64,000 nt of DNA from Acidimicrobiia bacterium (GTDB lineage Bacteria > Actinomycetota > Acidimicrobiia > Acidimicrobiales > VFJN01), in NCBI GenBank assembly GCA_047459075.1, contig VSCH01000013.1, positions 3,874 to 67,873 of the forward strand, read 5' to 3'. Of this stretch, positions 1 through 64,000 are shown in pieces. The translations under genes were made by a program, and so were the position numbers. The notes beneath the pieces were generated by a model. That model was given only the letters and a program-made list of their open reading frames with translations. It was not told the origin of the DNA and searched no databases. Within the stretch, counting starts at the first letter, position 1. The number at the start of each line of letters is the position of its first letter.

Positions 1-278
1 ACCCGCCGGGCGTCGTCGGCGTCGGCGGCGTCGTAGCTGACCATGATCCGCTGGTCGGGCCCGTACCCCGAGTGCTCCGGGTCGTCGGACGCCATGAGCA
101 GGTCGTCGCCGTGGGCCAGCGCCGCGTGGACGACCAGGTCGGCCTGGCCGGGGGGCGGCTCCCCGCCGGGGACGTCGGCCCCGGTCATGATCGTGAGATC
201 GCCGCCGAAGATCTCCTCGTAGCGGGTGAACGCCTCGCGGCAGTCGCCGGCGAAGAAGAGGTAGGGACGGTAGGCCAT
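1..278 (-). CDS. VOC/PhnB-like glyoxalase family protein (3' end runs off window)
   Basis: Manual translation from ATG at 278: MAYRPYLFFAGDCREAFTRYEEIFGG...LVVHAAL...LMASD, the PhnB-type pattern; not in ORF track because it is truncated. Confidence 0.85.
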   Translation of the reverse strand, partial: MAYRPYLFFAGDCREAFTRYEEIFGGDLTIMTGADVPGGEPPPGQADLVVHAALAHGDDLLMASDDPEHSGYGPDQRIMVSYDAADADDARR

Positions 279-482
279 GGCGTCCTCCGGTGGTCGGGGC
301 GCGCGCCGGCAGCGCGCGCCTGACCGGGTGCTACCCCCGGCGGGGCGGCCTACGCCGGCAGTCTGCGGCCGGGCCGTCTCGACGTCGCCCCGGACCCCAC
401 GCGGCGTGAGCCTCCGGCCCACGGGGAAGAAGGGGACCGGCCCGGCTGTTCGACCGGGGTGAGGCGACGAGCGGAGGACGCC

Positions 483-2111
483 ATGGCTGCACGGCCCGGT
501 CCCGGGCGGTCACCGGACGGCACGGGGACGGGTGGGCCGGCCGGGCTGGCCTTCGCCTCGCCGCAGGGCCGGTGGACGCTGCTCGCCACCGTCCTCGGCT
601 CCGGCATCGCCTTCCTCGACTCCACGGTCGTCACCGTGGCCCTGCCCCGCATCGGCGCCGACCTCGACGCCGGGGTCAGCGGCCTGCAGTGGGTGCTCAA
701 CGGCTACCTGGCCTCGCTCTCCGCGCTCATCCTGCTGGGCGGGTCCCTCGGCGACCGCCTGGGCCGGCGGCGGGTGTTCGTCGCCGGTGTCCTCGTGTTC
801 ACGGTCGCCTCGGTGGCGTGCGCCCTCGCCCCCACGATCCCGGTCCTGGTCGTGGGCCGGGCCGCGCAGGGCGTCGGCGGCGCGCTGCTGACGCCGGGCA
901 GCCTGGCCATCCTCGAGGCGAGCTTCCGCCCCGACGACCGGGCCCGGGCCATCGGCGCCTGGTCGGGCCTCACCGGCATCGCCGCCGCCGTCGGGCCCTT
1001 CCTGGGCGGGTGGCTGGTCGACGCCGCGTCGTGGCGGTGGATCTTCCTCATCAACGTGCCCGTCGCCGCCGTCGTCGTCGCCGTGGCGGTGCGGCACGTG
1101 CCCGAGACGCTCGACCGCGGCGCGGCGGGGCGGCTCGACGTGGCGGGCGCCCTGGTGGCGGCGGCCGCCCTGGGGGCGCTGAGCTGGGGGATGATCGCCG
1201 CGGGTGACCGGGGGTGGGGGGCGCCGGCGGTGCTGGGGTCGCTGGCCGTCGGCGCCGGCGGCCTGGCCGCCTTCGCCGTTGTCGAGGCCCGCAGCCGCTG
1301 GCCGATGATGCCCCTCGGCATCTTCCGGGTGCGCCAGTTCACCGCCGCCAACCTCGTCACGCTGGCCGTCTACGCCGCGCTGGGCGGGGTCTTCTTCCTG
1401 CTCGTCGTCCACCTCCAGGAGGCGCTGGGCTACTCGGCGCTCGAGGCCGGGGCCGCGTCGCTGCCCATCACCGTGCTCATGCTGGCGCTGTCGTCCCGGT
1501 CGGGCGCGCTCGCCCACCGCATCGGGCCCCGGCTGCAGATGAGCGCCGGGCCGATCGTGCTGGCCGCGGGCGTGCTGCTGCTCGCCCGGGTCGAGCCCGG
1601 AGACGGCTACGCGACGGCGGTGCTGCCGGCGGTCGTCGTCGTCGGCCTCGGCCTGGCGGCCACGGTGGCGCCGCTCACCGCCACGGCGCTCGGCGCGCTG
1701 GAGGACCGGCACGCCGGGCTGGCGTCCGGGGTCAACACGACGGTGGCGCGGGCGGCGCAGCTGGTCGCCGTCGCCGCCCTCCCGGCCCTGGCCGGCCTCG
1801 GCGGCGACGCCTACACCGACGCCGGGGCGGTGGCCGAGGGGTTCCGGCGGGCGATGCTCATCACCGCCGGGCTGGCGTTCGCCGGCGGGGTCGTCGGGGC
1901 GCTGCTGGTCCGCAACCCGGAGCGGGCGCCGGTGCCCGCCCCCGACGAGGCGCCGCCGGGACCGGTCGCCGTGACCCACGCGGAGGACACGTTCTGCGGC
2001 ATCGACGGGACGCCGCTGCGGGCGTGCCCCCACGGCGGCGGGGAGGAGGCGCCGGTCGGGCGCGCGGCGGTCGGGCCCGGGCCCCCGGGCCGGGGGCGAC
2101 GCCCGGCCTAG
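483..2111 (+). CDS. MFS transporter, DHA2 (EmrB/QacA-like)
   Basis: LDSTVVTVALP, WVLNGY, GSLGDRLGRRR motif A, WRWIFLINVP; about 14 TM segments; GGAGG upstream. Confidence 0.92.
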   Translation: MAARPGPGRSPDGTGTGGPAGLAFASPQGRWTLLATVLGSGIAFLDSTVVTVALPRIGADLDAGVSGLQWVLNGYLASLSALILLGGSLGDRLGRRRVFVAGVLVFTVASVACALAPTIPVLVVGRAAQGVGGALLTPGSLAILEASFRPDDRARAIGAWSGLTGIAAAVGPFLGGWLVDAASWRWIFLINVPVAAVVVAVAVRHVPETLDRGAAGRLDVAGALVAAAALGALSWGMIAAGDRGWGAPAVLGSLAVGAGGLAAFAVVEARSRWPMMPLGIFRVRQFTAANLVTLAVYAALGGVFFLLVVHLQEALGYSALEAGAASLPITVLMLALSSRSGALAHRIGPRLQMSAGPIVLAAGVLLLARVEPGDGYATAVLPAVVVVGLGLAATVAPLTATALGALEDRHAGLASGVNTTVARAAQLVAVAALPALAGLGGDAYTDAGAVAEGFRRAMLITAGLAFAGGVVGALLVRNPERAPVPAPDEAPPGPVAVTHAEDTFCGIDGTPLRACPHGGGEEAPVGRAAVGPGPPGRGRRPA

Positions 2112-2122
2112 GATGCGGCGCC

Positions 2123-2965
2123 ATGACCGGGGAGGACACCGGGGCGCGCGATCTGCTCGTCGAGCGCCCCCGAGCCGACGTCGCGGTCCTGACGCTGCAC
2201 CGGCCCGAGAAGCTCAACGCCCTCAGCTTCCGGCTCGTCGACGAGCTGCACGACGCGCTCGACGAGCTGCAGCACGACACGACCTGCCGGGTCGTCGTGC
2301 TGACCGGCGCCGGCCGGGGCTTCTGCTCCGGCCTCGACCTGGCCGACAGCGCGACCGGCGCCTCCACGGCCGCCGGCACGACCGGGCCCCGCGCCGGGCT
2401 GCTGTCCCAGGCCCGCATCGCCGAGCTGCCGCAGAAGCTCCGCCGGCTCCCGCAGCCCGTCATCGCCGCCGTCAACGGCCCGGCCTACGGCGGCGGGTTC
2501 GCCCTCGCCCTGGCCTGCGACATCCGGCTCGCCGCCCCCGAGGCCCGCTTCTGCACCCAGTTCATCAAGGTCGGCATCGGCGGCTGCGACATCGGCATCA
2601 GCTACACGCTGCCCAGGCTGATCGGGGCCTCCCGGGCCTTCGAGCTGATGCTGACCGCCCGGGCCGTCGACGCCGAGGAGGCCGAGCGCATCGGCCTGGT
2701 GAGCGAGGTCGTGCCGGCCGGGTCGCTGCTCGACCGGGCCCTCGAGCTGGCCGCCACGATCTGCGGCTACACGCCCTTCGGGGTGGCGATGACCAAGGAG
2801 GTGATGTGGTCGAACCTCGACGCGCCGAGCCTCGAGGCGGCCATCCACCTCGAGAACCGCACGCAGATCCTCGCCACCACCGGGGGCGAGATGGCCGAGG
2901 CCGCCCGGGCCTTCCTCGAGAAGCGGCCGCCGAGCTGGGCGACGACGGACCCGCCGGCCCCCTGA
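2123..2965 (+). CDS. Enoyl-CoA hydratase/isomerase family protein
   Basis: LHRPEKLNAL, GRGFCSGLDL, IAAVNGPAYGGG, ACDIR crotonase motifs. Confidence 0.93.
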   Translation: MTGEDTGARDLLVERPRADVAVLTLHRPEKLNALSFRLVDELHDALDELQHDTTCRVVVLTGAGRGFCSGLDLADSATGASTAAGTTGPRAGLLSQARIAELPQKLRRLPQPVIAAVNGPAYGGGFALALACDIRLAAPEARFCTQFIKVGIGGCDIGISYTLPRLIGASRAFELMLTARAVDAEEAERIGLVSEVVPAGSLLDRALELAATICGYTPFGVAMTKEVMWSNLDAPSLEAAIHLENRTQILATTGGEMAEAARAFLEKRPPSWATTDPPAP

Positions 2966-3020
2966 CCGCGGGTGGCGGCCCGATCCGGGCCGTGTGTGAC
3001 CGCCGCCATAGGATGCCGTC

Positions 3021-3422
3021 ATGGCACAGGTTCCGCTGGTGGACTACCTGGTGCTGGGGGACGACCCGCACCTGGTGGCGAAGGCCTGCACCTCGTGCGG
3101 CGCCCGGTTCTTCGACCGACGCAACGCCTGCGCGGCGTGCGGCAGCGACGCCGGGTTCGACGAGGTCCCCGTGGCGCGGGAGGGGGTGCTCCGCTCGTTC
3201 ACGATCGTGTCGATGGCGGCGCCGGGCATCCCGGTGCCGTTCGTGGCCGGCGTCGTCGACTGCGACGGCACCTCGGTGCGGGCGAACATCGTCAACGTCG
3301 AGCCCACGCCCGAGCACGTCAGGCTGGGCATGAAGGTCCGGCTGACGACCTTCCCGATCGGCACCGACTCGGCCGGCACCGAGGCGGTCGGCTTCGGCTT
3401 CGAGCCCATGGAGGAGGGGTGA
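3021..3422 (+). CDS. Zn-ribbon/OB-fold protein (DUF35, ChsH2-like acyl-CoA binding)
   Basis: CTSCG...CAACG rubredoxin-like ribbon followed by OB fold; translationally coupled to thiolase. Confidence 0.9.
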   Translation: MAQVPLVDYLVLGDDPHLVAKACTSCGARFFDRRNACAACGSDAGFDEVPVAREGVLRSFTIVSMAAPGIPVPFVAGVVDCDGTSVRANIVNVEPTPEHVRLGMKVRLTTFPIGTDSAGTEAVGFGFEPMEEG

Positions 3423-4630
3423 TGGCGGAGGACGTCTGGATCCTCGGCATCCACATGACCAAGTTCGGGAAGCACCCGGACAAGGACACGGTCGACCTGG
3501 CCGCCGAGGCGGCGCTCGGCGCGCTGCGCGACGGGGGCGTGACGATCCACGACATCGGGGTGCTCGCCGCCGGGAACCTGATGAACGCCAACGCCGGCAT
3601 CGGCCAGCAGCTGCAGAAGCAGATCGGCCAGACCGGCATCCCCGTCTACAACGTGGTCAACGCCTGCGCCACCGGCGCGACCGCCCTGCGCACGGTGATC
3701 ATGGCGGTCAAGGCCGGCGAGGCCGACATGGGCCTCGCCGTGGGCGTCGAGAAGCTGGCCGGCGCCGGCCTGCTCGCCGGCGGGACCCGCAAGGAGGACG
3801 GCGACACCTGGACGCCGTCGGGCCGCTACGGCGCGGTGGCGCCGGTCGACGGGCGCATCGGCACCGAGACCATGCCCGGCGTGTTCGCCCAGGTGGGCAT
3901 GCAGTACATCCACGAGCACGCCTACGCCGGCGAGCCGTTCGAGCTCTTCGCCCGCATCAGCGAGAAGAACCACGCCCACTCGACGCTGAACCCGCTCGCC
4001 GCCTACACGAAGCGGTTCACGCTCGAGGAGATCATGAACGACGTCATGATCGCCTACCCCAACACCCGGCCGATGTGCTCGGCCAACTGCGACGGCGCGG
4101 CGGCCGCCGTCGTGGTGTCGGGGGCCAAGCTCAAGACCCTGTCGCTCGAGCAGCGGCGCCGGGCGGTGAAGGTGTCGGCGTCGGTGCTGACCTCCGACCC
4201 CTGGCAGGAGGGCTGCCAGGTGCTCCCGGACGTCAACACGCTCACCCGGCGGGCCGCCGAGCAGGCCTACGAGCAGGCGGGCGTCGGCCCCGAGGACCTC
4301 AGCCTCGTCGAGCTGCACGACTGCTTCGCCACCGCCGAGCTCGTGCACTACGACAACCTGAAGCTGTGCGAGCCGGGCGGCGCGGCCGACTTCTTCCTGT
4401 CCGGCGCCACCTGGCGGGACGGCTCCACGCCGGTCAACGTGTCGGGCGGCCTGCAGTCCAAGGGCCACCCCATCGCCGCGACCGGCATCGCCAACGTCTG
4501 GGAGATCTGCCACCACCTGCGGGGCGAGGCCGGCGACCGCCAGATCGAGGGGGCCAACGTCGGGCTGGCCCACGTCATCGGCCTGGGCTCGGCCTGCGGC
4601 GTCCACATCCTCGAGAAGGCCGCGGCGTAG
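3422..4630 (+). CDS. Thiolase family protein (SCP-x/Ltp-like)
   Basis: NACATG, ELHDCF, VNVSGGL..KGHPIAATG motifs. Confidence 0.92.
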   Translation: MAEDVWILGIHMTKFGKHPDKDTVDLAAEAALGALRDGGVTIHDIGVLAAGNLMNANAGIGQQLQKQIGQTGIPVYNVVNACATGATALRTVIMAVKAGEADMGLAVGVEKLAGAGLLAGGTRKEDGDTWTPSGRYGAVAPVDGRIGTETMPGVFAQVGMQYIHEHAYAGEPFELFARISEKNHAHSTLNPLAAYTKRFTLEEIMNDVMIAYPNTRPMCSANCDGAAAAVVVSGAKLKTLSLEQRRRAVKVSASVLTSDPWQEGCQVLPDVNTLTRRAAEQAYEQAGVGPEDLSLVELHDCFATAELVHYDNLKLCEPGGAADFFLSGATWRDGSTPVNVSGGLQSKGHPIAATGIANVWEICHHLRGEAGDRQIEGANVGLAHVIGLGSACGVHILEKAAA

Positions 4631-4731
4631 CCCGCCCCGCGCCCCCGACCGCCCGCACCGGTCGCCCCCGGCGCGGGCGGTGGGCGGCCGGTCCGGTCGC
4701 CGCGCGGCGCGAGCGTGTAGCGTCGCGCTCC

Positions 4732-5220
4732 GTGGTGACCCACCATGCGGCCGCGCTCGTCCGCCGACCGGTCGACGTCGTCACCGCCTACGTCTTCGAC
4801 CCGCGGACGATGCCCCACTGGAGCGGTGTGCTGTTCGCGATCGAGCCGGTCGACGACGTCGAGCCCCGGGTCGGGCGCCGGCTGCGGGCCGAGCTCAAGG
4901 TGCTCGGCGTGCGGCTCACGGTCGAGGGCGAGCTCCTCGACGCCGACCTGGAGGAGCGGCGGGCGACCGTGCGCATCGTGCCGCTCGACGGCGACGGCGC
5001 CATCGAGCACCGCCTGTGGGTCGAGCCCTCGGGCGACGGCGCGGTCGTCCACTTCTGGAACCGCATCGAGCCCCCCGGCTGGCTGGCGGGGGCGGTGAGC
5101 GACCAGCTCGTCGAGGCGTTCGTCGAGCACACGGCCCGGTTCGCGCTCGACAACATCCGGGCCATCCTCGAGAACGGCGACGAGGACGCGGTCGCCGGCC
5201 TGACCGGGCCGGCCGGCTGA
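4732..5220 (+). CDS. SRPBCC/polyketide cyclase-like protein
   Basis: VRRPVDVVTAYVFDPRTMPHW N-terminal SRPBCC pattern; start codon uncertain. Confidence 0.7.
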   Translation: MVTHHAAALVRRPVDVVTAYVFDPRTMPHWSGVLFAIEPVDDVEPRVGRRLRAELKVLGVRLTVEGELLDADLEERRATVRIVPLDGDGAIEHRLWVEPSGDGAVVHFWNRIEPPGWLAGAVSDQLVEAFVEHTARFALDNIRAILENGDEDAVAGLTGPAG

Positions 5221-5234
5221 TCGCGGCCCGGGCG

Positions 5235-5259
5235 GTTCCCCGCCCCGTCCCGGGGGTAG
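5235..5259 (+). promoter_or_regulatory. Putative SigF/SigB-type promoter (GTTC-N15-GGGTAG), near-leaderless
   Basis: GGGTAG at 5254-5259, 10 nt before GTG 5269; resembles actinobacterial SigF consensus GTTT-N15-17-GGGTA. Confidence 0.5.
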
Positions 5260-5268
5260 GAGCGGCCC

Positions 5269-6312
5269 GTGCGCATCGTGGTGGTCGGCGCGACCGGCAA
5301 CGTGGGGACGAGCGTGGTCGACGAGCTGGCCCGCCGTCCCGAGGTGACCGAGGTCGTCGCCGTGGCGCGCCGGGCGCCGGCCGTCGACTGGCCGCCGTCG
5401 GTCCGGTTCGTGGCCGCGGACGTCGCCACCGACGACCTCGAGCCCGTGCTGGCGGGCGCGGACGCCGTCGTCCACCTCGCCTGGCTCTTCCAGCCGAGCC
5501 ACGACCCGCTGCTCACCTGGCGGGTGAACGCCGTGGGGAGCGCCCGGGTGTTCGAGGCCGCGGCCGCCGCGGGGGTCGGGGCGGTCGTCTACTCGTCCTC
5601 GGTCGGCGCGTACTCCCCGGCGCCCGACCGCACGGTCGACGAGACCTGGCCGACCCACTCCATCCCGACGGCCGCCTACGGGCGGGAGAAGGCCTACGTC
5701 GAGCGGGTGCTCGACGCCTTCGAGGCCCGCCACCCCGAGATCCGGGTCGTCCGCCTGCGGCCGGCGTTCATCTTCAAGCGCACCGCCGGCCCGGAGCAGC
5801 GGCGGCTCTTCGCCGGCCCGTTGCTCCCGCGGGCCGTGCTGCGCCGGGGCGTGCCGGTGCTGCCGCTGCCGGCCGGCCTGCGGTTCCAGGCCCTGCACAG
5901 CACCGACGCCGCCCGGGCGTTCGCGGTCGCCGCGACCGGCGACGCCCGGGGCGCGTTCAACATCGCCGCCGAACCGGTGATCGACGCGGCCGCCCTCGCC
6001 TCGGTCGTCGGCGCCCGCCCGGTCGAGGTCCCGCCCCGGGCGCTGCGGGCCGCCCTGGCCACCGCCTGGCACCTGCGGCTCGTGCCGACCCAGCCCGCCC
6101 TCTACGACCTGGCCCTGGGCCTGCCGCTGCTGGACACCACCCGGGCGGCGACCGAGCTGGGCTGGCGGCCGACCGTGAGCGCGGTCGACGCCCTGGCCGA
6201 GGCGGTCGCCGGCATGGCCGAGGGCGCGGGCGAGGACACGCCGCCGCTCGCCGCGGACGGCGTCCGGGGGCGGGCGCGCGAGGTCGCGACCGGCGTCGGG
6301 AGCCGGCCGTGA
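5269..6312 (+). CDS. NAD-dependent epimerase/dehydratase
   Basis: GATGNVG Rossmann motif, VHLAW, SSVGAY, YGREK (YxxxK). Confidence 0.92.
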   Translation: MRIVVVGATGNVGTSVVDELARRPEVTEVVAVARRAPAVDWPPSVRFVAADVATDDLEPVLAGADAVVHLAWLFQPSHDPLLTWRVNAVGSARVFEAAAAAGVGAVVYSSSVGAYSPAPDRTVDETWPTHSIPTAAYGREKAYVERVLDAFEARHPEIRVVRLRPAFIFKRTAGPEQRRLFAGPLLPRAVLRRGVPVLPLPAGLRFQALHSTDAARAFAVAATGDARGAFNIAAEPVIDAAALASVVGARPVEVPPRALRAALATAWHLRLVPTQPALYDLALGLPLLDTTRAATELGWRPTVSAVDALAEAVAGMAEGAGEDTPPLAADGVRGRAREVATGVGSRP

Positions 6313-7115
6313 CGGGCGCCGCGGCGCCCCGCCGGCCCGGCGGCCTGCTCGACGCCGTCGAGCCGGTCACGGCCGCCGTGTTCCGCACCGCCGCCCGCCT
6401 GCGGGGCGACCGGGCCTTCCACCCCCGGGGCCGGGCCTTCGCCGCCGAGGTCGTGCTCGACCCGGCGTCCGCCCCGCCGGGCTTCCCCACCGGCCGGTAC
6501 CGGGGGATCGTGCGGTTCTCCCGAGGGGCCGGGCTGCCCGACGCGGTGCCCGACGTCCTGGGCATCGGCGTGCGGGTCGTCGACGCCGGTGGGCCGCACG
6601 TCCACCAGGACCTGCTCATGGCGAGCGCCGGGTGGTCGGTCGTCGGCCGGCGGCTGCTGCGGCCCGGCCGGTCGTTCACGGCCGGCGTCCTGTCGACGAT
6701 CCTGCCCTACGAGGTCGGCGGCCGGCGGGTGCTGATCGGCGCCCGGGTGCCGGGCGACCGACCGCTGCGGCTGGCCGACGTCGACCTCCTCGCCGCCGCC
6801 CGCCGCCCCGTCGAGCTGCTGTGGTCGGCGCCCGGCGGTGCCTGGTGGGCCCTCGGGGAGGTGCGGCCCGACGCGCCGCTCGACGACGAGGCCGGCCGCC
6901 GGCTCGGCCTCGACCCGTTCCGCACGGTGCCCGGCGTCGAGCCGGTCGGCCTGCTCAACGCGCTGCGGCGGCCCGCCTACGGCGCCAGCCGCGCCGGCCG
7001 CGACGGCGACCCGGCCGGTGGCGCCGGACGGCGACGTCGGGACCGAGGAGGAGGCGAGGGCGTGGCGGACCGGGAGACGGCCGGGGACCGCCCCCGGTCG
7101 GGTGCGGGGCGGTAG
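6309..7115 (+). CDS. Compact catalase-like (catalase-related fold) hypothetical protein
   Basis: RAFHPRG, RFSRG, PDVLGIGVR, QDLLMAS, R-x-x-AY-x-x-S motifs; GTGA overlap with upstream stop. Confidence 0.65.
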   Translation: MTGAAAPRRPGGLLDAVEPVTAAVFRTAARLRGDRAFHPRGRAFAAEVVLDPASAPPGFPTGRYRGIVRFSRGAGLPDAVPDVLGIGVRVVDAGGPHVHQDLLMASAGWSVVGRRLLRPGRSFTAGVLSTILPYEVGGRRVLIGARVPGDRPLRLADVDLLAAARRPVELLWSAPGGAWWALGEVRPDAPLDDEAGRRLGLDPFRTVPGVEPVGLLNALRRPAYGASRAGRDGDPAGGAGRRRRDRGGGEGVADRETAGDRPRSGAGR

Positions 7116-7119
7116 GGCG

Positions 7120-7936
7120 GTGGAGCGCACGGTCCTCGTCACCGGCGCCGGCTCCGGGATCGGCCTCGCCACCGCTGTCGAGGCCGCCCGCCTCGGGTTC
7201 CGCGCCGTGGCCGCCGTCCACCGCCCCGAGCAGGCCGAGGACGTCCGCCGGGCGGCGGCGGAGGCGGGGGTCGCCGTCGAGGTCGACCCCCTGGACGTCA
7301 CCGACGACGCCCGTGCCGCCGCCGTCGTCGACCGGTGGCGCCCGTGGGGGCTGGTCAACGCCGCCGGCCTCATGCTGCCGGGGCCCGTCGCCGAGACCCC
7401 GCCCGAGGACGCCCGCCGGCACCTCGAGGTCATGGTCCTGGCGCCGATGCGCCTGGTCCAGCTGGCCCTGCCGTGGATGCGCCGCCAGGGCGGCGGCCGC
7501 GTCGTCAACGTCTCGTCCATCGCCGGGCACGTGGAGGCGCCGCTGCTCGGCTGGTACGAGGCGGCCAAGCAGGCGCTGAACACCCTCAGCGAGGCGCTGC
7601 GCCCCGAGGTGGCCCGCTACGGGATCGACGTCGTGATCGTCGAGCCGGGCCCGTTCCGGACGCCGATCTGGGACAAGGCCCGCGACCACGTGCGGCGGCA
7701 CCGGGACGAGGCCGTCGAGCCCGACCTCCACGACCGCACGCTCGACGTGCTGGAGGCCATGGCGGCGCTCGCCGGCGACCACCGGGACGTCGCCCGTCGT
7801 GTCGGCGACGTGCTCCACGCGGGGCCGGCCCCGGTTCCGCTACCGCGTCGGCACCGGCACGAACCTGCTGGGGGCGCTCGACCGGGTGGTGCCGACGAGC
7901 GTGAAGGACCGGGTCAGCCGGGCGGTGGGGGTCTGA
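7120..7936 (+). pseudogene. SDR oxidoreductase with +1 frameshift near 7821-7824 (pseudogene or sequencing error)
   Basis: TGAGSGIG, NVSS, YEAAK; removing one G from GGGG at 7821-7824 restores AGRPRFRYRVG...VGV* ending 1 nt before the next GTG. Confidence 0.8.
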
Positions 7937-7937
7937 G

Positions 7938-8507
7938 GTGGGCGTCGTCGAGCGCCACCTCGACGCGCCCCGGGACGCCGTGGCCCTCGTGCTCGCCGAC
8001 CCCCGCAGCTACGAGGCCCTCGTCCTCGGCAGCAAGCGGGTGCGCTGGTTCGACGCCCGCTGGCCCGAGGACGGCGCCGCGTTCCACCACAGCATCGGCG
8101 TCGGCCCGCTGCACATCCGCGACCGCAGCACCGTCGTGGCCGACGAGCTGCCCGACCGCCTGCAGCTCGTCGTCGGCATGGGCCCGCTGGGCCGGGCCGA
8201 GGTCGAGTTCCGGCTCACCCCCGAGGGCACGGGGACGCGGGTGGCGATGCGCGAGGACCCGGTGGACGGCCCGGTGGCGGCGGTGTGGTCGCCGCCGGTC
8301 GACGCCCTCATGCGGCTCCGCAACGACCGCGCGCTGCGGCGGTTGGCAGGCCTGGCCGCCGACGTCGAACGGGTGCGCCACCTGGACGACCCCGACCGCC
8401 GGGGGGCGGGATCGGACCGGGCCGCCGGCGGGTACGCCCGCCGGGGACGGCCGCGGCCGCCGCGGTCGCGGCAGGCGAGGACACGGAGGACCGGACATGA
8501 CCGGTGA
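7938..8507 (+). CDS. SRPBCC family protein
   Basis: APRDAVALVLADPRSY...WP..G..FHHSIGVGP...RN...L.RL pattern; low-complexity tail. Confidence 0.75.
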   Translation: MGVVERHLDAPRDAVALVLADPRSYEALVLGSKRVRWFDARWPEDGAAFHHSIGVGPLHIRDRSTVVADELPDRLQLVVGMGPLGRAEVEFRLTPEGTGTRVAMREDPVDGPVAAVWSPPVDALMRLRNDRALRRLAGLAADVERVRHLDDPDRRGAGSDRAAGGYARRGRPRPPRSRQARTRRTGHDR

Positions 8508-8670
8508 CGAGACCATCGACGCCGCCGAGGCCCGGCAGCTGCTGGAGGTGCCGCCGGAGCAGCTCGAGGCCCTCGTCGACCAGGGTGTCATCACGCCGAT
8601 CGACGACGGCTCCGGCCGCCTCCGCTACTCCCGGGCCGAGGTGATGGCGGCACGGCTGATGGGCGGCTGA
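8497..8670 (+). CDS. Small MerR-like/HTH_17 DNA-binding protein (57 aa)
   Basis: IDAAEARQLLEV...LVDQGVI...RLRYSRAEV; GGAGG RBS upstream. Confidence 0.7.
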   Translation: MTGDETIDAAEARQLLEVPPEQLEALVDQGVITPIDDGSGRLRYSRAEVMAARLMGG

Positions 8671-8867
8671 GCGCGCCCGCCGCGGTGCGGGACCGCTCGC
8701 GCGCGGGTCCGCCGCGTGCAAGGGCCGGCTCGCCACTCCTCGCGGGACCACTGGCCCCTTGACCCGGCCCGCCCCTGCCGGGACCATGGTCGCCAAGGCG
8801 GTGCCGCCCCGAGCTCCCCCCACCCGGGCGGCACCGGCTCGGACACATCGCACCCCGAGGGAGGACC

Positions 8868-9185
8868 ATGGCACCCCCAGCGGCACTCGTGGTCTCCGCC
8901 CGCCACAGCGGGCACCGAGGGGCGATCCGCCTCGTCGGCGAGTTCGACATGTCGGGCACCGAGAGCTTCCGGGCGGTCGTGGGCGACGTCGTGGCCCGGC
9001 GTCCGGAGGTCATCGAGGTCGACGCCGCCCAGCTCGAGTTCATCGACGCCGCCGGCCTCCGGGAGCTGGTCGTCGCCCGGGAGCTGGCCGACGCCAACGG
9101 CATCGCGTTCCGCCTCGGTCGCCGCTCCCGCCCGCTCGTCCGCATCCTCGACATGACCGGGCTCGACGAGGTGTTCGAGGGCTGA
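8868..9185 (+). CDS. STAS-domain anti-sigma factor antagonist
   Basis: LVGEFDM, DAAQLEFIDAAGL, RILDMTGL; GGAGG RBS. Confidence 0.88.
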   Translation: MAPPAALVVSARHSGHRGAIRLVGEFDMSGTESFRAVVGDVVARRPEVIEVDAAQLEFIDAAGLRELVVARELADANGIAFRLGRRSRPLVRILDMTGLDEVFEG

Positions 9186-9221
9186 GCGCCCCGCCCCCGT
9201 CGCCGCCGCCGGGCGCCCGGT

Positions 9222-10358
9222 TCAGCGGGAGGCGCCGGCGGCGGCCACCTCGTCCAGGAGGGCGTCGTAGCGGGGCGCCACCTCGGGCCAGGCCAGCCGG
9301 CGCACGTGGTCGCGGGCGGCCGCCGCCGCCCGCCGGCGCCCGTCGTGGTCGGTCAGCGCCCAGCACAGGCGCTCGACCAGCTCGTCGAGGTCCCGGTAGA
9401 GGTAGGGCGAGGGCGACGGCACGAGCTCCGGGTAGGCCAGGCGGTCGGGCAGCAGGGGCAGGGCCCCGGCGCTGACCGCCTCGGCGACCGCCAGGCCGAA
9501 GAACTCGTGCCGGGCGGTGCTGACCACCACGTCGGCCCCGGCGAGCAGCGCCGGGTAGCCGTCCTCGGCGGCGGTGCCGAAGTGGACGACCCGGTGCCCC
9601 AGCCGGTCGCGGGCCCGGGCGAACGCCTCGGGCACGGTCGGCGGGGCGTGCCCGGCGATCGCCACCGCGAGCTCGACGCCGCGGGCGACGACCCGGTCGA
9701 GCGCGGCGAAGAAGGCCTCGGGGTCCTTGTCGTACTCCCAGCGGTGGTTCCAGAGCACGACCGGCGGCCGGTGCTCGGTCCGGGGCCGGTCGAAGCGGTC
9801 GACGTCGACCCCGACCGGCAGCACGGTCGTGGCGGCGGCCACCCGGTCGACCTCGGCCGTGTGGCGGTGGTCGGGGAACCGGCGCAGGAAGCCCGGCAGC
9901 GCCGCCAGCAGCTCGCGGCGGTGGTGCTCGGAGTTGAAGACCACCCGGTCCGCCGCCGCCATGCTCAGCCAGTTGACCATGGCGTAGGTGAGGTCGGGCG
10001 CCGTCCGTGGCGGCACCGGGTAGGTCAGCTGGTTCTCGTGCATGTAGACCACGACCGGCATGCCGGCCAGGGACCGGCGGGCCAGCCCCAGCAGCGCCGG
10101 CACGTGCACCATGTCGCTGACCAGCAGGACGTCCGGCCGCCCCCAGCCCGCGACCACCCGGTCGACCTCGGCGGCCAGGGTCAGCGCCGCCCCCTGCATC
10201 CGCCACCGCCAGAACGCGCCCCGGTGGGTCACCAGGCGCACGTCGTGGCGGCTGTGGCGGGCGAGGCCCTCGGCCCAGGCCCGGTGCGAGCCGCTGCAGT
10301 AGGGCTCGCACACCAGGACCCGCCGCCGGCCGCCGGGCTGCGGGGCGGGTGGGGTCAC
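9222..10358 (-). CDS. DUF3524/GTDC1 (QTMAN-like) GT4 glycosyltransferase
   Basis: EPY..GSH..W, FWRWRM, YMHENQLTYP, ADRVVFNS, WNHRWEYDKDPE, STARHEFFG, PDRLAYPE. Confidence 0.88.
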   Translation of the reverse strand: MTPPAPQPGGRRRVLVCEPYCSGSHRAWAEGLARHSRHDVRLVTHRGAFWRWRMQGAALTLAAEVDRVVAGWGRPDVLLVSDMVHVPALLGLARRSLAGMPVVVYMHENQLTYPVPPRTAPDLTYAMVNWLSMAAADRVVFNSEHHRRELLAALPGFLRRFPDHRHTAEVDRVAAATTVLPVGVDVDRFDRPRTEHRPPVVLWNHRWEYDKDPEAFFAALDRVVARGVELAVAIAGHAPPTVPEAFARARDRLGHRVVHFGTAAEDGYPALLAGADVVVSTARHEFFGLAVAEAVSAGALPLLPDRLAYPELVPSPSPYLYRDLDELVERLCWALTDHDGRRRAAAAARDHVRRLAWPEVAPRYDALLDEVAAAGASR

Positions 10359-10380
10359 GGCCGGCGCCGCCGGGCGGTGG

Positions 10381-10860
10381 TCAGCCGTACACGAGGCGGG
10401 TGATCCAGTCGGCCACCAGCGCCGGCTTCTCCTCGCCCTCGATCTCGACGGTCACCGTGCGGGTGACGTTGAGGGTGTTGGGGTCCTTGAGCTCGACCGA
10501 CTTCAGCGTGCTCGAGGCCCGGATGCGGGAGCCCGTCTTCACCGGGTTGATGAACCGCACCTTGTCGAACCCGTAGTTGATGCCCATGACGACGCCCTGG
10601 AGCCGGCTCATGTCCTGGGGGATCGAGCCGACGAGGTGGGTGAGCATCGACAGGGTCAGGAAGCCGTGGGCGATCGTCGTGCCCCAGGGCGACAGCTTGG
10701 CGGCCTGCTCGGGGTCGACGTGGATGAACTGGTGGTCGTGGGTGACGTCCGCGAAGGCGTTGATCTGGTCCTGGGTGACCTGGAACCAGTCGCCGGTGCC
10801 CTCGGGCTGACCGACGGCCTTCTCGAACAGGGCGTAGGCGTTCTCTGCGGCAGTGGCCAT
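10381..10860 (-). CDS. MaoC family dehydratase
   Basis: FADVTHDHQFIHVD, TIAHGFLTLS, NYGFDKVRF. Confidence 0.93.
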   Translation of the reverse strand: MATAAENAYALFEKAVGQPEGTGDWFQVTQDQINAFADVTHDHQFIHVDPEQAAKLSPWGTTIAHGFLTLSMLTHLVGSIPQDMSRLQGVVMGINYGFDKVRFINPVKTGSRIRASSTLKSVELKDPNTLNVTRTVTVEIEGEEKPALVADWITRLVYG

Positions 10861-10909
10861 GCCCCGACGCTACTGCCGGCCCCGGGCCCGGGGCGACGCC
10901 GGGCGAGGG

Positions 10910-11866
10910 TCAGCCGCGGCGGCGGGCACGGCGCCGGCCCTCGTGCATCGCCTGCACCCGCGGCACCGGCAGCGCCCGGCCCTCCTCGACGAGGTCGGCG
11001 GGCAGCGGCTGGGGTCGGGGCATCAGCTCGGCCCACGGGTCGCGGTCGCCCAGCGCGTCGGGGACGGTGTGGATCGTGAGCTCACCCGGCGACACCGACC
11101 CGAGCTCGCCCCAGGGCACCGGGAAGGAGACCGGCGTGCCCGGTCGCACCCGGGGGCTGTAGGCGGCGACGACCGTGGCGCTGCCGACCCGGGTCGGGTC
11201 GACGAACACCTTGCCCTCCCGGTCGTCCTTGATGAAGGCCGTCGTGGCGACGTCGGGGTCGAGCCGGGCGGCCCGGTCGGCGATCGCCCGGGTGGCCGCG
11301 GCCGCCTCCTCGAGCCCGACGCTCGCGTCCACCGGCACGAAGACGTGGACGCCCTTGGCGCCGCTGGTCTTGACCGCGCCCTCGAGGCCGAGGTCGTCGA
11401 GCACGGCCCGCACCAGCAGCGCGCCCTGCACGGCGGCCCGGAAGTCCCCGCCCTCCGGTGGGTCGAGGTCGAGCACGAGGTGGGTGGGCCGCTCGGGGTG
11501 GTCGGCGGTGACCAGGGTCGGGTGGTACTCGACGGCCCGCTGGTTGGCGAACCACAGCAGCGTCCGCCGGTCGTCGCACAGCGCGTAGGACACCTGCCGC
11601 TTGGAGGACTCGGCCCAGAAGGTCACCGTGCGCACCCAGTCCGGCGCGTGCTTGGGGACGTTCTTCTGCATGAACGCCTCCTGCCCCCGGTGGACCCGGA
11701 TCACCGAGAGGGGGCGGCCGCGCAGCACGGGCAGGATGCGGTCGCGCACGGCGTCGAGGTAGTCGACCAGGTCGCGCTTGGTGGCCTCGGCGCCGTCGAA
11801 CAGGGGCTCGTCGAGGTTGGTGAACCGGACCCCGGCGCGCGACTCGCCCTCGCTGCTGGCGGGCAC
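10910..11866 (-). CDS. Stand-alone LigD-type primase-polymerase (Prim-PolC/PolD-like)
   Basis: TKRDLVDY, FMQKN, LVLDLDPP, KTSGAKGVHV, KVFVD, AAYSPR. Confidence 0.88.
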   Translation of the reverse strand: MPASSEGESRAGVRFTNLDEPLFDGAEATKRDLVDYLDAVRDRILPVLRGRPLSVIRVHRGQEAFMQKNVPKHAPDWVRTVTFWAESSKRQVSYALCDDRRTLLWFANQRAVEYHPTLVTADHPERPTHLVLDLDPPEGGDFRAAVQGALLVRAVLDDLGLEGAVKTSGAKGVHVFVPVDASVGLEEAAAATRAIADRAARLDPDVATTAFIKDDREGKVFVDPTRVGSATVVAAYSPRVRPGTPVSFPVPWGELGSVSPGELTIHTVPDALGDRDPWAELMPRPQPLPADLVEEGRALPVPRVQAMHEGRRRARRRG

Positions 11867-11910
11867 CCCCCAACCGTACCGGCCGCCGGCGCGGGCCGCG
11901 GGGCGGCCGG

Positions 11911-14583
11911 TCAGGCGCCGCCCTCGAGCTCGGCGGCCAGCTCGGCCCGCCCGGAGATGCCGAGCTTCTCGTACACCCGCTGGAGCCGGTTCTCGACGGT
12001 GCGGGTGGACAGCACGAGCTGGGCGGCGATCTCCTTGTTGGTCCGGCCGGCGGCGGCCAGCACGGCGGTCTCCCGCTCGGCGGGGGTCAGGCGGGCCCGG
12101 GTCTCCGCCGCCTGGAGGGCCGGCGTCACCGGGCTCTCGCAGCGCTCGGCCAGGTCGCCGGACCGCCGCTCGGCGGCGGCCGCGGCCCGCTGGTCGCCGG
12201 CCCGGCGCAGGACCACGGCGCGGTCGGCGGCGGCCTCGGCCGCCAGCAGGTCGGCGCCCATGGCCTCGAAGCGGCGGGACACGGCGTCGAGCCCGCCGGC
12301 GTCGCCCGCGGCCAGGGCCCGGGCGTGCTCGGCCCGCGCCGGGGCGAGGTCGCCGTCGATGCGGGCGGCGACCGCCGCCAGCCGGTCGGCGACGTCGGCC
12401 GCCCGTCCCAGGCGGGCGAGCCCGTGGAGCGCCGCCGCCGCCCCGACCAGGTCGCCGATACGCTCGCCGACGTCGGCCGCCTCGGCCAGGTGCCGGGTCG
12501 CCGTGGGCAGGTCGCCGCCGGCGGCCGCCACCCAGGCCCGGGCCTGGAGGGCGTCGACGGCGTCGCGCACGGGCCGGGGCAGGTCGGGCGCGTCGGCGGC
12601 CTCCAGCTCGTGGGCGGCGGCGTCGGCCTGCCCGGACAGCGCCAGCGCCAGCGCGCTCACCAGGTGGTTGCGACGGGCGAGGGCGGGCCGGTCGAGCCGC
12701 TGGTTCACGGCCAGCGCCTCGCGGGCCCGGCGCACGGCGGTGGCGACCCGGCCGCGGTCGGCGACCCGGTCGGCCTGCAGCGCCGCGAACAGCGCCTGGG
12801 CCTCGGCCGACCCCTCGGCGAGCGCCTGGGCGTGGTGGTCGTCCACCAGCCGGTCGGCCTCGGCGAACCGGCCCGCGTGCTGCAGCGCCAGGCACTCGGT
12901 CACCGTGTGCCACCAGGGGTTCCACGCCAGCGGCGAGTCGATGCCCTCCCGGGCCTCGCGGCCCCGCTCCGACATCTCGACGGCGGCGTCGAGGTGCCCG
13001 AGGCGGGCCAGGGCGAGGGCGCCGACCAGGCAGGCGACGACCAGCGCCTCGCCCCGGGACCGGTCGGCCAGGGCCTGCGCGGCCTCGGCCGCGGCCCGCG
13101 GCCCGTGCCGGTCGAGGAGCGCCCACAGGCGCCGGGCCTCGAGCTGGTCGATCACGTCGGGGTCGCCCACCCGCCGGAGGGCGTCGTCGAGCAGGTCGAC
13201 CCGGTCGCAGCCCGACCAGGTGGCCAGGTTGTCGAACCGGGCCACGGCCACCATCCCGCGCTGGCGGTCGTCGCGGCACCGGCCGGCCAGCTCGGCCAGG
13301 GCGGCCTCGGCCTCCTCGCGCCGGCCCTGCAGGCTGGTCACGTGGGCGGCGAGCAGCTGGGCGTCGAACCCGGCGCCGGCCTCGCCGGCCGCCCGGGCCA
13401 GGCGCTCGGCGAGGGGGAAGTCGTAGCGCCAGCGGGCGATCGTCGCCCCCTCGAGGAGCAGGCGGGGGTCGCCGCCCCCGGCCGTGAGCCGCCACGCCGC
13501 GATCCGCAGCACGTCGTCGTGCCGTCGCGGCGGGGCCTGCTCGATCACGCCGGCCAGCGACTCGGCGATGGCGCGGGCCCGCAGGGCCGGCGTGCGGGCG
13601 CGCACGACGTCGCCGTAGACGGGGTGGGCGAGCGAGACCTGCAGGCGCCGGCCGTCGAGCCGGGTGGTGAGCAGGCCGCGCCGCTCGAGGGCCTCGGCGA
13701 CCCTCCGGTCGGAGAGGGCGTCGAGCTCGGCCTGGCCGAGGGGCTCGCCGTGCGAGACGAGCTCCATGAGGGCCCGCTCCTCGTCGGTGAGCCGGCCGAG
13801 CCGGCCCTCGACGATCTCGACGAGCCGGTCGGAGGGGGACAGGTCGCCGACGAGCCGCCACAGGACGCCGTCGTCGACGAGCGTGCCGTCGTCGAGGGCG
13901 CCCAGGACGAGCTCCCGGAGGAAGAGGGCGTTGCCCTGGCAGCGGTCGACGAGCTGGCGGGCGGTCGCCGGGTCGACCGGGCCGCCGAGCACGGTGGTCA
14001 GCAGCTCCTCGGTGGCGCCGTGGTCGAGGCCGCCCAGCTCGATGCGGGGTGCGAGCCCGTCCTTCCACAGCGCCACGATCGGGTCGGGCGCCGGCTCCCC
14101 GGTACGCACGGTGGCGAGCACGGTGACCGAGCCGGCGACGGCGACCTGGTGGAGGAGGGTGGCCGACGCGTCGTCGAGCAGGTGGGCGTCGTCCACCAGC
14201 AGCACGAGGCGGCCGCCGTCGGGGCGGTCGGCCAGCGCGGCGACCGACCGGCGCAGGACGTCGGCCCGGTCGTCGACCGCGCCGGGGCGGCGCGAGGTCG
14301 CGTGCAGCAGCGGCGCGAGCGCGCCGAAGGGGATGTGCGAGGCCGCGTGCGTCGCGACCGCCCGCGCCGTGGCCATGCCGGAGGCGGCGGCCATGGCCAG
14401 GCACTCCCGGGCGAGGCGGGTCTTGCCGACGCCGAGCGGCCCGGCCAGGACGATGGCGCCCGGCGGCCCGTCCTCGAGCAGGTCGCGCAGGGCCTGCAGC
14501 TCGCGGGCGCGGCCGACCAGGGGCCAGTCCGGCGGGGAGGTGGTCCCGTCCGGGCGCGTCGAAGGGAGGAGGGTCGTCGTCAT
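11911..14583 (-). CDS. Large ATP-binding LuxR-family regulator (AAA + HTH LuxR)
   Basis: GPLGVGKT Walker A, LLVDDAHLLD Walker B, GNALFL, C-terminal LTPAERE...TNKEIA..L..STRTVENRL. Confidence 0.92.
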   Translation of the reverse strand: MTTTLLPSTRPDGTTSPPDWPLVGRARELQALRDLLEDGPPGAIVLAGPLGVGKTRLARECLAMAAASGMATARAVATHAASHIPFGALAPLLHATSRRPGAVDDRADVLRRSVAALADRPDGGRLVLLVDDAHLLDDASATLLHQVAVAGSVTVLATVRTGEPAPDPIVALWKDGLAPRIELGGLDHGATEELLTTVLGGPVDPATARQLVDRCQGNALFLRELVLGALDDGTLVDDGVLWRLVGDLSPSDRLVEIVEGRLGRLTDEERALMELVSHGEPLGQAELDALSDRRVAEALERRGLLTTRLDGRRLQVSLAHPVYGDVVRARTPALRARAIAESLAGVIEQAPPRRHDDVLRIAAWRLTAGGGDPRLLLEGATIARWRYDFPLAERLARAAGEAGAGFDAQLLAAHVTSLQGRREEAEAALAELAGRCRDDRQRGMVAVARFDNLATWSGCDRVDLLDDALRRVGDPDVIDQLEARRLWALLDRHGPRAAAEAAQALADRSRGEALVVACLVGALALARLGHLDAAVEMSERGREAREGIDSPLAWNPWWHTVTECLALQHAGRFAEADRLVDDHHAQALAEGSAEAQALFAALQADRVADRGRVATAVRRAREALAVNQRLDRPALARRNHLVSALALALSGQADAAAHELEAADAPDLPRPVRDAVDALQARAWVAAAGGDLPTATRHLAEAADVGERIGDLVGAAAALHGLARLGRAADVADRLAAVAARIDGDLAPARAEHARALAAGDAGGLDAVSRRFEAMGADLLAAEAAADRAVVLRRAGDQRAAAAAERRSGDLAERCESPVTPALQAAETRARLTPAERETAVLAAAGRTNKEIAAQLVLSTRTVENRLQRVYEKLGISGRAELAAELEGGA

Positions 14584-14888
14584 GGGCGGGGTGCGGTGCC
14601 GTCGGCGGTCACGTGGATCGCTTGGCAAACCGGGCAAAGTCTATTGCGTTTGCGTGACATCTGTTGCGATGTGGTGTCGTCACCGCGCACGGGAGTAGTC
14701 ACCACTCCTGACCGGGCGGGGGGTCGTCGGGTCACCTGGACGGGCAAGTACCTGCCTGGGAGCCGTCGTGGCGCGCCGTCCTGCGCCACCGGCGGCATGG
14801 GGTCGCTGGGGGCTGGGGTTCTCCTTCGACGGGGGCGCGCTCCTCGGTGACCCACCCGGGCTCCGCCGCACCACAGACAAGGAGCGCC

Positions 14889-15506
14889 ATGCGCATGTCA
14901 CCTCTCAAGCGGATCGCCACCGCGTCCGCGGTCGCCGCAGCCGGGGTGATCGGCTTCGGCACCGCCGCTGGGGCACACACGCCGAACATCCACGTCGTCC
15001 AGCCCGGGGAGACGCTCTCCCAGATCGCCCCGGACAACTGGGCCGAGGTGGCGGCCGGCAACGGCATCGAGAACCCGCACCTCATCTTCCCGGGCCAGGA
15101 GATCGACCTGAACAAGCTGGGGACGCCGGGCGAGATCCCCGAGTGGCAGCCGGCGGCGCCGTCCTCCTCGTCGCGCCAGAGCGACGACGACGGCGGCGAG
15201 CGCAGCTCGTCCTCGGGCAGCAGCGGGTCGTCCCAGGCCGCGCCCGTGGCCCAGCCGAGCTCGGGCGGCGGCACCGTCTGGGACCGCCTCGCCCAGTGCG
15301 AGTCCGGCGGCAACTGGTCGATCGACACCGGCAACGGCTACCGGGGCGGTCTGCAGTTCTCCCAGAGCACCTGGGAGGCGTACGGCGGCACCGGCAACCC
15401 GGCCAACGCCTCGCGCGAGGAGCAGATCCGGGTCGCCGAGCGGGTCCTGGCCGGGCAGGGCTGGGGTGCCTGGCCGGCCTGCTCGCGGCAGCTCGGCCTG
15501 CGCTGA
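14889..15506 (+). CDS. rpf: LysM + resuscitation-promoting factor (transglycosylase) protein
   Basis: Signal peptide, LysM ([13 protein letters not shown]...[13 protein letters not shown]), [24 protein letters not shown]...QGWGAWPAC; AAGGAG RBS. Confidence 0.95.
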
Positions 15507-15540
15507 CCGGCGGACCCGACCGCACGTACCGCACGTGACA

Positions 15541-15566
15541 CGGCGGGGGCCTGCGGGCCCCCGCCG
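15541..15566 (+). terminator. GC-rich hairpin terminator after rpf
   Basis: CGGCGGGGGCC-TGCG-GGCCCCCGCCG perfect 11-bp stem. Confidence 0.7.
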
Positions 15567-15844
15567 TTCGCGCGCGTCGGGGCGCCGGCGGCACCTCCGG
15601 GTGCGGACGCGGCACGGCCGGCCGACAACCGGGGAGCGTTCCCGGCCGGCCGAAGGCGCGACTCGACGGGTGCCTCGGGTCCTGCCCGGATGGGGCACCG
15701 CCGGCACGGCAACACCTTCCCGGCCGGTCGCCCGGCCAAACCCGGATCGCGTCGGCGACCGCCGCCTCCGCCGCCCCGGCGGACCGTCCCGCTCGAGGCC
15801 CGTGACGTGGTTCAATGGCACCGAGCGTGGCGGGAGGTGGCGCC

Positions 15845-16771
15845 ATGACCCAGGGCCCCGAGACGGCGCCCGGCCCGGTGGCGGAGCCGTCGGGCGGCGC
15901 GGCCCCCGACCGGTTCTACGACGCCGAGACCGGCGGACCGCTGCAGCTCCAGCTCGAGCAGGACGGCGACAGCTTCCGGGTCCTCCGGCGGTTCGGCTAC
16001 CGCGACCCGGCCCACCGGGAGCCGTTCGTCGTGCCGGCCGACCCCGGGCGCTTCCGCACCGACCTGGCGTCGATCCCCTGGATGTTCGCCTGGCTGGTGC
16101 CCGGGCTCGGCAGCCACCTGGCGGCCGTCATCCTCCACGACGCCCTCGTCCGCTCGGGCGGCCCGCCCGACCACGAGGGGCCGGACGTCGACCGGGAGGA
16201 GGCCGACCGCATCCTCCGCGACGCGATGGCGTCGCTCGGGACGCCCCGCCTGCGGCGGTGGCTGATGTGGGCCGGCGTCATGCTCGCGACCTGCTGGAGC
16301 GCGCTGGCACCCCGCTGGTGGTGGCGCACGCTCGTCGCCGGGACGCTCGGCGTCGTCGGCGCGCTGGGCGTGCTCGCCACCCTGGACGTCCTCGACGTGG
16401 TCGACGTGCTGCCCTGGATGGGCGACCGCCCCTGGTGGGTCGAGGTCCTCGGCGGTGCCGCCGGGGCCGTCGCGATCCCGGCGGCGCTCGCCGTGCTCTG
16501 GGGGCGGCGCTGGCGCGTGGCGCTGATCGCCGGGGTGGCCCTGGCCTTCCTGCTCCACGTGACCGCCGCGGTGCTGGCCGTCTACGGCGTCTACCGGGTG
16601 GCCGAGACGGTCGTGTCGCGGCCGGAGGGCATGGGTCCCGACGTGGCCGAGAACCTCGAGCGGGCCGGCGAGGCGGTCGACGGGGCGGCTGCGGCGCCCG
16701 ATGCCGGCCCGGTCGCCGCCGGGCGCATCGCCCGGGTGGGCGGCTCGCCGCCGGGCCGCGACCGGCCCTAG
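15845..16771 (+). CDS. DUF1353-domain membrane protein
   Basis: FVVP...FRTDLASIP, AVILHDAL, REEADRILRDAM; C-terminal TM helices. Confidence 0.85.
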   Translation: MTQGPETAPGPVAEPSGGAAPDRFYDAETGGPLQLQLEQDGDSFRVLRRFGYRDPAHREPFVVPADPGRFRTDLASIPWMFAWLVPGLGSHLAAVILHDALVRSGGPPDHEGPDVDREEADRILRDAMASLGTPRLRRWLMWAGVMLATCWSALAPRWWWRTLVAGTLGVVGALGVLATLDVLDVVDVLPWMGDRPWWVEVLGGAAGAVAIPAALAVLWGRRWRVALIAGVALAFLLHVTAAVLAVYGVYRVAETVVSRPEGMGPDVAENLERAGEAVDGAAAAPDAGPVAAGRIARVGGSPPGRDRP

Positions 16772-16962
16772 CGACGACGGCATCCCACCGGCCGAGGGCC
16801 CTCGACGCCGGCGCACCCCGGGCGTTCACCGAGGTCGTGGAGACGGATCGACGCACCGACGGCACGCCGGCCGGCCAGCTCGCCGCCTCCGCCCGCGGGT
16901 GACGGTGCCCCGGGGGCGGCCCCCGCCCCACGGCGACCGGGGCCGGTGCGCACCACGTCGCC

Positions 16963-17865
16963 TCAGGGCGACAGCACCTCCAGCTCGGCCCGGGCCTCGG
17001 CGAGGGCCCGAGCGGCCTCGTCCCGGGCGGCGGCGCGCGCCGCGGCCGCGTCCCGGGCCCGGCGGGCCGCGTCCCGGGCCTCGTCGGCCCGGCGGCGGGC
17101 GTCCGCCGCCTCGGCCTCGGCCGCCCGGGCGGCCTCCTCGGCGGCCGCGGCGTCGGCGGCCGCGGCGTGGGCCGCCTCCTCGGCGGCGGTGACGGCCTCC
17201 TCGGCGGCGTCGACCGCCTGCGCCGCCGCGGCCACGGCGGCCGGATCGGGCCCGGCGGGCGCGTCGGGCCCGCCCTCGCCCGTGCGCCGGCGCCGGCCGG
17301 CCGGGCGCCGCCGGCCCCGCCCGCCGGTCGCCCGCCCGCGCCCCGCGGCCGGCGCGGCGACCGGCGCCAGGCCCGGGTCCGGGAGCGCCTCGGCGTCCAC
17401 CAGCCGGACGGCGAGGAGGTCGGCCAGCGCCTCGGGGTTGCCGACGACCGCCCGGAGGGCGGCACCGACAGCCGTGCGGTCCACCGGCCGGCCGTGGCCG
17501 GCGGCGGCCTCCACGGCCGCGGCCACGAGGTCCTGCTCGGCCCGGCGCAGCTCGTCGAGGGCGCCCCGCAGGTCGCCCGCGCCGCCCTGGGCCTCGACGA
17601 CGCCGTCGACGGCGGCCCGGAGGCGGTCGAGCGCCCCGGGGTCGGCGTGGGCGCCGGCGTCCAGCGCCCAGGCCACCGCCCGGGGCTTGCGCAGCGCCTT
17701 CACCGCGGCGGCCCCCTCCCGGTCGCCGGCGGCGCGCAGCTCGCGGGCCAGGGCGTCCCGCCGGGTGACGAACGAGGGGAGCGGGCCGCCGTACAGCTCG
17801 GCCACCCGGGCGTCGAGGTCCGGCGGGGCCTTGGTCGGGGTGGCGCGCCGGCGAGCCATCGGCAC
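16963..17865 (-). CDS. Conserved actinobacterial hypothetical protein with Ala-rich coiled-coil tail
   Basis: ELYG.P...FV..RDALARELRAAGDRE.AAAVKALRKP..VAWA N-terminal pattern. Confidence 0.75.
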   Translation of the reverse strand: MPMARRRATPTKAPPDLDARVAELYGGPLPSFVTRRDALARELRAAGDREGAAAVKALRKPRAVAWALDAGAHADPGALDRLRAAVDGVVEAQGGAGDLRGALDELRRAEQDLVAAAVEAAAGHGRPVDRTAVGAALRAVVGNPEALADLLAVRLVDAEALPDPGLAPVAAPAAGRGRATGGRGRRRPAGRRRRTGEGGPDAPAGPDPAAVAAAAQAVDAAEEAVTAAEEAAHAAAADAAAAEEAARAAEAEAADARRRADEARDAARRARDAAAARAAARDEAARALAEARAELEVLSP

Positions 17866-17917
17866 CAGCTTGCCAGGGCTCGCCCCGCCGGGCGCCGGTC
17901 GCGCCGCCCACCGGCGG

Positions 17918-18520
17918 TCAGCGGCCGGCCCGGTCGCGGGGCCGGGGCGCCGGAGCGGGACGGGTGTCGCCGGTCGGGCGCGGCGCCGGCGTCGGGGGGC
18001 GGGCTCGGCGCCCGCCGACCAGCAGCAGGCCGCCGACGAGGAGGCCCAGCCCGAGCGCGACGGCGGCGTAGACGGCGAGGGGCGGGCCGCCCTCGGGCTC
18101 GGAGGTCCCGGTCAGGGGCGGCAGGGCGGTCGCCGGCAGCTCGACCGGCCAGGTCGCGGCCCGGCAGGACGCCGGTGCCCGGGTCGTCGTGCGGATCTCG
18201 ACCTCGACGGCGGCCGTCCCCCCGGCCGGGACCTGGGCGCGCCGGGCGGGGGCGACGTGGGCCACGAGGGCCGACGGGCAGCGCGCGCCGGCGGCCCGGA
18301 CGACCGCGGCCTCGGCCCGCAGCTGGACGGGGACGGGCAGCGGGTTCGTCACCCGTGCCGCCTGCGTCGCCTCCTCCTCCCCGGGGCCGGGGCCGGTGAC
18401 GACGGCGTCGACGGTGACGTCACGGCGCGCGCGGTCGGTGTCGGGCGCCTGCAGGTCGGCGCCGACGAAGGCGACCGTCCACAGGAGGATGGCGATGGTG
18501 ACCCGGACGACCGCGGTCAC
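17918..18520 (-). CDS. Hypothetical secreted protein with C-terminal TM anchor (possible sortase substrate)
   Basis: N-terminal hydrophobic stretch, 2 Cys, LPPLTG then TM and RR; start uncertain. Confidence 0.55.
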   Translation of the reverse strand: MTAVVRVTIAILLWTVAFVGADLQAPDTDRARRDVTVDAVVTGPGPGEEEATQAARVTNPLPVPVQLRAEAAVVRAAGARCPSALVAHVAPARRAQVPAGGTAAVEVEIRTTTRAPASCRAATWPVELPATALPPLTGTSEPEGGPPLAVYAAVALGLGLLVGGLLLVGGRRARPPTPAPRPTGDTRPAPAPRPRDRAGR

Positions 18521-18693
18521 GGGGTCACCCGGTGGTGTGTCGTCGACATGGTGGCTCCGAACCGGACGACGTGCCCGGAAGGTGCCCGCCACCACCGACG
18601 AGGCTATCGGCCGGACGCTCCTCGTGGCGACCCCCGCACCTCGTGTAGCAGCTCGCGGGCGCGGGACCGGCGCCTCGCCGGTCCCGCTCCGCC

Positions 18694-18719
18694 GTTTGGC
18701 CACGGCGGGTGGCGGGCAT
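18694..18719 (+). promoter_or_regulatory. Putative SigF/SigB-type promoter (GTTT-N16-GGGCAT)
   Basis: Close match to SigF/SigB consensus upstream of Zn-ADH. Confidence 0.55.
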
Positions 18720-18764
18720 GCCTGGCCTGCCGGGTCCCGCCGGCCCCCGACCCGAGGAGGCACC

Positions 18765-19949
18765 GTGCGAGCAGTGACGTGGCAGGGCTTCGAGGACGTC
18801 CGGGTGGAGGCGCTGCCCGACCCCCGCATCGAGGAGCCCACCGACGCCATCGTCGAGGTCACCTCGACCGCGATCTGCGGCTCGGACCTCCACCTCTACC
18901 GGCCGCTCGCACCGTTCATGGAGCCGGGCGACGTCCTCGGCCACGAGGTGATGGGCCGGGTCGTCGCCGTCGGGTCCGAGGTCGAGCAGATCGCGCCCGG
19001 CGACCGCGTCGTCGTCCCGTTCAACATCTCCTGCGGTCGCTGCCACATGTGCGACCTGCAGCTCTACGCGCAGTGCGAGACGACCCAGGTCCGGGAGCAC
19101 CGCAAGGGGGCGGCGCTGTTCGGCTACACGAAGCTGTACGGGCACGTGCCGGGCGGCCAGGCCGACCTCGTGCGCGTGCCCCAGGCCCACTTCGGCCCGG
19201 TCAAGGTGCCCGAGGGGCCGCCCGACGACCGCTACCTCTTCCTGTCCGACGTGCTGCCCACGGCCTGGCAGGCGGTGGCGTACGCGGACGTGCCCCCCGG
19301 CGGCTCGCTGGCCGTGATCGGTCTCGGCCCCATCGGCCAGATGGCGTGCCGTGTCGCCCGGCACCGGGGGATCGAGAAGGTGCTCGGCGTCGACCTCGTG
19401 CCCGAGCGGCTGGGCATGGCCCAGCGCCACGGCGTCGAGACGGTCGACGCCGGTCAGGTCGACGACGTCCCCGAGGCGCTCCGGGCCCTGACCGGCGGGC
19501 GCGGGCCGGACGCCGTGATCGACGCGGTCGGGATGGAGGCCCACGGCGCCCCGGTCGCGGCCGCGATGCAGCGGGCGGCGTCGGTGCTGCCCCGCTCGGT
19601 CGGCGCCGCGCTCGCCATGCGGGCGGGCGTCGACCGGCTCGCCGCCCTGCGCACCGCCATCGACGCGGTCCGGCGGGGCGGCACGCTGTCGATCGTCGGC
19701 GTCTACGGCGGCGCCGCCGACCCCATCCCCATGCTGGAGCTGTTCGACAAGGGCGTGCAGGTCCGGCTGGGCCAGGCCCACGTGCGGCGGTGGGTGCCCG
19801 AGATCCTCCCGGTCCTCGAGCGGGACGACGACCCGCTGGGGCTGTCGGACTTCGTCACCCACCGGCTGCCGTTGGAGGAGGCGCCCCGCGCCTACGCCAT
19901 GTTCCAGGCCAAGGAGGACGGGGCGATCAAGGTGGTCCTCACGCCCTGA
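18765..19949 (+). CDS. Zn-dependent alcohol dehydrogenase (glutathione-independent formaldehyde dehydrogenase-like)
   Basis: TAICGSDLH, GHE, C-x2-C-x2-C-x7-C, LSDVLPT, GLGPIG, IDAVGMEA; GAGGAGG RBS. Confidence 0.93.
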   Translation: MRAVTWQGFEDVRVEALPDPRIEEPTDAIVEVTSTAICGSDLHLYRPLAPFMEPGDVLGHEVMGRVVAVGSEVEQIAPGDRVVVPFNISCGRCHMCDLQLYAQCETTQVREHRKGAALFGYTKLYGHVPGGQADLVRVPQAHFGPVKVPEGPPDDRYLFLSDVLPTAWQAVAYADVPPGGSLAVIGLGPIGQMACRVARHRGIEKVLGVDLVPERLGMAQRHGVETVDAGQVDDVPEALRALTGGRGPDAVIDAVGMEAHGAPVAAAMQRAASVLPRSVGAALAMRAGVDRLAALRTAIDAVRRGGTLSIVGVYGGAADPIPMLELFDKGVQVRLGQAHVRRWVPEILPVLERDDDPLGLSDFVTHRLPLEEAPRAYAMFQAKEDGAIKVVLTP

Positions 19950-20110
19950 CCGCCCGGCGCGGGTGGTCGACCACGATCCCCCGGGTGGTTCGGGGCGGCG
20001 GCGGGCGCGGACCGCCCCGTCTGTCCCTAGCCTGGGGGGACCGATCGCCGCCGCCCGACCTCGGCACTCGCCGGGGCCGGCGCGACCGTGAGCCCGAGAC
20101 GGAGGCAGGA

Positions 20111-20374
20111 ATGGTCACACCCCGCGACCCCGCACAGCGACGTTCCCTCGAGGTCGACCCGGGCGAGGAGGACGAGCCGGTGGTCCCGGAGCCCCTCGTC
20201 GACGAGCTCAGCGGCGATCCCGAGGTGCCCGAGGCCGACGCCCTGGAGCAGGCCGAGGAGGTCGCGCCCGGCTCCCGCGTCGTCGCGCTGCCCCGCGATC
20301 CCGAGGTGCCGGAGGCCGACGCCTGGGAGCAGTCCCTCGAGGTGCCCTACGACGACGACGAGGACATCGTCTGA
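20111..20374 (+). CDS. Small acidic hypothetical protein with duplicated DPEVPEADAxEQ motif
   Basis: 87 aa, GGAGG upstream, internal repeat. Confidence 0.7.
   Translation: MVTPRDPAQRRSLEVDPGEEDEPVVPEPLVDELSGDPEVPEADALEQAEEVAPGSRVVALPRDPEVPEADAWEQSLEVPYDDDEDIV
20214..20332 (+). repeat. Two imperfect 38-bp direct repeats inside the small acidic ORF
   Basis: gcgatcccgaggtgcc(c/g)gaggccgacgcc..ggagcag at 20214-20251 and 20295-20332. Confidence 0.85.
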
Positions 20375-20467
20375 CCTCCCGCCCCCGGTGACGCCGGCGG
20401 CGTGAGCCGCCGCTCGGCGGTCCCGCCGGGCCCGATGGCGCGCGCCCGGGTGCCGCGAGACCGGCGG

Positions 20468-20665
20468 TCAGGCCTCGTCGTGGCGGCGCCGCAGCCAGCG
20501 GGCGATGACGTCGCGCGGCGACGAGGGGTGGGCGCCGGCGCCCAGCGAGCGCGACCGGTCGGTGAAGCGCTGGACGAACACCGGGTCGTCGCGCTCGAGG
20601 CCGGCCTCGACGAGCTCCAGCATCGTGCGCTCCCAACGGGTGAGTCCGCCGTCCTCCTCCATCAC
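20468..20665 (-). CDS. DUF3040-like small protein
   Basis: LTRWERTMLELVEAGLERDDPVF pattern; lacks the usual TM tail. Confidence 0.65.
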   Translation of the reverse strand: MMEEDGGLTRWERTMLELVEAGLERDDPVFVQRFTDRSRSLGAGAHPSSPRDVIARWLRRRHDEA

Positions 20666-20818
20666 GCCGACCGCCTACCCCCTGGGGCCGCTCGCCATGC
20701 GCGCCGGGCGGTCCGCCGGCGGCGGGCGCCGGTGGGGTGCGGCCGCGGCGGCGAGGTCCCGGCGCCCCACCACCGGCCGGGGGGTCCGGGCGGCGGGGCG
20801 CCGGGGCGACCCGTCGGG

Positions 20819-21052
20819 TCAGCGGCGCCGCTGCTCGGTGGGGAGGCGGTCCGGGCGGTCCTCGTGCGACCGCTCGCCGAAGCGGCGCTCGGCCTCCTCG
20901 ACGTCGCCGCCCGTCTCCTCGAGCAGCTCGTCGACCACCTCCTCGTCGGCCGACACCTGCTGGCCCAACCAGTCGTCGACCGTGCTGTCGGGCGGTTCGA
21001 CGATCTCACCGTGCTCGTTGCGCTGCGCCTGGCGGCGGTCCTCTTCGCTCAT
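20819..21052 (-). CDS. Small acidic hypothetical protein
   Basis: MSEEDRRQ...PPDSTVDDWLGQQV...AERRF; coding-like codon usage. Confidence 0.7.
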   Translation of the reverse strand: MSEEDRRQAQRNEHGEIVEPPDSTVDDWLGQQVSADEEVVDELLEETGGDVEEAERRFGERSHEDRPDRLPTEQRRR

Positions 21053-21155
21053 GGGCGTCGGCTTCCCCGTGGCGGCGCGCCCACACATCTGCGCCCTCGT
21101 CGCCCGCCGGGTTGGGCCGGCCGGGACCGGGAAGCACCGGACCGGAGGTGATCGC

Positions 21156-21626
21156 ATGACCCGACGACCGACGTGGCTGGCCCGTGCGGAGCACGCGGTG
21201 GACGAGCGCACGGCCCCGCCGGCCGGCGAGCGCACGTTCGCCCGCGGGCGCGCCGCGACCCGGCGGGACCGCCGGACGCTCCGCCGCGAGCAGCAGGACG
21301 AGATGGCCCGGGCCTGGGGCGGCCTGGGCGTGCTGACCGACGCCCAGGTGAAGGGCGGGATCACCGGGCTCGTCGCCGGCGCGGTGATCGGGGCGCTGCT
21401 GTTCCTGCCCCTGGGTCTCGTGGGCTGGGCCGGGCTGGCGCTCGGCTGGCGCCTGCTGATCGCCGCGCTCTGCGGCGCCCTGGCGGGGGCGGCGGCCATG
21501 ATGGTCTACCTCGGCGGCCGCGAGCCCGAGCTCGAGGGCGAGACCCGCGACGTCGACGGCCCGTCGGTGGGGACGAGCCCCCGCGACGCCCGCACCGACG
21601 ACCGCGGGCGGCCCGAGACGGGCTGA
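21156..21626 (+). CDS. Hypothetical membrane protein (2 TM)
   Basis: GGAGG RBS; two hydrophobic helices; REPELEGE after TM. Confidence 0.7.
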   Translation: MTRRPTWLARAEHAVDERTAPPAGERTFARGRAATRRDRRTLRREQQDEMARAWGGLGVLTDAQVKGGITGLVAGAVIGALLFLPLGLVGWAGLALGWRLLIAALCGALAGAAAMMVYLGGREPELEGETRDVDGPSVGTSPRDARTDDRGRPETG

Positions 21627-21696
21627 GGACCCGCGCCCGGGCCACCGGGTCCGTCGCTCGGGCCCCGGGCGGGCGGTCGACGCGGGCGCCGGTCGC

Positions 21697-22404
21697 TCAG
21701 CCCGTCGCCGCGGCCGCCGCGTCCCGGGCCGCCGCCAGGGCCGCGGCCAGCCCGTCGGGGTCGGCGACGGTCACGGTGGCCGCGGGGTGGCGGATCAGGC
21801 CGGTCGGCATGATCGCCGGCACCGGCTCGTGGAACCGGATGCAGAGGCCGCCCTCCGTCGTCGTGGCGAAGGTGACGCCCCGGTCGGCGAGCGAGAGGTG
21901 CGGCGGCCCGGCGACCTTCCACCACTCGTAGGGGCCGGTGCGGGTCGTGCCCGCCACGTTGGCCACCGGCGTTCTCAGCGACCAGCGGCCGAAGCGGACG
22001 GTCAACCGCCCGCCGCGGACCTCGACCCCGCTGGTGTCCGGCGTGACGCCGGCGACCCGGGCGGCCAGCCGCATCCGGGCGTCGTCGAAGGCGAAGGCGA
22101 ACGTCGTCGGGTGCTCCTCGGAGGAGCTCCCCGCCGTCCCGGCCGCGGGCCGGGCCGCGGTGGCCGACCGCTCCTCGGCCCGGCGGCGCCGTCCCGTCCC
22201 CCGCCCGCGGGCCGACCGTGGCGTCGGCGGCCGTCGCGTGGGCTTGTCCTGGTCCTTCCCGGCGTGGTGGCCGGGGCGGTTCTCCGGTGGCACCGGTCCC
22301 GGGCCGCTGCCGCGCGGCGCCGGCGGCGTGCCGTCGGCCACGGCGGCGGCGTGGTTGGGGTCGGCCGGCGTGTGGCCGGAGCGGAAGACCTCAGGCGTCC
22401 CCAC
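21697..22404 (-). CDS. Hypothetical protein with conserved actinobacterial C-terminal domain
   Basis: RFGRW.LRTP..NV...GPY.WWK..GP.HLSLADRGVTFAT...GLCIRF. Confidence 0.75.
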   Translation of the reverse strand: MGTPEVFRSGHTPADPNHAAAVADGTPPAPRGSGPGPVPPENRPGHHAGKDQDKPTRRPPTPRSARGRGTGRRRRAEERSATAARPAAGTAGSSSEEHPTTFAFAFDDARMRLAARVAGVTPDTSGVEVRGGRLTVRFGRWSLRTPVANVAGTTRTGPYEWWKVAGPPHLSLADRGVTFATTTEGGLCIRFHEPVPAIMPTGLIRHPAATVTVADPDGLAAALAAARDAAAAATG

Positions 22405-22499
22405 GGTCGCCCCCCGGCCGGTCCTGGTCGTCTGGTGCAGTCATGGGTGGGGGCTACCCGCCCGGGCGTCGCCCCACCCGGCCGGATGCCGGGCGCCGG

Positions 22500-22760
22500 T
22501 CACGGGAGCCGGCCGACGCCCCGGTGGTCGGCGGCCACCGTGGGCGCCAGGTGGGTGAGCTGCCACCGGACGTCCGCCCCGCAGACCGGGCACCGCGGCG
22601 CCGTGGCGCCCCCGGCCATGGCCTGCAGCCGGCCCTCGCCCTCGCAGCCCTGGTGGTCGACCAGCTCCCAGGCCCCGGCCCCGGGGATCGCGTCCCCCGT
22701 GCCGACCCGCGTGCCGGCCCAGGCGATCTGGTGCGCGCCCCGGTCGATGCGTTCGACCAT
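22500..22760 (-). CDS. Small CxxC (zinc-ribbon/YjzC-like) protein
   Basis: GDAIPGAG.W...C...APRCPVCG...W; GGGTAC element 10 nt upstream. Confidence 0.65.
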   Translation of the reverse strand: MVERIDRGAHQIAWAGTRVGTGDAIPGAGAWELVDHQGCEGEGRLQAMAGGATAPRCPVCGADVRWQLTHLAPTVAADHRGVGRLP

Positions 22761-22959
22761 GCCCTCGCGGTACCCCGTGGCCGGCCCGGCGAGCCACGCC
22801 CGCGAAATCCCTCCGGAGCGCGTCACGAAGCGCGCGCCGCGCAGTCTTCTCTCGGGACGAGTGCCAGGAGGAGAGCAGGGTGGACCCGACCACGCGACCC
22901 GAGCGAACGGAGAGCCGGCGCCCGAGCACGCCGACCGTCGCGGCGACCCACGCGGCGCG

Positions 22960-23130
22960 ATGGGCGTGGTGACCGTCATCCTCGCCGCGTTCTTCGCCGG
23001 CGTCGGCGCCTCGCTCACGCTCGAGGTCGTCACCGACCCGGCCGCCCCCGACCGCCGCACGACCGGCGTGCTCGCGGCCCTGTCCCTGCTCGTGGCGGTG
23101 GTGACGCTGACCTCGCAGGCCTTCGGGTAG
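22960..23130 (+). CDS. Small 2-TM hypothetical protein
   Basis: Two hydrophobic helices; start uncertain (22861 or 22960). Confidence 0.5.
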   Translation: MGVVTVILAAFFAGVGASLTLEVVTDPAAPDRRTTGVLAALSLLVAVVTLTSQAFG

Positions 23131-23163
23131 GCGGCCGCCGGCCGGCCGGGCGTAGCCTCTGGC

Positions 23164-23463
23164 GTGGCCAGCGTCGAGGTCGCCGACGACGGCAGCGTCC
23201 TGCTCACCGTCCACGTCCAGCCGGGTGCCTCCCGCCCCGGGGTGGCCGGCACCCACGGCGACGCCCTGAAGGTCAAGGTGGCGGCACCGCCGGAGCGGGG
23301 CCGGGCCAACGCCGCCCTCGAGCGGCTCCTCGCCGAGGAGCTCGGCCTGCGGCCCGCGGACGTCGCGGTGGTCGCCGGGCACACGGGCCGCCGCAAGCGG
23401 GTGCGGCTGCGGGGCGCCGACCCGGGGCGGGTGCGGGCCTGGGTCGCCGCCCACGGCGGCTGA
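23164..23463 (+). CDS. DUF167 (YggU-like) protein
   Basis: VHVQPGASR, LKVKVAAPPERGRAN, GHTGRRK. Confidence 0.9.
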   Translation: MASVEVADDGSVLLTVHVQPGASRPGVAGTHGDALKVKVAAPPERGRANAALERLLAEELGLRPADVAVVAGHTGRRKRVRLRGADPGRVRAWVAAHGG

Positions 23464-23492
23464 CGGGGGCGCCGGCGGGCGGCGCCGGGCGC

Positions 23493-24488
23493 TCAGCTCG
23501 CGGTGGCCTCGGGCAGTTCGACCCGCGGGGCGCCCACGCACTTGGTGAGCGCCCGGCCCTGGCGGAACACGGACACCGGGCCGTCCTCGCTCACCACGAC
23601 GGCCAGGGCGTCGGGGTGGTCGTAGGTCCACCGGGCGGCCGAGCGGTGGCGCATCCCCTTGTCCTCGATCGCCACGGCCGCCTCGGCCTCGAGCGACCAG
23701 CGCAGGCCGACGCCGAGGTGGTGGATGGCGCCCCGGTGGTCCACGAGGGTGGCGAGGTCGGTCTGGGTGAGGGCCGCCAGCAGCGCCGGGTAGTGGTGGC
23801 GGTGGACGACCGACAGCTCGGGCGCGTCGACCGCGCGCTCGATGTCGAGGCCGTCGCGCACCCCGTCGACCGGCACGACGAACGTCGCCCCGACGCGGGA
23901 CGGGCTGAGCCAGTGCAGGGCCAGCTCGAGCAGCCCGCCGACCACCGGTCGGGGGATCGGCGGGAGGTGCGGGTCGAGCTTGCGCTGCTGGGCGGCGGCC
24001 GTCGCCCGGGCCGTCCAGCGGTAGCCGGACCACTCGATCGTGCGGGTGGAGGTGAACAGCCGGGTGGCGTGGAGCACCGGCGTGCGCTGGACGATGTAGA
24101 CGCCGGTGTCGGCCTGGATCTGGATCAGGTCGGCCTCGTACTGGACGCTGCGGCGGAACAGGGCCAGGCTCCGCCGGCCGTCGGGCTCGAGGACGAGGAA
24201 CGACGCCCGCCCGTCGGCGTAGCGGCGGGCGACGTCGAGCGGCTGGTCGTCGAGCGGGATGAGGTCGGCGAGGTCGCCCGCGGTCACGAGCGACCGGTCG
24301 CCGGGCACGATGATCGACCCGTAGACGGGGGTGCGGCGTTCGAACCGGGGCGGCCGGCGGGCGTAGCCGAGCTCGTCGAGGATGAGGGCGAGGATCGGGC
24401 CCTCGGCGTCGATCACCACCCCGTCGTCGTCGAGCTCGGACAGCAGTCGGCGGGAGGCCCGGCTGAGGTCCAGGGCTGCGTCCACCAC
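23493..24488 (-). CDS. Diadenylate cyclase (DisA_N/DAC) domain protein with unknown N-terminal domain
   Basis: GATFVV, TDLATLV (DGA variant), GMRHRSA, AVVVSEDGPVSVF. Confidence 0.82.
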   Translation of the reverse strand: MVDAALDLSRASRRLLSELDDDGVVIDAEGPILALILDELGYARRPPRFERRTPVYGSIIVPGDRSLVTAGDLADLIPLDDQPLDVARRYADGRASFLVLEPDGRRSLALFRRSVQYEADLIQIQADTGVYIVQRTPVLHATRLFTSTRTIEWSGYRWTARATAAAQQRKLDPHLPPIPRPVVGGLLELALHWLSPSRVGATFVVPVDGVRDGLDIERAVDAPELSVVHRHHYPALLAALTQTDLATLVDHRGAIHHLGVGLRWSLEAEAAVAIEDKGMRHRSAARWTYDHPDALAVVVSEDGPVSVFRQGRALTKCVGAPRVELPEATAS

Positions 24489-24625
24489 CTCACGATACGG
24501 GGGCGCGGGCGCATCGGCGCCCCCGCCGGCCCGCCCGCACCGGGCAGCGACGTTTGGCGTCCGCGACGCGGGGTCGCCGCACGTCCGCGTGCGGGCGCCC
24601 GGAACCGCCGAGACGGAGGAGACCC

Positions 24626-25831
24626 ATGGCGTTCAACCCCCTGGAGCAGCGAGGGATCCCCGTCGAGGAGCAGTTCCGGAGCTGGTCGGAGCTGTCGGTC
24701 GAGCCGCTGGACAAGCTCGGCGACCCCTACACGCGGTGCCGGGTGATCCTCATGAACGGCATCGAGGTCGAGTCGATCCTCTTCGCCCACCAGTTCGCCC
24801 GGGCGACCGACGACCTCGACATCCGGCGGGCGCTGGCGCTGGGCCGACGCATCGACCAGCAGCAGCGGGCCGTGGTCAACAACCTCAACCCCGGGGACCA
24901 GAGCCCGCTCGAGACGACCATCGGCTACGAGCAGGTCGCCGTCGACCTCACGGCCTGGCTGGCCCGGAACGAGCCCGACCCGGCCCTCAAGCAGGCGCTC
25001 GACTTCGCCCTGCTCGAGGACTTCGACCACCTCTACCGCTACGCCAACCTCTACGAGCTGATCGACGGCCGGGACGCGGCCGAGCTGACCGACTCGCTGA
25101 CCGAGATCATGCCCGGCCGCCCGACGGTGGTGGAGCACCGCCACCCCTACGACGACGTGCGGCCCCACTACGACACCCACACCGTCGACCCGCTGTCACG
25201 GCTCCACGTCATGACCATCGTGGCCGCCGAGCAGCAGACCATGAACTACTACCTGAACCACAGCGCCGAGCTCGTGGAGCCGGTGGCGCGGGACCTCTAC
25301 GTCGAGATCTCCCACATCGAGGAGCAGCACGTCACCCACTACGAGTCCCTGATCGACCCCCTCGACTCGTGGTTCGAGCAGCTCGTCTTCCACAAGTACG
25401 ACGAGGTCTACCTCTACTGGTCGATGCTGCAGCAGGAGGCCGACCCCCGCCTGAAGCGGATCTGGGAGCTGCACCTCGAGATGGAGATCGGCCAGCTGCA
25501 CGTCGCCTGCGACCTGCTGCGCCGCTACCAGGGCGTCGAGCCGGAGGAGATCCTGCCGCCGGAGCTGCCCGAGGTGCCGCTGACCTTCGAGACCAACAAG
25601 GAGTACGTCCGGTCGGTGCTGGCCGAGCAGGTCGACCTCCGGGCCGACGGCACCGGGTACCGGCCGCTCGACGAGCTGCCCGACGACCATCGCTACTTCG
25701 CCTTCCAGGGCATCGTGAACGAGGGCGGCACCCCGTCCGAGGCGGTGGTCGACGAGAACCGGGTGGTCGACGGCCGCGACTTCCGTGACGAGGTCGAGGG
25801 CCCGCACCCCGTGGCCGGCCTCCGGGCCTGA
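24626..25831 (+). CDS. Conserved ferritin-like (tandem four-helix) hypothetical protein
   Basis: Repeated carboxylate/His motifs: YEQVAVD, LLEDFDHLYRY, AAEQQT, IEEQHVTHYE, EIGQLH; GGAG RBS. Confidence 0.75.
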   Translation: MAFNPLEQRGIPVEEQFRSWSELSVEPLDKLGDPYTRCRVILMNGIEVESILFAHQFARATDDLDIRRALALGRRIDQQQRAVVNNLNPGDQSPLETTIGYEQVAVDLTAWLARNEPDPALKQALDFALLEDFDHLYRYANLYELIDGRDAAELTDSLTEIMPGRPTVVEHRHPYDDVRPHYDTHTVDPLSRLHVMTIVAAEQQTMNYYLNHSAELVEPVARDLYVEISHIEEQHVTHYESLIDPLDSWFEQLVFHKYDEVYLYWSMLQQEADPRLKRIWELHLEMEIGQLHVACDLLRRYQGVEPEEILPPELPEVPLTFETNKEYVRSVLAEQVDLRADGTGYRPLDELPDDHRYFAFQGIVNEGGTPSEAVVDENRVVDGRDFRDEVEGPHPVAGLRA

Positions 25832-25901
25832 CCGGCCGGGCCCCGCGCCCGCCCCGCCACCCCGTCCGAGCCCCACCCGCACGACCGAAGGAGCACCCCC
25901 G

Positions 25902-26597
25902 ATGACGATCCTCGTCCCCACCAAGGCGACGGGCGCCACCGCCAAGACCGCCGAGATGACCTACGTCGAGCCCGCCCAGCAGGTGACCGACGACGAGCTG
26001 GCCGCCGCCCTGCCCGACGCCGGCCTCGACATGGCCTTCGTCGCCGACTTCCTCAGCGCCGCCCTCACCCACGAGCGCTGCGGCCGCCACCTCTACCGGT
26101 CGGTCGCCGCCCGGACGAACAACCCCGTGCTGAAGCGCCGCTACGAGGAGCTCGGCCAGGAGACCGAGCGCCACGCCGAGATCCTCGAGGACCTGATCGC
26201 CGGCATGGGCGGCAACCCGAGCTACGTCAGCCCCGCCGCCCGCGGCGTCGAGGGCGCCGACACGAAGCTGGTCGAGAGCACCTCGCTGCTCGGCGGGTCG
26301 CTCGACGTGACGACCCGGGAGATGGTCATGCTCCAGGCCGTCTTCCTGGCCGAGTCCCTCGACCACGCGCACTGGCAGACCATCGCCGAGCTGGCCGACC
26401 ACCTGCCGGACGGTGACCTCAAGGACCGCTGGGCGCGGGCGGTCGGCGAGGTCGGGCCCGAGGAGGACGAGCACCTCGAGTGGGCCCGGGAGACCATGGG
26501 GAAGATGGTCATGCTCCAGGCCGCGAGCGGCACGATGGCCGCGGTCGGCGCCAAGGCCGAGGAGCTCGTCGAGACCGTGCGCGGCTGGTTCTCCTAG
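25902..26597 (+). CDS. Ferritin-like (DUF892-like) di-iron protein
   Basis: HERCG..LY, ETERH, AESLDH, EEDEH ligand pattern; AAGGAG RBS. Confidence 0.8.
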   Translation: MTILVPTKATGATAKTAEMTYVEPAQQVTDDELAAALPDAGLDMAFVADFLSAALTHERCGRHLYRSVAARTNNPVLKRRYEELGQETERHAEILEDLIAGMGGNPSYVSPAARGVEGADTKLVESTSLLGGSLDVTTREMVMLQAVFLAESLDHAHWQTIAELADHLPDGDLKDRWARAVGEVGPEEDEHLEWARETMGKMVMLQAASGTMAAVGAKAEELVETVRGWFS

Positions 26598-26616
26598 CCG
26601 CGCCCGCCGCCCCGGG

Positions 26617-28125
26617 TCAGACCAGGTAGCCGGCCTGGTGGGCGGCGATCATCGCCGCCGCCTCGGCGTAGGTCTCCGGGCCGTAGGTGCGGGGCGGCGG
26701 CATCGAGGCCCGCACCGCCTCGACCTCCTCGGCGGTCAGGTCGCAGGTGCCGGTGATGGGCTCGATGCCGTAGAGCCGGGCCGCGTTGACCCCGAAGATC
26801 TTCGCCTTCACCTCGTCGGTGAGGGCGGGGTAGCCGTGGCGCTCCTGCAGCTCCTCGCTGATCTGGAAGGTGCGCATGGCCTGGATCTGGTCCTGTGGCG
26901 TGCCGAACCAGATCGAGTCGGTGCCCCACAGCACCCGGTCCTCGCCGACGTGGCGCAGCAGCTTGCCGAGCACGTGGGCGGCGGCCGTCGGGTCGCGCAT
27001 GAGGAACCACCAGGTGCCGCCCAGCTCGGCGTAGACGTTCGAGTTGGGCTCCACCCCGGCGTCCTGGAGCGAGCGGATGAGCCGGTCGACGCCCTGGGGG
27101 TCCGGGTCGTCCGGGTCGTAGGGCCCCGTGCCCCCGCCGCCGGGCTCGAACCCCGAGTGGTAGACGACGAACGCGATGTCGGGGTTGCGGGCCGCCGCCG
27201 GGCCGATGTCGCGGGGGTCGGCCAGCTCGGGCGTCGAGCCGACGATCGAGCTGATGCCCTTGTGGGTGCAGATGATGGGCGGGCCGATCTCGCGCACGTG
27301 GTCGATGAACCGCTGCCCGATCTGCGGGCGATCGGGGTCGTGGTCGTCGAAGTAGAAGTGCGCGTCGGTCGGGGTCATCGTGTAGATCTTCCAGGCCGCG
27401 ATGTCGTAGCGCTCCCGCAGCTCGGTCATGCTGGCGAGCGCCGCCTCGATCGGGCCGTGGTGCGGGTAGGCGCCGCCGTGCATCAGCACCCGGCCGTCGC
27501 AGCCGAGCCGGGTGGCGACGTCGATGGCGAAGGCCATGTCGTCGGGCTGCAGGCCGGCCAGCGAGGCGGTCGGCAGCGCCGAGAGGATCGTCATCGACGT
27601 GTCGGAGCGGACGAACACCTCCCGGAAGTAGGCCTCCGCGGTGAAGCAGGCCTTGGCGCCGGCCGCGCCCCGGCCCTCCTCGCACCCCGACTGCGGGAAG
27701 GCCGCGGTCCACTCGCCGATGCCGGGGTCGGCGTCGTAGTTCACGTAGTGGGTCTGGACGTCGAAGATGAACTCCTCGCCGCCCAGCTCCTCGAGCGCCG
27801 TGGCGGTGTCGCGGGTGGCGTCCTCGGACACGTCGAAGGTGCCGCCCGGCCGCTCGCCGCGGCTGGCGGCCTCCTCCTTCGAGCAGGCGGCGAGCACGAA
27901 CAGCGTCGCCGCGGCGCCGGTGATGCTGCTCAGGAAGCGTCGCCGCGACATGTTGAGGCGACGGGCGTTCTCGTCGGCCAGGCGGTACGTGCGGCGGATG
28001 GCCTCGCGCACCACCGGGCCGTGGGGGATCGGGTGGAACTCGCCGTTGGAGACCGGTCCCAGCTTGATGGGCAGGCGGGGCTCGTCGTCCTCGTCCCCGC
28101 GGAGGATGTGACTCCAGTCACGCAC
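26617..28125 (-). CDS. Amidohydrolase-family protein with twin-arginine motif and lipobox
   Basis: SRRRFL...LAAC, FDVQTH, THKG, YHSG, NVYAELG, WGTDS, KIFGVNAARLY. Confidence 0.88.
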   Translation of the reverse strand: MRDWSHILRGDEDDEPRLPIKLGPVSNGEFHPIPHGPVVREAIRRTYRLADENARRLNMSRRRFLSSITGAAATLFVLAACSKEEAASRGERPGGTFDVSEDATRDTATALEELGGEEFIFDVQTHYVNYDADPGIGEWTAAFPQSGCEEGRGAAGAKACFTAEAYFREVFVRSDTSMTILSALPTASLAGLQPDDMAFAIDVATRLGCDGRVLMHGGAYPHHGPIEAALASMTELRERYDIAAWKIYTMTPTDAHFYFDDHDPDRPQIGQRFIDHVREIGPPIICTHKGISSIVGSTPELADPRDIGPAAARNPDIAFVVYHSGFEPGGGGTGPYDPDDPDPQGVDRLIRSLQDAGVEPNSNVYAELGGTWWFLMRDPTAAAHVLGKLLRHVGEDRVLWGTDSIWFGTPQDQIQAMRTFQISEELQERHGYPALTDEVKAKIFGVNAARLYGIEPITGTCDLTAEEVEAVRASMPPPRTYGPETYAEAAAMIAAHQAGYLV

Positions 28126-28164
28126 GGGACCAGTGAACCACCCCGGCGGGCGGCCTGCTCGGGC

Positions 28165-29868
28165 TCAGAGCGGCGGCAGGCGCTGGTCCAGGTCGACCAG
28201 GCCGGCGAGCGGGTCGCCGGCCTCCGCCAACCGCGCCGGCGCCGTGCGGACCGTCCACCGGTCGGGCCGCAGGTCGGGGTCGTCGAGCTCGTCCCACTCG
28301 AGCGGCACCGCCACCGGACCGCCGGGCGCCGCGAGGACGCTCCACGGCGCGGGCGGCGGGCGGTCGGGGGCCGCGGGGCCGGCGTCGAGGCGGGCCCGGC
28401 CGCGCCGGTCGCGGCCACCCCCCGGCGACGCCACGAGCTCCGGGACGGTGGCGCCGACGGCCCGGGCCAGCCCCTCGGCCCAGGCCCGGGTCTCCTCCGT
28501 CGACGGCCCGCGGCCGACCGGCACCCGGACCTCGACGTGCCGGCCCCGCAGCGTGGGCCGGGCCTCGAGCCGGAGGTGGTCGAGCGCCGCGCGGAACAGG
28601 CGGGCGAGCACGAGGACGTCCTCGAACGAGGTCCGCTCGCCGGGGGCGATGTCGACGACCGCCCAGGTCGGCCGGCGGACGTCGTCGCGGCGCGCGAGCC
28701 ACGGGCGCAGCTCGACGGCGCCGGCGGCCGCCAGCCAGGCGACGGCCGGCGGGCTGTCGAGCACCGGGTACCACCGGGCCGTCCCCGGGCCGGCGCCCTC
28801 GTCGCGCCAGCGGTCGACCCAGTCGGGCGCGCCGCGGGGGAGGCCGGTCCGCCACGGGGCCGCCCGGCCGCCGGTGGGGTGGTGGCGCCGGGCGACCGGC
28901 CGGTCGACCAGGTGGGGCAGGATCGCCGGGGCGGCGGTGGCGTACCAGCGGACGAGGTCGCGCCGGGTCACCGGCTCCTCGCCGTCCCGGCCGGGGAGCA
29001 GCACGGCGTCGAGGTCCGCCAGCTCCAGGGCTCGGCCCTGCAGCTCCCAGCGGCCGCCCCGGCCCGGCAGGGCGTCCAGCGCCGCCAGCTCCTCCGCCGT
29101 GGGCGGCGACCACCGGGCGGCGCCCAGGCGCTCCTCGGCCTGGGCCGGCGGGCGGTCGCTGTGCCAGCGGGCCTCGGGAGCCGCCGCGACCTCGTCGTTG
29201 GTGCGGCCGGTCTTCACCGAGCGGGGGTGGTCCTCGGGGTCCCAGCCGGGCACGGCGTGCTCGTCGCCCTTGTGGAGCAGCAGCCACCGCTCGCGCCGCG
29301 ACCGGTCGCGGTCGGTGCGCACGAGCACGAAGCGACCCCGCAGCTTCTCGGCCTCGACGTCGAAGTGCAGCTCGCCGGCGGCGATGGCGGCGGCCGGGTC
29401 GTCGGTGCCCACGGGCGTCCACGTGCCGCGGTCCCAGACGATGACGTCGCCGCCGCCGTACTCGCCCGCCGGGATGACGCCCTCGAAGTCGGCGTACTCG
29501 ATCGGGTGGTCCTCGACGTGCACGGCCAGGGACCGCACGGTGGGGTCGAGCGTCGGCCCCTTGGGGACCGCCCAGCTGGCCAGGGTGCCGTCGACCTCGA
29601 GGCGCAGGTCGTAGTGGAGCCGCCGGGCCCGGTGGCGCTGGACGACGAACAGGCGGCCGCCCTCGCCGGCGCGCCGGCGCGCCGCGTCCGGGACGGGCGC
29701 GGCCTCGCGGCCGTCGCCCGGCGGCTCGGACGTGCGGTCGAACCGGCGCCTGGCCCGGTACTCCTCGAGGGCGGCGCCGTCCCGGCCCCCGGCGCCGTCG
29801 CCCCCGGTCCGGCGCCGGGCCGCGCGGGCGCCGCCTCGCCGGCGGGGCTCTCGGGCGGACCGGGGCAC
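28165..29868 (-). CDS. ligD: LigD 3'-phosphoesterase domain fused to degenerate polymerase domain
   Basis: LEEYRARRRFDRTSEP, FVVQRH.ARRLHYDLRLE, SWAVPKGP, EDHPIEY..FEG, WDRG; no ligase domain. Confidence 0.82.
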   Translation of the reverse strand: MPRSAREPRRRGGARAARRRTGGDGAGGRDGAALEEYRARRRFDRTSEPPGDGREAAPVPDAARRRAGEGGRLFVVQRHRARRLHYDLRLEVDGTLASWAVPKGPTLDPTVRSLAVHVEDHPIEYADFEGVIPAGEYGGGDVIVWDRGTWTPVGTDDPAAAIAAGELHFDVEAEKLRGRFVLVRTDRDRSRRERWLLLHKGDEHAVPGWDPEDHPRSVKTGRTNDEVAAAPEARWHSDRPPAQAEERLGAARWSPPTAEELAALDALPGRGGRWELQGRALELADLDAVLLPGRDGEEPVTRRDLVRWYATAAPAILPHLVDRPVARRHHPTGGRAAPWRTGLPRGAPDWVDRWRDEGAGPGTARWYPVLDSPPAVAWLAAAGAVELRPWLARRDDVRRPTWAVVDIAPGERTSFEDVLVLARLFRAALDHLRLEARPTLRGRHVEVRVPVGRGPSTEETRAWAEGLARAVGATVPELVASPGGGRDRRGRARLDAGPAAPDRPPPAPWSVLAAPGGPVAVPLEWDELDDPDLRPDRWTVRTAPARLAEAGDPLAGLVDLDQRLPPL

Positions 29869-29916
29869 GCCCCCTGCCTACCCGGGCCGGTCCGGGATCA
29901 CGCCCGCTCTGGCACG

Positions 29917-30291
29917 ATGGGCGCCGTGGAGGAGACGCGCGTCGACAAGTGGCTGTGGGCCGTGCGGCTGTACAAGACCCGGGGCCTGGCCACCGAGGCG
30001 TGCCGGGGCGGGCACGTGCGGGTCAACGGCGTGACGGCCAAGCCGGCGACGCCCGTGCGGGTCGGCGACCGGGTCCAGGCCCACGTCAACGGCCGGACCC
30101 GGGTGCTCGAGGTCGCCCGGGTCATCGACAAGCGCGTGGGCGCGCCGGTGGCCGCGACCTGCGTGATCGACCACACCCCGCCGGTGCCGGCGGCCGAGCG
30201 CGCCCCGGTCTTCGCCCGGGAGCGCGGCGCCGGCCGCCCCACGAAGCGGGAGCGTCGCCAGCTCGACCGGCTGCGCTGGCGCCGGCGCTGA
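29917..30291 (+). CDS. hslR: RNA-binding S4 domain protein (Hsp15)
   Basis: RVDKWLWAVRLYKTR..A..AC.GG.V.VNG, RGAGRPTKRERR. Confidence 0.88.
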   Translation: MGAVEETRVDKWLWAVRLYKTRGLATEACRGGHVRVNGVTAKPATPVRVGDRVQAHVNGRTRVLEVARVIDKRVGAPVAATCVIDHTPPVPAAERAPVFARERGAGRPTKRERRQLDRLRWRRR

Positions 30292-30520
30292 CCGGCCGGC
30301 AGGGCCGGTGCGTGGACCGGGGTCGCCCGCCCGACCCCGGCTCACCCACCCCTACGTCGGTGGTCCGCCTGGCCCCGTGGCCACCGGGGAGGGGATGCCC
30401 GCCCGAGCTGGTCTCCTCCCCGGCACCGACGTAGGGCTTGTTTGCACCCTGTAGATCGCGCCAGGGTCCCCGGGCGTTACAGACCGGCGGAAGATCTTCC
30501 GCGATCCTGACGCGCGGGGC

Positions 30521-31528
30521 TCAGGGGGCGGTGCCGCCGGCCGTCGTGCCCGTCCCGGGCGCGCCCGCCGGGCCGCTCATGGGCGTCACCGGCTCGACCT
30601 CGGTGGTCGTGGTGGTCGACGTGGGGGGCGTGGTGGTGGGCGGCGGCTCGGTGGTGGGGGTGGTGGTCGGCGTCGGGGCCTCGGTCGTGGCCGTCGGCGC
30701 GGGCTCGCCCGCGTCGGGCACGGTGGTCGTGGGCGTCCCGGCCGTGCCGGCGTCGGTCCCGGTGGTCGTCGTGGTGGTCGTCGCCGGGGCGGCCTCGCAC
30801 GGCGCCGCGGTCGGGCCGGTCGCGGGGTCGCAGGCCGTCGTCGTCGGGGTGCCGGCCGGCGTGCCCGACCGGGCCTCGGCCCCGGCGGTCGTCGTCGTCC
30901 GGCGGGCCGTCCGGTCGACGGTGGTCGTCGTGGGCTCGTCGGTGCGGATCTCCTCGATGGCGGGCACGACGACCTTGGCGACGATGCCGGTGGTGGCGGC
31001 CGCGGCGGCGACGCCCAGCCCGACGGCGGTGGCGGCCGCGGCCGCCTTGACCGCGAGGACCCGGCCCAGGGTCCGGGCGGCCGGGTGCGACGACGCCGCC
31101 AGTCGGGCGACGGCGCGCTCCGCGGCGGTGCGGGGGCGGAGGTGGCGGGGGCCGCGGTCCCGCAGGTCGACGACGTCCGCCACGGTGGTCGCCGCCGGGT
31201 CGGCGCCCGGCTCGGTGGCGGTGCGGGCCGGGGGCAGCGGGTCGAGGATCGTGGCGTCGGCCGGCTCGACCTCGTGGCCGGCGAGCGCGGTGCGGCGGAC
31301 GACGGACATGGCGCGCACGATCGCCGCCTCGTCGGCCAGCTCGTCGTCGGCCGGCGGCGCCTCGGCGGCGGCGACGAGCAGCGCCAGGTCCGCGGCCCAC
31401 GGCGGGTCGTCGGGGACCGGCTGGTGGCCCGCCAGCACCCGCTCGAGGACCTCCTCGTCCACGCCGTCGCCGTCGGGGACCGGGCCCTCGTCGTGGTCGG
31501 CGACGAGGCCGTCCTCCGGCCCGCTCAC
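30521..31528 (-). CDS. Hypothetical membrane protein with Thr/Pro-rich tail (candidate anti-sigma)
   Basis: GTGA overlap with sigma stop; acidic N-terminus, single hydrophobic helix, PTTT repeats. Confidence 0.65.
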   Translation of the reverse strand: MSGPEDGLVADHDEGPVPDGDGVDEEVLERVLAGHQPVPDDPPWAADLALLVAAAEAPPADDELADEAAIVRAMSVVRRTALAGHEVEPADATILDPLPPARTATEPGADPAATTVADVVDLRDRGPRHLRPRTAAERAVARLAASSHPAARTLGRVLAVKAAAAATAVGLGVAAAAATTGIVAKVVVPAIEEIRTDEPTTTTVDRTARRTTTTAGAEARSGTPAGTPTTTACDPATGPTAAPCEAAPATTTTTTTGTDAGTAGTPTTTVPDAGEPAPTATTEAPTPTTTPTTEPPPTTTPPTSTTTTTEVEPVTPMSGPAGAPGTGTTAGGTAP

Positions 31529-32118
31529 TCGGCCACCACCTCCGCCTCCGCGCTCCGCCGGGCGGCCAGGCGGCGCAGCGCCCGGTGGCACAGCACGCGC
31601 ACGTTGCCCGGGGTACGGCCCATGATGCGGGCCACCTCGGCCACGTCGAAGCCGCCGAGGACCCGCAGCAGGACGGCCTCGGCCTGGTCGGGCGGGAGCT
31701 CGCGCACCACCGCCTCGATCGCCTGCTGCGCCCCGACCCGCTCGACGACCAGCCACGCCGGGTCGCCGCCCAGGCCGCGCTCGACGGGGTGGTCGAGCCG
31801 CTCGTCGGGCACGGGGTCGGTGCGGCGGCGCTGCTGCCGGCGGCGGTGCTCGACGACCCGGTGCCGGGCGATGGTGAAGATCCAGCTGCGGAACCCGCCC
31901 TCGTCGCCCTGGAACCGGCCGAGGCCCCGGGCGACCGCCAGCCAGACGTCGGCGGCCAGGTCGTCCGCCATGTCGGGCTCCTGGGCCCGGAGGTAGCGGA
32001 GGATCCGGGGCTGGTAGGCCCGGTAGATCTGCGTGAGCGCGCCGTGCTCGCCCTGGCGGGCCAGGGCGAGCAGCGAGGTGAAACCGAGGTCGCGGGCTCC
32101 GTTCGTGGGGCGGCACAT
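31525..32118 (-). CDS. ECF RNA polymerase sigma factor
   Basis: DLAADVW, FRSWIFTIARHR (region 2), LPPDQAEAVLLR...EVARIMG...VRV..HRALRRL (region 4); start uncertain. Confidence 0.9.
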   Translation of the reverse strand: MCRPTNGARDLGFTSLLALARQGEHGALTQIYRAYQPRILRYLRAQEPDMADDLAADVWLAVARGLGRFQGDEGGFRSWIFTIARHRVVEHRRRQQRRRTDPVPDERLDHPVERGLGGDPAWLVVERVGAQQAIEAVVRELPPDQAEAVLLRVLGGFDVAEVARIMGRTPGNVRVLCHRALRRLAARRSAEAEVVAE

Positions 32119-32248
32119 TAGCCAGCGCGCCGACCGCGACCAGGGCGCGCCGCCGAGGGTGGCCAAGGCCACTCGCACCGTGGTGGTCCCCCACCGGCCC
32201 CCGGGGGGCTAGCCTGAGCCCCCACCGTCGGCGCCGAGGAGGAGCCCG

Positions 32249-32959
32249 ATGTCCGCCCTGCCCGTCGACCACCGACCCGTCGCCACGCTCGACGACGTCG
32301 CCCGCGGCGAGTTCCTCACCCGCGTCTACCAGCACCTGCTGGTGGCGGTCGGCGCCTTCGTGGCCTTCGAGGCGCTGCTCATCAACCTCGGCCTCGCCGA
32401 GGCGCTGTGGGACCTCATCGCCGGCAACGGCGCCGCCTGGCTGCTCGTCCTCGGCGGGTTCATGGTCGTCAACTGGCTGGCCACGACCGCGGCCCACGAC
32501 GTGCTGCAGCCGTCGCGCCAGTACGCGGGCCTCTTCGGGCTGGCGGCGGCCGAGGCGGTCATCTTCGCCCCCTTCCTCCACTACTTCTTCGAGGTGCGGG
32601 AGGACGGCACCTCCAGCGTCGTGGCCGCCGCGATCATCACGGCCATCGGCTTCGCCGGCCTGACCGCCGTCGCCCTCGTGACCCGGCGCGACCTGTCGTT
32701 CCTCCGGCCGATCCTGCTGTGGGCGGCCGTCTCGGCGCTGGTGCTCATCGTGGCCGCCGTGCTGTTCGGGCTCGACCTCGGGATCTGGTTCTCCGTGGGG
32801 ATGATCGCCCTGGCCGGCGGGTCGATCCTGTACGAGACGCAGACCATCCTGCGGCGCTACCCGGCGGCGGCGTACGTCGGCGCGGCGGTGCAGCTGTTCG
32901 CCTCCGTGATGCTGCTGTTCTGGTACGTGCTGCGCCTGGTCGGCCAGCTGCGCGACTGA
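32249..32959 (+). CDS. Bax inhibitor-1/YccA family membrane protein
   Basis: FLTRVYQHL, T..DLSFL, ILYETQ.I, 7 TM; GAGGAGG RBS. Confidence 0.85.
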   Translation: MSALPVDHRPVATLDDVARGEFLTRVYQHLLVAVGAFVAFEALLINLGLAEALWDLIAGNGAAWLLVLGGFMVVNWLATTAAHDVLQPSRQYAGLFGLAAAEAVIFAPFLHYFFEVREDGTSSVVAAAIITAIGFAGLTAVALVTRRDLSFLRPILLWAAVSALVLIVAAVLFGLDLGIWFSVGMIALAGGSILYETQTILRRYPAAAYVGAAVQLFASVMLLFWYVLRLVGQLRD

Positions 32960-32975
32960 CCGTCCGGGGGCCGGG

Positions 32976-33674
32976 TCAGCCCTCGTCCCCGACCAGCGGC
33001 GCGCCGTCGACCCGGTCGACCGTCGCCCAGTCGCGCACCGGCGCTCGGCGGAGGCGGCGGGGCTGGCGGACGGGGTGGCCGAGCGCGACGACCGCGGCCA
33101 GCGCCAGCTCGTCGGGCGCGCCGAGCAGGGCCTTGACCTCGGGCTCGCGCCGGATCGGCATGGTGGTCACCACGCCGCCCAGGCCCTCGGCCCGCGCCGC
33201 CAGCAGGATGCTCCAGACGAACGGGTAGACCGAGGCGCCGCCGGCGAGCGTGTAGCGATCGAGGTCCCGGTCGACGGCCGCCAGGGCGCCCAGGTCGACG
33301 AACACCGCCAGCAGGGCGGGCACCTCGTCGAGGTGCTCGGCGAACCCGCCACCGGAGGCCGCGGCCTGCTCGGCGAACCGGGGGGCCTCGGCGACGGCCC
33401 GGGCCTCGGCGTCCCGGTCGTTGAGCGGGCCCCACGGCGTGAGCCCGGCCGCGCCCATGGCCAGGTACTCGTACCAGCCGTCCAGGTAGAGGTCGCGCAG
33501 CCGGCGGCGGGTCCCGGGGTCGCGCACCACGACGACCCGCCAGCCCTGGCGGTTGCCGCCGCTGGGGGCGAACCGGGCGGTGTCGAGGATGCGGACCAGG
33601 GTCCGGTCGTCCACCGGCTCGTCGGTGAAGGCGCGCACGGCCCCGGTCGTCCGGAGGGTGTCGATCAGGTCCAT
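32976..33674 (-). CDS. Nitroreductase family protein
   Basis: T..AVRAF.DEPV, ARFAPSGGNRQGW, LLAARAEGLG. Confidence 0.9.
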   Translation of the reverse strand: MDLIDTLRTTGAVRAFTDEPVDDRTLVRILDTARFAPSGGNRQGWRVVVVRDPGTRRRLRDLYLDGWYEYLAMGAAGLTPWGPLNDRDAEARAVAEAPRFAEQAAASGGGFAEHLDEVPALLAVFVDLGALAAVDRDLDRYTLAGGASVYPFVWSILLAARAEGLGGVVTTMPIRREPEVKALLGAPDELALAAVVALGHPVRQPRRLRRAPVRDWATVDRVDGAPLVGDEG

Positions 33675-33791
33675 CGCCGCGGCACGCTAGGCGCGCCCGG
33701 GCGGCGTCGGGGGCGTGCGGCGAATTGCGGTGCGGTGCCGGGGTGGGCGTTGGTAGGTTGCGACCTACCAGAGAAGGGAGGTGGTCCAGAC

Positions 33792-33836
33792 ATGAGTGAC
33801 GGAAGTCAGGGGACCCTGGAGGTGGCTGGCCGCTGA
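33792..33836 (+). CDS. Putative 14-aa peptide MSDGSQGTLEVAGR
   Basis: AAGGGAGG SD at 33774-33781, 10 nt upstream of ATG. Confidence 0.4.
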   Translation: MSDGSQGTLEVAGR

Positions 33837-33948
33837 GCGGTTGGTCGGACCCCTTGGTGGAATCCAACCAGACCACCCCCTGAACGGTTGCCGGGAGCTC
33901 GTCCCACCCGGCGCGACGACCGAGCAGGGCCTGTCCGACGAGATCGGG

Positions 33949-33975
33949 GAGGGAGGCCTTCGGGCCTCCCTCTTC
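33949..33975 (+). terminator. Intrinsic terminator-like hairpin with cUUCGg tetraloop
   Basis: GAGGGAGGCC-TTCG-GGCCTCCCTC followed by TT. Confidence 0.8.
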
Positions 33976-34022
33976 ACGTCCCGGCGCACGGCAGCGCACC
34001 CGGCGGCTGCTAGAACCGCGGC

Positions 34023-34877
34023 ATGAGGCTGGCCAACCACGCAGGCCGCGCCGTCCTCGTCACCGGCGACGACCGCGCCGTCGACGTCGCCGAGGCGTCC
34101 GGCGGGCGCTTCGGGCCCGACCCGGCGGCCCTCTACGACGACTGGGACGCGTTCCGCGCCTGGGCGGCCGAGGCCCCGCTCGACCGTGCCCCGGCGCACC
34201 CGATCGACGAGGCCGCGCTCGGCCCGCCGTCGCCCCGGCCCCGCCAGGTGTTCGGCATCGGGCTCAACTACCGGGCCCACGCCGCCGAGACGGGCCAGGA
34301 GGTCCCCCGGATCCCGGCGACGTTCACCAAGTTCCCGAGCTGCCTCACCGGCCCGTACGCCACCGTCGAGCTGCCGAGCGGCCACGTCGACTGGGAGGTC
34401 GAGCTCGTGGTCGTCGTCGGCCGCCGGGCCCACCGGGTGCACGAGGGCGACGCCTGGGCGCACGTGGCCGGGCTCACCGTCGGCCAGGACCTGTCGGAGC
34501 GGGTCGTCCAGCGGGCCGCCGGCGGGCAGTTCTGCCTGGGCAAGTCGTACCCGGGCTTCGGCCCGACCGGCCCGTGGCTCGTCACCCCCGACGAGCTGGA
34601 CGATCCCGACGACCTCCACCTGCGGTGCAGCATCGACGGCGAGGTCGTCCAGGACGCCCGCACCAGCGACATGATCGTGCCGGTGCCCGGCCTGGTGCGG
34701 GTGCTGTCGGAGCACGTGACGCTGCTGCCCGGCGACGTCGTCTTCACCGGCACGCCCGCCGGCGTCGGCGTCGCCCGCGACCCCCGGCGCTACCTGGCAC
34801 CGGGCCAGGTCGTCGAGAGCACGATCGAGGGCATCGGCACCATGCGCACCCGCCTCGCGGCCCGGTCCGAGGGGTGA
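34023..34877 (+). CDS. Fumarylacetoacetate hydrolase family protein
   Basis: IGLNY..HA.E, FTK, DWEVEL, GQDLSER, GKS...FGP.GPW, GDVVFTGTPAGVG. Confidence 0.93.
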   Translation: MRLANHAGRAVLVTGDDRAVDVAEASGGRFGPDPAALYDDWDAFRAWAAEAPLDRAPAHPIDEAALGPPSPRPRQVFGIGLNYRAHAAETGQEVPRIPATFTKFPSCLTGPYATVELPSGHVDWEVELVVVVGRRAHRVHEGDAWAHVAGLTVGQDLSERVVQRAAGGQFCLGKSYPGFGPTGPWLVTPDELDDPDDLHLRCSIDGEVVQDARTSDMIVPVPGLVRVLSEHVTLLPGDVVFTGTPAGVGVARDPRRYLAPGQVVESTIEGIGTMRTRLAARSEG

Positions 34878-34887
34878 GGCCGGCGGG

Positions 34888-36075
34888 TCAGCGCTCGAAC
34901 TCGAACTCGACGTGGGCCGAGCGCAGCCCGTAGACGAACGCGTTCGGCATCTCGACGACCTCGGTGCCCGGGACCAGCCGCATCGAGCGCACCCGCCGCA
35001 CCAGCTCGGTGAAGAACAGCCGGATCTCCTGGCGGGCCAGCGCCGCCCCCAGGCAGAAGTGGGTGCCGAACCCGAAGGCGATGTGGTTGTTCGGCTGCCG
35101 GGTGACGTCGAAGCGCTCCGGGTCCTCGAAGTGGGCCGGGTCGCGGTTGGCCGAGCTGTACATCAGCACGAGCTGCTGGCCGGCCTCGATCGGCTGGCCG
35201 CCGACCTCGGTGTCCTCCGTCGCCACCCGGCACATGTTGTGGATCGGCGTGACCCAGCGGATGAACTCCTCGGTCGCGACCCCCATGTCGGCGCCCTGCT
35301 TGAGCAGGGCCCACTGGTCGGGGTGGTCGATGAGGGCGAGGATCGTGCGGGCGATGACCGTCCGGGTGGTCTCGGCGCCGCCGTCGAGCAGGAGCAGGCA
35401 GTCGGAGATGACGGCGTCGACCGACAGGGGCTCGCCGTCGATGCTGGCCCGCGTCCAGACCGTCATGATGTCGTCGGCCGGGCAGCGCCGCTTCTCCTCG
35501 TAGAGCTCCTGGGCCGCGGCGGCGAACTCCATCGCCGCCGCCACGCCGTCCTCGTTGATGTAGCGGGGACCGCCGCCCAGGGCGATGGTGCGCTCCGACC
35601 AGTCCTTCAGCTCGGGCCAGCGCTCGCGGGGGAAGCCCAGCAGCCAGGCGATCGTCATCGCCGGCAGCGGGGCGGCGAGCTCGCCCACGATCTCCGCCGT
35701 GCCGCCCTTGCGCTCCACGGCGTCGATCAGCTCCCGCACCGTCCGGCGCACGTGGTCCTCGCGGGCGGCGACGGCCCGGGGCGTGAACCGCCGCGACACG
35801 AGGCCCCGCCGGCGGTTGTGGAGCGGGTCGTCGAGGCCGATGATCGAGGGGTCGGCGGGGATGTTGGGCCGGTAGCCGCCCTTCTTCGTGTCCGAGTTGA
35901 TGAAGACGTCCTTGCGCCGCTCGACGTCGACGACGTCGTCGTAGCGCGAGACGCCCCACAGCTCGTTGGTGGCGTCCCAGTAGACCGGGGCGTTCTCCCG
36001 CATCCACGCGTACGTGGGGTACGGGTCGCCGACGTAGAAGTCGCCGTCCAGCAGGTCGATCTCGCGCGTCTGCAT
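34888..36075 (-). CDS. Cytochrome P450, CYP142-like
   Basis: WMRENAPV, LLLDGGAETTR I-helix, EFIRW, HIAFGFGTHFCLG heme motif. Confidence 0.92.
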   Translation of the reverse strand: MQTREIDLLDGDFYVGDPYPTYAWMRENAPVYWDATNELWGVSRYDDVVDVERRKDVFINSDTKKGGYRPNIPADPSIIGLDDPLHNRRRGLVSRRFTPRAVAAREDHVRRTVRELIDAVERKGGTAEIVGELAAPLPAMTIAWLLGFPRERWPELKDWSERTIALGGGPRYINEDGVAAAMEFAAAAQELYEEKRRCPADDIMTVWTRASIDGEPLSVDAVISDCLLLLDGGAETTRTVIARTILALIDHPDQWALLKQGADMGVATEEFIRWVTPIHNMCRVATEDTEVGGQPIEAGQQLVLMYSSANRDPAHFEDPERFDVTRQPNNHIAFGFGTHFCLGAALARQEIRLFFTELVRRVRSMRLVPGTEVVEMPNAFVYGLRSAHVEFEFER

Positions 36076-36109
36076 GGCCCCCCTCGTGCAGCGTCCGTGC
36101 CCCGCAGGT

Positions 36110-36124
36110 TAGAACAGGGTTCTC
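36110..36124. promoter_or_regulatory. KstR-like inverted repeat (3-nt spacer)
   Basis: TAGAAC-AGG-GTTCTC between divergent P450 and kinase genes. Confidence 0.45.
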
Positions 36125-36192
36125 GCGAGCGAGCGCGGGCGCGGCCGGCGTGGGTGGCGGGCCGCGGGGACCCCGGTCGAGGAGGGGAGACC

Positions 36193-37317
36193 ATGAGCGA
36201 CACGACGGTGCCGGCGACGGCCGGCGGGCCTCGGGGCGCCGGCCGCCCCGACCCCGAGGTCGTCGACGACCCGGCGCAGCTCACGCCGGCGTGGTTCGCG
36301 GCCGCGCTGGCCGGCGAGCCCGACCCGCCCGACGTCGTGGGCGCCACCACCGAGCCGGTCGGGACCGGCCAGATGGCCTCGACGGTGCGGGCCCGCCTCG
36401 CCCTGGCCGGCGGCGGCGAGCGGACGGTCGTCGTCAAGTTCGCCCGGCCGGGCGTCGACTCGCCCATGGCCGCCATGGCCTACGCCAAGGAGGTCGCCTT
36501 CTACCGCGAGCTCGCCGACCGGGTCGCGGCCCGGGTCCCCCGCTGCGCCTACGCGGCCGTCGAGGACGGCGCCCCCCGGTTCACGCTGGTGCTCGAGGAC
36601 ATGGCGGACGCCCGGCCCGGCGACCAGCTCGCCGGCTGCACCGCCGACCAGGCGGCCGACGCCCTCGTCAACCTGGCCGGGCTCCACGCGCCGACCTGGT
36701 GCGACGCCGAGCTCGCGACCCGGCCGTGGCTGCGCTCCGACCCGGCGGTCACCGCCGAGGTCATGGGGTCGGTCATCGGTGTCGCCGCCGACCAGTTCGC
36801 CGAGCGGTTCGCCGACGAGCTCGAGCCGCTCGAGGCCGACCTGCTCGCCGCCTGCCGCGAGCTGCTGGCCCGGTGGATGCTCGACACCGGCGACGTCGTC
36901 GCCGTCCTCCACGGCGACTACCGGCTGGACAACCTGCTGTTCCCGGCCGACGGCGGCCCCGGGGTGGCCGCGGTCGACTGGCAGACCGCCTCGATGGGGC
37001 CCCCGGGCCGCGACCTCGCCTTCTTCCTCGCCACCTGCCTGGAGGTCGAGGACCGCCGCCGGCACGAGGACGACCTCGTGGCCGCCTACCACGGGGCGCT
37101 CGTCGCCCAGGGCGTCGACGGCTACGACCTCGACGCCTGCCGGGAGGACTACCGGCTCGGGCTGCTGCACGCGCCGCTCATCGTGCTGCTGGGCCGGCTG
37201 ACCGCCGGGGTGACCGAGCGGGGCGACGCGATGTTCCGGGCCATGTGGCGCCGCAGCGCCGCCGCCATCGACGACCTGGGCGCGCTGGAGGCCGTCCGCC
37301 GCCGGCTCGACGGCTGA
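36193..37317 (+). CDS. Aminoglycoside phosphotransferase/EcKinase-like protein
   Basis: GTGQMA, VVKF, EV.FY, LVLED, HGDYRLDNLLF, VDWQ. Confidence 0.88.
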   Translation: MSDTTVPATAGGPRGAGRPDPEVVDDPAQLTPAWFAAALAGEPDPPDVVGATTEPVGTGQMASTVRARLALAGGGERTVVVKFARPGVDSPMAAMAYAKEVAFYRELADRVAARVPRCAYAAVEDGAPRFTLVLEDMADARPGDQLAGCTADQAADALVNLAGLHAPTWCDAELATRPWLRSDPAVTAEVMGSVIGVAADQFAERFADELEPLEADLLAACRELLARWMLDTGDVVAVLHGDYRLDNLLFPADGGPGVAAVDWQTASMGPPGRDLAFFLATCLEVEDRRRHEDDLVAAYHGALVAQGVDGYDLDACREDYRLGLLHAPLIVLLGRLTAGVTERGDAMFRAMWRRSAAAIDDLGALEAVRRRLDG

Positions 37318-37360
37318 GCGGGCCGGGCCCGCGGGCGTCCGGCCACCGCGGCCGAGCCCG

Positions 37361-40300
37361 TCAGGGGAGGTGGCGGGCGACGACCAGGGCGACGTCGTCG
37401 GAGGCGACGTCGTTGGGCCCGCGGTGGTCGAGGAGCTCGTCGGCCAGCTCCTCGGCCGTCGTCGCCGCGGTGGCTCGCAGCGTGTCGGCCAGCGTCGCCA
37501 CCGACACGTCGATGGCGGTGTCGCGCCGCTCGATCAGCCCGTCGGTGTAGATGACCAGCGTCGAGCCGGCGGGGAAGGGCAGGAAGCCCGGCGGCCGCGG
37601 CGTCAGCTCGATGCCGAGCACCGAGTGGCGACCGCCGGTGAGGATGTCGACCGAGCCGCCCGGCCGGCGGACGAGCGGCGGCAGGTGGCCGGCGGTCACG
37701 TAGCTGAGCGTCCCGGCGCGGGGGTCGACGACGGCGATGAGCACCGTCGCGTAGCCGAGGTCGTCGCGCACCATGACCTCGGAGGTGCGCACGAGGATGT
37801 CGGGCAGCGGGGTGCCGCCGGCGGCCAGCGTGTGCACGACCGTGCGCACCTGGGTCATCTTGGCGACGGCCGGCACGCCGTGGCCGGTCACGTCGCCGAC
37901 GACGAGGCACAGCCGCCCGCCCGGCAGCGTCAGCGCGTCGTACCAGTCGCCGCCCATGCCGACCGACGGCGCGGCGGGGCGGTAGCGGGCGGCCACGTCG
38001 AGGCCCTCCACCTCCGGCAGGCGGACGACGACCGAGCGCTCCAGGTCGCTGCGGACCTGGTGCTCGGCGTCGAACAGCCGCGACCGCTCCGCCGACTGGG
38101 CACACAGCTCGGCGACGACCCGCACCCGCTCGGCGAGCGCCTCGTCGAAGCGGGGCGGGTGGCGCCACAGCACGACGAGCACGCCGACCGGCTCGCCGTC
38201 GGAGGCCAGCAGCGGGGCGCAGGCGCCGGCCCGCACCCCGGCGTGGTCGAGGGCGGCGGCCAGCTCGCGGTCGGGGACGGCGGCGGTGGACGGGAAGGTG
38301 ACCAGCTCCCGGCGCCGGATGGCGAGGAGGGCGGGGAAGTCGCTGTCCAGCGGCACGACCGGCTCGCGCAGCGCCGCCCGCACGGCCGGCGAGTCGGGGA
38401 GCAGCAGGTGGAGGTCCTCGCCCTCGACGACGCCGACCATGGCCAGGTCGGCGTCCAGCACCGGCGTCGCCTCGGCGATGATCGTGCGGCCGACGTCGTC
38501 GAAGGTGCGGGCCGCCGACAGGAGGCCGGCCAGGGTGGCCAGGGCCGAGGACCGGGCGTGGTCGCGGTCGGTCTGGCGGGCTCGCTGGAGGCTCGAGGCG
38601 CAGATGTCGGCGGTGATGCGCAGGTCGTCGACCAGCTCGGCGGTGAAGCGGCGGGGCGCGTCCCACGCCAGGCTGAGCACGCCGAGGGACCGGCCGTCCT
38701 CGTCGTGGAGGGGCAGGCAGGCGAGGGCCGCCAGGCCGTGCGCCCGCATGAGCTGCTCGTGCTCGGGGAAGCGGGCGGCCACGGCGTCGAGGTCGCCGAG
38801 CAGCACCGGCGCGTCGTCGAGCAGGGCGGCGACGACCGGCCACCGGCGGTCGGGCGGGCGCACGGTGAGGTGGTCGTCGGGGACGTCCTCGTCGCCGTGG
38901 ACGACCCGCAGCGCGGCGCCGTCGTCGGACAGCAGCGCGATGTCGGCGGAGGTGGCGCCGGGGACGTCGGCCGCCCGCCCGGCCAGCGTCCGGGCGACCT
39001 GGTCCGTGGTGGCCGCGGTGGCGGCCGCCTCGGCCAGGCCGGCGAGCAGCCGGCTGGACACGGCGTCCGACCGGGCGCGGTCGCTCAGCCGGGCCCGGGC
39101 CAGCGTCTGGGCGCACATCTCGGTGACGGTGGTCAGGCCGGCGAGGGTCAGCTCGTCGGGCGGGGCGCCGGCCGGCCAGGCGACGGTCAGCGCGGCGCCG
39201 TCCCCGTCGGGCGACGACCCGACCTCCCGCCGGATCACGACCTCGCGCGCCTCGGGCGACGGCTCGTCGCCGTCCGGGGCGCCCGGCGGCGCCGAGCGGG
39301 TCGGGGCGGTGGTGCCGGGCAGCTCCAGCTCCGCCCACCGGGCGCCGAGCGCCGCGGGCACCTCCGCCCGCACGACGGCGGCCAGGTCGTCGACCGATCC
39401 GGCGGCCGCCAGCGACCGGCCGAGCGAGGCGATGCCCTCGAGCAGCTCGACGTGCCGGGTGACGTCGCGCCGGTGGCGCTGGGCCCGCCGCCCGAGCAGC
39501 GCCAGCGCCACGGCCAGCGCGGCGGACCCGGCGACGGTCACCGCCGGCCCGGCGAGCGAGACCGACTGGCGGTCGTCGACGGTGACGAGCCACTCCCGGC
39601 CGGCGACGCGGCGCCGCACGGTGACACCGCTGCCGGGGGCGGGGTCCGACTCGGCGAGCGTCCGCCCGCTGTCGGGGTCGTCGATGCGGATGCCGACCGG
39701 GTCGCCCACGTTCCGCTCGACCGCGTCGAGCACGCCGGTGCCCACGAGGCCGGAGGTGACGTAGCCCACGATCGCCGCGCGCCGGTCGACCACGGTGCCG
39801 GGCGGCCGGCCCGTGCGGTACAGCGGGTGGGCGACGAAGACGGCCGGCTCACCGGACGGGACGGCCGAGATGATGCCGCTCACCGCGGTGTCGCCCGAGT
39901 CGCGGGCCGCCAGCATCGTGGCCCGGCGGACGCCGTCACCGGTGAGGTCGACACCGACCAGGGAGGCGGTCGTCTCCAGGTCCGGCGGCGACACCGCCCG
40001 CACCACCAGGTGCCGGTCCCGGCGCTCGGCCGGCGGCCCGTCGACCTCCTCCCGGATCGGCCCGCCGAGCTCGCGCTCGAGCGCCGGCCGCTGGTCGGCC
40101 GGGACCTCCAGCACGACGGCCAGGGCCCGGAAGGGCGACGACTCGATGGCCGCCTCGGCGTAGGTGGCGAAGGCGTCGAGGTCGACCTCGCCGTCGGGTC
40201 CGACGAGGCTGTGCGCGCCCGCGACGGTGGCCGGCAGCTGCTCGAGGGTGGCGGTGACGACGTTGGCGGTCTGGTCGGCGACGAGGGCCTCCCGCTCGGC

Positions 40301-40450
40301 CGCCTGGTCGAGCGCGGCGCGGTGCAGCCCCACCGCGACGGCGACGCCGAGGACCAGCACGAGCGCCGCGGCCGCGTACCGGGGCCAGGCCGGGGCCGGT
40401 GCCGGGGCGCCGGGTCCGCCGATGGTGGCGCCGCGGCCCGGGGAGGTCAT
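37361..40450 (-). CDS. Membrane CHASE-GAF(n)-SpoIIE/PP2C phosphatase (RsbU-like)
   Basis: Two TM flanking a CHASE-like region (VGVDL..D..RRA....ARDSG), GAF repeats, GGDWYD, GDVTGHG, AGHLPP, YTDGLIE, DDVA. Confidence 0.88.
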   Translation of the reverse strand: MTSPGRGATIGGPGAPAPAPAWPRYAAAALVLVLGVAVAVGLHRAALDQAAEREALVADQTANVVTATLEQLPATVAGAHSLVGPDGEVDLDAFATYAEAAIESSPFRALAVVLEVPADQRPALERELGGPIREEVDGPPAERRDRHLVVRAVSPPDLETTASLVGVDLTGDGVRRATMLAARDSGDTAVSGIISAVPSGEPAVFVAHPLYRTGRPPGTVVDRRAAIVGYVTSGLVGTGVLDAVERNVGDPVGIRIDDPDSGRTLAESDPAPGSGVTVRRRVAGREWLVTVDDRQSVSLAGPAVTVAGSAALAVALALLGRRAQRHRRDVTRHVELLEGIASLGRSLAAAGSVDDLAAVVRAEVPAALGARWAELELPGTTAPTRSAPPGAPDGDEPSPEAREVVIRREVGSSPDGDGAALTVAWPAGAPPDELTLAGLTTVTEMCAQTLARARLSDRARSDAVSSRLLAGLAEAAATAATTDQVARTLAGRAADVPGATSADIALLSDDGAALRVVHGDEDVPDDHLTVRPPDRRWPVVAALLDDAPVLLGDLDAVAARFPEHEQLMRAHGLAALACLPLHDEDGRSLGVLSLAWDAPRRFTAELVDDLRITADICASSLQRARQTDRDHARSSALATLAGLLSAARTFDDVGRTIIAEATPVLDADLAMVGVVEGEDLHLLLPDSPAVRAALREPVVPLDSDFPALLAIRRRELVTFPSTAAVPDRELAAALDHAGVRAGACAPLLASDGEPVGVLVVLWRHPPRFDEALAERVRVVAELCAQSAERSRLFDAEHQVRSDLERSVVVRLPEVEGLDVAARYRPAAPSVGMGGDWYDALTLPGGRLCLVVGDVTGHGVPAVAKMTQVRTVVHTLAAGGTPLPDILVRTSEVMVRDDLGYATVLIAVVDPRAGTLSYVTAGHLPPLVRRPGGSVDILTGGRHSVLGIELTPRPPGFLPFPAGSTLVIYTDGLIERRDTAIDVSVATLADTLRATAATTAEELADELLDHRGPNDVASDDVALVVARHLP

Positions 40451-40767
40451 TCGCGCGACAGCCACGCGTCGACGTCGGTCAGGTCCAGGAGCCGGGCCAC
40501 CTGGGCGGGGACCTCGCGCAGGACCATGGGGACGCCGGCCTCGTCGGCGAGGCGCCGGATGTCGAGCAGGGCGCCGAGGCCGCTCGAGTCGCAGAAGGTC
40601 ACGCCGCCGAGGTCGAGGGCGAGGCGGGGCGGGGGCGGCCCGTCGCGCAGCGCGGCGCCGACCTCCTCGACGAGCGCGGCGCGGACGGTGATGTCGAGCT
40701 CGCCCGACACGCGCACGACGAGCTCCTCCGAGCTCCGTGCCACGTCGGTGTGGAAGGCCTGAGGCAT
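40447..40767 (-). CDS. STAS anti-sigma factor antagonist (RsbV-like)
   Basis: VSGELDI, DLGGVTFCDSSGL with phospho-acceptor Ser; ATGA overlap with phosphatase. Confidence 0.9.
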   Translation of the reverse strand: MPQAFHTDVARSSEELVVRVSGELDITVRAALVEEVGAALRDGPPPPRLALDLGGVTFCDSSGLGALLDIRRLADEAGVPMVLREVPAQVARLLDLTDVDAWLSRE

Positions 40768-40949
40768 GGCTACCTGTGTGGTCGCGCCGGCTCCGCCGGT
40801 TCGGGCTGCCGAATTCTGCCCCAGCGGCGTCGCCTCGGCCACACCTCGCGTGGCGCGCCGGCCCCTGACCGTCGCACCGGGTGCGTACGCTCGTTCGCAC
40901 GCCGCGGGGCGTCCCCCGCCGGGTCGCCGCCACGAGGGAGGATCGCACG

Positions 40950-42245
40950 ATGCAGCAGGGCCCGTCCGCCGACGCCGGTGGGGCCGCCACCGACACGCTC
41001 GTCGAGGCCGCGGTGGCCGCGGCGGTCGCCGGCGCCGCCTCGTCGCACCTCGACGCGCTCGTGCGCCGGGGCGCCGCCGGCGACGGCGCCCTCGAGGTCG
41101 ACCGGGCGCTGGGCCGGGTGCTGGTCGAGGGCGTGGCCGGCGCCTGGCGCCGGGGCTGGCAGCCGGCCGACCTGCACCGCGTCGTCGAGCGCCGGGCCGG
41201 CCGGCGGCACGCGCGGCTGGCGGCGGTGGCCATCGGGCGCGAGGCGCAGCGCCACCCCGAGCGGGCCCTCCCGCCCCGGTGGCGGCTGCAGCTCGACGCC
41301 ATCGGCGCCGACCGGCGCCGGTCCGCGGGTGCCGTGGGGTGGGTGGTGGCGGCCGCCGGCGGTGGGCGGGGCGGCGACCGCGTGCGGCGTGCCGTCGAGG
41401 TGGCGGTGGCCACGGCGGCGTTGGTGCGGTCGCTGCCGCCGCTGCCGCTGCTGGGCCCGGTCCCCGGCCGGCCGGGCGCGACGGACGCCGGTCCGGGCCC
41501 CGGGCCGGTGGGCGCCGGCGCCGACGCGGCACCGGGCGTCGACCCCCGGGTGCTGCGCAAGGTCACGGCGCTGCTGGCCAAGGCCGAGTCGACCACCTTC
41601 GCCGGCGAGGCCGAGGCGCTCACCGCCAAGGCCCAGCAGCTGATGACCCGCCACGCGCTCGACCGGGCGCTCCTCGACGCCCACCGGGGGGCGGGGCCCC
41701 GGGTCGCGGGCCGGCGCATCGGCATCGACGACCCCTACGCCCGGGCCCGCTTCCTGCTGCTGGACGCCGTGGCCGAGGCCAACCGCTGCCGGGCGGTGTG
41801 GACGCGCCAGTGGTGGTTCGCCACGGTCTTCGGCGACGAGGCCGACCTCGACGCCGTCGAGCTGCTGTTCACGTCGCTGCTGGTGCAGGCCACCCGGGCC
41901 ATGGTCGCCGAGCGCCCACCCGCCGCATCGCCGGGGGCGACGCGCTCGTTCCGCCAGTCGTTCCTCGTCGCCTTCGCCGGCCGCATCGCCGAGCGGCTCG
42001 CCCGGGCGGCCGGCGACGAGGTCGCCCGCCGGGGCGACGGCGGCGGCGCCCTCGTGCCGCTGCTCCAGGCGCGGCGCGACGCGGCCGAGGCCGCGCTGCG
42101 GGCCGCGTTCCCCGACGTCCGCACGACCCGGGTGACGGCGCGGGACCGGGCGGGCTGGGCGGCCGGGGTGCGGGCCGCCGACCGGGCCGAGCTCGACGCC
42201 ACCCGGGTGCTCGCCGACCGCGACCCCCGTCAGCTCGGCCGGTGA
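40950..42245 (+). CDS. DUF2786 domain protein
   Basis: KVTALLAKAESTTFAGEAEALTAKAQQLMTRH, ELLFTSLLVQA, RSFRQSFL. Confidence 0.88.
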   Translation: MQQGPSADAGGAATDTLVEAAVAAAVAGAASSHLDALVRRGAAGDGALEVDRALGRVLVEGVAGAWRRGWQPADLHRVVERRAGRRHARLAAVAIGREAQRHPERALPPRWRLQLDAIGADRRRSAGAVGWVVAAAGGGRGGDRVRRAVEVAVATAALVRSLPPLPLLGPVPGRPGATDAGPGPGPVGAGADAAPGVDPRVLRKVTALLAKAESTTFAGEAEALTAKAQQLMTRHALDRALLDAHRGAGPRVAGRRIGIDDPYARARFLLLDAVAEANRCRAVWTRQWWFATVFGDEADLDAVELLFTSLLVQATRAMVAERPPAASPGATRSFRQSFLVAFAGRIAERLARAAGDEVARRGDGGGALVPLLQARRDAAEAALRAAFPDVRTTRVTARDRAGWAAGVRAADRAELDATRVLADRDPRQLGR

Positions 42246-42279
42246 CGGTCCCGGGTGGCCGCCGTGGCGGGCGGCGCGC

Positions 42280-43896
42280 TCAGGCCTGCCCGAGCGCCAC
42301 CTTCGTGGCCCACGGGTAGTCGGCCTTGCCGCTGGGCGAGCGCTGCAGCACCTCGACCAGGTGCAGCTCCCGGGGCACCTTGTAGCCGGCGATCCGCTTG
42401 CGGCAGTGCTCCTGCACCGACTCGAGCGTCGGCGTCATCCCCGGCCGGGGCTGGACGACGGCGGCGACCCGCTGCCCCCAGCGCTCGTCGGGGACGCCCA
42501 CCACGACGGCGTCGTAGACGGCGGGGTGCGACTTGATCGCCGCCTCGACCTCCTCCGGGTAGATCTTCTCGCCGCCGGAGTTGATCGACTGCGACCCGCG
42601 GCCCAGCAGGGTGATCGACCCGTCGGCCTCGACCGTGGCCATGTCGCCGGGGATGACGTAGCGGGTGCCGTCGACCTCGACGAAGGTCTCCGCGGTCTTG
42701 ACCGGGTCGTTGAAGTAGCGCAGCGGGATGTCGCCGGTGCGGGCGACCCGGCCCACGACGCCCGAGCCCGGCTCGACGGGCCGGAGGTCGTCGTCGAGGA
42801 CGACGGTGCCCTCGACCGGCCGCACGGTCGGGCCGCCCTGCATCGCCGTGCGGCCCTTCTCCACGATGACGATGCCGTTGGCGCCGCCCTCCGACGAGCC
42901 GATGGCGTCGGTCATCACCAGGTTCGGGAACCGCTCGAGGAACTGGTCCTTGACCGAGGGCGAGAACACCGCCGCGGTGGACGACAGCGAGATCAGCGAC
43001 GACAGGTCGCGCGTCGAGCTGGGCGGCTCGTCGAGCGCCTCGACCAGCGGCCGGCCCATGGCGTCGCCGGTGATCATGAGCGAGTTGACCTTCTCGGCCT
43101 CGACCAGGCGCCACACCTCGTGGGGGTCGAACTTGGCCATGAGGACGATGCGGTTGCCGAGGAAGCCCTGGCCCATGACCGCCCACTGGGTGGCGCCGTG
43201 CATGAGCGGGGCGACGGGCAGGAACGTCAGCGGGCCGCCCATGCGCTTGCCCCGCTCGGCCAGGTCCTCCGGGCGCTGGGCCCGCTCGCCCGTCAGCACG
43301 TCGATGCCGCCGCCGAGGGCGAAGAGCACGTCCTCGTGGCGCCACACGACCCCCTTCGGCATGCCGGTCGTGCCGCCCGTGTAGAGGATGTAGAGGTCGT
43401 CGCCGGACCGGGGCGGGAAGTCGCGCTCGGGCGAGCCGTCGGCCATGGCCTGCTCGAAGCCGATCGCCGGGACCGGCCCCGGGGGGAGGTCGCCGCCGTC
43501 GGCCCCGATGACGACGCGGTGCTGCAGGTCGGGCAGGTGGTCGACGACGCCGTCGACCCGGTCCGTGAACTCGGCGTCGTGGACGAGGGCCTTGAGCTGG
43601 GCGTTGGAGAACAGGTAGGCGAGCTCGTCCTCGACGTAGCGGTAGTTGATGTTGATCCAGACGGCCCGGAGCTTGAAGACCGCCCACAGGGTCTCGACCC
43701 ACTCGACCGAGTTGAGCCCGTAGATGCCGACGTGGTCGCCCGGGCCGATGCCGTGGGCGGCGAGGTGGTGGGCCAGCCGGTTGGCGCGCGCGTCCAGCTC
43801 CGAGAAGGTCCGCCGCTCGCCGTTGGCCACCAGGTACTCGCGGTCCGGCCAGGTGTCGGCCGCGTGCTCGAACAGGTCGGCCAGGTTGAACTCCAT
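42280..43896 (-). CDS. Acyl-CoA synthetase, FadD19-like (steroid side chain)
   Basis: FNLADLFEH, NINYRYVEDEL, YTGGTTGMPKGVVWRHED, SINSGGEKIYPEEVE, RSPSGK.DY. Confidence 0.92.
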   Translation of the reverse strand: MEFNLADLFEHAADTWPDREYLVANGERRTFSELDARANRLAHHLAAHGIGPGDHVGIYGLNSVEWVETLWAVFKLRAVWININYRYVEDELAYLFSNAQLKALVHDAEFTDRVDGVVDHLPDLQHRVVIGADGGDLPPGPVPAIGFEQAMADGSPERDFPPRSGDDLYILYTGGTTGMPKGVVWRHEDVLFALGGGIDVLTGERAQRPEDLAERGKRMGGPLTFLPVAPLMHGATQWAVMGQGFLGNRIVLMAKFDPHEVWRLVEAEKVNSLMITGDAMGRPLVEALDEPPSSTRDLSSLISLSSTAAVFSPSVKDQFLERFPNLVMTDAIGSSEGGANGIVIVEKGRTAMQGGPTVRPVEGTVVLDDDLRPVEPGSGVVGRVARTGDIPLRYFNDPVKTAETFVEVDGTRYVIPGDMATVEADGSITLLGRGSQSINSGGEKIYPEEVEAAIKSHPAVYDAVVVGVPDERWGQRVAAVVQPRPGMTPTLESVQEHCRKRIAGYKVPRELHLVEVLQRSPSGKADYPWATKVALGQA

Positions 43897-43950
43897 CGGA
43901 TCCCCCCTCGTGACGTGCGGGCCGGTGGGCCCCGCCGCCGGACCCAGTTT

Positions 43951-43964
43951 GTAGCGCACGTTAC
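43951..43964. promoter_or_regulatory. Imperfect palindrome, candidate TetR operator
   Basis: GTAGCG-CA-CGTTAC between divergent fadD and tetR genes, next to TATGCT -10. Confidence 0.45.
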
Positions 43965-43987
43965 GGATCGAGTCTATGCTCGCCACC

Positions 43988-44644
43988 ATGGCCCGGCCGC
44001 GCCAGGCGCGCAGCCTCGAGACCCGCAGCCGCCTGCTGGCCGCGGCCGCCGCGCTGATCGCCGAGCACGGCATCGACGGCGCCTCCGTCGACGCCATCGC
44101 CGAGCGGGCGGGGCGCACCTCGGGCTCGCTCTACGGGCAGTTCGGCAGCAAGGACGGCCTCGTCGTCGCCCTGCTCGACCAGTCCAAGGACGTCGTCGTC
44201 GAGCGCATCCTGGCCGAGATCGAGGGCGCCGCCACGATCGACGAGCGGCTGGCCGCGCTGTGGCGCAACGTCGTCGACCCGCCGCCCGAGGCCCGGGACT
44301 GGGTGCGGCTGGAGCACGAGCTGTGGACCTGGGCCAACCGGCCGGGCAACGAGGCCGCCCGGGACCGGCTCGGCGCCCGCTACCGGGCGCAGTACGCGGC
44401 GGTGGCCGAGGCCCTCGCCGAGTGGGCGGCCGAGGGCCTGATCGACCTGCCGGGGCCGCCGGAGCGGGTCGCCACCGTCGTCGTGGCGACGCTCGTCGGC
44501 CTGGAGATGGCCGCCCGGCTCGACCGCGGGGCGGTCGACGAGGCGACCGCGGTGGCCACGCTGCGGCGCATCGTCGGCGCCTGCGACCGGCCGCCGGTGC
44601 CCGCCGGCGGCGCGCCCGTCCGTCACGCACGAGGGGGGAGCTGA
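43988..44644 (+). CDS. TetR family regulator
   Basis: ETRSRLLAAA..LIAEHG..GASVDAIAERAG.TSGSLYGQFGSK. Confidence 0.92.
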   Translation: MARPRQARSLETRSRLLAAAAALIAEHGIDGASVDAIAERAGRTSGSLYGQFGSKDGLVVALLDQSKDVVVERILAEIEGAATIDERLAALWRNVVDPPPEARDWVRLEHELWTWANRPGNEAARDRLGARYRAQYAAVAEALAEWAAEGLIDLPGPPERVATVVVATLVGLEMAARLDRGAVDEATAVATLRRIVGACDRPPVPAGGAPVRHARGGS

Positions 44645-45849
44645 TGGACCTGGCCGAGATCGACCTGCTCGAGGACACCTGGGCGCGCGGCGTGCCGCAC
44701 GAGGCGTTCGCCCTCCTCCGGCGGGAGGCGCCGGTCTTCTGGCACCCCGAGCCCGACGGCCCGGGGTTCTGGGCGGTGACCCGCCACGCCGACGTCGTGG
44801 CCGTCAGCCGCGACCCGGCCACGTTCTCGTCCGAGCTGGGGGCCACCTTCATCGACACCCAGACCGACGAGGCGCTGGCCCAGCTGCGGCTGACGATCCT
44901 CAACATGGACCCGCCCCGCCACAACCGCTACCGGCGCCTGGTCAGCCGGGGGTTCACGCCCCGGATGATCGACCGCCTGGTGGCGACGATCGAGCGGCGG
45001 GCGGCGCGCATCGTCGACGAGGTCGTCGACCGGGGCGAGTGCGAGTTCGTCGAGGACGTGGCGGCCAAGCTGCCCCTGGAGATGATCTGCGAGATGATCG
45101 GCCTGCCCGAGGCCGACTGGCCGCGGATGTTCGAGCTGTCCAACACGCTCGTCGGCTTCGACGACCCGGACCTGCGGGCCACCCCCGAGGAGGGGGAGGC
45201 GGCCGCGGCGGAGATCTACGCCTACTGCGACGCGGTCGCCGCCGACCGCCGGGCCAACCCCCGCGACGACCTGATGACCGCCCTGGTCCAGGCCGAGGTC
45301 GACGGTGAGCGCCTCACCGACCTGGAGCTGAACCTCTTCTTCGTCACGCTGGTGGTCGCCGGCAACGAGACGACCCGCAACCTGATCAGCCACGCCATGC
45401 TGGCGCTGATCGAGCACCCCGACCAGCTCCGGCGGCTGCGCGAGGACCCCGGCCTGTGGCCGACGGCGGTGGAGGAGATGCTGCGGTGGGGCACCTCCAT
45501 CCACAACTTCCGCCGCACCGCCACCCGCGACACCGAGCTGCGGGGCCAGCGGATCGCCGCCGGCGACAAGGTCGTCATGTACTACATGTCGGCCAACCGG
45601 GACGAGGAGGTCTTCGAGGACCCGTTCCGGTTCGACGTCGGCCGCACGCCCAACGACCACGTGGCCTTCGGCGGCGGCGGGGTCCACTACTGCCTGGGCG
45701 CCAGCCTCGCCCGGGCCGAGATCCGGGCGATCATGCGCCAGCTCGTCGAGCGGCTCGACGACGTCCAGCTGGCCGGCGAGGTGCGCCGCCTGCGGTCGGA
45801 CTTCGTGAACGGCATCAAGTCGATGCCCGTCACCTTCCGGGCCCGCTGA
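44644..45849 (+). CDS. Cytochrome P450, CYP125/CYP124-like
   Basis: GFWAVTR, LNMDPP.H, LVVAGNETTRN, EEMLRW, HVAFGGGGVHYCLG. Confidence 0.92.
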   Translation: MDLAEIDLLEDTWARGVPHEAFALLRREAPVFWHPEPDGPGFWAVTRHADVVAVSRDPATFSSELGATFIDTQTDEALAQLRLTILNMDPPRHNRYRRLVSRGFTPRMIDRLVATIERRAARIVDEVVDRGECEFVEDVAAKLPLEMICEMIGLPEADWPRMFELSNTLVGFDDPDLRATPEEGEAAAAEIYAYCDAVAADRRANPRDDLMTALVQAEVDGERLTDLELNLFFVTLVVAGNETTRNLISHAMLALIEHPDQLRRLREDPGLWPTAVEEMLRWGTSIHNFRRTATRDTELRGQRIAAGDKVVMYYMSANRDEEVFEDPFRFDVGRTPNDHVAFGGGGVHYCLGASLARAEIRAIMRQLVERLDDVQLAGEVRRLRSDFVNGIKSMPVTFRAR

Positions 45850-45902
45850 GGGGCGGGTGCCGGGCCGGCCGCCCGGGCCGGCTCACGGTCTGGCACCGGG
45901 CC

Positions 45903-46367
45903 TCAGACGAGGTCGGGGTGCACGGGGACCTGGCGCAGGACGACCCGGGTCTCGGTCTCGGCCACGCCCGCGTCGGCCTTCATGGCCATGAGCACGGCGT
46001 CGAGCTCGGCCGTGTCGCGGCAGCGCGCCCGCAGCAGGTAGTCGTGGGGGCCGGTCAGGTGGACCGCCTCGACGATGCAGGGCTGGCGGCCGAACCACCG
46101 CTCCAGCGCCTGCCGGTCGGCGCCCGGGTGGGCCCGGACGCCGATGACGGCGTCGAGCGGCCGGCCGGTGGCGGCCGGGGACAGGACCGCCCGGTAGCCG
46201 GTGACCACGCCCCGGCGCTCGAGGCGCCGCACCCGCTCGGAGGTGGCGCTGGTCGACAGCGCCACCCGCTCGGCGAGCTCCCGGATCGAGATCCGGCCAT
46301 CCTCCACCAGCTCCCGGAGGATGCGCCGGTCGATGGCATCGAGCGCAGGACGATCTTCGGCAACCAC
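45903..46367 (-). CDS. Lrp/AsnC family regulator
   Basis: LDAIDRRILREL..DGRIS..ELAERV.LS......RVRRLE..GV. Confidence 0.92.
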   Translation of the reverse strand: MVAEDRPALDAIDRRILRELVEDGRISIRELAERVALSTSATSERVRRLERRGVVTGYRAVLSPAATGRPLDAVIGVRAHPGADRQALERWFGRQPCIVEAVHLTGPHDYLLRARCRDTAELDAVLMAMKADAGVAETETRVVLRQVPVHPDLV

Positions 46368-46426
46368 GGTCGGTAGTGTGGCAGATCAGGTGCCCATCCG
46401 GCGGAACGCCTGTCAGGCTGCCGCCC

Positions 46427-46891
46427 ATGGACGAGCGAGAGGCACGACGGCTGCTGGACGAGTTCGAGCGTCGCACCCTGCCCCGGGCGCGCTGGACCCA
46501 CGAGGCCCACCTCGTCGTGTGCCGGCAGGTGCTGCGCCGCCTGGCCGACCCCGCCGCGGCGCTCGACCACCTGCGCCGGGCCATCCGCGCCTACAACGAG
46601 GCGACCGGCACGGCCAACACCGACACCGGCGGCTACCACGAGACCGTGACCGCCTACTACGTGGGTGCGGTCCACGCGCTGGTGGACCGGTCGCTCGACG
46701 AGCTGGTCGCCCACCCCGCGTGCTCCCGGGCCGCGCCGCTGTCCCACTGGAGCCGGGAGCGGCTCTTCTCGGTGGCGGCCCGCCGGCGGTGGGTGCCGCC
46801 CGACCTGGCGCCGCTGCCGTGGTGGACGCCCGGCCCGGCCGGCACGAGCGGGGCGGAGCACGGCGCGCCCGCCGCGCAGCCGCTGGGGTGA
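46427..46891 (+). CDS. Conserved hypothetical protein (His-rich motifs)
   Basis: WTHEAHL, GYHETVT, HWSRERLFS..ARR.WVPPDL. Confidence 0.75.
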   Translation: MDEREARRLLDEFERRTLPRARWTHEAHLVVCRQVLRRLADPAAALDHLRRAIRAYNEATGTANTDTGGYHETVTAYYVGAVHALVDRSLDELVAHPACSRAAPLSHWSRERLFSVAARRRWVPPDLAPLPWWTPGPAGTSGAEHGAPAAQPLG

Positions 46892-47029
46892 CCCGCGCCG
46901 GCGGCGTTCACCGCGGCACGGGCCCGCATGCCACACTCTGTGGTGGAGGGACCGCGTGATCGAGCTGCAGCGGGACAACCGGGACGGGAGGCGCGACGGT
47001 CCGACCTGCGACGCCCGCGAGGTGCTCCC

Positions 47030-47983
47030 GTGATCGACGCCAGGGTCGCGCCGGCCGGGCCGGTCCACGAGGCCGCGCTCTACGGCGACCAGGACGAGCT
47101 GCTCGACGTCGTCGTGCCGTTCGTCGCCGCGGGCGCCCGGGCGGGCGAGGCGGTGGTCGTCGCCCTCGACGGGCGCGACGCCGATCGGGTCCGGGCCGCC
47201 ACGGCCGGCGACCCCCGGATCGCCTACCTCTCGCCGGCCGACGCCTACGCGCGGCCGGCGGTCACGCTGCGCACGTTCCGGTCGCTCGTCGACCGGCGGC
47301 TGGCCGGGGGCATCGCCCGGGTCCGGATGGTCGGCGCGCTCCCGGCCCGGGTCGTCGGCTCGGCGTGGGACGCGTGGTGCCGCTACGAGGCGGCCGTCGA
47401 GCGGGTGTTCGCCCGGGCCCCCGTCTCGCTGCTGTGCGCCTACGACACCCGGGTGGCGAGCGACGAGGTGCTGGCCGACGTCGAGCAGCTGCACCACCGG
47501 CTCGCCCTGCCCGGTGGCGTCCTCGTCGCCCCGGGGCGCACGGCGGGCCCCGAGGAGCTCGTCGCCCGGCACCCCCCGCCGCCGCCCGACCCGCTCGAGG
47601 CCGGGCCGCCCGACCTCGAGCTGGTGGACCCCTCCGTCCGGGAGGCCCGGCGGCGGGCCCACGCGCTGGCCGGGGCGGCCGGCCACGGGGACCAGGGCGC
47701 GGACGAGGTCGGGCTCGCGGTCAGCGAGACGGTCTCGAACGCCCGGGTGCACGGCCGGCCGCCGGTGGTCGTGCGGGGCTGGGCCGGGCCCGACCGCGTC
47801 GTCATCACCGTCGCCGACCAGGGCCCGGGGCCCGCCGACGCCCTGGTCGGCCTGGCCCCCGTCGCCCCGGACGCCCGCGACGGCCGTGGGCTGTGGATCG
47901 TCCAGCAGCTCTGCCCCGACGTCGCCCTCGTGCGCGCCGAGGGGACCTTCACCGTCCGCCTGCGGTTCCCCCGCACCGGCTGA
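47030..47983 (+). CDS. MEDS sensor + HATPase anti-sigma (RsbW/PrsR-like)
   Basis: HEAALY, W.RYEAA, LLCAYD..., AVSETVSNA..HG, V.DQGPG, GRGLWIV. Confidence 0.85.
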   Translation: MIDARVAPAGPVHEAALYGDQDELLDVVVPFVAAGARAGEAVVVALDGRDADRVRAATAGDPRIAYLSPADAYARPAVTLRTFRSLVDRRLAGGIARVRMVGALPARVVGSAWDAWCRYEAAVERVFARAPVSLLCAYDTRVASDEVLADVEQLHHRLALPGGVLVAPGRTAGPEELVARHPPPPPDPLEAGPPDLELVDPSVREARRRAHALAGAAGHGDQGADEVGLAVSETVSNARVHGRPPVVVRGWAGPDRVVITVADQGPGPADALVGLAPVAPDARDGRGLWIVQQLCPDVALVRAEGTFTVRLRFPRTG

Positions 47984-48008
47984 CCGGCCGGGTGGCGGCC
48001 GCCGGCCC

Positions 48009-49982
48009 TCAGCCCGTCAGGACGTACTCGTCGGGGTCCGGCCGCAGCGTGCGCTGCCAGTACTCGAGCAGCGTGAACGGCCAGTTCTGGCTGACCCGAC
48101 CGCTCGCGTTCTTGTACCAGCTGTTCACGTCGGAGGCGCCCCAGGCCATGAGCTCGTTGGCCCGGTCGACCTCCTCGTTGAACCGGTCGTGCACCTCCCG
48201 GCGGACGTCGACGGCCCGCTTCCCCCGGCGGAGGGCCATCTCGAGGAGGCCCATGATGTACCGCACCCCGCACTCGGAGAAGTAGATGATGCTGCCGTTG
48301 ATGACGATGTTGGTGTTCGGGCCGTAGAGGCAGAACAGGTTGGGGAAGCCGGGCACGGTGATGCCGAGGTAGGCGCGGGGCTCGCCCTGCCAGTGCTCGT
48401 GCAGGTCGACGCCGTCCCGCCCGGTCACCTTCATCGGGGCGAGGAACTTCGAGGCGGTGAAGCCGGTCCCGTAGATGATCACGTCGACGTCGTGGGCCGT
48501 GCCGTCGACGGTGACGAGGCCGCTCGGGGTGATCTCCCGGATGCCGGTGGTGATCAGGCGCACGTTGTCCCGCTTCAGCGCGCTCGCCCACACGCCGTTG
48601 TCGCGGATCATGCGCTTGGCGCCCGGCGGGTAGTTCGGCACCACGACCTCGAGCAGGTCGGGGCGGTCGGCGAACTGCTGCTTGATGTAGTCGGTGAACA
48701 GCGCCTGGACCATGGCGTTGGCGGCGCTGACCGAGCCGGGCACGTCCCAGTCGGGGTCGACCTGGACGGTGGCGAGGACGCCGTCGCCCATCCGCCAGAA
48801 GATGCAGAACCGGTGGATCTCGCTGTAGGCCGGCACGTGCTCGTAGAGCCAGCGCAGGCCGGGCGGCACCTCGGCGTGGTAGTCGGGCGTGGGCACCATC
48901 CAGGCCGGCGTGCGCTGGAACACCAGCAGCTCGCCCACGACGGGCGCGATCTCGGGGACGAACTGCATGGCGCTGGCGCCGGTGCCGATGACCGCCACCC
49001 GCTTGCCCCGCAGGTCGACGTCGTGGCGCCAGCGGGCGGAGTGGAACGCCGGACCGGCGAAGGTGTCGCGGCCGGGGATCTCGGGGTAGTGCGGCCGGTT
49101 GAGCTGGCCGACCGCGCTGATGACGGCGTCGGCCACCAGCGTGTGCTCGGCGCCCTCCGCGTCGCGCACGACGACCGACCACCGGTGGTCGTCCTCGTGC
49201 CAGGTGGCGGACAGGACCTCGGTGCGGAAGCGGATGTGCTCCCAGAGGCCGAAGGCGTCGGCGCACTCGCGGAAGTAGCGGTGCAGCACCGGCTGGGTGG
49301 AGTAGTGGTACGGCCAGTCGTGCCGCTGGGCGAACGAGTAGCTGTAGTTGTGGTTGGGGTTGTCGACCCGGCACCCGGGATAGGTGTTCTCGTACCAGGT
49401 GCCGCCGACGTCGTCGTTCTTCTCGACGATGACGAAGTCGATGCCGGCCTGCTTGAGCCGGTAGCCGGCGAGGAGGCCCGACATGCCGGCGCCGATGACC
49501 AGCACCCGGAAGTCGAGGTCGGGCGCGATCTCGTCCTTGCGCCAGGTGGGGGCCCGGCGGTCCTCGCCCCGGTGGGCCAGCTCCTCCTCGAGCAGCGGCA
49601 GGTAGTCGGCCATCGAGCCGCCGAGCGTCGTGTCGCCGCCGACCGCGTGCTCGAGGATCCGCAGCAGGTCCTCGTCCGACGGCGGCGGCGCCGGCCGGCA
49701 GCCCTCGTCCCGGAACCGGATCAGCGTCCGCAGGGCCAGCTCGCGGATGGCGTCGGCCTGCTCGTCGGAGAAGCCGGTGCCGGAGGGCATCGCCATCATC
49801 ACCGGGTCGGGGCGGAGGTCCTCGCGCAGCAGGCCGAGGTCGCCGGTGGCGTAGGCCAGCGCCGGCAGCAGCGGCTGCAGCTCGGCGTCGGCCAGGTGCC
49901 GCCGGATCTCCTCGTCGCTGGCGGAGATCGGCTGGACCTCCGAGATGAACGGGCTCACCGTCCACGTCGTGGGCTCGGCCAT
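48009..49982 (-). CDS. Baeyer-Villiger monooxygenase with N-terminal extension (HapE-like)
   Basis: GAGMSG, GGTWYENTYPG..VD, FAGPAFHSARW (FxGxxxHxxxW), GTGASA, FPNLF.LYGPN. Confidence 0.92.
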   Translation of the reverse strand: MAEPTTWTVSPFISEVQPISASDEEIRRHLADAELQPLLPALAYATGDLGLLREDLRPDPVMMAMPSGTGFSDEQADAIRELALRTLIRFRDEGCRPAPPPSDEDLLRILEHAVGGDTTLGGSMADYLPLLEEELAHRGEDRRAPTWRKDEIAPDLDFRVLVIGAGMSGLLAGYRLKQAGIDFVIVEKNDDVGGTWYENTYPGCRVDNPNHNYSYSFAQRHDWPYHYSTQPVLHRYFRECADAFGLWEHIRFRTEVLSATWHEDDHRWSVVVRDAEGAEHTLVADAVISAVGQLNRPHYPEIPGRDTFAGPAFHSARWRHDVDLRGKRVAVIGTGASAMQFVPEIAPVVGELLVFQRTPAWMVPTPDYHAEVPPGLRWLYEHVPAYSEIHRFCIFWRMGDGVLATVQVDPDWDVPGSVSAANAMVQALFTDYIKQQFADRPDLLEVVVPNYPPGAKRMIRDNGVWASALKRDNVRLITTGIREITPSGLVTVDGTAHDVDVIIYGTGFTASKFLAPMKVTGRDGVDLHEHWQGEPRAYLGITVPGFPNLFCLYGPNTNIVINGSIIYFSECGVRYIMGLLEMALRRGKRAVDVRREVHDRFNEEVDRANELMAWGASDVNSWYKNASGRVSQNWPFTLLEYWQRTLRPDPDEYVLTG

Positions 49983-50135
49983 CGTTCCTCGCGCTCCCTT
50001 CCCCGACGGATGCGCTCGCCGAGAGCGTCCGTGCCGCAGGTGTGACGAACGGTACAGGTCCACACGCCGACCCGGCCAAGGGACGGAGGTCCCCTCGCCG
50101 GCGGGACTGACGTCACCGTCAGCGTCCTCCGCCAC

Positions 50136-50149
50136 TAGAACACGTTCTC
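50136..50149. promoter_or_regulatory. KstR-type operator
   Basis: TAGAACACGTTCTC, differing from the palindrome TnnAACnnGTTnnA only at the last base; upstream of fadE26/27-like pair. Confidence 0.65.
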
Positions 50150-50191
50150 GTCGCGGGCCATACTGGCGCTCCGACCACCAGGAGGGGGACG

Positions 50192-51367
50192 TTGCACCTG
50201 GCCTACACGGAGGCGGAGGAGCAGCTGCGCGCCGAGCTGCGCGCCTACTACGACGAGCTGCTCGACGAGGAGACCCGCCGCGAGCTGCGCCGCGCCAACG
50301 GCGTCGGCCCGGTGGTCCGCCGCATCGTCCGGCAGATGGGCGAGGACGGCTGGCTCGGCATCGGCTGGCCCGTCGAGTACGGCGGCCAGGGCCGCGGGCC
50401 GGTCGAGCAGTTCATCTTCTTCGACGAGTCGATGCGGGCCGGCGCCCCCGTGCCCATGCTGACCATCAACACGGTGGCGCCGACGATCATGCAGTTCGGC
50501 ACCGAGGAGCAGAAGCGCCGCTTCCTCCCGCCGATCCTCCGGGGCGAGATCCACTTCTGCATCGGCTACAGCGAGCCGAACGCCGGCACCGACCTGGCCT
50601 CGCTGCGCACCCGGGCGGTGCGCGACGGCGACCACTACGTCGTCACCGGCCAGAAGATGTGGACCAGCCTGGCCAGCGACGCCGACTACTGCTGGCTGGC
50701 GGCCCGCACCGGCGACGAGGACAGCCGCCACCGGGGCATCTCGATCTTCATCGTCCCGATGGACAGCCCCGGCATCGAGCGCACGCCGCTGCGCCTGCTC
50801 TCGTCCCACGACATCTGCGCCGTGCACTGGGACGGCGTGCGCGTCCCGGTCGAGAACCGGGTCGGCGGCGAGAACGAGGGCTGGAACCTCATCGTCAACC
50901 AGCTCAACCACGAGCGGGTCACGCTGTGCAGCCCGGGCATGGCCGAGGAGCTGCTGCACGACACCATCGAGTGGGCCCGCACGACCCGGCTGCCCGACGG
51001 CCGGCTGGTCGCCGACCAGGAGTGGGTGCGCGTCAACCTGGCCAAGGCCTACGCCGGCTTCGAGTTCCTGCGCCTCGCCAACTGGAAGGTGGCCTGGGAC
51101 GCCACGAGGGACCGCCTGGAGGTGGCCGACGCCAGCACGATCAAGGTCTTCGGCACCGAGCACTACCTCGAGACCTTCCGGCTGCTCATGGAGGTGCTGG
51201 GCGAGCGGTCCTACCTCGTCGAGGACACGCCGGGGGCGCTGCTCGCCGGCCGCCTCGAGCAGCTCTACCGCAGCCTGCTCATCCTCACCTTCGGCGGCGG
51301 CACCAACGAGCTGCAGCGCGACCTGATCGCCGGCTTCGGCCTCGGCATGCCGATGGCGAAGCGCTGA
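50192..51367 (+). CDS. Acyl-CoA dehydrogenase, FadE26/ChsE4-like
   Basis: MGEDGWLGIGWPVEYGGQ, IGYSEPNAGTDLASLRT, GQKMWTS, LNHERV, TFGGGTNE. Confidence 0.9.
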   Translation: MHLAYTEAEEQLRAELRAYYDELLDEETRRELRRANGVGPVVRRIVRQMGEDGWLGIGWPVEYGGQGRGPVEQFIFFDESMRAGAPVPMLTINTVAPTIMQFGTEEQKRRFLPPILRGEIHFCIGYSEPNAGTDLASLRTRAVRDGDHYVVTGQKMWTSLASDADYCWLAARTGDEDSRHRGISIFIVPMDSPGIERTPLRLLSSHDICAVHWDGVRVPVENRVGGENEGWNLIVNQLNHERVTLCSPGMAEELLHDTIEWARTTRLPDGRLVADQEWVRVNLAKAYAGFEFLRLANWKVAWDATRDRLEVADASTIKVFGTEHYLETFRLLMEVLGERSYLVEDTPGALLAGRLEQLYRSLLILTFGGGTNELQRDLIAGFGLGMPMAKR

Positions 51368-51384
51368 CACCCCAGGGGGAGGCG

Positions 51385-52515
51385 ATGGACTTCGACCTGA
51401 CCGACGAGCAGCAGGCCACCGTCGAGGCGGCGAGCAAGCTGCTGGGCGACCGGTCCACCCCGGCGGCGCTGCGGGAGCTCGAGCAGCGCGACGAGCTGCG
51501 CTTCGACCGCGACCTGTGGGCCGCCATGGCCGGCGCCGGCCTGCTCGGCATCGCCGTGCCGGTCGAGCACGGCGGGGCGGGGCAGGGGGTGCTGGAGCTG
51601 GCCCTCCTCCTCGAGGAGGTGGGCCGCCGGACCGCCCCGGTGCCGGCGCTGGCCGCGCTGGCGCTCGGCGGGCTGCCGATCGCCCGGTGGGGCACGGCGG
51701 ACCAGCAGGCCGCCGTCCTGCCCGGTCTGGCCGAGGGGACGGTCGTGCCGACGGCGGCCCTCGTGCAGCCGTCCGGCGACCCGCTGACGCCCTCGGTGGC
51801 GGCCCGCCGGGACGGCGACGGCTGGGTGCTGGACGGCGCCTGCACCAACGTGCCGGCCGGGCTGGTCGCCGACCTCGTGCTCGTGCCGGCGACGACCGAC
51901 GCCGGCGAGACGGGCCTGTTCCTCGTCCCGGCCGGTGCCCCCGGGGTGGGCCGCGAGCGCCAGGACACGACGACGGGCACGCCCGAGGCCCGCCTGACCC
52001 TCGACGGCGTGCGCCTCGGCGCCGGCGACGTGGTGGGGCCGGTGGACGAGGCGGCGACGGCGCTGCGGTGGCTGGTCGACCACGCGACGGTGGCCGCGTG
52101 CGCGGTCATGGCCGGCGTCGCCGCCGAGGCGATCCGGCTGACCGGCGAGTACACCTCGCAGCGCGAGCAGTTCGGGCGGCCGATCGCCACCTTCCAGGCC
52201 GTCGGGCAGCGGGCGGCCGACGCCTACGTCGACACCCAGGCCATCCGGCTCACCATGCTGCAGGCCGCGTGGCGGCTCGGCGCCGGGCTCCCCGCCGACC
52301 GCGAGGTCGCGGTCGCCAAGTACTTCGCGGCCGCCGGCGGCCAGCGCGTCGTGCACGCGGCCGCCCACCTGCACGGCGGCGTGGGCGTCGACCGCGACTA
52401 CCCGCTGCACCGCTACTTCCTGCTGGCCAAGCAGCTCGAGCTGTTCCTCGGCGGCGCCAGCCGGCAGCTGCTGCGGCTCGGCGCCATCCTTGCCGCCGAG
52501 GGCCCCACGCGCTGA
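51385..52515 (+). CDS. Acyl-CoA dehydrogenase, FadE27/ChsE5-like
   Basis: MDFDLTDEQ, REQFGRPIATFQAV.QRAAD.Y, HLHGGVGVD.DYPLHRYF. Confidence 0.9.
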   Translation: MDFDLTDEQQATVEAASKLLGDRSTPAALRELEQRDELRFDRDLWAAMAGAGLLGIAVPVEHGGAGQGVLELALLLEEVGRRTAPVPALAALALGGLPIARWGTADQQAAVLPGLAEGTVVPTAALVQPSGDPLTPSVAARRDGDGWVLDGACTNVPAGLVADLVLVPATTDAGETGLFLVPAGAPGVGRERQDTTTGTPEARLTLDGVRLGAGDVVGPVDEAATALRWLVDHATVAACAVMAGVAAEAIRLTGEYTSQREQFGRPIATFQAVGQRAADAYVDTQAIRLTMLQAAWRLGAGLPADREVAVAKYFAAAGGQRVVHAAAHLHGGVGVDRDYPLHRYFLLAKQLELFLGGASRQLLRLGAILAAEGPTR

Positions 52516-52575
52516 CCCGGCCCGCCCCGTGCGGGCGGGCCGGCGGTCGGGCCGGATCGGGCCGGCGTCGCCGGC

Positions 52576-52827
52576 CTAGCCGGTGGGGAGCTCGACCCGG
52601 TCGACGGCCTTGTCGGTCTGCTCGGCCACGTTGGCGCAGTGGGCGCAGCAGTAGAAGCGGCCGTTCACCTCGACGCCGTGGCCGACGACCCGGCAGCCGC
52701 AGTGCTCGCAGACCGGGGCCAGGCGGTGGATCGCGCACTCGAAGCTGTCGAACGTGTGGTGCGCGCCGGCCGCGACCACCTCGAAGGCCTTGTCGTAGTC
52801 GTTCCCGCAGACCTCGCAACGGGCCAT
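52576..52827 (-). CDS. Small Cys-rich metallothionein-like protein
   Basis: CEVCGNDYDKAF, FDSFECAIH, CEHCGC, YCCAHCA; GGAGG RBS. Confidence 0.85.
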   Translation of the reverse strand: MARCEVCGNDYDKAFEVVAAGAHHTFDSFECAIHRLAPVCEHCGCRVVGHGVEVNGRFYCCAHCANVAEQTDKAVDRVELPTG

Positions 52828-52954
52828 GTCGGTACCTCCGGTGCTCGGCGACGTCGCGGGCGTACCCGGGCGGCGGACGGCCGACACCCCGTGCTCTCGC
52901 GCTCTCAGCGGCTACGGTCGCGCGGGTCGCGGCCGAGCCGGCGAGGAGGGCGCG

Positions 52955-54796
52955 GTGGACAGCAGCGAGATCGTGCGCGGCATCGGGCTCGTGGTCGTCC
53001 TCGGCGTCGGCCTGCAGTGGCTGGGCCGGCGGATCGGCTTGCCCTCGATCGTGCTGCTGCTGGCCGGCGGCCTGGCGGTGGGCCCGGGGCTGGGCTGGCT
53101 CGACCCCGACGAGATCTTCGGCGACGCCCTCTTCCCGGTCGTGTCGCTCGCCGTCGCCGTGCTGCTGTTCCACGGCGGGATGGAGCTGCGGCTCGCCGAC
53201 CTGCGGGGCCCCGCCCGGGGGCCGGTCCTCCGGCTCGTCACCGTCGGGGCGCTGACGACCTGGCTGCTGGCGGCCGGCACCGTCCACCTCCTCCTCGACG
53301 GGGCGGCGCGGCTGTCGCTCGTCATCGGGGCGATCCTCGTCGTGTCCGGGCCGACGGTCGTCGGCCCGCTGCTGCGCATCGCCCGGCCCCGCGACCCACC
53401 GGCCACGATCCTCCGCTGGGAGGGCATCCTCATCGACCCCCTGGGCGCCACGCTCGGCGTGTTCTGCGTCAACGCCTTCTTCGTCACCGAGCTGAGCCTC
53501 CAGGAGCTGTGGCGGGACGTCCTGTCGGTGGCCCTGGCCGGGGTGGCCGCCGGGCTGGCCGGGGCGGCGCTGCTGGTCACCGCCCTGCGCCGGCTGACCG
53601 TGCCCGACGAGCTCGAGGTCGCCGTCCCGTTCATGTTCGTCGTCGCCGCCTACGTGGCGGCCGAGTCGGTCCGGCCCGAGGCCGGGCTGTTCGCCACGAC
53701 GGCGATGGGCGTGGCGGTGGCCAACCAGCGGGTGGTCCCCACCCGGGAGCTGCGCGCCTTCGGCGAGCCGGTCGTCGCGCTCCTGCTCGGCGCGCTGTTC
53801 GTCGTGCTCGCCGCCCGCGTCGACGGCCAGGCGCTGATCGACCACGTGCCCGAGGCGCTCGCGCTCGCCGCGGTCCTCGCCCTGGTCGTCCGCCCGCTCG
53901 TCGTCGTGCTCAGCACCCTGGGCCAGCCCGGCCTCGACCGGCGGGACCGGGCCTTCCTGGCCTGCCTGGCGCCGCGCGGCGTCGTCGCGGCCGCCACCGC
54001 GGCGCTCTACTCCCTGCGCCTCGACCAGATCGGCGAGCCCGCCGACGGGCTGGTGCCGGTCGTCTTCGCGGTGGTCATCGCCCTCGCCCTCCTCTACGGC
54101 CTCGGCGCCGCGCCGGCGGCCCGGTGGCTGGGCGTGGCCCGCCCGAGCCCCCGGGGCGCGCTGCTCGTCGGCGGGCACCGCTGGCTGCTCGGGCTGGCCG
54201 CCGCGCTGACCCGCCACGGCGTGCCGGTCGTGGTGGCCGCCCGGGGGCGGGCCGACCTGGCGGGGCGCGACGACCTCCCGTTCCGCGTGCACACCGGGCT
54301 GATCACCGCGCTGCCGGCGAGCGGCCTGCTCGACGACGTGGGCGGCGCGGTCATCGCGTCGCGCGACGACGAGGTCGACCTCATCGCGCTCGACGTGGCG
54401 GTGTCGCAGCTCGGGCGGGGCGCGGTCTGGGTGCTGCCGAGCGAGCCGGCCGGGGGCGGCGCGCGGCGCGCCGACCCCGAGCCCGACCCCCGGACCTGGT
54501 CGCGGCGGCCGTTCTCGCCCGGCGCCACCCACGACGCGCTCGACGCGGCCGTCGTCGCGGGTCACGAGGTGCGGACGGTCGACGCCGACGACGTGCCCGA
54601 GGGCGCGCACGTGCTGGCCGTGCTCACCCCGGCCGGCCGGTGGACCGCGTCCGTCGACGGGCCCCCGCCGCCCGGGTCCCGCCTGGTCGTCCTCGACCCG
54701 GCGCCGGTCGCGGCGGGGGAGCGGGACGGCGCCGCGGCCGCGATCGGCGACCCCGAGGCCCGGCGTGGTCAGCGCGAGCCGGCCGCGGACGACTGA
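52955..54796 (+). CDS. Cation:proton antiporter (CPA1, NhaP-like) with cytoplasmic tail
   Basis: LPSIVLLL, SGPTVV.PLL, WEGILIDP.GA, APRGVVAAA. Confidence 0.9.
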   Translation: MDSSEIVRGIGLVVVLGVGLQWLGRRIGLPSIVLLLAGGLAVGPGLGWLDPDEIFGDALFPVVSLAVAVLLFHGGMELRLADLRGPARGPVLRLVTVGALTTWLLAAGTVHLLLDGAARLSLVIGAILVVSGPTVVGPLLRIARPRDPPATILRWEGILIDPLGATLGVFCVNAFFVTELSLQELWRDVLSVALAGVAAGLAGAALLVTALRRLTVPDELEVAVPFMFVVAAYVAAESVRPEAGLFATTAMGVAVANQRVVPTRELRAFGEPVVALLLGALFVVLAARVDGQALIDHVPEALALAAVLALVVRPLVVVLSTLGQPGLDRRDRAFLACLAPRGVVAAATAALYSLRLDQIGEPADGLVPVVFAVVIALALLYGLGAAPAARWLGVARPSPRGALLVGGHRWLLGLAAALTRHGVPVVVAARGRADLAGRDDLPFRVHTGLITALPASGLLDDVGGAVIASRDDEVDLIALDVAVSQLGRGAVWVLPSEPAGGGARRADPEPDPRTWSRRPFSPGATHDALDAAVVAGHEVRTVDADDVPEGAHVLAVLTPAGRWTASVDGPPPPGSRLVVLDPAPVAAGERDGAAAAIGDPEARRGQREPAADD

Positions 54797-55449
54797 GCGG
54801 TCGGGCCGAGCAGCTGCTGCGCCAGCGTCTCGGCCAGCCAGCGCTCGTAGCGGGCGCCCGACCAGCCGCGGTCGAGCACGAGCAGGCCGTAGACCTCGGG
54901 GGAGGCGAGGGCGTGGACGACGTCGGCCGCGTCGCGCTCGCGCAGCCCGTCCCGGAGCGCGCCGGCCCGGGCGAGGGCCCGGGCGACGTGGCGCTGGCCC
55001 TCGTGGCGCTGGCGGGAGACCTCGTCGAGCATCGCCGCCGCCTCGGGGTCGGAGCGGGCGGCATCCGCGAGCAGGCGGTGCACCGGGGCGGTGCGGGCCA
55101 TGAGGTCGCGCAGCAGCGTGGCGAAGCGGCCGAGCAGCTCGTGGGGGTCGGGTGTGGCGAGCAGGTCCTGCACCCGGGGCCGGTCGAGCATCGCCACGTC
55201 CTCGTGGTCGCCGGCGATGGCGACGTCGAGCACCGCCTTCAGGATCCCCAGCTTCGAGCCGAACAGCCGGTAGACGGTGGCCTGGGGGGTGTCGGAGGCC
55301 TCGCTGATCGCCTCGATGGTGGTGGCCGCGTAGCCCCGCTCCTCGAACAGGCGGCGGGCCGCCTCCACCACCGCCGCCCGGGTCCGCCGGGTGCGCGCCT
55401 GGGGCGGACGGCGCCTCGACGGGGGGACGTCCTTGACGGGCTCGCTCAC
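54769..55449 (-). CDS. TetR family regulator
   Basis: TRAAVVEAARRLF.ERGY.ATTIEAI......QATVYRLFGSK. Confidence 0.92.
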   Translation of the reverse strand: MSEPVKDVPPSRRRPPQARTRRTRAAVVEAARRLFEERGYAATTIEAISEASDTPQATVYRLFGSKLGILKAVLDVAIAGDHEDVAMLDRPRVQDLLATPDPHELLGRFATLLRDLMARTAPVHRLLADAARSDPEAAAMLDEVSRQRHEGQRHVARALARAGALRDGLRERDAADVVHALASPEVYGLLVLDRGWSGARYERWLAETLAQQLLGPTAQSSAAGSR

Positions 55450-55454
55450 GTATG

Positions 55455-55491
55455 TGAGAGTAGCACTATCAAATCGATAGTAAGACTCTCA
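55455..55491. promoter_or_regulatory. AT-rich extended inverted repeat, likely TetR operator
   Basis: TGAGAGT-agc-ACTATC-aaatc-GATAGT-aag-ACTCTCA between divergent genes. Confidence 0.75.
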
Positions 55492-55531
55492 TTCTGAGCC
55501 GGGCCCGGGAGGGCCGGGAGGAGGAACCGAC

Positions 55532-56017
55532 GTGATGGGCATCCGGGACGCGACATCGGGCCAGGTCGTCGACTTCAGGGAGGTGTCGACCGCCGGGCTC
55601 GAGCCGTCGCCGCACGCGGAGGCGCTGGCCGGGCTGCGGGCCAACGAGGCCCGCTACTTCAAGAACAAGTACGACCACGACTTCACCGTCTACCCGGCGG
55701 CCGAGGCCGCCGACGTCGTCGACTGGGTCCACCGGATCCTGAGGGAGGAGCGGGGCATCGAGATCGCCTCCCCGCCCCTGCAGGCCGCGCTGGTCGAGGT
55801 CGAGGGCACGAGGTGGGCCCACGTGTTCTACGAGAGCGGCCTCGCCGTCAACGTCCTCTACGAGCTGGCGCCGGGCGGCAAGCGGGCCGTCGGCTTCAAG
55901 CTCTGCGAGGGCATGGACGTGCCCGAGGAGCTGGCGGGCTTCAAGTTCGCCCGCCAGCGGTCGAAGCTGGCCGGCACCATCCGCGGCTCGTTCTTCGTCA
56001 TCAAGGGCGAGTACTGA
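55532..56017 (+). CDS. Conserved hypothetical protein of unknown function
   Basis: ALAGLRANEARYFKNKY, YESGLAVNVLY, KRAVGFKL, FKFARQRSKLAG; strong GGAGGAGG RBS. Confidence 0.8.
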   Translation: MMGIRDATSGQVVDFREVSTAGLEPSPHAEALAGLRANEARYFKNKYDHDFTVYPAAEAADVVDWVHRILREERGIEIASPPLQAALVEVEGTRWAHVFYESGLAVNVLYELAPGGKRAVGFKLCEGMDVPEELAGFKFARQRSKLAGTIRGSFFVIKGEY

Positions 56018-56086
56018 GCGCTCGATGGGGTCGCGCCGGGCCGGCGACTCCGCCCGGGGGAGCGCCGCGGGCTAGACACCGGGGGC

Positions 56087-57946
56087 ATGGCCACCACGAC
56101 CCAGATCGCGTCACCCCTGGTCGGCACCGTCGTGCGGGTGGACTGCTCGGTCGGGGCGCCGGTCGAGCCCGGCACCACGGTCGTGGTCGTCGAGTCGATG
56201 AAGATGGAGCACGCGGTCGAGGCCGGCGTCGCGGGCACCGTCGCCGAGGTGCGGGTGGCGGCCGGCGACGCCGTGCAGGCGGGCGACGTCCTCGTCGTCG
56301 TCGACGTGGCCGAGCCGGCCGCCGCCGGGGGCACGGCCCCCACCGGGGGCGGGTCACCGGCGGCGGAGACGGCGGGGACCGCGCCCGCCCGCCCCGAGCC
56401 CGAGCTGCGCCCCGACCTCGCCGAGGTCGTGGCCCGCCACGCCGCCGGGCTCGACGCCGCCCGCCCCGAGGCCGTCGCCCGCCGCCACCGGCGCGGGATG
56501 CGCACGGCCCGGGAGAACATCGCCGACCTGCTCGACCCGGGGTCGTTCGTCGAGTACGGGCCGCTCGTCATCGCCGCCCAGCGCCGCCGGCGCCCGGTGG
56601 AGGAGCTGATCGCCCGCACCCCGGCCGACGGGCTGGTGGCGGGGATCGGCACGGTCGACGGCCGGCCCACCGCCGTGCTGTCGTACGACTACACGGTCCT
56701 GGCGGGGACGCAGGGCTACCAGAACCACCGCAAGAAGGACCGGCTCTTCGACGTCATCGAGCGCCAGCGGCTGCCCGTCGTGTTCTTCGCCGAGGGCGGG
56801 GGCGGGCGCCCGGGCGACACCGACGCCCCCGGCGTGTCGGGCCTCGACACCGTGGCCTTCCACCTGTGGGGGCGGCTGAGCGGCCTGGTGCCCCGGGTCG
56901 GCATCGCCGCCGGCCGGTGCTTCGCCGGCAACGCCGCCATCCTCGGCAGCAGCGACGTCGTCATCGCCACCCGCGACGCCAACATCGGCATGGGCGGCCC
57001 GGCGATGATCGAGGGCGGGGGCCTCGGCGTCTACGCGCCCGAGGACATCGGCCCGATCGAGGTCCAGTCGGCCAACGGCGTCGTCGACGTCGTCGTCGAG
57101 GACGAGGCCGAGGCGGTGGCGGTCGCCCGCCGGTACCTGTCGTACTTCGCCGGTCCCGAGCCCCAGCCCGGCTGGTCGTGCGCCGACCAGGCGGTCCTGC
57201 GGGACCTCGTCCCCGAGGACCGGCGCCGGGCCTACGACGTGCGCGCCGTCGTGGAGGCGCTGGCCGACACCGGCTCGGTGCTCGAGCTGCGGGCCGGGTT
57301 CGCCCCCGGGATGGTGACCGCGCTCGCCAAGGTCGAGGGGCGGCCGATCGGCATCGTGGCCAACAACCCGGCCCACCTGGCCGGCGCCATCGACGCCGAC
57401 GCCGCCGACAAGGCGGCCCGCTTCATGCAGCTGTGCGACGCCTTCGACGTGCCGCTGCTGTTCCTGTGCGACACGCCGGGGATCATGGTCGGACCGGAGG
57501 CCGAGGAGGCCGCGCTCGTGCGCCACGCCTGCCGGCTCTTCGTCACCGGGGCCAGCCTGACGGTGCCGTACGGCACGATCGTCCTGCGCAAGGGCTACGG
57601 CCTCGGTGCGCAGGCGATGGCGGGCGGCAGCTTCAAGGCGCCGCTGTTCTGCGTCGCCTGGCCGACCGGCGAGGTCGGCGGCATGGGCCTCGAGGGGGCG
57701 GTGCGCCTCGGCTACCGGCGGGAGCTGGAGGCCGTCGAGGACCCCGAGGAGCGGGAGCGCACGTTCCAGCGCATGGTCGAAGCCGCCTACGAGCACGGCA
57801 AGGCGCTGAGCGCGGCCAGCCACTTCGAGGTCGACGACGTCATCGACCCCGCCGACAGCCGGCGCTGGATCACGGCGATGCTGGCCGCCGCGCCCCCGCC
57901 GCCGCCCCGGACGGGGAAGAAGCGCCCCCTCGTCGACACGTGGTGA
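56087..57946 (+). CDS. Biotinyl domain + carboxyltransferase fusion
   Basis: ESMKME biotinylation motif; YDYTVLAGTQG, GGGRPGD, GRCFAGNA, DTPG.MVG, KGYGLG. Confidence 0.9.
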   Translation: MATTTQIASPLVGTVVRVDCSVGAPVEPGTTVVVVESMKMEHAVEAGVAGTVAEVRVAAGDAVQAGDVLVVVDVAEPAAAGGTAPTGGGSPAAETAGTAPARPEPELRPDLAEVVARHAAGLDAARPEAVARRHRRGMRTARENIADLLDPGSFVEYGPLVIAAQRRRRPVEELIARTPADGLVAGIGTVDGRPTAVLSYDYTVLAGTQGYQNHRKKDRLFDVIERQRLPVVFFAEGGGGRPGDTDAPGVSGLDTVAFHLWGRLSGLVPRVGIAAGRCFAGNAAILGSSDVVIATRDANIGMGGPAMIEGGGLGVYAPEDIGPIEVQSANGVVDVVVEDEAEAVAVARRYLSYFAGPEPQPGWSCADQAVLRDLVPEDRRRAYDVRAVVEALADTGSVLELRAGFAPGMVTALAKVEGRPIGIVANNPAHLAGAIDADAADKAARFMQLCDAFDVPLLFLCDTPGIMVGPEAEEAALVRHACRLFVTGASLTVPYGTIVLRKGYGLGAQAMAGGSFKAPLFCVAWPTGEVGGMGLEGAVRLGYRRELEAVEDPEERERTFQRMVEAAYEHGKALSAASHFEVDDVIDPADSRRWITAMLAAAPPPPPRTGKKRPLVDTW

Positions 57947-58003
57947 GCACCGCGAACCAGTGACCGCGCTCCGCGCGTGTCCGTCGCGTGGCGTAACCTC
58001 ATC

Positions 58004-58054
58004 TTGCCGACCTGACTGGCAAAGTTGACCGGACAAGTCGGATTTGCCTACGTT
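58004..58054 (+). promoter_or_regulatory. SigA-type promoter (TTGACC-N18-TACGTT) with adjacent inverted repeat
   Basis: -35 at 58025-58030, -10 at 58049-58054; TTGCC...GGCAA at 58004-58022. Confidence 0.55.
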
Positions 58055-58117
58055 TCACGCCCCGCGACCGGCAGCCACCGGTCCTCGACCGCCTCAGGGC
58101 ACCAAGGAGGGACAGGC

Positions 58118-59137
58118 GTGGAGATCCCCGTACGACGGATGCGCGGCCTGGTGGCCGCGGCCCTGCTCGTCGCCGCGGCGTGCGGCTCCGGCGCGTCGGG
58201 CGACGAGGGCAGGACGCTGAACATCGTCGGCTTCGCCGTCCCCGAGGCGGCCAACCGCGCCATCGCCGAGGAGTGGGCGAAGACGCCGGAGGGCGAGGGC
58301 GTCCGGTTCGAGACGTCCTACGGGGCCTCGGGCGACCAGAGCCGGGCCGTCGTCAACGGCCTCGAGGCCGACTACGTGCACTTCTCGGTGACGAGCGACG
58401 TCCTGCGGCTGGTCGACGCCGGCCTGGTCGCCGAGGACTGGGACGACGGGCCGACCAAGGGCGTCGTGTCGTCGTCGATCGTCGTCTTCGCGGTCCGGCC
58501 CGGGAACCCGGAGGGCATCGAGGACTGGGACGACCTCCTGCGCCCCGGCATCGAGATCGTCACCCCCAACCCCGCCTCGTCGGGCGCCGCCCGCTGGAAC
58601 GCGCTGGCCGCCTGGGGGCAGGTGATCGCCTCCGGCGGCACCGAGGCCGAGGCCGAGGAGTACGTGCGGGCGCTGTTCGACCACGTCGTCTCCCTGCCGG
58701 GCAGCGGCCGGGACGCCACCACCGCCTTCCTCAACGGCACCGGTGACGTGCTGCTCGCCTACGAGAACGAGGCGATCCTCGCCCGCCAGAACGGCGAGGA
58801 GCTCGACTACGTCATCCCCGACACCACGATGCTGATCGAGAACCCGGGCGCCGTGCTGATCGACGCCGACCCGATCGCCGAGGACTGGCTCGAGTTCGTG
58901 CTCAGCGAGGAGGGGCAGCGCCAGTTCGCCCTCCACGGCTTCCGCCCCGTCGTCGACGGCGTCGAGGTCGAGCGGGTCGAGGGCGCGGCCGACCCCACCG
59001 ACCCCTACCCCGAGGTCGAGCGGCTGCTCACCGTCGAGGACGACTTCGGCAGCTGGGAGGAGCTGTCGGAGAAGTTCTTCGACGGCGAGGACGCCGTCAT
59101 CGCCCGCATCATCGCGGAGTCGGGGAAGGCCGGGTGA
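58118..59137 (+). CDS. sbp: Sulfate ABC transporter substrate-binding lipoprotein
   Basis: Lipobox AAAC, SYGASGDQSRAV..GL.AD, NP..I.DWDDL, TPNP.SSG.ARWN, YENEA. Confidence 0.92.
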   Translation: MEIPVRRMRGLVAAALLVAAACGSGASGDEGRTLNIVGFAVPEAANRAIAEEWAKTPEGEGVRFETSYGASGDQSRAVVNGLEADYVHFSVTSDVLRLVDAGLVAEDWDDGPTKGVVSSSIVVFAVRPGNPEGIEDWDDLLRPGIEIVTPNPASSGAARWNALAAWGQVIASGGTEAEAEEYVRALFDHVVSLPGSGRDATTAFLNGTGDVLLAYENEAILARQNGEELDYVIPDTTMLIENPGAVLIDADPIAEDWLEFVLSEEGQRQFALHGFRPVVDGVEVERVEGAADPTDPYPEVERLLTVEDDFGSWEELSEKFFDGEDAVIARIIAESGKAG

Positions 59138-59982
59138 CGGCGGCAGCCCTGGACGGGGCGGGGCCGGCGACCTCCGCACGCCGGCCCCGCCACCCCGGCG
59201 GGCTCACGCCCGCGTCCGGCCTCGGCCTGGGCGTCGCGCTGGTGTGGTTCAGCCTGCTCGTGCTGCTCCCGCTGGCCGCGGTCGCCGCCACCACCGCCGA
59301 GGGCGGCTGGGGCGGGTTCTGGCGAGCCGTCACCAACGAGCAGACGGCGGCGGCCATCCGCCTCACCGTCACCCAGGCGCTGCTCGTGACCGCCGTCGAC
59401 GTGGTCATGGGCACGCTCGTCGCCTGGGTGCTGGTGCGCGACTCGTTCCCCGGCAAGCGCCTGCTCGAGCTGCTCATCGACATCCCCTTCGCCCTGCCGA
59501 CGATCGTCGCCGGCCTCGTGCTCCTGTCGCTCTACGGGCCCGACGGCCCCCTCGGCGTCGACGTCACCAACCGGCGGCCGGCGGTGTTCCTCGCCCTGCT
59601 GTTCGTGACGACGCCGTTCGTCGTCCGCACCGTGCAGCCGGTGCTGGCCGAGCTCGACCCCGAGGCCGAGGAGGCCGCGGCGTCGCTGGGCGCCGGCCGG
59701 CTCACGATCTTCCGCCGCATCGTGCTGCCCGCCATCACCCCGGCGATCGCCGCCGGCGCCGCGCTGGCCTTCGCCCGCGGCATGGGCGAGTACGGGTCGC
59801 TCGTGCTGCTGTCGGGGAACCTGCCCTTCCGGACGGAGGTCGCCTCGGTCCGCATCCTCGCCAGCATCGAGAGCGACGACCTCCCGGCCGCCGCCTCGGT
59901 GGCCACCGTCCTGCTCGTGGTGTCGCTGGCCGTCATCGCGGCCATCGACCTGCTGCAGCGCCGGATGGTGCGCCGTGGCTGA
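59134..59982 (+). CDS. cysT: Sulfate ABC transporter permease CysT
   Basis: AWVLVRD.FPGK, DIPFALPT, PFVVRTVQPVL, EEAA. Confidence 0.92.
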   Translation: MTAAALDGAGPATSARRPRHPGGLTPASGLGLGVALVWFSLLVLLPLAAVAATTAEGGWGGFWRAVTNEQTAAAIRLTVTQALLVTAVDVVMGTLVAWVLVRDSFPGKRLLELLIDIPFALPTIVAGLVLLSLYGPDGPLGVDVTNRRPAVFLALLFVTTPFVVRTVQPVLAELDPEAEEAAASLGAGRLTIFRRIVLPAITPAIAAGAALAFARGMGEYGSLVLLSGNLPFRTEVASVRILASIESDDLPAAASVATVLLVVSLAVIAAIDLLQRRMVRRG

Positions 59983-60808
59983 CCGGTCCCGCCGCCGGCC
60001 GCCGCTCGGGCGCTGGGCCCTGCGCCTGGTCGTCGTCGCCTACCTCGGGCTGCTCGTCGCCTGGCCGGTGGGCCTCGTCGCCCGCAACGCCCTCGACGGC
60101 GGGCTCGCCAACATCCGGGACATCCTCGAGGAGCCCGACACCGTGCACGCGCTCCGGCTCACCGCCGGGGTGGCGCTGACGTCGGTCGCCATCAACACGG
60201 TCTTCGGCGTCGGCATCTCGCTGCTGCTCGTCCGCCACCGGTTCCCCGGCCGCCGGCTGCTCAGCGCGCTCGTCGACCTGCCGCTGTCGGTGTCGCCGGT
60301 CGTCGTCGGCCTCGCGCTCGTGCTCGTCTACGGCGGCCGGGACGGCTGGCTGGGCCCGACGCTCGAGGACCTCGGCCTGCAGGTGATCTTCGCCCCGCCC
60401 GGCATGGTCATGGCCACCACGTTCGTGGCCCTGCCGCTCGTGGTGCGCGAGGTCGTCCCGGTCCTCGAGGAGATCGGCACCGAGCAGGAGGAGGCCGCCC
60501 ACAGCCTGGGCGCCGGCGCCTGGGCCACCTTCCGGCGCATCACCCTGCCGTCGATCCGGTGGGCCGTCGTCTACGGCGTGGCGCTCAGCCTCGCCCGCGC
60601 CCTCGGCGAGTTCGGGGCGGTCAAGATCGTCTCGGGCAACGTCGCCGGCAGGACCCGGACGGCGACGCTCGTCGTCGAGGAGAAGTACCTCAACTTCGAC
60701 CAGGGCGGCGCCTACGCCACCGCGTTCCTGCTCACGCTCGTGGCCGTCGCCTGCATCGCCGTCGTGACGCTCGTCCGTCCCGACCAGTCCGGAGGCAGGA
60801 GCCCGTGA
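59975..60808 (+). CDS. cysW: Sulfate ABC transporter permease CysW
   Basis: [40 protein letters not shown]. Confidence 0.92.
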
Positions 60809-61797
60809 GCATCGAGGTCAGGCACGTCAGCAAGCGCTTCGGCGACTTCGTCGCCCTCGACGACGTGTCGGTCAGCATCCCGACCGGCCAGCTCACCGCC
60901 CTCCTCGGCCCGAGCGGCGGCGGCAAGTCGACGCTCCTGCGGGTCGTCGCGGGCCTGGAGCAGGCCGACTCGGGCACCGTCGAGATCGAGGGCGTCGACG
61001 CCACCCACCTGCGCCCGCAGGAGCGCAACGTCGGCTTCGTCTTCCAGCACTACGCCGCCTTCAAGCACCTGACCGTCGCCCGCAACATCGCCTTCGGCCT
61101 CGAGGTCCGCCGCCGGCCCAAGGCCGAGGTGCGCCGGCGCGTGCAGGAGCTGCTCGAGCTCGTGCACCTGGAGCAGTTCGCCGACCGCCTGCCCTCCCAG
61201 CTCTCCGGCGGCCAGCGCCAGCGGATGGCGCTGGCCCGGGCCCTGGCGGTCGAGCCCCGGGTGCTGCTGCTCGACGAGCCCTTCGGGGCCCTCGACGCCA
61301 AGGTCCGCAAGGAGCTGCGGGACTGGCTCCGGCGGCTCCACGAGGAGGTGCACGTCACGACCGTGTTCGTGACCCACGACCAGGAGGAGGCGCTGGAGGT
61401 CGCCGACGAGATCGTCGTCATCGACGCCGGCCGGGTCCGGCAGGTGGGCACGCCCGACGAGCTGTACGACTCGCCGGCCGACGACTTCGTCATGCGCTTC
61501 CTCGGGCCGGTGACCCAGCTCGGCGGCGACCTCGTCCGGCCGCACGACATCGAGCTGCACACGAGCCCGGTCGAGGGCGCCACCGCCGGCACGATCAGCC
61601 GGCTGGTGCGGGTGGGCTTCGAGGTGCGGATCGACGTGACGACCGCCGACCAGGTCGTGCTCGTGACCGCCACCCGGCCGCAGGTGCAGGCCCTCGGCGT
61701 CGAGGTCGGCACGCCGGTGTGGGTGCGCCCGGTGGCCGGCGCCGCGACGGTGCCGGCCGCGGGCCCGGCACCCGACGACGACCTCGTCACCGCCTGA
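60805..61797 (+). CDS. cysA: Sulfate ABC transporter ATP-binding protein CysA
   Basis: [42 protein letters not shown]. Confidence 0.94.
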
Positions 61798-61821
61798 CCG
61801 CCCGGCGGGCGCCGCGCCCGG

Positions 61822-63138
61822 TCAGCACTCGCGCAGGTCGGCGACGGTGGGGGCCGGCGGCGGGCCGGCCCCCGGACGCAGGACGCGCCCGGCGGCGAGC
61901 GCCAGCGCCCCCGCCGTCGCCGCGACGAGCACGAAGGCCCACCGCAGCCCGACGAGCTCGGCGACCGCGCCCACGATCACCGGCTCGGCCAGGAACCCGA
62001 GGCGGGCGGCGAGCGACACCGTGGCCGCGCCCGTGCCCGGCGCCACGCCGGCGGTGTTGCCGGCCGCGGCGAAGGCGAGCGGGAAGAAGCCGCTGGCGCC
62101 CACGCCGGCGACGAGCAGGCCGAGGGCGAAGGGGGCCGGGTGGTCGACGACCGCCCCGACCAGGAGCCCGGCGGCGGCCAGCGCCATGCCCCAGCGGAGC
62201 GTGGCGACGCCGCCGACGCGGTCGGTGACCGCGTCGCCGACGAGCCGGCCGGCGAGCATCCCGGCGGTGAAGGCGGCGAACCCGAGGGCGGCGACGCCGG
62301 GGCCGGTGCCCAGGCGCTCGAGGCGGATGGCCGACCAGTCCGACGGGCCGCCCTCGACGACGGCCCCGCCCATCGTGGCCACGGCCAGCGCCACCAGCGG
62401 CCCGACGGCCGGGCGACGGGACCGGCCCGGCCCGCGACGGGTCGGGGCGGGCGGTGGCGGGCCGCCCGGGCCGGCGACCGACGCCGGGCCCGTGCCCGCC
62501 GGCCGGGCGCCCGCGGGCACCGGGGCCTCCGGCCCGGGGGCCGGGACGGGCGGGGCCCGGTCCGCGGCGCCGTCGTCGGCCACGAGGCCGCCGCGCACCA
62601 GCACCACCCCGGCGGCCAGCGCGGCGCCCACGACCGCCAGCTGCACCGTCAGGGGCACGCCCAGCCCGGCCGCCGCGGCGGCGAGGCCGGCGGCGCCGAG
62701 CGACCCGAGGCTCCAGGCGCCGTGGAGCCGGTGCATGACCGACCGGCCGGCCCGGCGCTCGTAGGCGGCGCCGTTGGCGTTCATGGCGATGTCCATCGCC
62801 GCGTCCGCCGCCCCGATCGCGGCGAGGGCGGCGAACAGCGCGGCCGGCGTCGGCGCGGCCCCGGCGGTCCAGAGCGCGCCGCCCAGGCCCACGGCGGCGG
62901 CCAGCACGACCCGACGGCTGCCGAACCGCTCGACCGCCCGGCCGGCGAGGGGGCTGGCGGCCAGCGCGCCGACCGCCAGGCCCACGAGCACCGCGCCGAG
63001 GCCGGCGTCGGAGAGGCCGAGCGACGCCTGGCGCTCGGGCAGCCGGGGCAGGAAGCTCGGGCCGCCCAGGCCGTTGGCGACGAACACCACCGCGACCGCC
63101 CCGGCGCGGGGCGAGGCGGTCGGGCGGCGCCGGGTCAT
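61822..63138 (-). CDS. MFS transporter (YbjJ-like)
   Basis: DIAMNA, LHGAWSLG, EG...DWSA, GRLVGD; about 12 TM. Confidence 0.88.
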   Translation of the reverse strand: MTRRRPTASPRAGAVAVVFVANGLGGPSFLPRLPERQASLGLSDAGLGAVLVGLAVGALAASPLAGRAVERFGSRRVVLAAAVGLGGALWTAGAAPTPAALFAALAAIGAADAAMDIAMNANGAAYERRAGRSVMHRLHGAWSLGSLGAAGLAAAAAGLGVPLTVQLAVVGAALAAGVVLVRGGLVADDGAADRAPPVPAPGPEAPVPAGARPAGTGPASVAGPGGPPPPAPTRRGPGRSRRPAVGPLVALAVATMGGAVVEGGPSDWSAIRLERLGTGPGVAALGFAAFTAGMLAGRLVGDAVTDRVGGVATLRWGMALAAAGLLVGAVVDHPAPFALGLLVAGVGASGFFPLAFAAAGNTAGVAPGTGAATVSLAARLGFLAEPVIVGAVAELVGLRWAFVLVAATAGALALAAGRVLRPGAGPPPAPTVADLREC

Positions 63139-63183
63139 GGGTGACGGTCTACCCGGTGGGCCCCGGCGGCCCGAGGTGGCCCG

Positions 63184-64000
63184 TCAGCGCGGCACCTGCG
63201 ACCAGGGCACGTCCTTGTCGACGCGGGGCTCGCCCGGCAGGCCGAGCACCCGCTCGCCCAGGATGTTGCGCTGGATCTCGGAGGTGCCGCCCTCGATCGA
63301 GTTGGCCCGCGACCGCAGGAACATCTTGCGGGCGCTGCCCGGCGGGCCGACGAGGCCGAGGTTCTCGGCCCGGCGCATCTCGTAGTCGAAGCCGACCAGG
63401 CCGTCCGCCCCCAGCAGGTCGATGCACAGCTCGTAGATGGCCATGTTGACCTCGGCGAACTTGAGCTTGGCGATCGACCCCTCGGGCCCCGGGTTGCCGG
63501 CCTTGCGGTTCTGGGCGGCCCGGATGTTGGTCAGCCGGAGCACCTCGGACTCGATCCACAGCGACATGAGGCGGTCGCGCATCGCCGGGGTCTTGTGGGC
63601 GACCTCCTCCTTCCAGATGCGCACGGCCTCGGCGATCGCGCCCGAGCCCCGGGTCGGCCGGCCGCCGCCCCCGCCGATGGTCGTGCGCTCGTTCATCAGG
63701 GTCGTCATGGCGACCCGCCAGCCCTCGCCCACGCCGCCGATGCGGTCGGCGTCGGGCACCCGGACCTCGGTCAGGTACACCTCGTTGAACTCGGCCTCGC
63801 CGGTCATCTGCCGCAGCGGCCGGACCTCGACGCCCGGCGCGTGCATGTCGAGGGCGAAGTAGGTCAGGCCCTTGTGCTTGGGGGCGTCGGGGTCGGTGCG
63901 GGCGATGAGCATCCCGCGGTCGGCGATGTGGGCCAGCGTGTTCCACACCTTCTGGCCGGTGATGACCCACTCGTCGCCGTCGCGCACGGCCCGGCAGGCG
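63184..64000 (-). CDS. Acyl-CoA dehydrogenase (5' end outside window)
   Basis: GQKVWN, PKHKGLTYF, VRPLRQMTG.AEFNEV, TLMNER, SIEGGTSEIQRNI.GERVLGLP. Confidence 0.92.
   Translation of the reverse strand, partial: ACRAVRDGDEWVITGQKVWNTLAHIADRGMLIARTDPDAPKHKGLTYFALDMHAPGVEVRPLRQMTGEAEFNEVYLTEVRVPDADRIGGVGEGWRVAMTTLMNERTTIGGGGGRPTRGSGAIAEAVRIWKEEVAHKTPAMRDRLMSLWIESEVLRLTNIRAAQNRKAGNPGPEGSIAKLKFAEVNMAIYELCIDLLGADGLVGFDYEMRRAENLGLVGPPGSARKMFLRSRANSIEGGTSEIQRNILGERVLGLPGEPRVDKDVPWSQVPR

Follow-up and report, generated by a model that had tools for sequence, protein, structure and literature searches.

What is encoded in the 348-nt gap between a nitroreductase gene (32976–33674, minus strand) and a divergently oriented FAA-hydrolase (FAH) gene (34023–34877, plus strand), and does the short open reading frame (ORF) within it matter as a peptide or as RNA? 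The locus lies in a 64 000-nt stretch of an Acidimicrobiia contig, referred to hereafter as the window. A first-pass annotation made from the letters alone had described a compositionally distinct segment between the two genes and had interpreted it as a conformationally switching RNA. The compositional observation was borne out, with a GC content of 67.5% for positions 33767–33975 compared with 77.5% and 76.1% for the flanking genes and 76.4% for the window as a whole, and the sequence features listed in that annotation were all present where it had placed them. The segment was delimited as an sRNA unit of ~210 nt on the plus strand (33754–33975), comprising its own −10 box, a very long Shine–Dalgarno (SD) sequence, a 14-codon ORF and a hairpin terminator.

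Relationship to the Ms_IGR-5 RNA family

At gathering thresholds, no Rfam model matched anywhere in the window. Below them, RF02471 (Ms_IGR-5) aligned along its entire length (model positions 1–184 of 184) to positions 33767–33935 with 28.9 bits, which is under its gathering cut-off of 45 bits (E = 7.8e-5 for the 501 nt searched; E = 1.3e-4 genome-wide). A genome-wide search with this model identified a single Ms_IGR-5 locus in the genome to which the window belongs. The 11 other Rfam matches at E ≤ 10 were short pieces of 8–22 bits, far under their own gathering scores. In the first-pass annotation the element could not be matched by eye to SRP RNA, tmRNA, 6C or Ms1 RNA, in agreement with the absence of any such Rfam match; T-box, raiA and ribosomal protein leaders were likewise unmatched.

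Scanning one genome per species for the motifs gave at least 120 loci. Among the matches listed were Mycobacterium, Streptomyces, Micromonospora, Nocardioides, Pseudonocardia, Geodermatophilus, Acidimicrobiia and Solirubrobacteraceae and, beyond Actinomycetota, Terriglobia, Blastocatellia, Bryobacterales, a Leptospira isolate, a Syntrophobacter MAG and an Eisenbacteria MAG. A match in Anaerolineaceae (L061) is without the other features and looks like a chance hit. RF02471 was then run on 20 of the motif-scan loci, all of them recovered with motifs that the window copy also carries. Eight of these passed the cut-off (47.7–175.8 bits), with scores of 175.8 bits for Mycobacterium, 112.7 for Nocardioides, 98.5 for Micromonospora, 93.3 for Streptomyces, 85 for Kineococcus, 49.6 for Blastocatellia, 48.8 for Acidimicrobiales and 47.7 for an Acidobacteria MAG. 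Three further loci scored 32.7–38.7 bits and the remaining nine gave nothing at E ≤ 0.001.

The window copy shares with Ms_IGR-5 the order of its sequence blocks (the long SD with GGUCC, then GGAC, GAGGUGGCUG, GAAUCC, CAGnCACC and the GUCC loop) and its organisation as a stand-alone unit with a promoter and a terminator of its own. It differs in having an ORF of 14 rather than 12 codons that ends in TGA instead of the usual TAG, and in possessing an extra closing helix (P3, described below) and a separate terminator hairpin; in addition, the Rfam consensus structure pairs the SD-adjacent bases unlike the helices found to covary here. The stand-alone character of an Ms_IGR-5 gene is indicated in the sequences by the conserved −10 box and terminator amid varying neighbours. 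Based on the end-to-end alignment and on relatives that pass the cut-off, the window element is a divergent Ms_IGR-5 homologue, that is, a member by descent as read from sequence comparison, not by Rfam's operational score. The first-pass annotation had itself named a match to an already described Rfam family as removing the novelty; RF02471 is such a family.

In Mycobacterium smegmatis, IGR-5 corresponds to ncMSMEG15794c, an actinobacterial sRNA that was detected as expressed. The Streptomyces lividans homologue has been validated by RNA-seq, and that of S. avermitilis is recorded as a separate sRNA transcription unit with mapped ends. A paper on M. abscessus reports significant ribosome footprints on the Ms_IGR-5 homologues of M. 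abscessus and M. smegmatis; the main text of an M. tuberculosis Ribo-seq paper does not mention sRNAs. No function or mechanism was given for Ms_IGR-5 in the literature searched, nor was a description of the SD, mini-ORF and knotted fold found there.

Promoter, terminator and phylogenetic distribution

An extended −10 promoter (TGg + TAGGTT; 33751–33759, plus strand) was predicted from the sequence and the alignment. The −10 box TAGGTT (33754–33759), recognised already in the first-pass annotation, was aligned with a TANNNT sequence in 25 of 30 relatives, and the genus as a whole retained TTGnTAnnnT, both as read from the alignment by eye. The palindrome that had been drawn around this box (GGTAGGT..ACCTACC) was broken already in the closest relative, L008. 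Transcription was predicted to start at A33767 (plus strand), the first base of the RF02471 match; the base 10 nt 5′ of the SD core GGAGG was A in 132 of 147 copies. At the other end of the unit, the cUUCGg hairpin noted previously was confirmed as a candidate terminator at 33946–33975 (plus strand), with a 13-bp stem, a UUCG loop and no U-tract, and compensatory changes on both sides in 8 of the 12 counted pairs. A simple consensus scan identified neither promoter nor terminator, the promoter being of the extended −10 type and the terminator having no U-tract. One run of a compost metatranscriptome contained a 393-nt assembled contig (33532–33924) with a mean word depth of 831 compared with ~45 for its neighbours, and three runs were flat; as these runs contain the stretch only as assembled contigs, from which no transcript ends, strand or level are readable, this depth was not counted as expression.

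Homologues were found in relatives, and they covary (see below). A DNA search of 40 relatives and the organism's own genome gave full-length matches with 78–95% identity in 21 of 24 genomes of the same genus (the other three are 67–81% complete) and matches to the 5′ core in 9 of 16 other families of the order. When 30 copies were aligned, the unit was kept, and the flanks 5′ of the −10 box and 3′ of the hairpin were unalignable between most genomes. In a sample of the phylum, the Rfam model matched 44 of 151 genomes at E ≤ 0.001 (40 of 147 without four unpublished genomes, all of which matched), 19 of them over the cut-off. A 72-position model of the 5′ domain built in this analysis, R1, matched 75 of 151 genomes (69 of 145 without six unpublished genomes, again all matching), nearly always in a single copy. 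R1 was also found in 14 of 101 Acidobacteriota genomes (10 at E < 1e-5; the Rfam model in 3 of 101) and in 12 of 101 Spirochaetota genomes (11 at E < 1e-7). Ten of the latter 11 genomes were 3.9–4.7 Mb in size. Copies outside Actinomycetota were accompanied by TTGACA-type −35 boxes and U-tailed terminator hairpins. Judged by these matches, Ms_IGR-5 is a single-copy family found in at least three groups, namely Actinomycetota, Acidobacteriota and Leptospira-like spirochaetes.

Conservation of the promoter box, SD, frame, stop and terminator while the neighbours change supports the earlier proposal of an independent, possibly dual-function small-RNA gene with a mini-ORF. For the window, this is mainly a gain in annotation, as what appears to be a real sRNA gene lies under Rfam's cut-off, and the same cut-off also misses carriers elsewhere in the phylum (75 of 151 genomes with R1 compared with 19 over the cut-off).

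Genes adjoining the element varied. FAH, whose start is located 48 nt 3′ of the terminator hairpin on the same strand, was downstream in 7 of 30 related loci, and a nitroreductase gene adjoined the element in six of the 30 (upstream in four, downstream in two). Pfam scans of 150 flanking frames revealed no general neighbour. The gene rpmE followed the element directly, in the same orientation, in four Terriglobia/Bryobacterales loci; its linkage was rejected as a general clue, being absent in all 12 further Acidobacteriota and Leptospira-like loci. An RF1 sensor was considered in view of the TAG at which most copies stop, and was set aside when release-factor genes were not found beside the sRNA–rpmE locus in four Terriglobia genomes. 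A divergent FUR-family gene adjoined the element in three actinobacterial loci, and a gene for a metallo-beta-lactamase-fold protein was downstream in five Micromonosporaceae loci (four Micromonospora, one Actinoplanes).

Shine–Dalgarno sequence and mini-ORF

The very strong SD described ahead of the ORF was present as AAGGGAGG, followed by ATG at 33792, and is located 5–15 nt from the predicted transcription start. It had been regarded as sequestered; in the covariation-supported fold it instead stands in a bulge, AGAAGGGAGGU (33772–33782, plus strand), with GGAGG at 33777–33781 unpaired between helices P1a and P1b. The three bases before GGAGG were purines in 147 of 147 copies, the fourth was G in 144 and the fifth a purine in 136. 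The SD run matches the tail with which 16S rRNA of actinobacteria ends, taken here to be ..CCUCCUUUCU-3′. Variation restricted to A and G is what pairing with U residues would allow, and thus fits A–U or G·U pairing with the 16S tail; the complementarity would end at the last base of the tail, exactly where P1a begins. The assembly of this genome lacks the 3′ end of 16S rRNA, with only two chance matches of two mismatches each, so the complementarity refers to the tail sequence assumed above.

The 14-codon ORF MSDGSQGTLEVAGR (33792–33836, plus strand, including TGA at 33834–33836) was present as previously annotated, and its frame was open in 30 of 30 relatives. These order-level copies have 12–15 codons ending ..EV[AI]xR, with TGA, TAA and TAG all in use. 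A wider sample of 146 distinct copies was collected with a pattern that fixed both GGAGGUGG blocks and left the start, stop and helix partners free, so that the invariance of the two blocks is partly built in. A canonical in-frame start (ATG, GTG or TTG) was located 4–16 nt after GGAGG in 132 of the 146 copies, compared with 32 and 1 for the other frames; 13 copies had a near-cognate start only (CTG in 10, plus ATT, ATA and ATC) and one had none. A stop codon exactly five codons after GAG was present in 144 of 146 copies (counts by codon: TAG 105, TGA 24, TAA 16), while stops within six codons were rare in the other two frames (3 and 8 copies). The length of the ORF differed by clade, being 12 codons in 85 copies and 14 in 40, with lengths of 17–21 mainly outside Actinomycetota.

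The encoded residues followed the RNA. Codons 5–7 read R/W/G, T and R/C/L/S in keeping with the base needs of helix P1, codons 11–12 (V/A/G/E) varied with their helix partners, and the last two codons tracked the partner strand of the long-range helix. The bases encoding E-V-A were invariant at all codon positions, and GAG GUG GCU is uninformative on coding because third codon positions never vary. In these alignments the peptide looks like a passenger: reading frame and stop persist, whereas the residues track RNA helices. Instead of a stop codon, the U-R-R conserved 3′ of the helix could represent a structural loop.

A knotted fold supported by covariation

Folding of the single sequence was no better than chance on the plus strand (z = −1.78; 7 of 200 shuffles folded as well), and the minus strand folded about equally well; nothing was conserved as a unit on the opposite strand. 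Evidence for structure was therefore drawn from covariation, not folding energy. The fold was derived using RNAalifold on 29 copies (alignment A1), inspection by eye and pair counting. In A1, 95.6% of cells pair under the proposed fold, compared with 88.9% after shuffling and 34–53% with slid partners, and 25 pairs change on both sides compared with 12.4 after shuffling, a number reached by none of 500 shuffles.

All elements of the fold are on the plus strand. P1a pairs CCAG (33768–33771) with CUGG (33816–33819); more than 12 pair types were observed across 147 copies, and double changes numbered 28, 22 and 14 at three of its pairs in 60 diverse copies. P1b joins GGUCC (33783–33787) and GGACC (33811–33815) and carries the start codon in the top of its hairpin; it pairs in 100% of A1 cells and in 92% of those from the 60 diverse copies, and being nearly invariant it displays little covariation. 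The long-range helix is formed by GGUGGCUGG (33821–33829) and CCAG-A-CCACC (33868–33877), in which A33872 is bulged, and pairs in 97.7% of A1 cells. Its 5′ strand coincides with codons E-V-A-G. Compensatory variants of this helix included UGUC/GACA, UGCC/GGCA, UGCU/AGCA, UGCG/CGCA, CCGAG/CUCGG, CCGGG/CCCGG, GAUUGG/CCAAUC and UGAG/CUCA. In 82 of the 147 copies the partner could be placed without using the tested bases; the ninth pair was complementary in 74 of these, compared with a mean of 36 and a maximum of 51 after shuffling.

P2 is a short hairpin, CCGC-UGA-GCGG (33830–33840), with the stop codon in its loop; it pairs in 93.1% of A1 cells and covaries weakly. P3 pairs GUCGGA (33844–33849) with UCCGAC (33934–33939), with UA replaced by CG in 4 and CG by UA in 5 of the 29 sequences. 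As P3 crosses the long-range helix, the two would form either a pseudoknot or alternatives to each other. A junction motif, GAAUCC (33860–33865), just 5′ of the long-range 3′ strand, was seen in most copies across phyla. P5 (33878–33929) is a hairpin with changes on both sides in 11 of 14 pairs and an invariant loop, GUCCC (33901–33905). GUCC occurred 3′ of the long-range strand in 131 of 147 copies, compared with 58–105 for control 4-mers of the same composition, and 98 of the 131 have it in an apical loop when folded locally; Leptospira-like copies have GACC on the ORF-side strand and GGUC in the loop. These observations hint that the GUCC loop can replace the 5′ strand of P1b by pairing with GGAC of the ORF, both sides being near-invariant within clades.

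Several pairings in the first-pass annotation did not hold up as conserved features. The TCAGGGG/CCCCTGA stem pairs in only 43.9% of cells, the CTCGTC/GACGAG stem in 74.0% compared with 74.7% after shuffling, and the GGTTGG/CCAACC stem is weak, pairing in 76.7% of cells and having one of its pairs broken in 20 of the 29 sequences. A second GGAGGTGG block is present at 33818–33825 as reported, but what resembles a second SD is a strand of the long-range helix, as indicated by its covariation with the downstream CCACC strand. The proposed switch, in which the SD itself would pair with GACCACC, is energetically possible (−13.2 kcal/mol compared with −13.9 kcal/mol for the rival helix); its sixth pair exists in only 9 of 29 relatives, and it is the second GGAGGTGG block, rather than the SD, with which the GACCACC strand covaries. 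Because the two GGUGG blocks are identical, the CCACC strand can always form 5 bp with the SD-proximal one. The extension of this alternative to 7 bp in the present organism, where it is nearly isoenergetic, may be a local feature and is not one of the family.

Proposed working of the RNA and alternative readings

With moderate confidence, we read the element as a stand-alone Ms_IGR-5 RNA of ~210 nt that engages ribosomes and in which translation of the mini-ORF, not its peptide product, toggles or resets the 3′ domain. The transcript would extend from the extended −10 promoter, with a start near A33767, to the hairpin terminator at 33946–33975. Its 5′ end would present an SD matching the whole 16S 3′ tail as an unpaired bulge between two short helices, with the start codon 10 nt after the SD in the top of the P1 hairpin. 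The second half of the ORF consists of helix strands only. Of these, GGACC pairs with the bases that immediately follow the SD and CUGG with the 5′-terminal bases of the RNA, and GGUGGCUGG reaches 40 nt downstream to CCAG-A-CCACC, forming a helix that is knotted with another long-range one. A 30S subunit at the start region would have to open P1, and an elongating ribosome would have to open the long-range helix and P2 before reaching the stop. Since the second half of the ORF supplies strands of three covarying helices, folding and translation would be mutually exclusive. Ribosome binding and transit would be the selected act and would toggle or reset the 3′ domain, which, once folded, could base-pair with targets, serve as a protein-binding site or retain the ribosome; a 30S subunit bound near the 5′ end would probably stabilise the RNA as well, much as STAB-SD protects against RNase J1. 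Homology, a conserved frame and stop, and covarying helices are shown by the comparison; that the ORF is translated in this organism, that the RNA switches and that it serves a cellular role is what we infer. If the RNA does work through the ribosome, it would represent a widespread, testable regulator in mycobacteria and streptomycetes.

A bolder idea, to which we attach only a minor probability, is that Ms_IGR-5 is a housekeeping mimic of an ideal translation-initiation region and serves as a decoy or sensor of 30S or 70S particles, corresponding in translation to what 6S/Ms1 is for RNA polymerase. The 16S tail would dock on the bulged SD, which extends right up to the start of P1a; ribosomes would be held or gauged by the folded pseudoknot as translation capacity changes, and passage along the mini-ORF would reset the RNA.

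It is also possible, though unlikely, that the RNA is a riboregulator that is not translated, in which the SD only recruits 30S subunits, guards against 5′-to-3′ decay or soaks up anti-SD tails, and the start and stop codons are by-products of loops. The position of the SD, beginning 5 nt from the predicted 5′ end, and the complementarity to 16S rRNA kept by A/G-only variation would suit such a role, as would the location of the start in a hairpin top and of the stop in a loop, and RNA helices fully explain the second half of the ORF. There is also a precedent in STAB-SD, an SD-like element at the 5′ end that is described in a review as binding 30S and blocking RNase J1 with no initiation. The frame itself speaks for translation instead. 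A properly spaced in-frame start in 132 of 146 copies compared with 32 and 1 would not be expected of loop by-products, nor would a TAA, TAG or TGA stop held in 144 of 146 despite nearby indels, or shifts in ORF length between clades (12, 14 and 17–19 codons) that keep the frame, and ribosome footprints are reported on homologues.

Conservation of the frame and stop might alternatively reflect a tiny functional peptide of 12–19 residues ending ..T-x-E-V-A-x-x, with the RNA structure only tuning its synthesis. We regard this as improbable. In its favour are the invariance of E-V-A, the recurrence of N-terminal residues across phyla (N/I-D-S/G, with frequent Cys or Trp) and the use of both AGY and UCN for Ser3 in actinomycete copies, as aligned by eye. 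The bases encoding E-V-A, however, vary at none of the three codon positions and make up a helix strand, the surrounding residues change with helix covariation (R/C/L/S; V/A/G/E/D with R/S/A/T/Q), and a product of 12 residues has no recognisable signal or fold.

Very little probability remains for a cis-acting leader or attenuator of FAH or of another downstream gene, the latter function having been among those named in the first-pass annotation. The 48-nt distance to FAH on the same strand and the four Terriglobia/Bryobacterales loci with rpmE in the same position are what would be expected of such a leader, but neither gene is a conserved downstream partner (FAH in only 7 of 30 loci, rpmE in 0 of 12 further ones), neighbours differ across 150 flanks and homologues are recorded as separate sRNA units. 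Moreover, the terminator is conserved with compensatory changes and no antiterminator alternative to it was found; a search for attenuator features revealed no regulatory codon run, and the long-range strand does not overlap the terminator. The type I toxin-like mRNA with a sequestered SD that had also been proposed from the short ORF, strong SD and structured RNA is scarcely credible for a single-copy element that is vertically conserved across three phyla, has a bulged SD, encodes a hydrophilic 14-residue peptide (MSDGSQGTLEVAGR) and has no evident antisense promoter or partner.

Comparison with known systems

At its 5′ end the element resembles STAB-SD, the 5′ mRNA stabiliser of cry3A in Bacillus thuringiensis, which also is an SD-like sequence near the 5′ end complementary to the 16S 3′ end, the complementarity of the window element being judged by the tail sequence assumed above. 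According to the review, STAB-SD binds 30S, starts no translation and blocks RNase J1. Whereas STAB-SD directs no initiation, the window element has a normally spaced start codon and a conserved frame.

The rnTrpL/peTrpL RNA of Sinorhizobium is likewise a small RNA with a translated ORF of ~14 codons and a terminator hairpin at its end. Unlike that system, the window element has no regulatory codons, linked operon or antiterminator, and its peptide looks like a passenger. 6S RNA and Ms1 can be compared by analogy only, as conserved, single-copy, housekeeping-type RNAs that resemble the substrate of a core machine, which in the present case would be an ideal translation-initiation region. They have no relation to the window element in sequence or structure and gave no Rfam match.

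Sequence features and copies of the element

The apical region of P1, the 5' hairpin of the Ms_IGR-5 RNA, carries just 3' of the start codon a GGUAG/AUAG motif that recurs across phyla in many copies of the element and puts a UAG out of frame after the start codon. The corresponding stretch of the window, 33800-33806, reads GGAAGU; relatives have GGUAGA, GGUAGU or AUAG. An assembled contig from one compost RNA library (X14; 33532-33924), spanning the element and the 5' end of the upstream gene, averaged 831 in word depth, compared with about 45 alongside; word depth over the element was flat in three other RNA libraries. Nearly all genomes contained a single copy, and two genomes each contained two full copies (G024, C35:182460-182704 and C36:32207-32448; G065, contigs C17 and C126).

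Neighbouring and other genes

In the window, the upstream 686-residue ORF (30521-32581, - strand) had no match in a Pfam search, and the downstream 801-residue ORF (34912-37317, + strand) contains a phosphotransferase (APH/EcKL) domain confined to its C-terminal half. At four Terriglobia/Bryobacterales loci, each from a different genome (L058, L072, L084 and L145), rpmE, which encodes ribosomal protein L31 in its zinc-ribbon form, follows the U-tailed terminator of the sRNA on the same strand, about 200-260 nt past the element; a further 12 loci, from Acidobacteriota and Leptospira-like genomes, all lacked this arrangement. At three actinobacterial loci (L046, L089 and L103) the sRNA is adjoined by a divergent FUR-family regulator gene, hinting that control in this clade may be metal- or peroxide-linked. 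Release-factor matches in two genomes (G041:C4:472054-472619 and G044:C12:304999-305563) were each broken into two adjoining segments, the pattern that the programmed frameshift in prfB would be expected to give.
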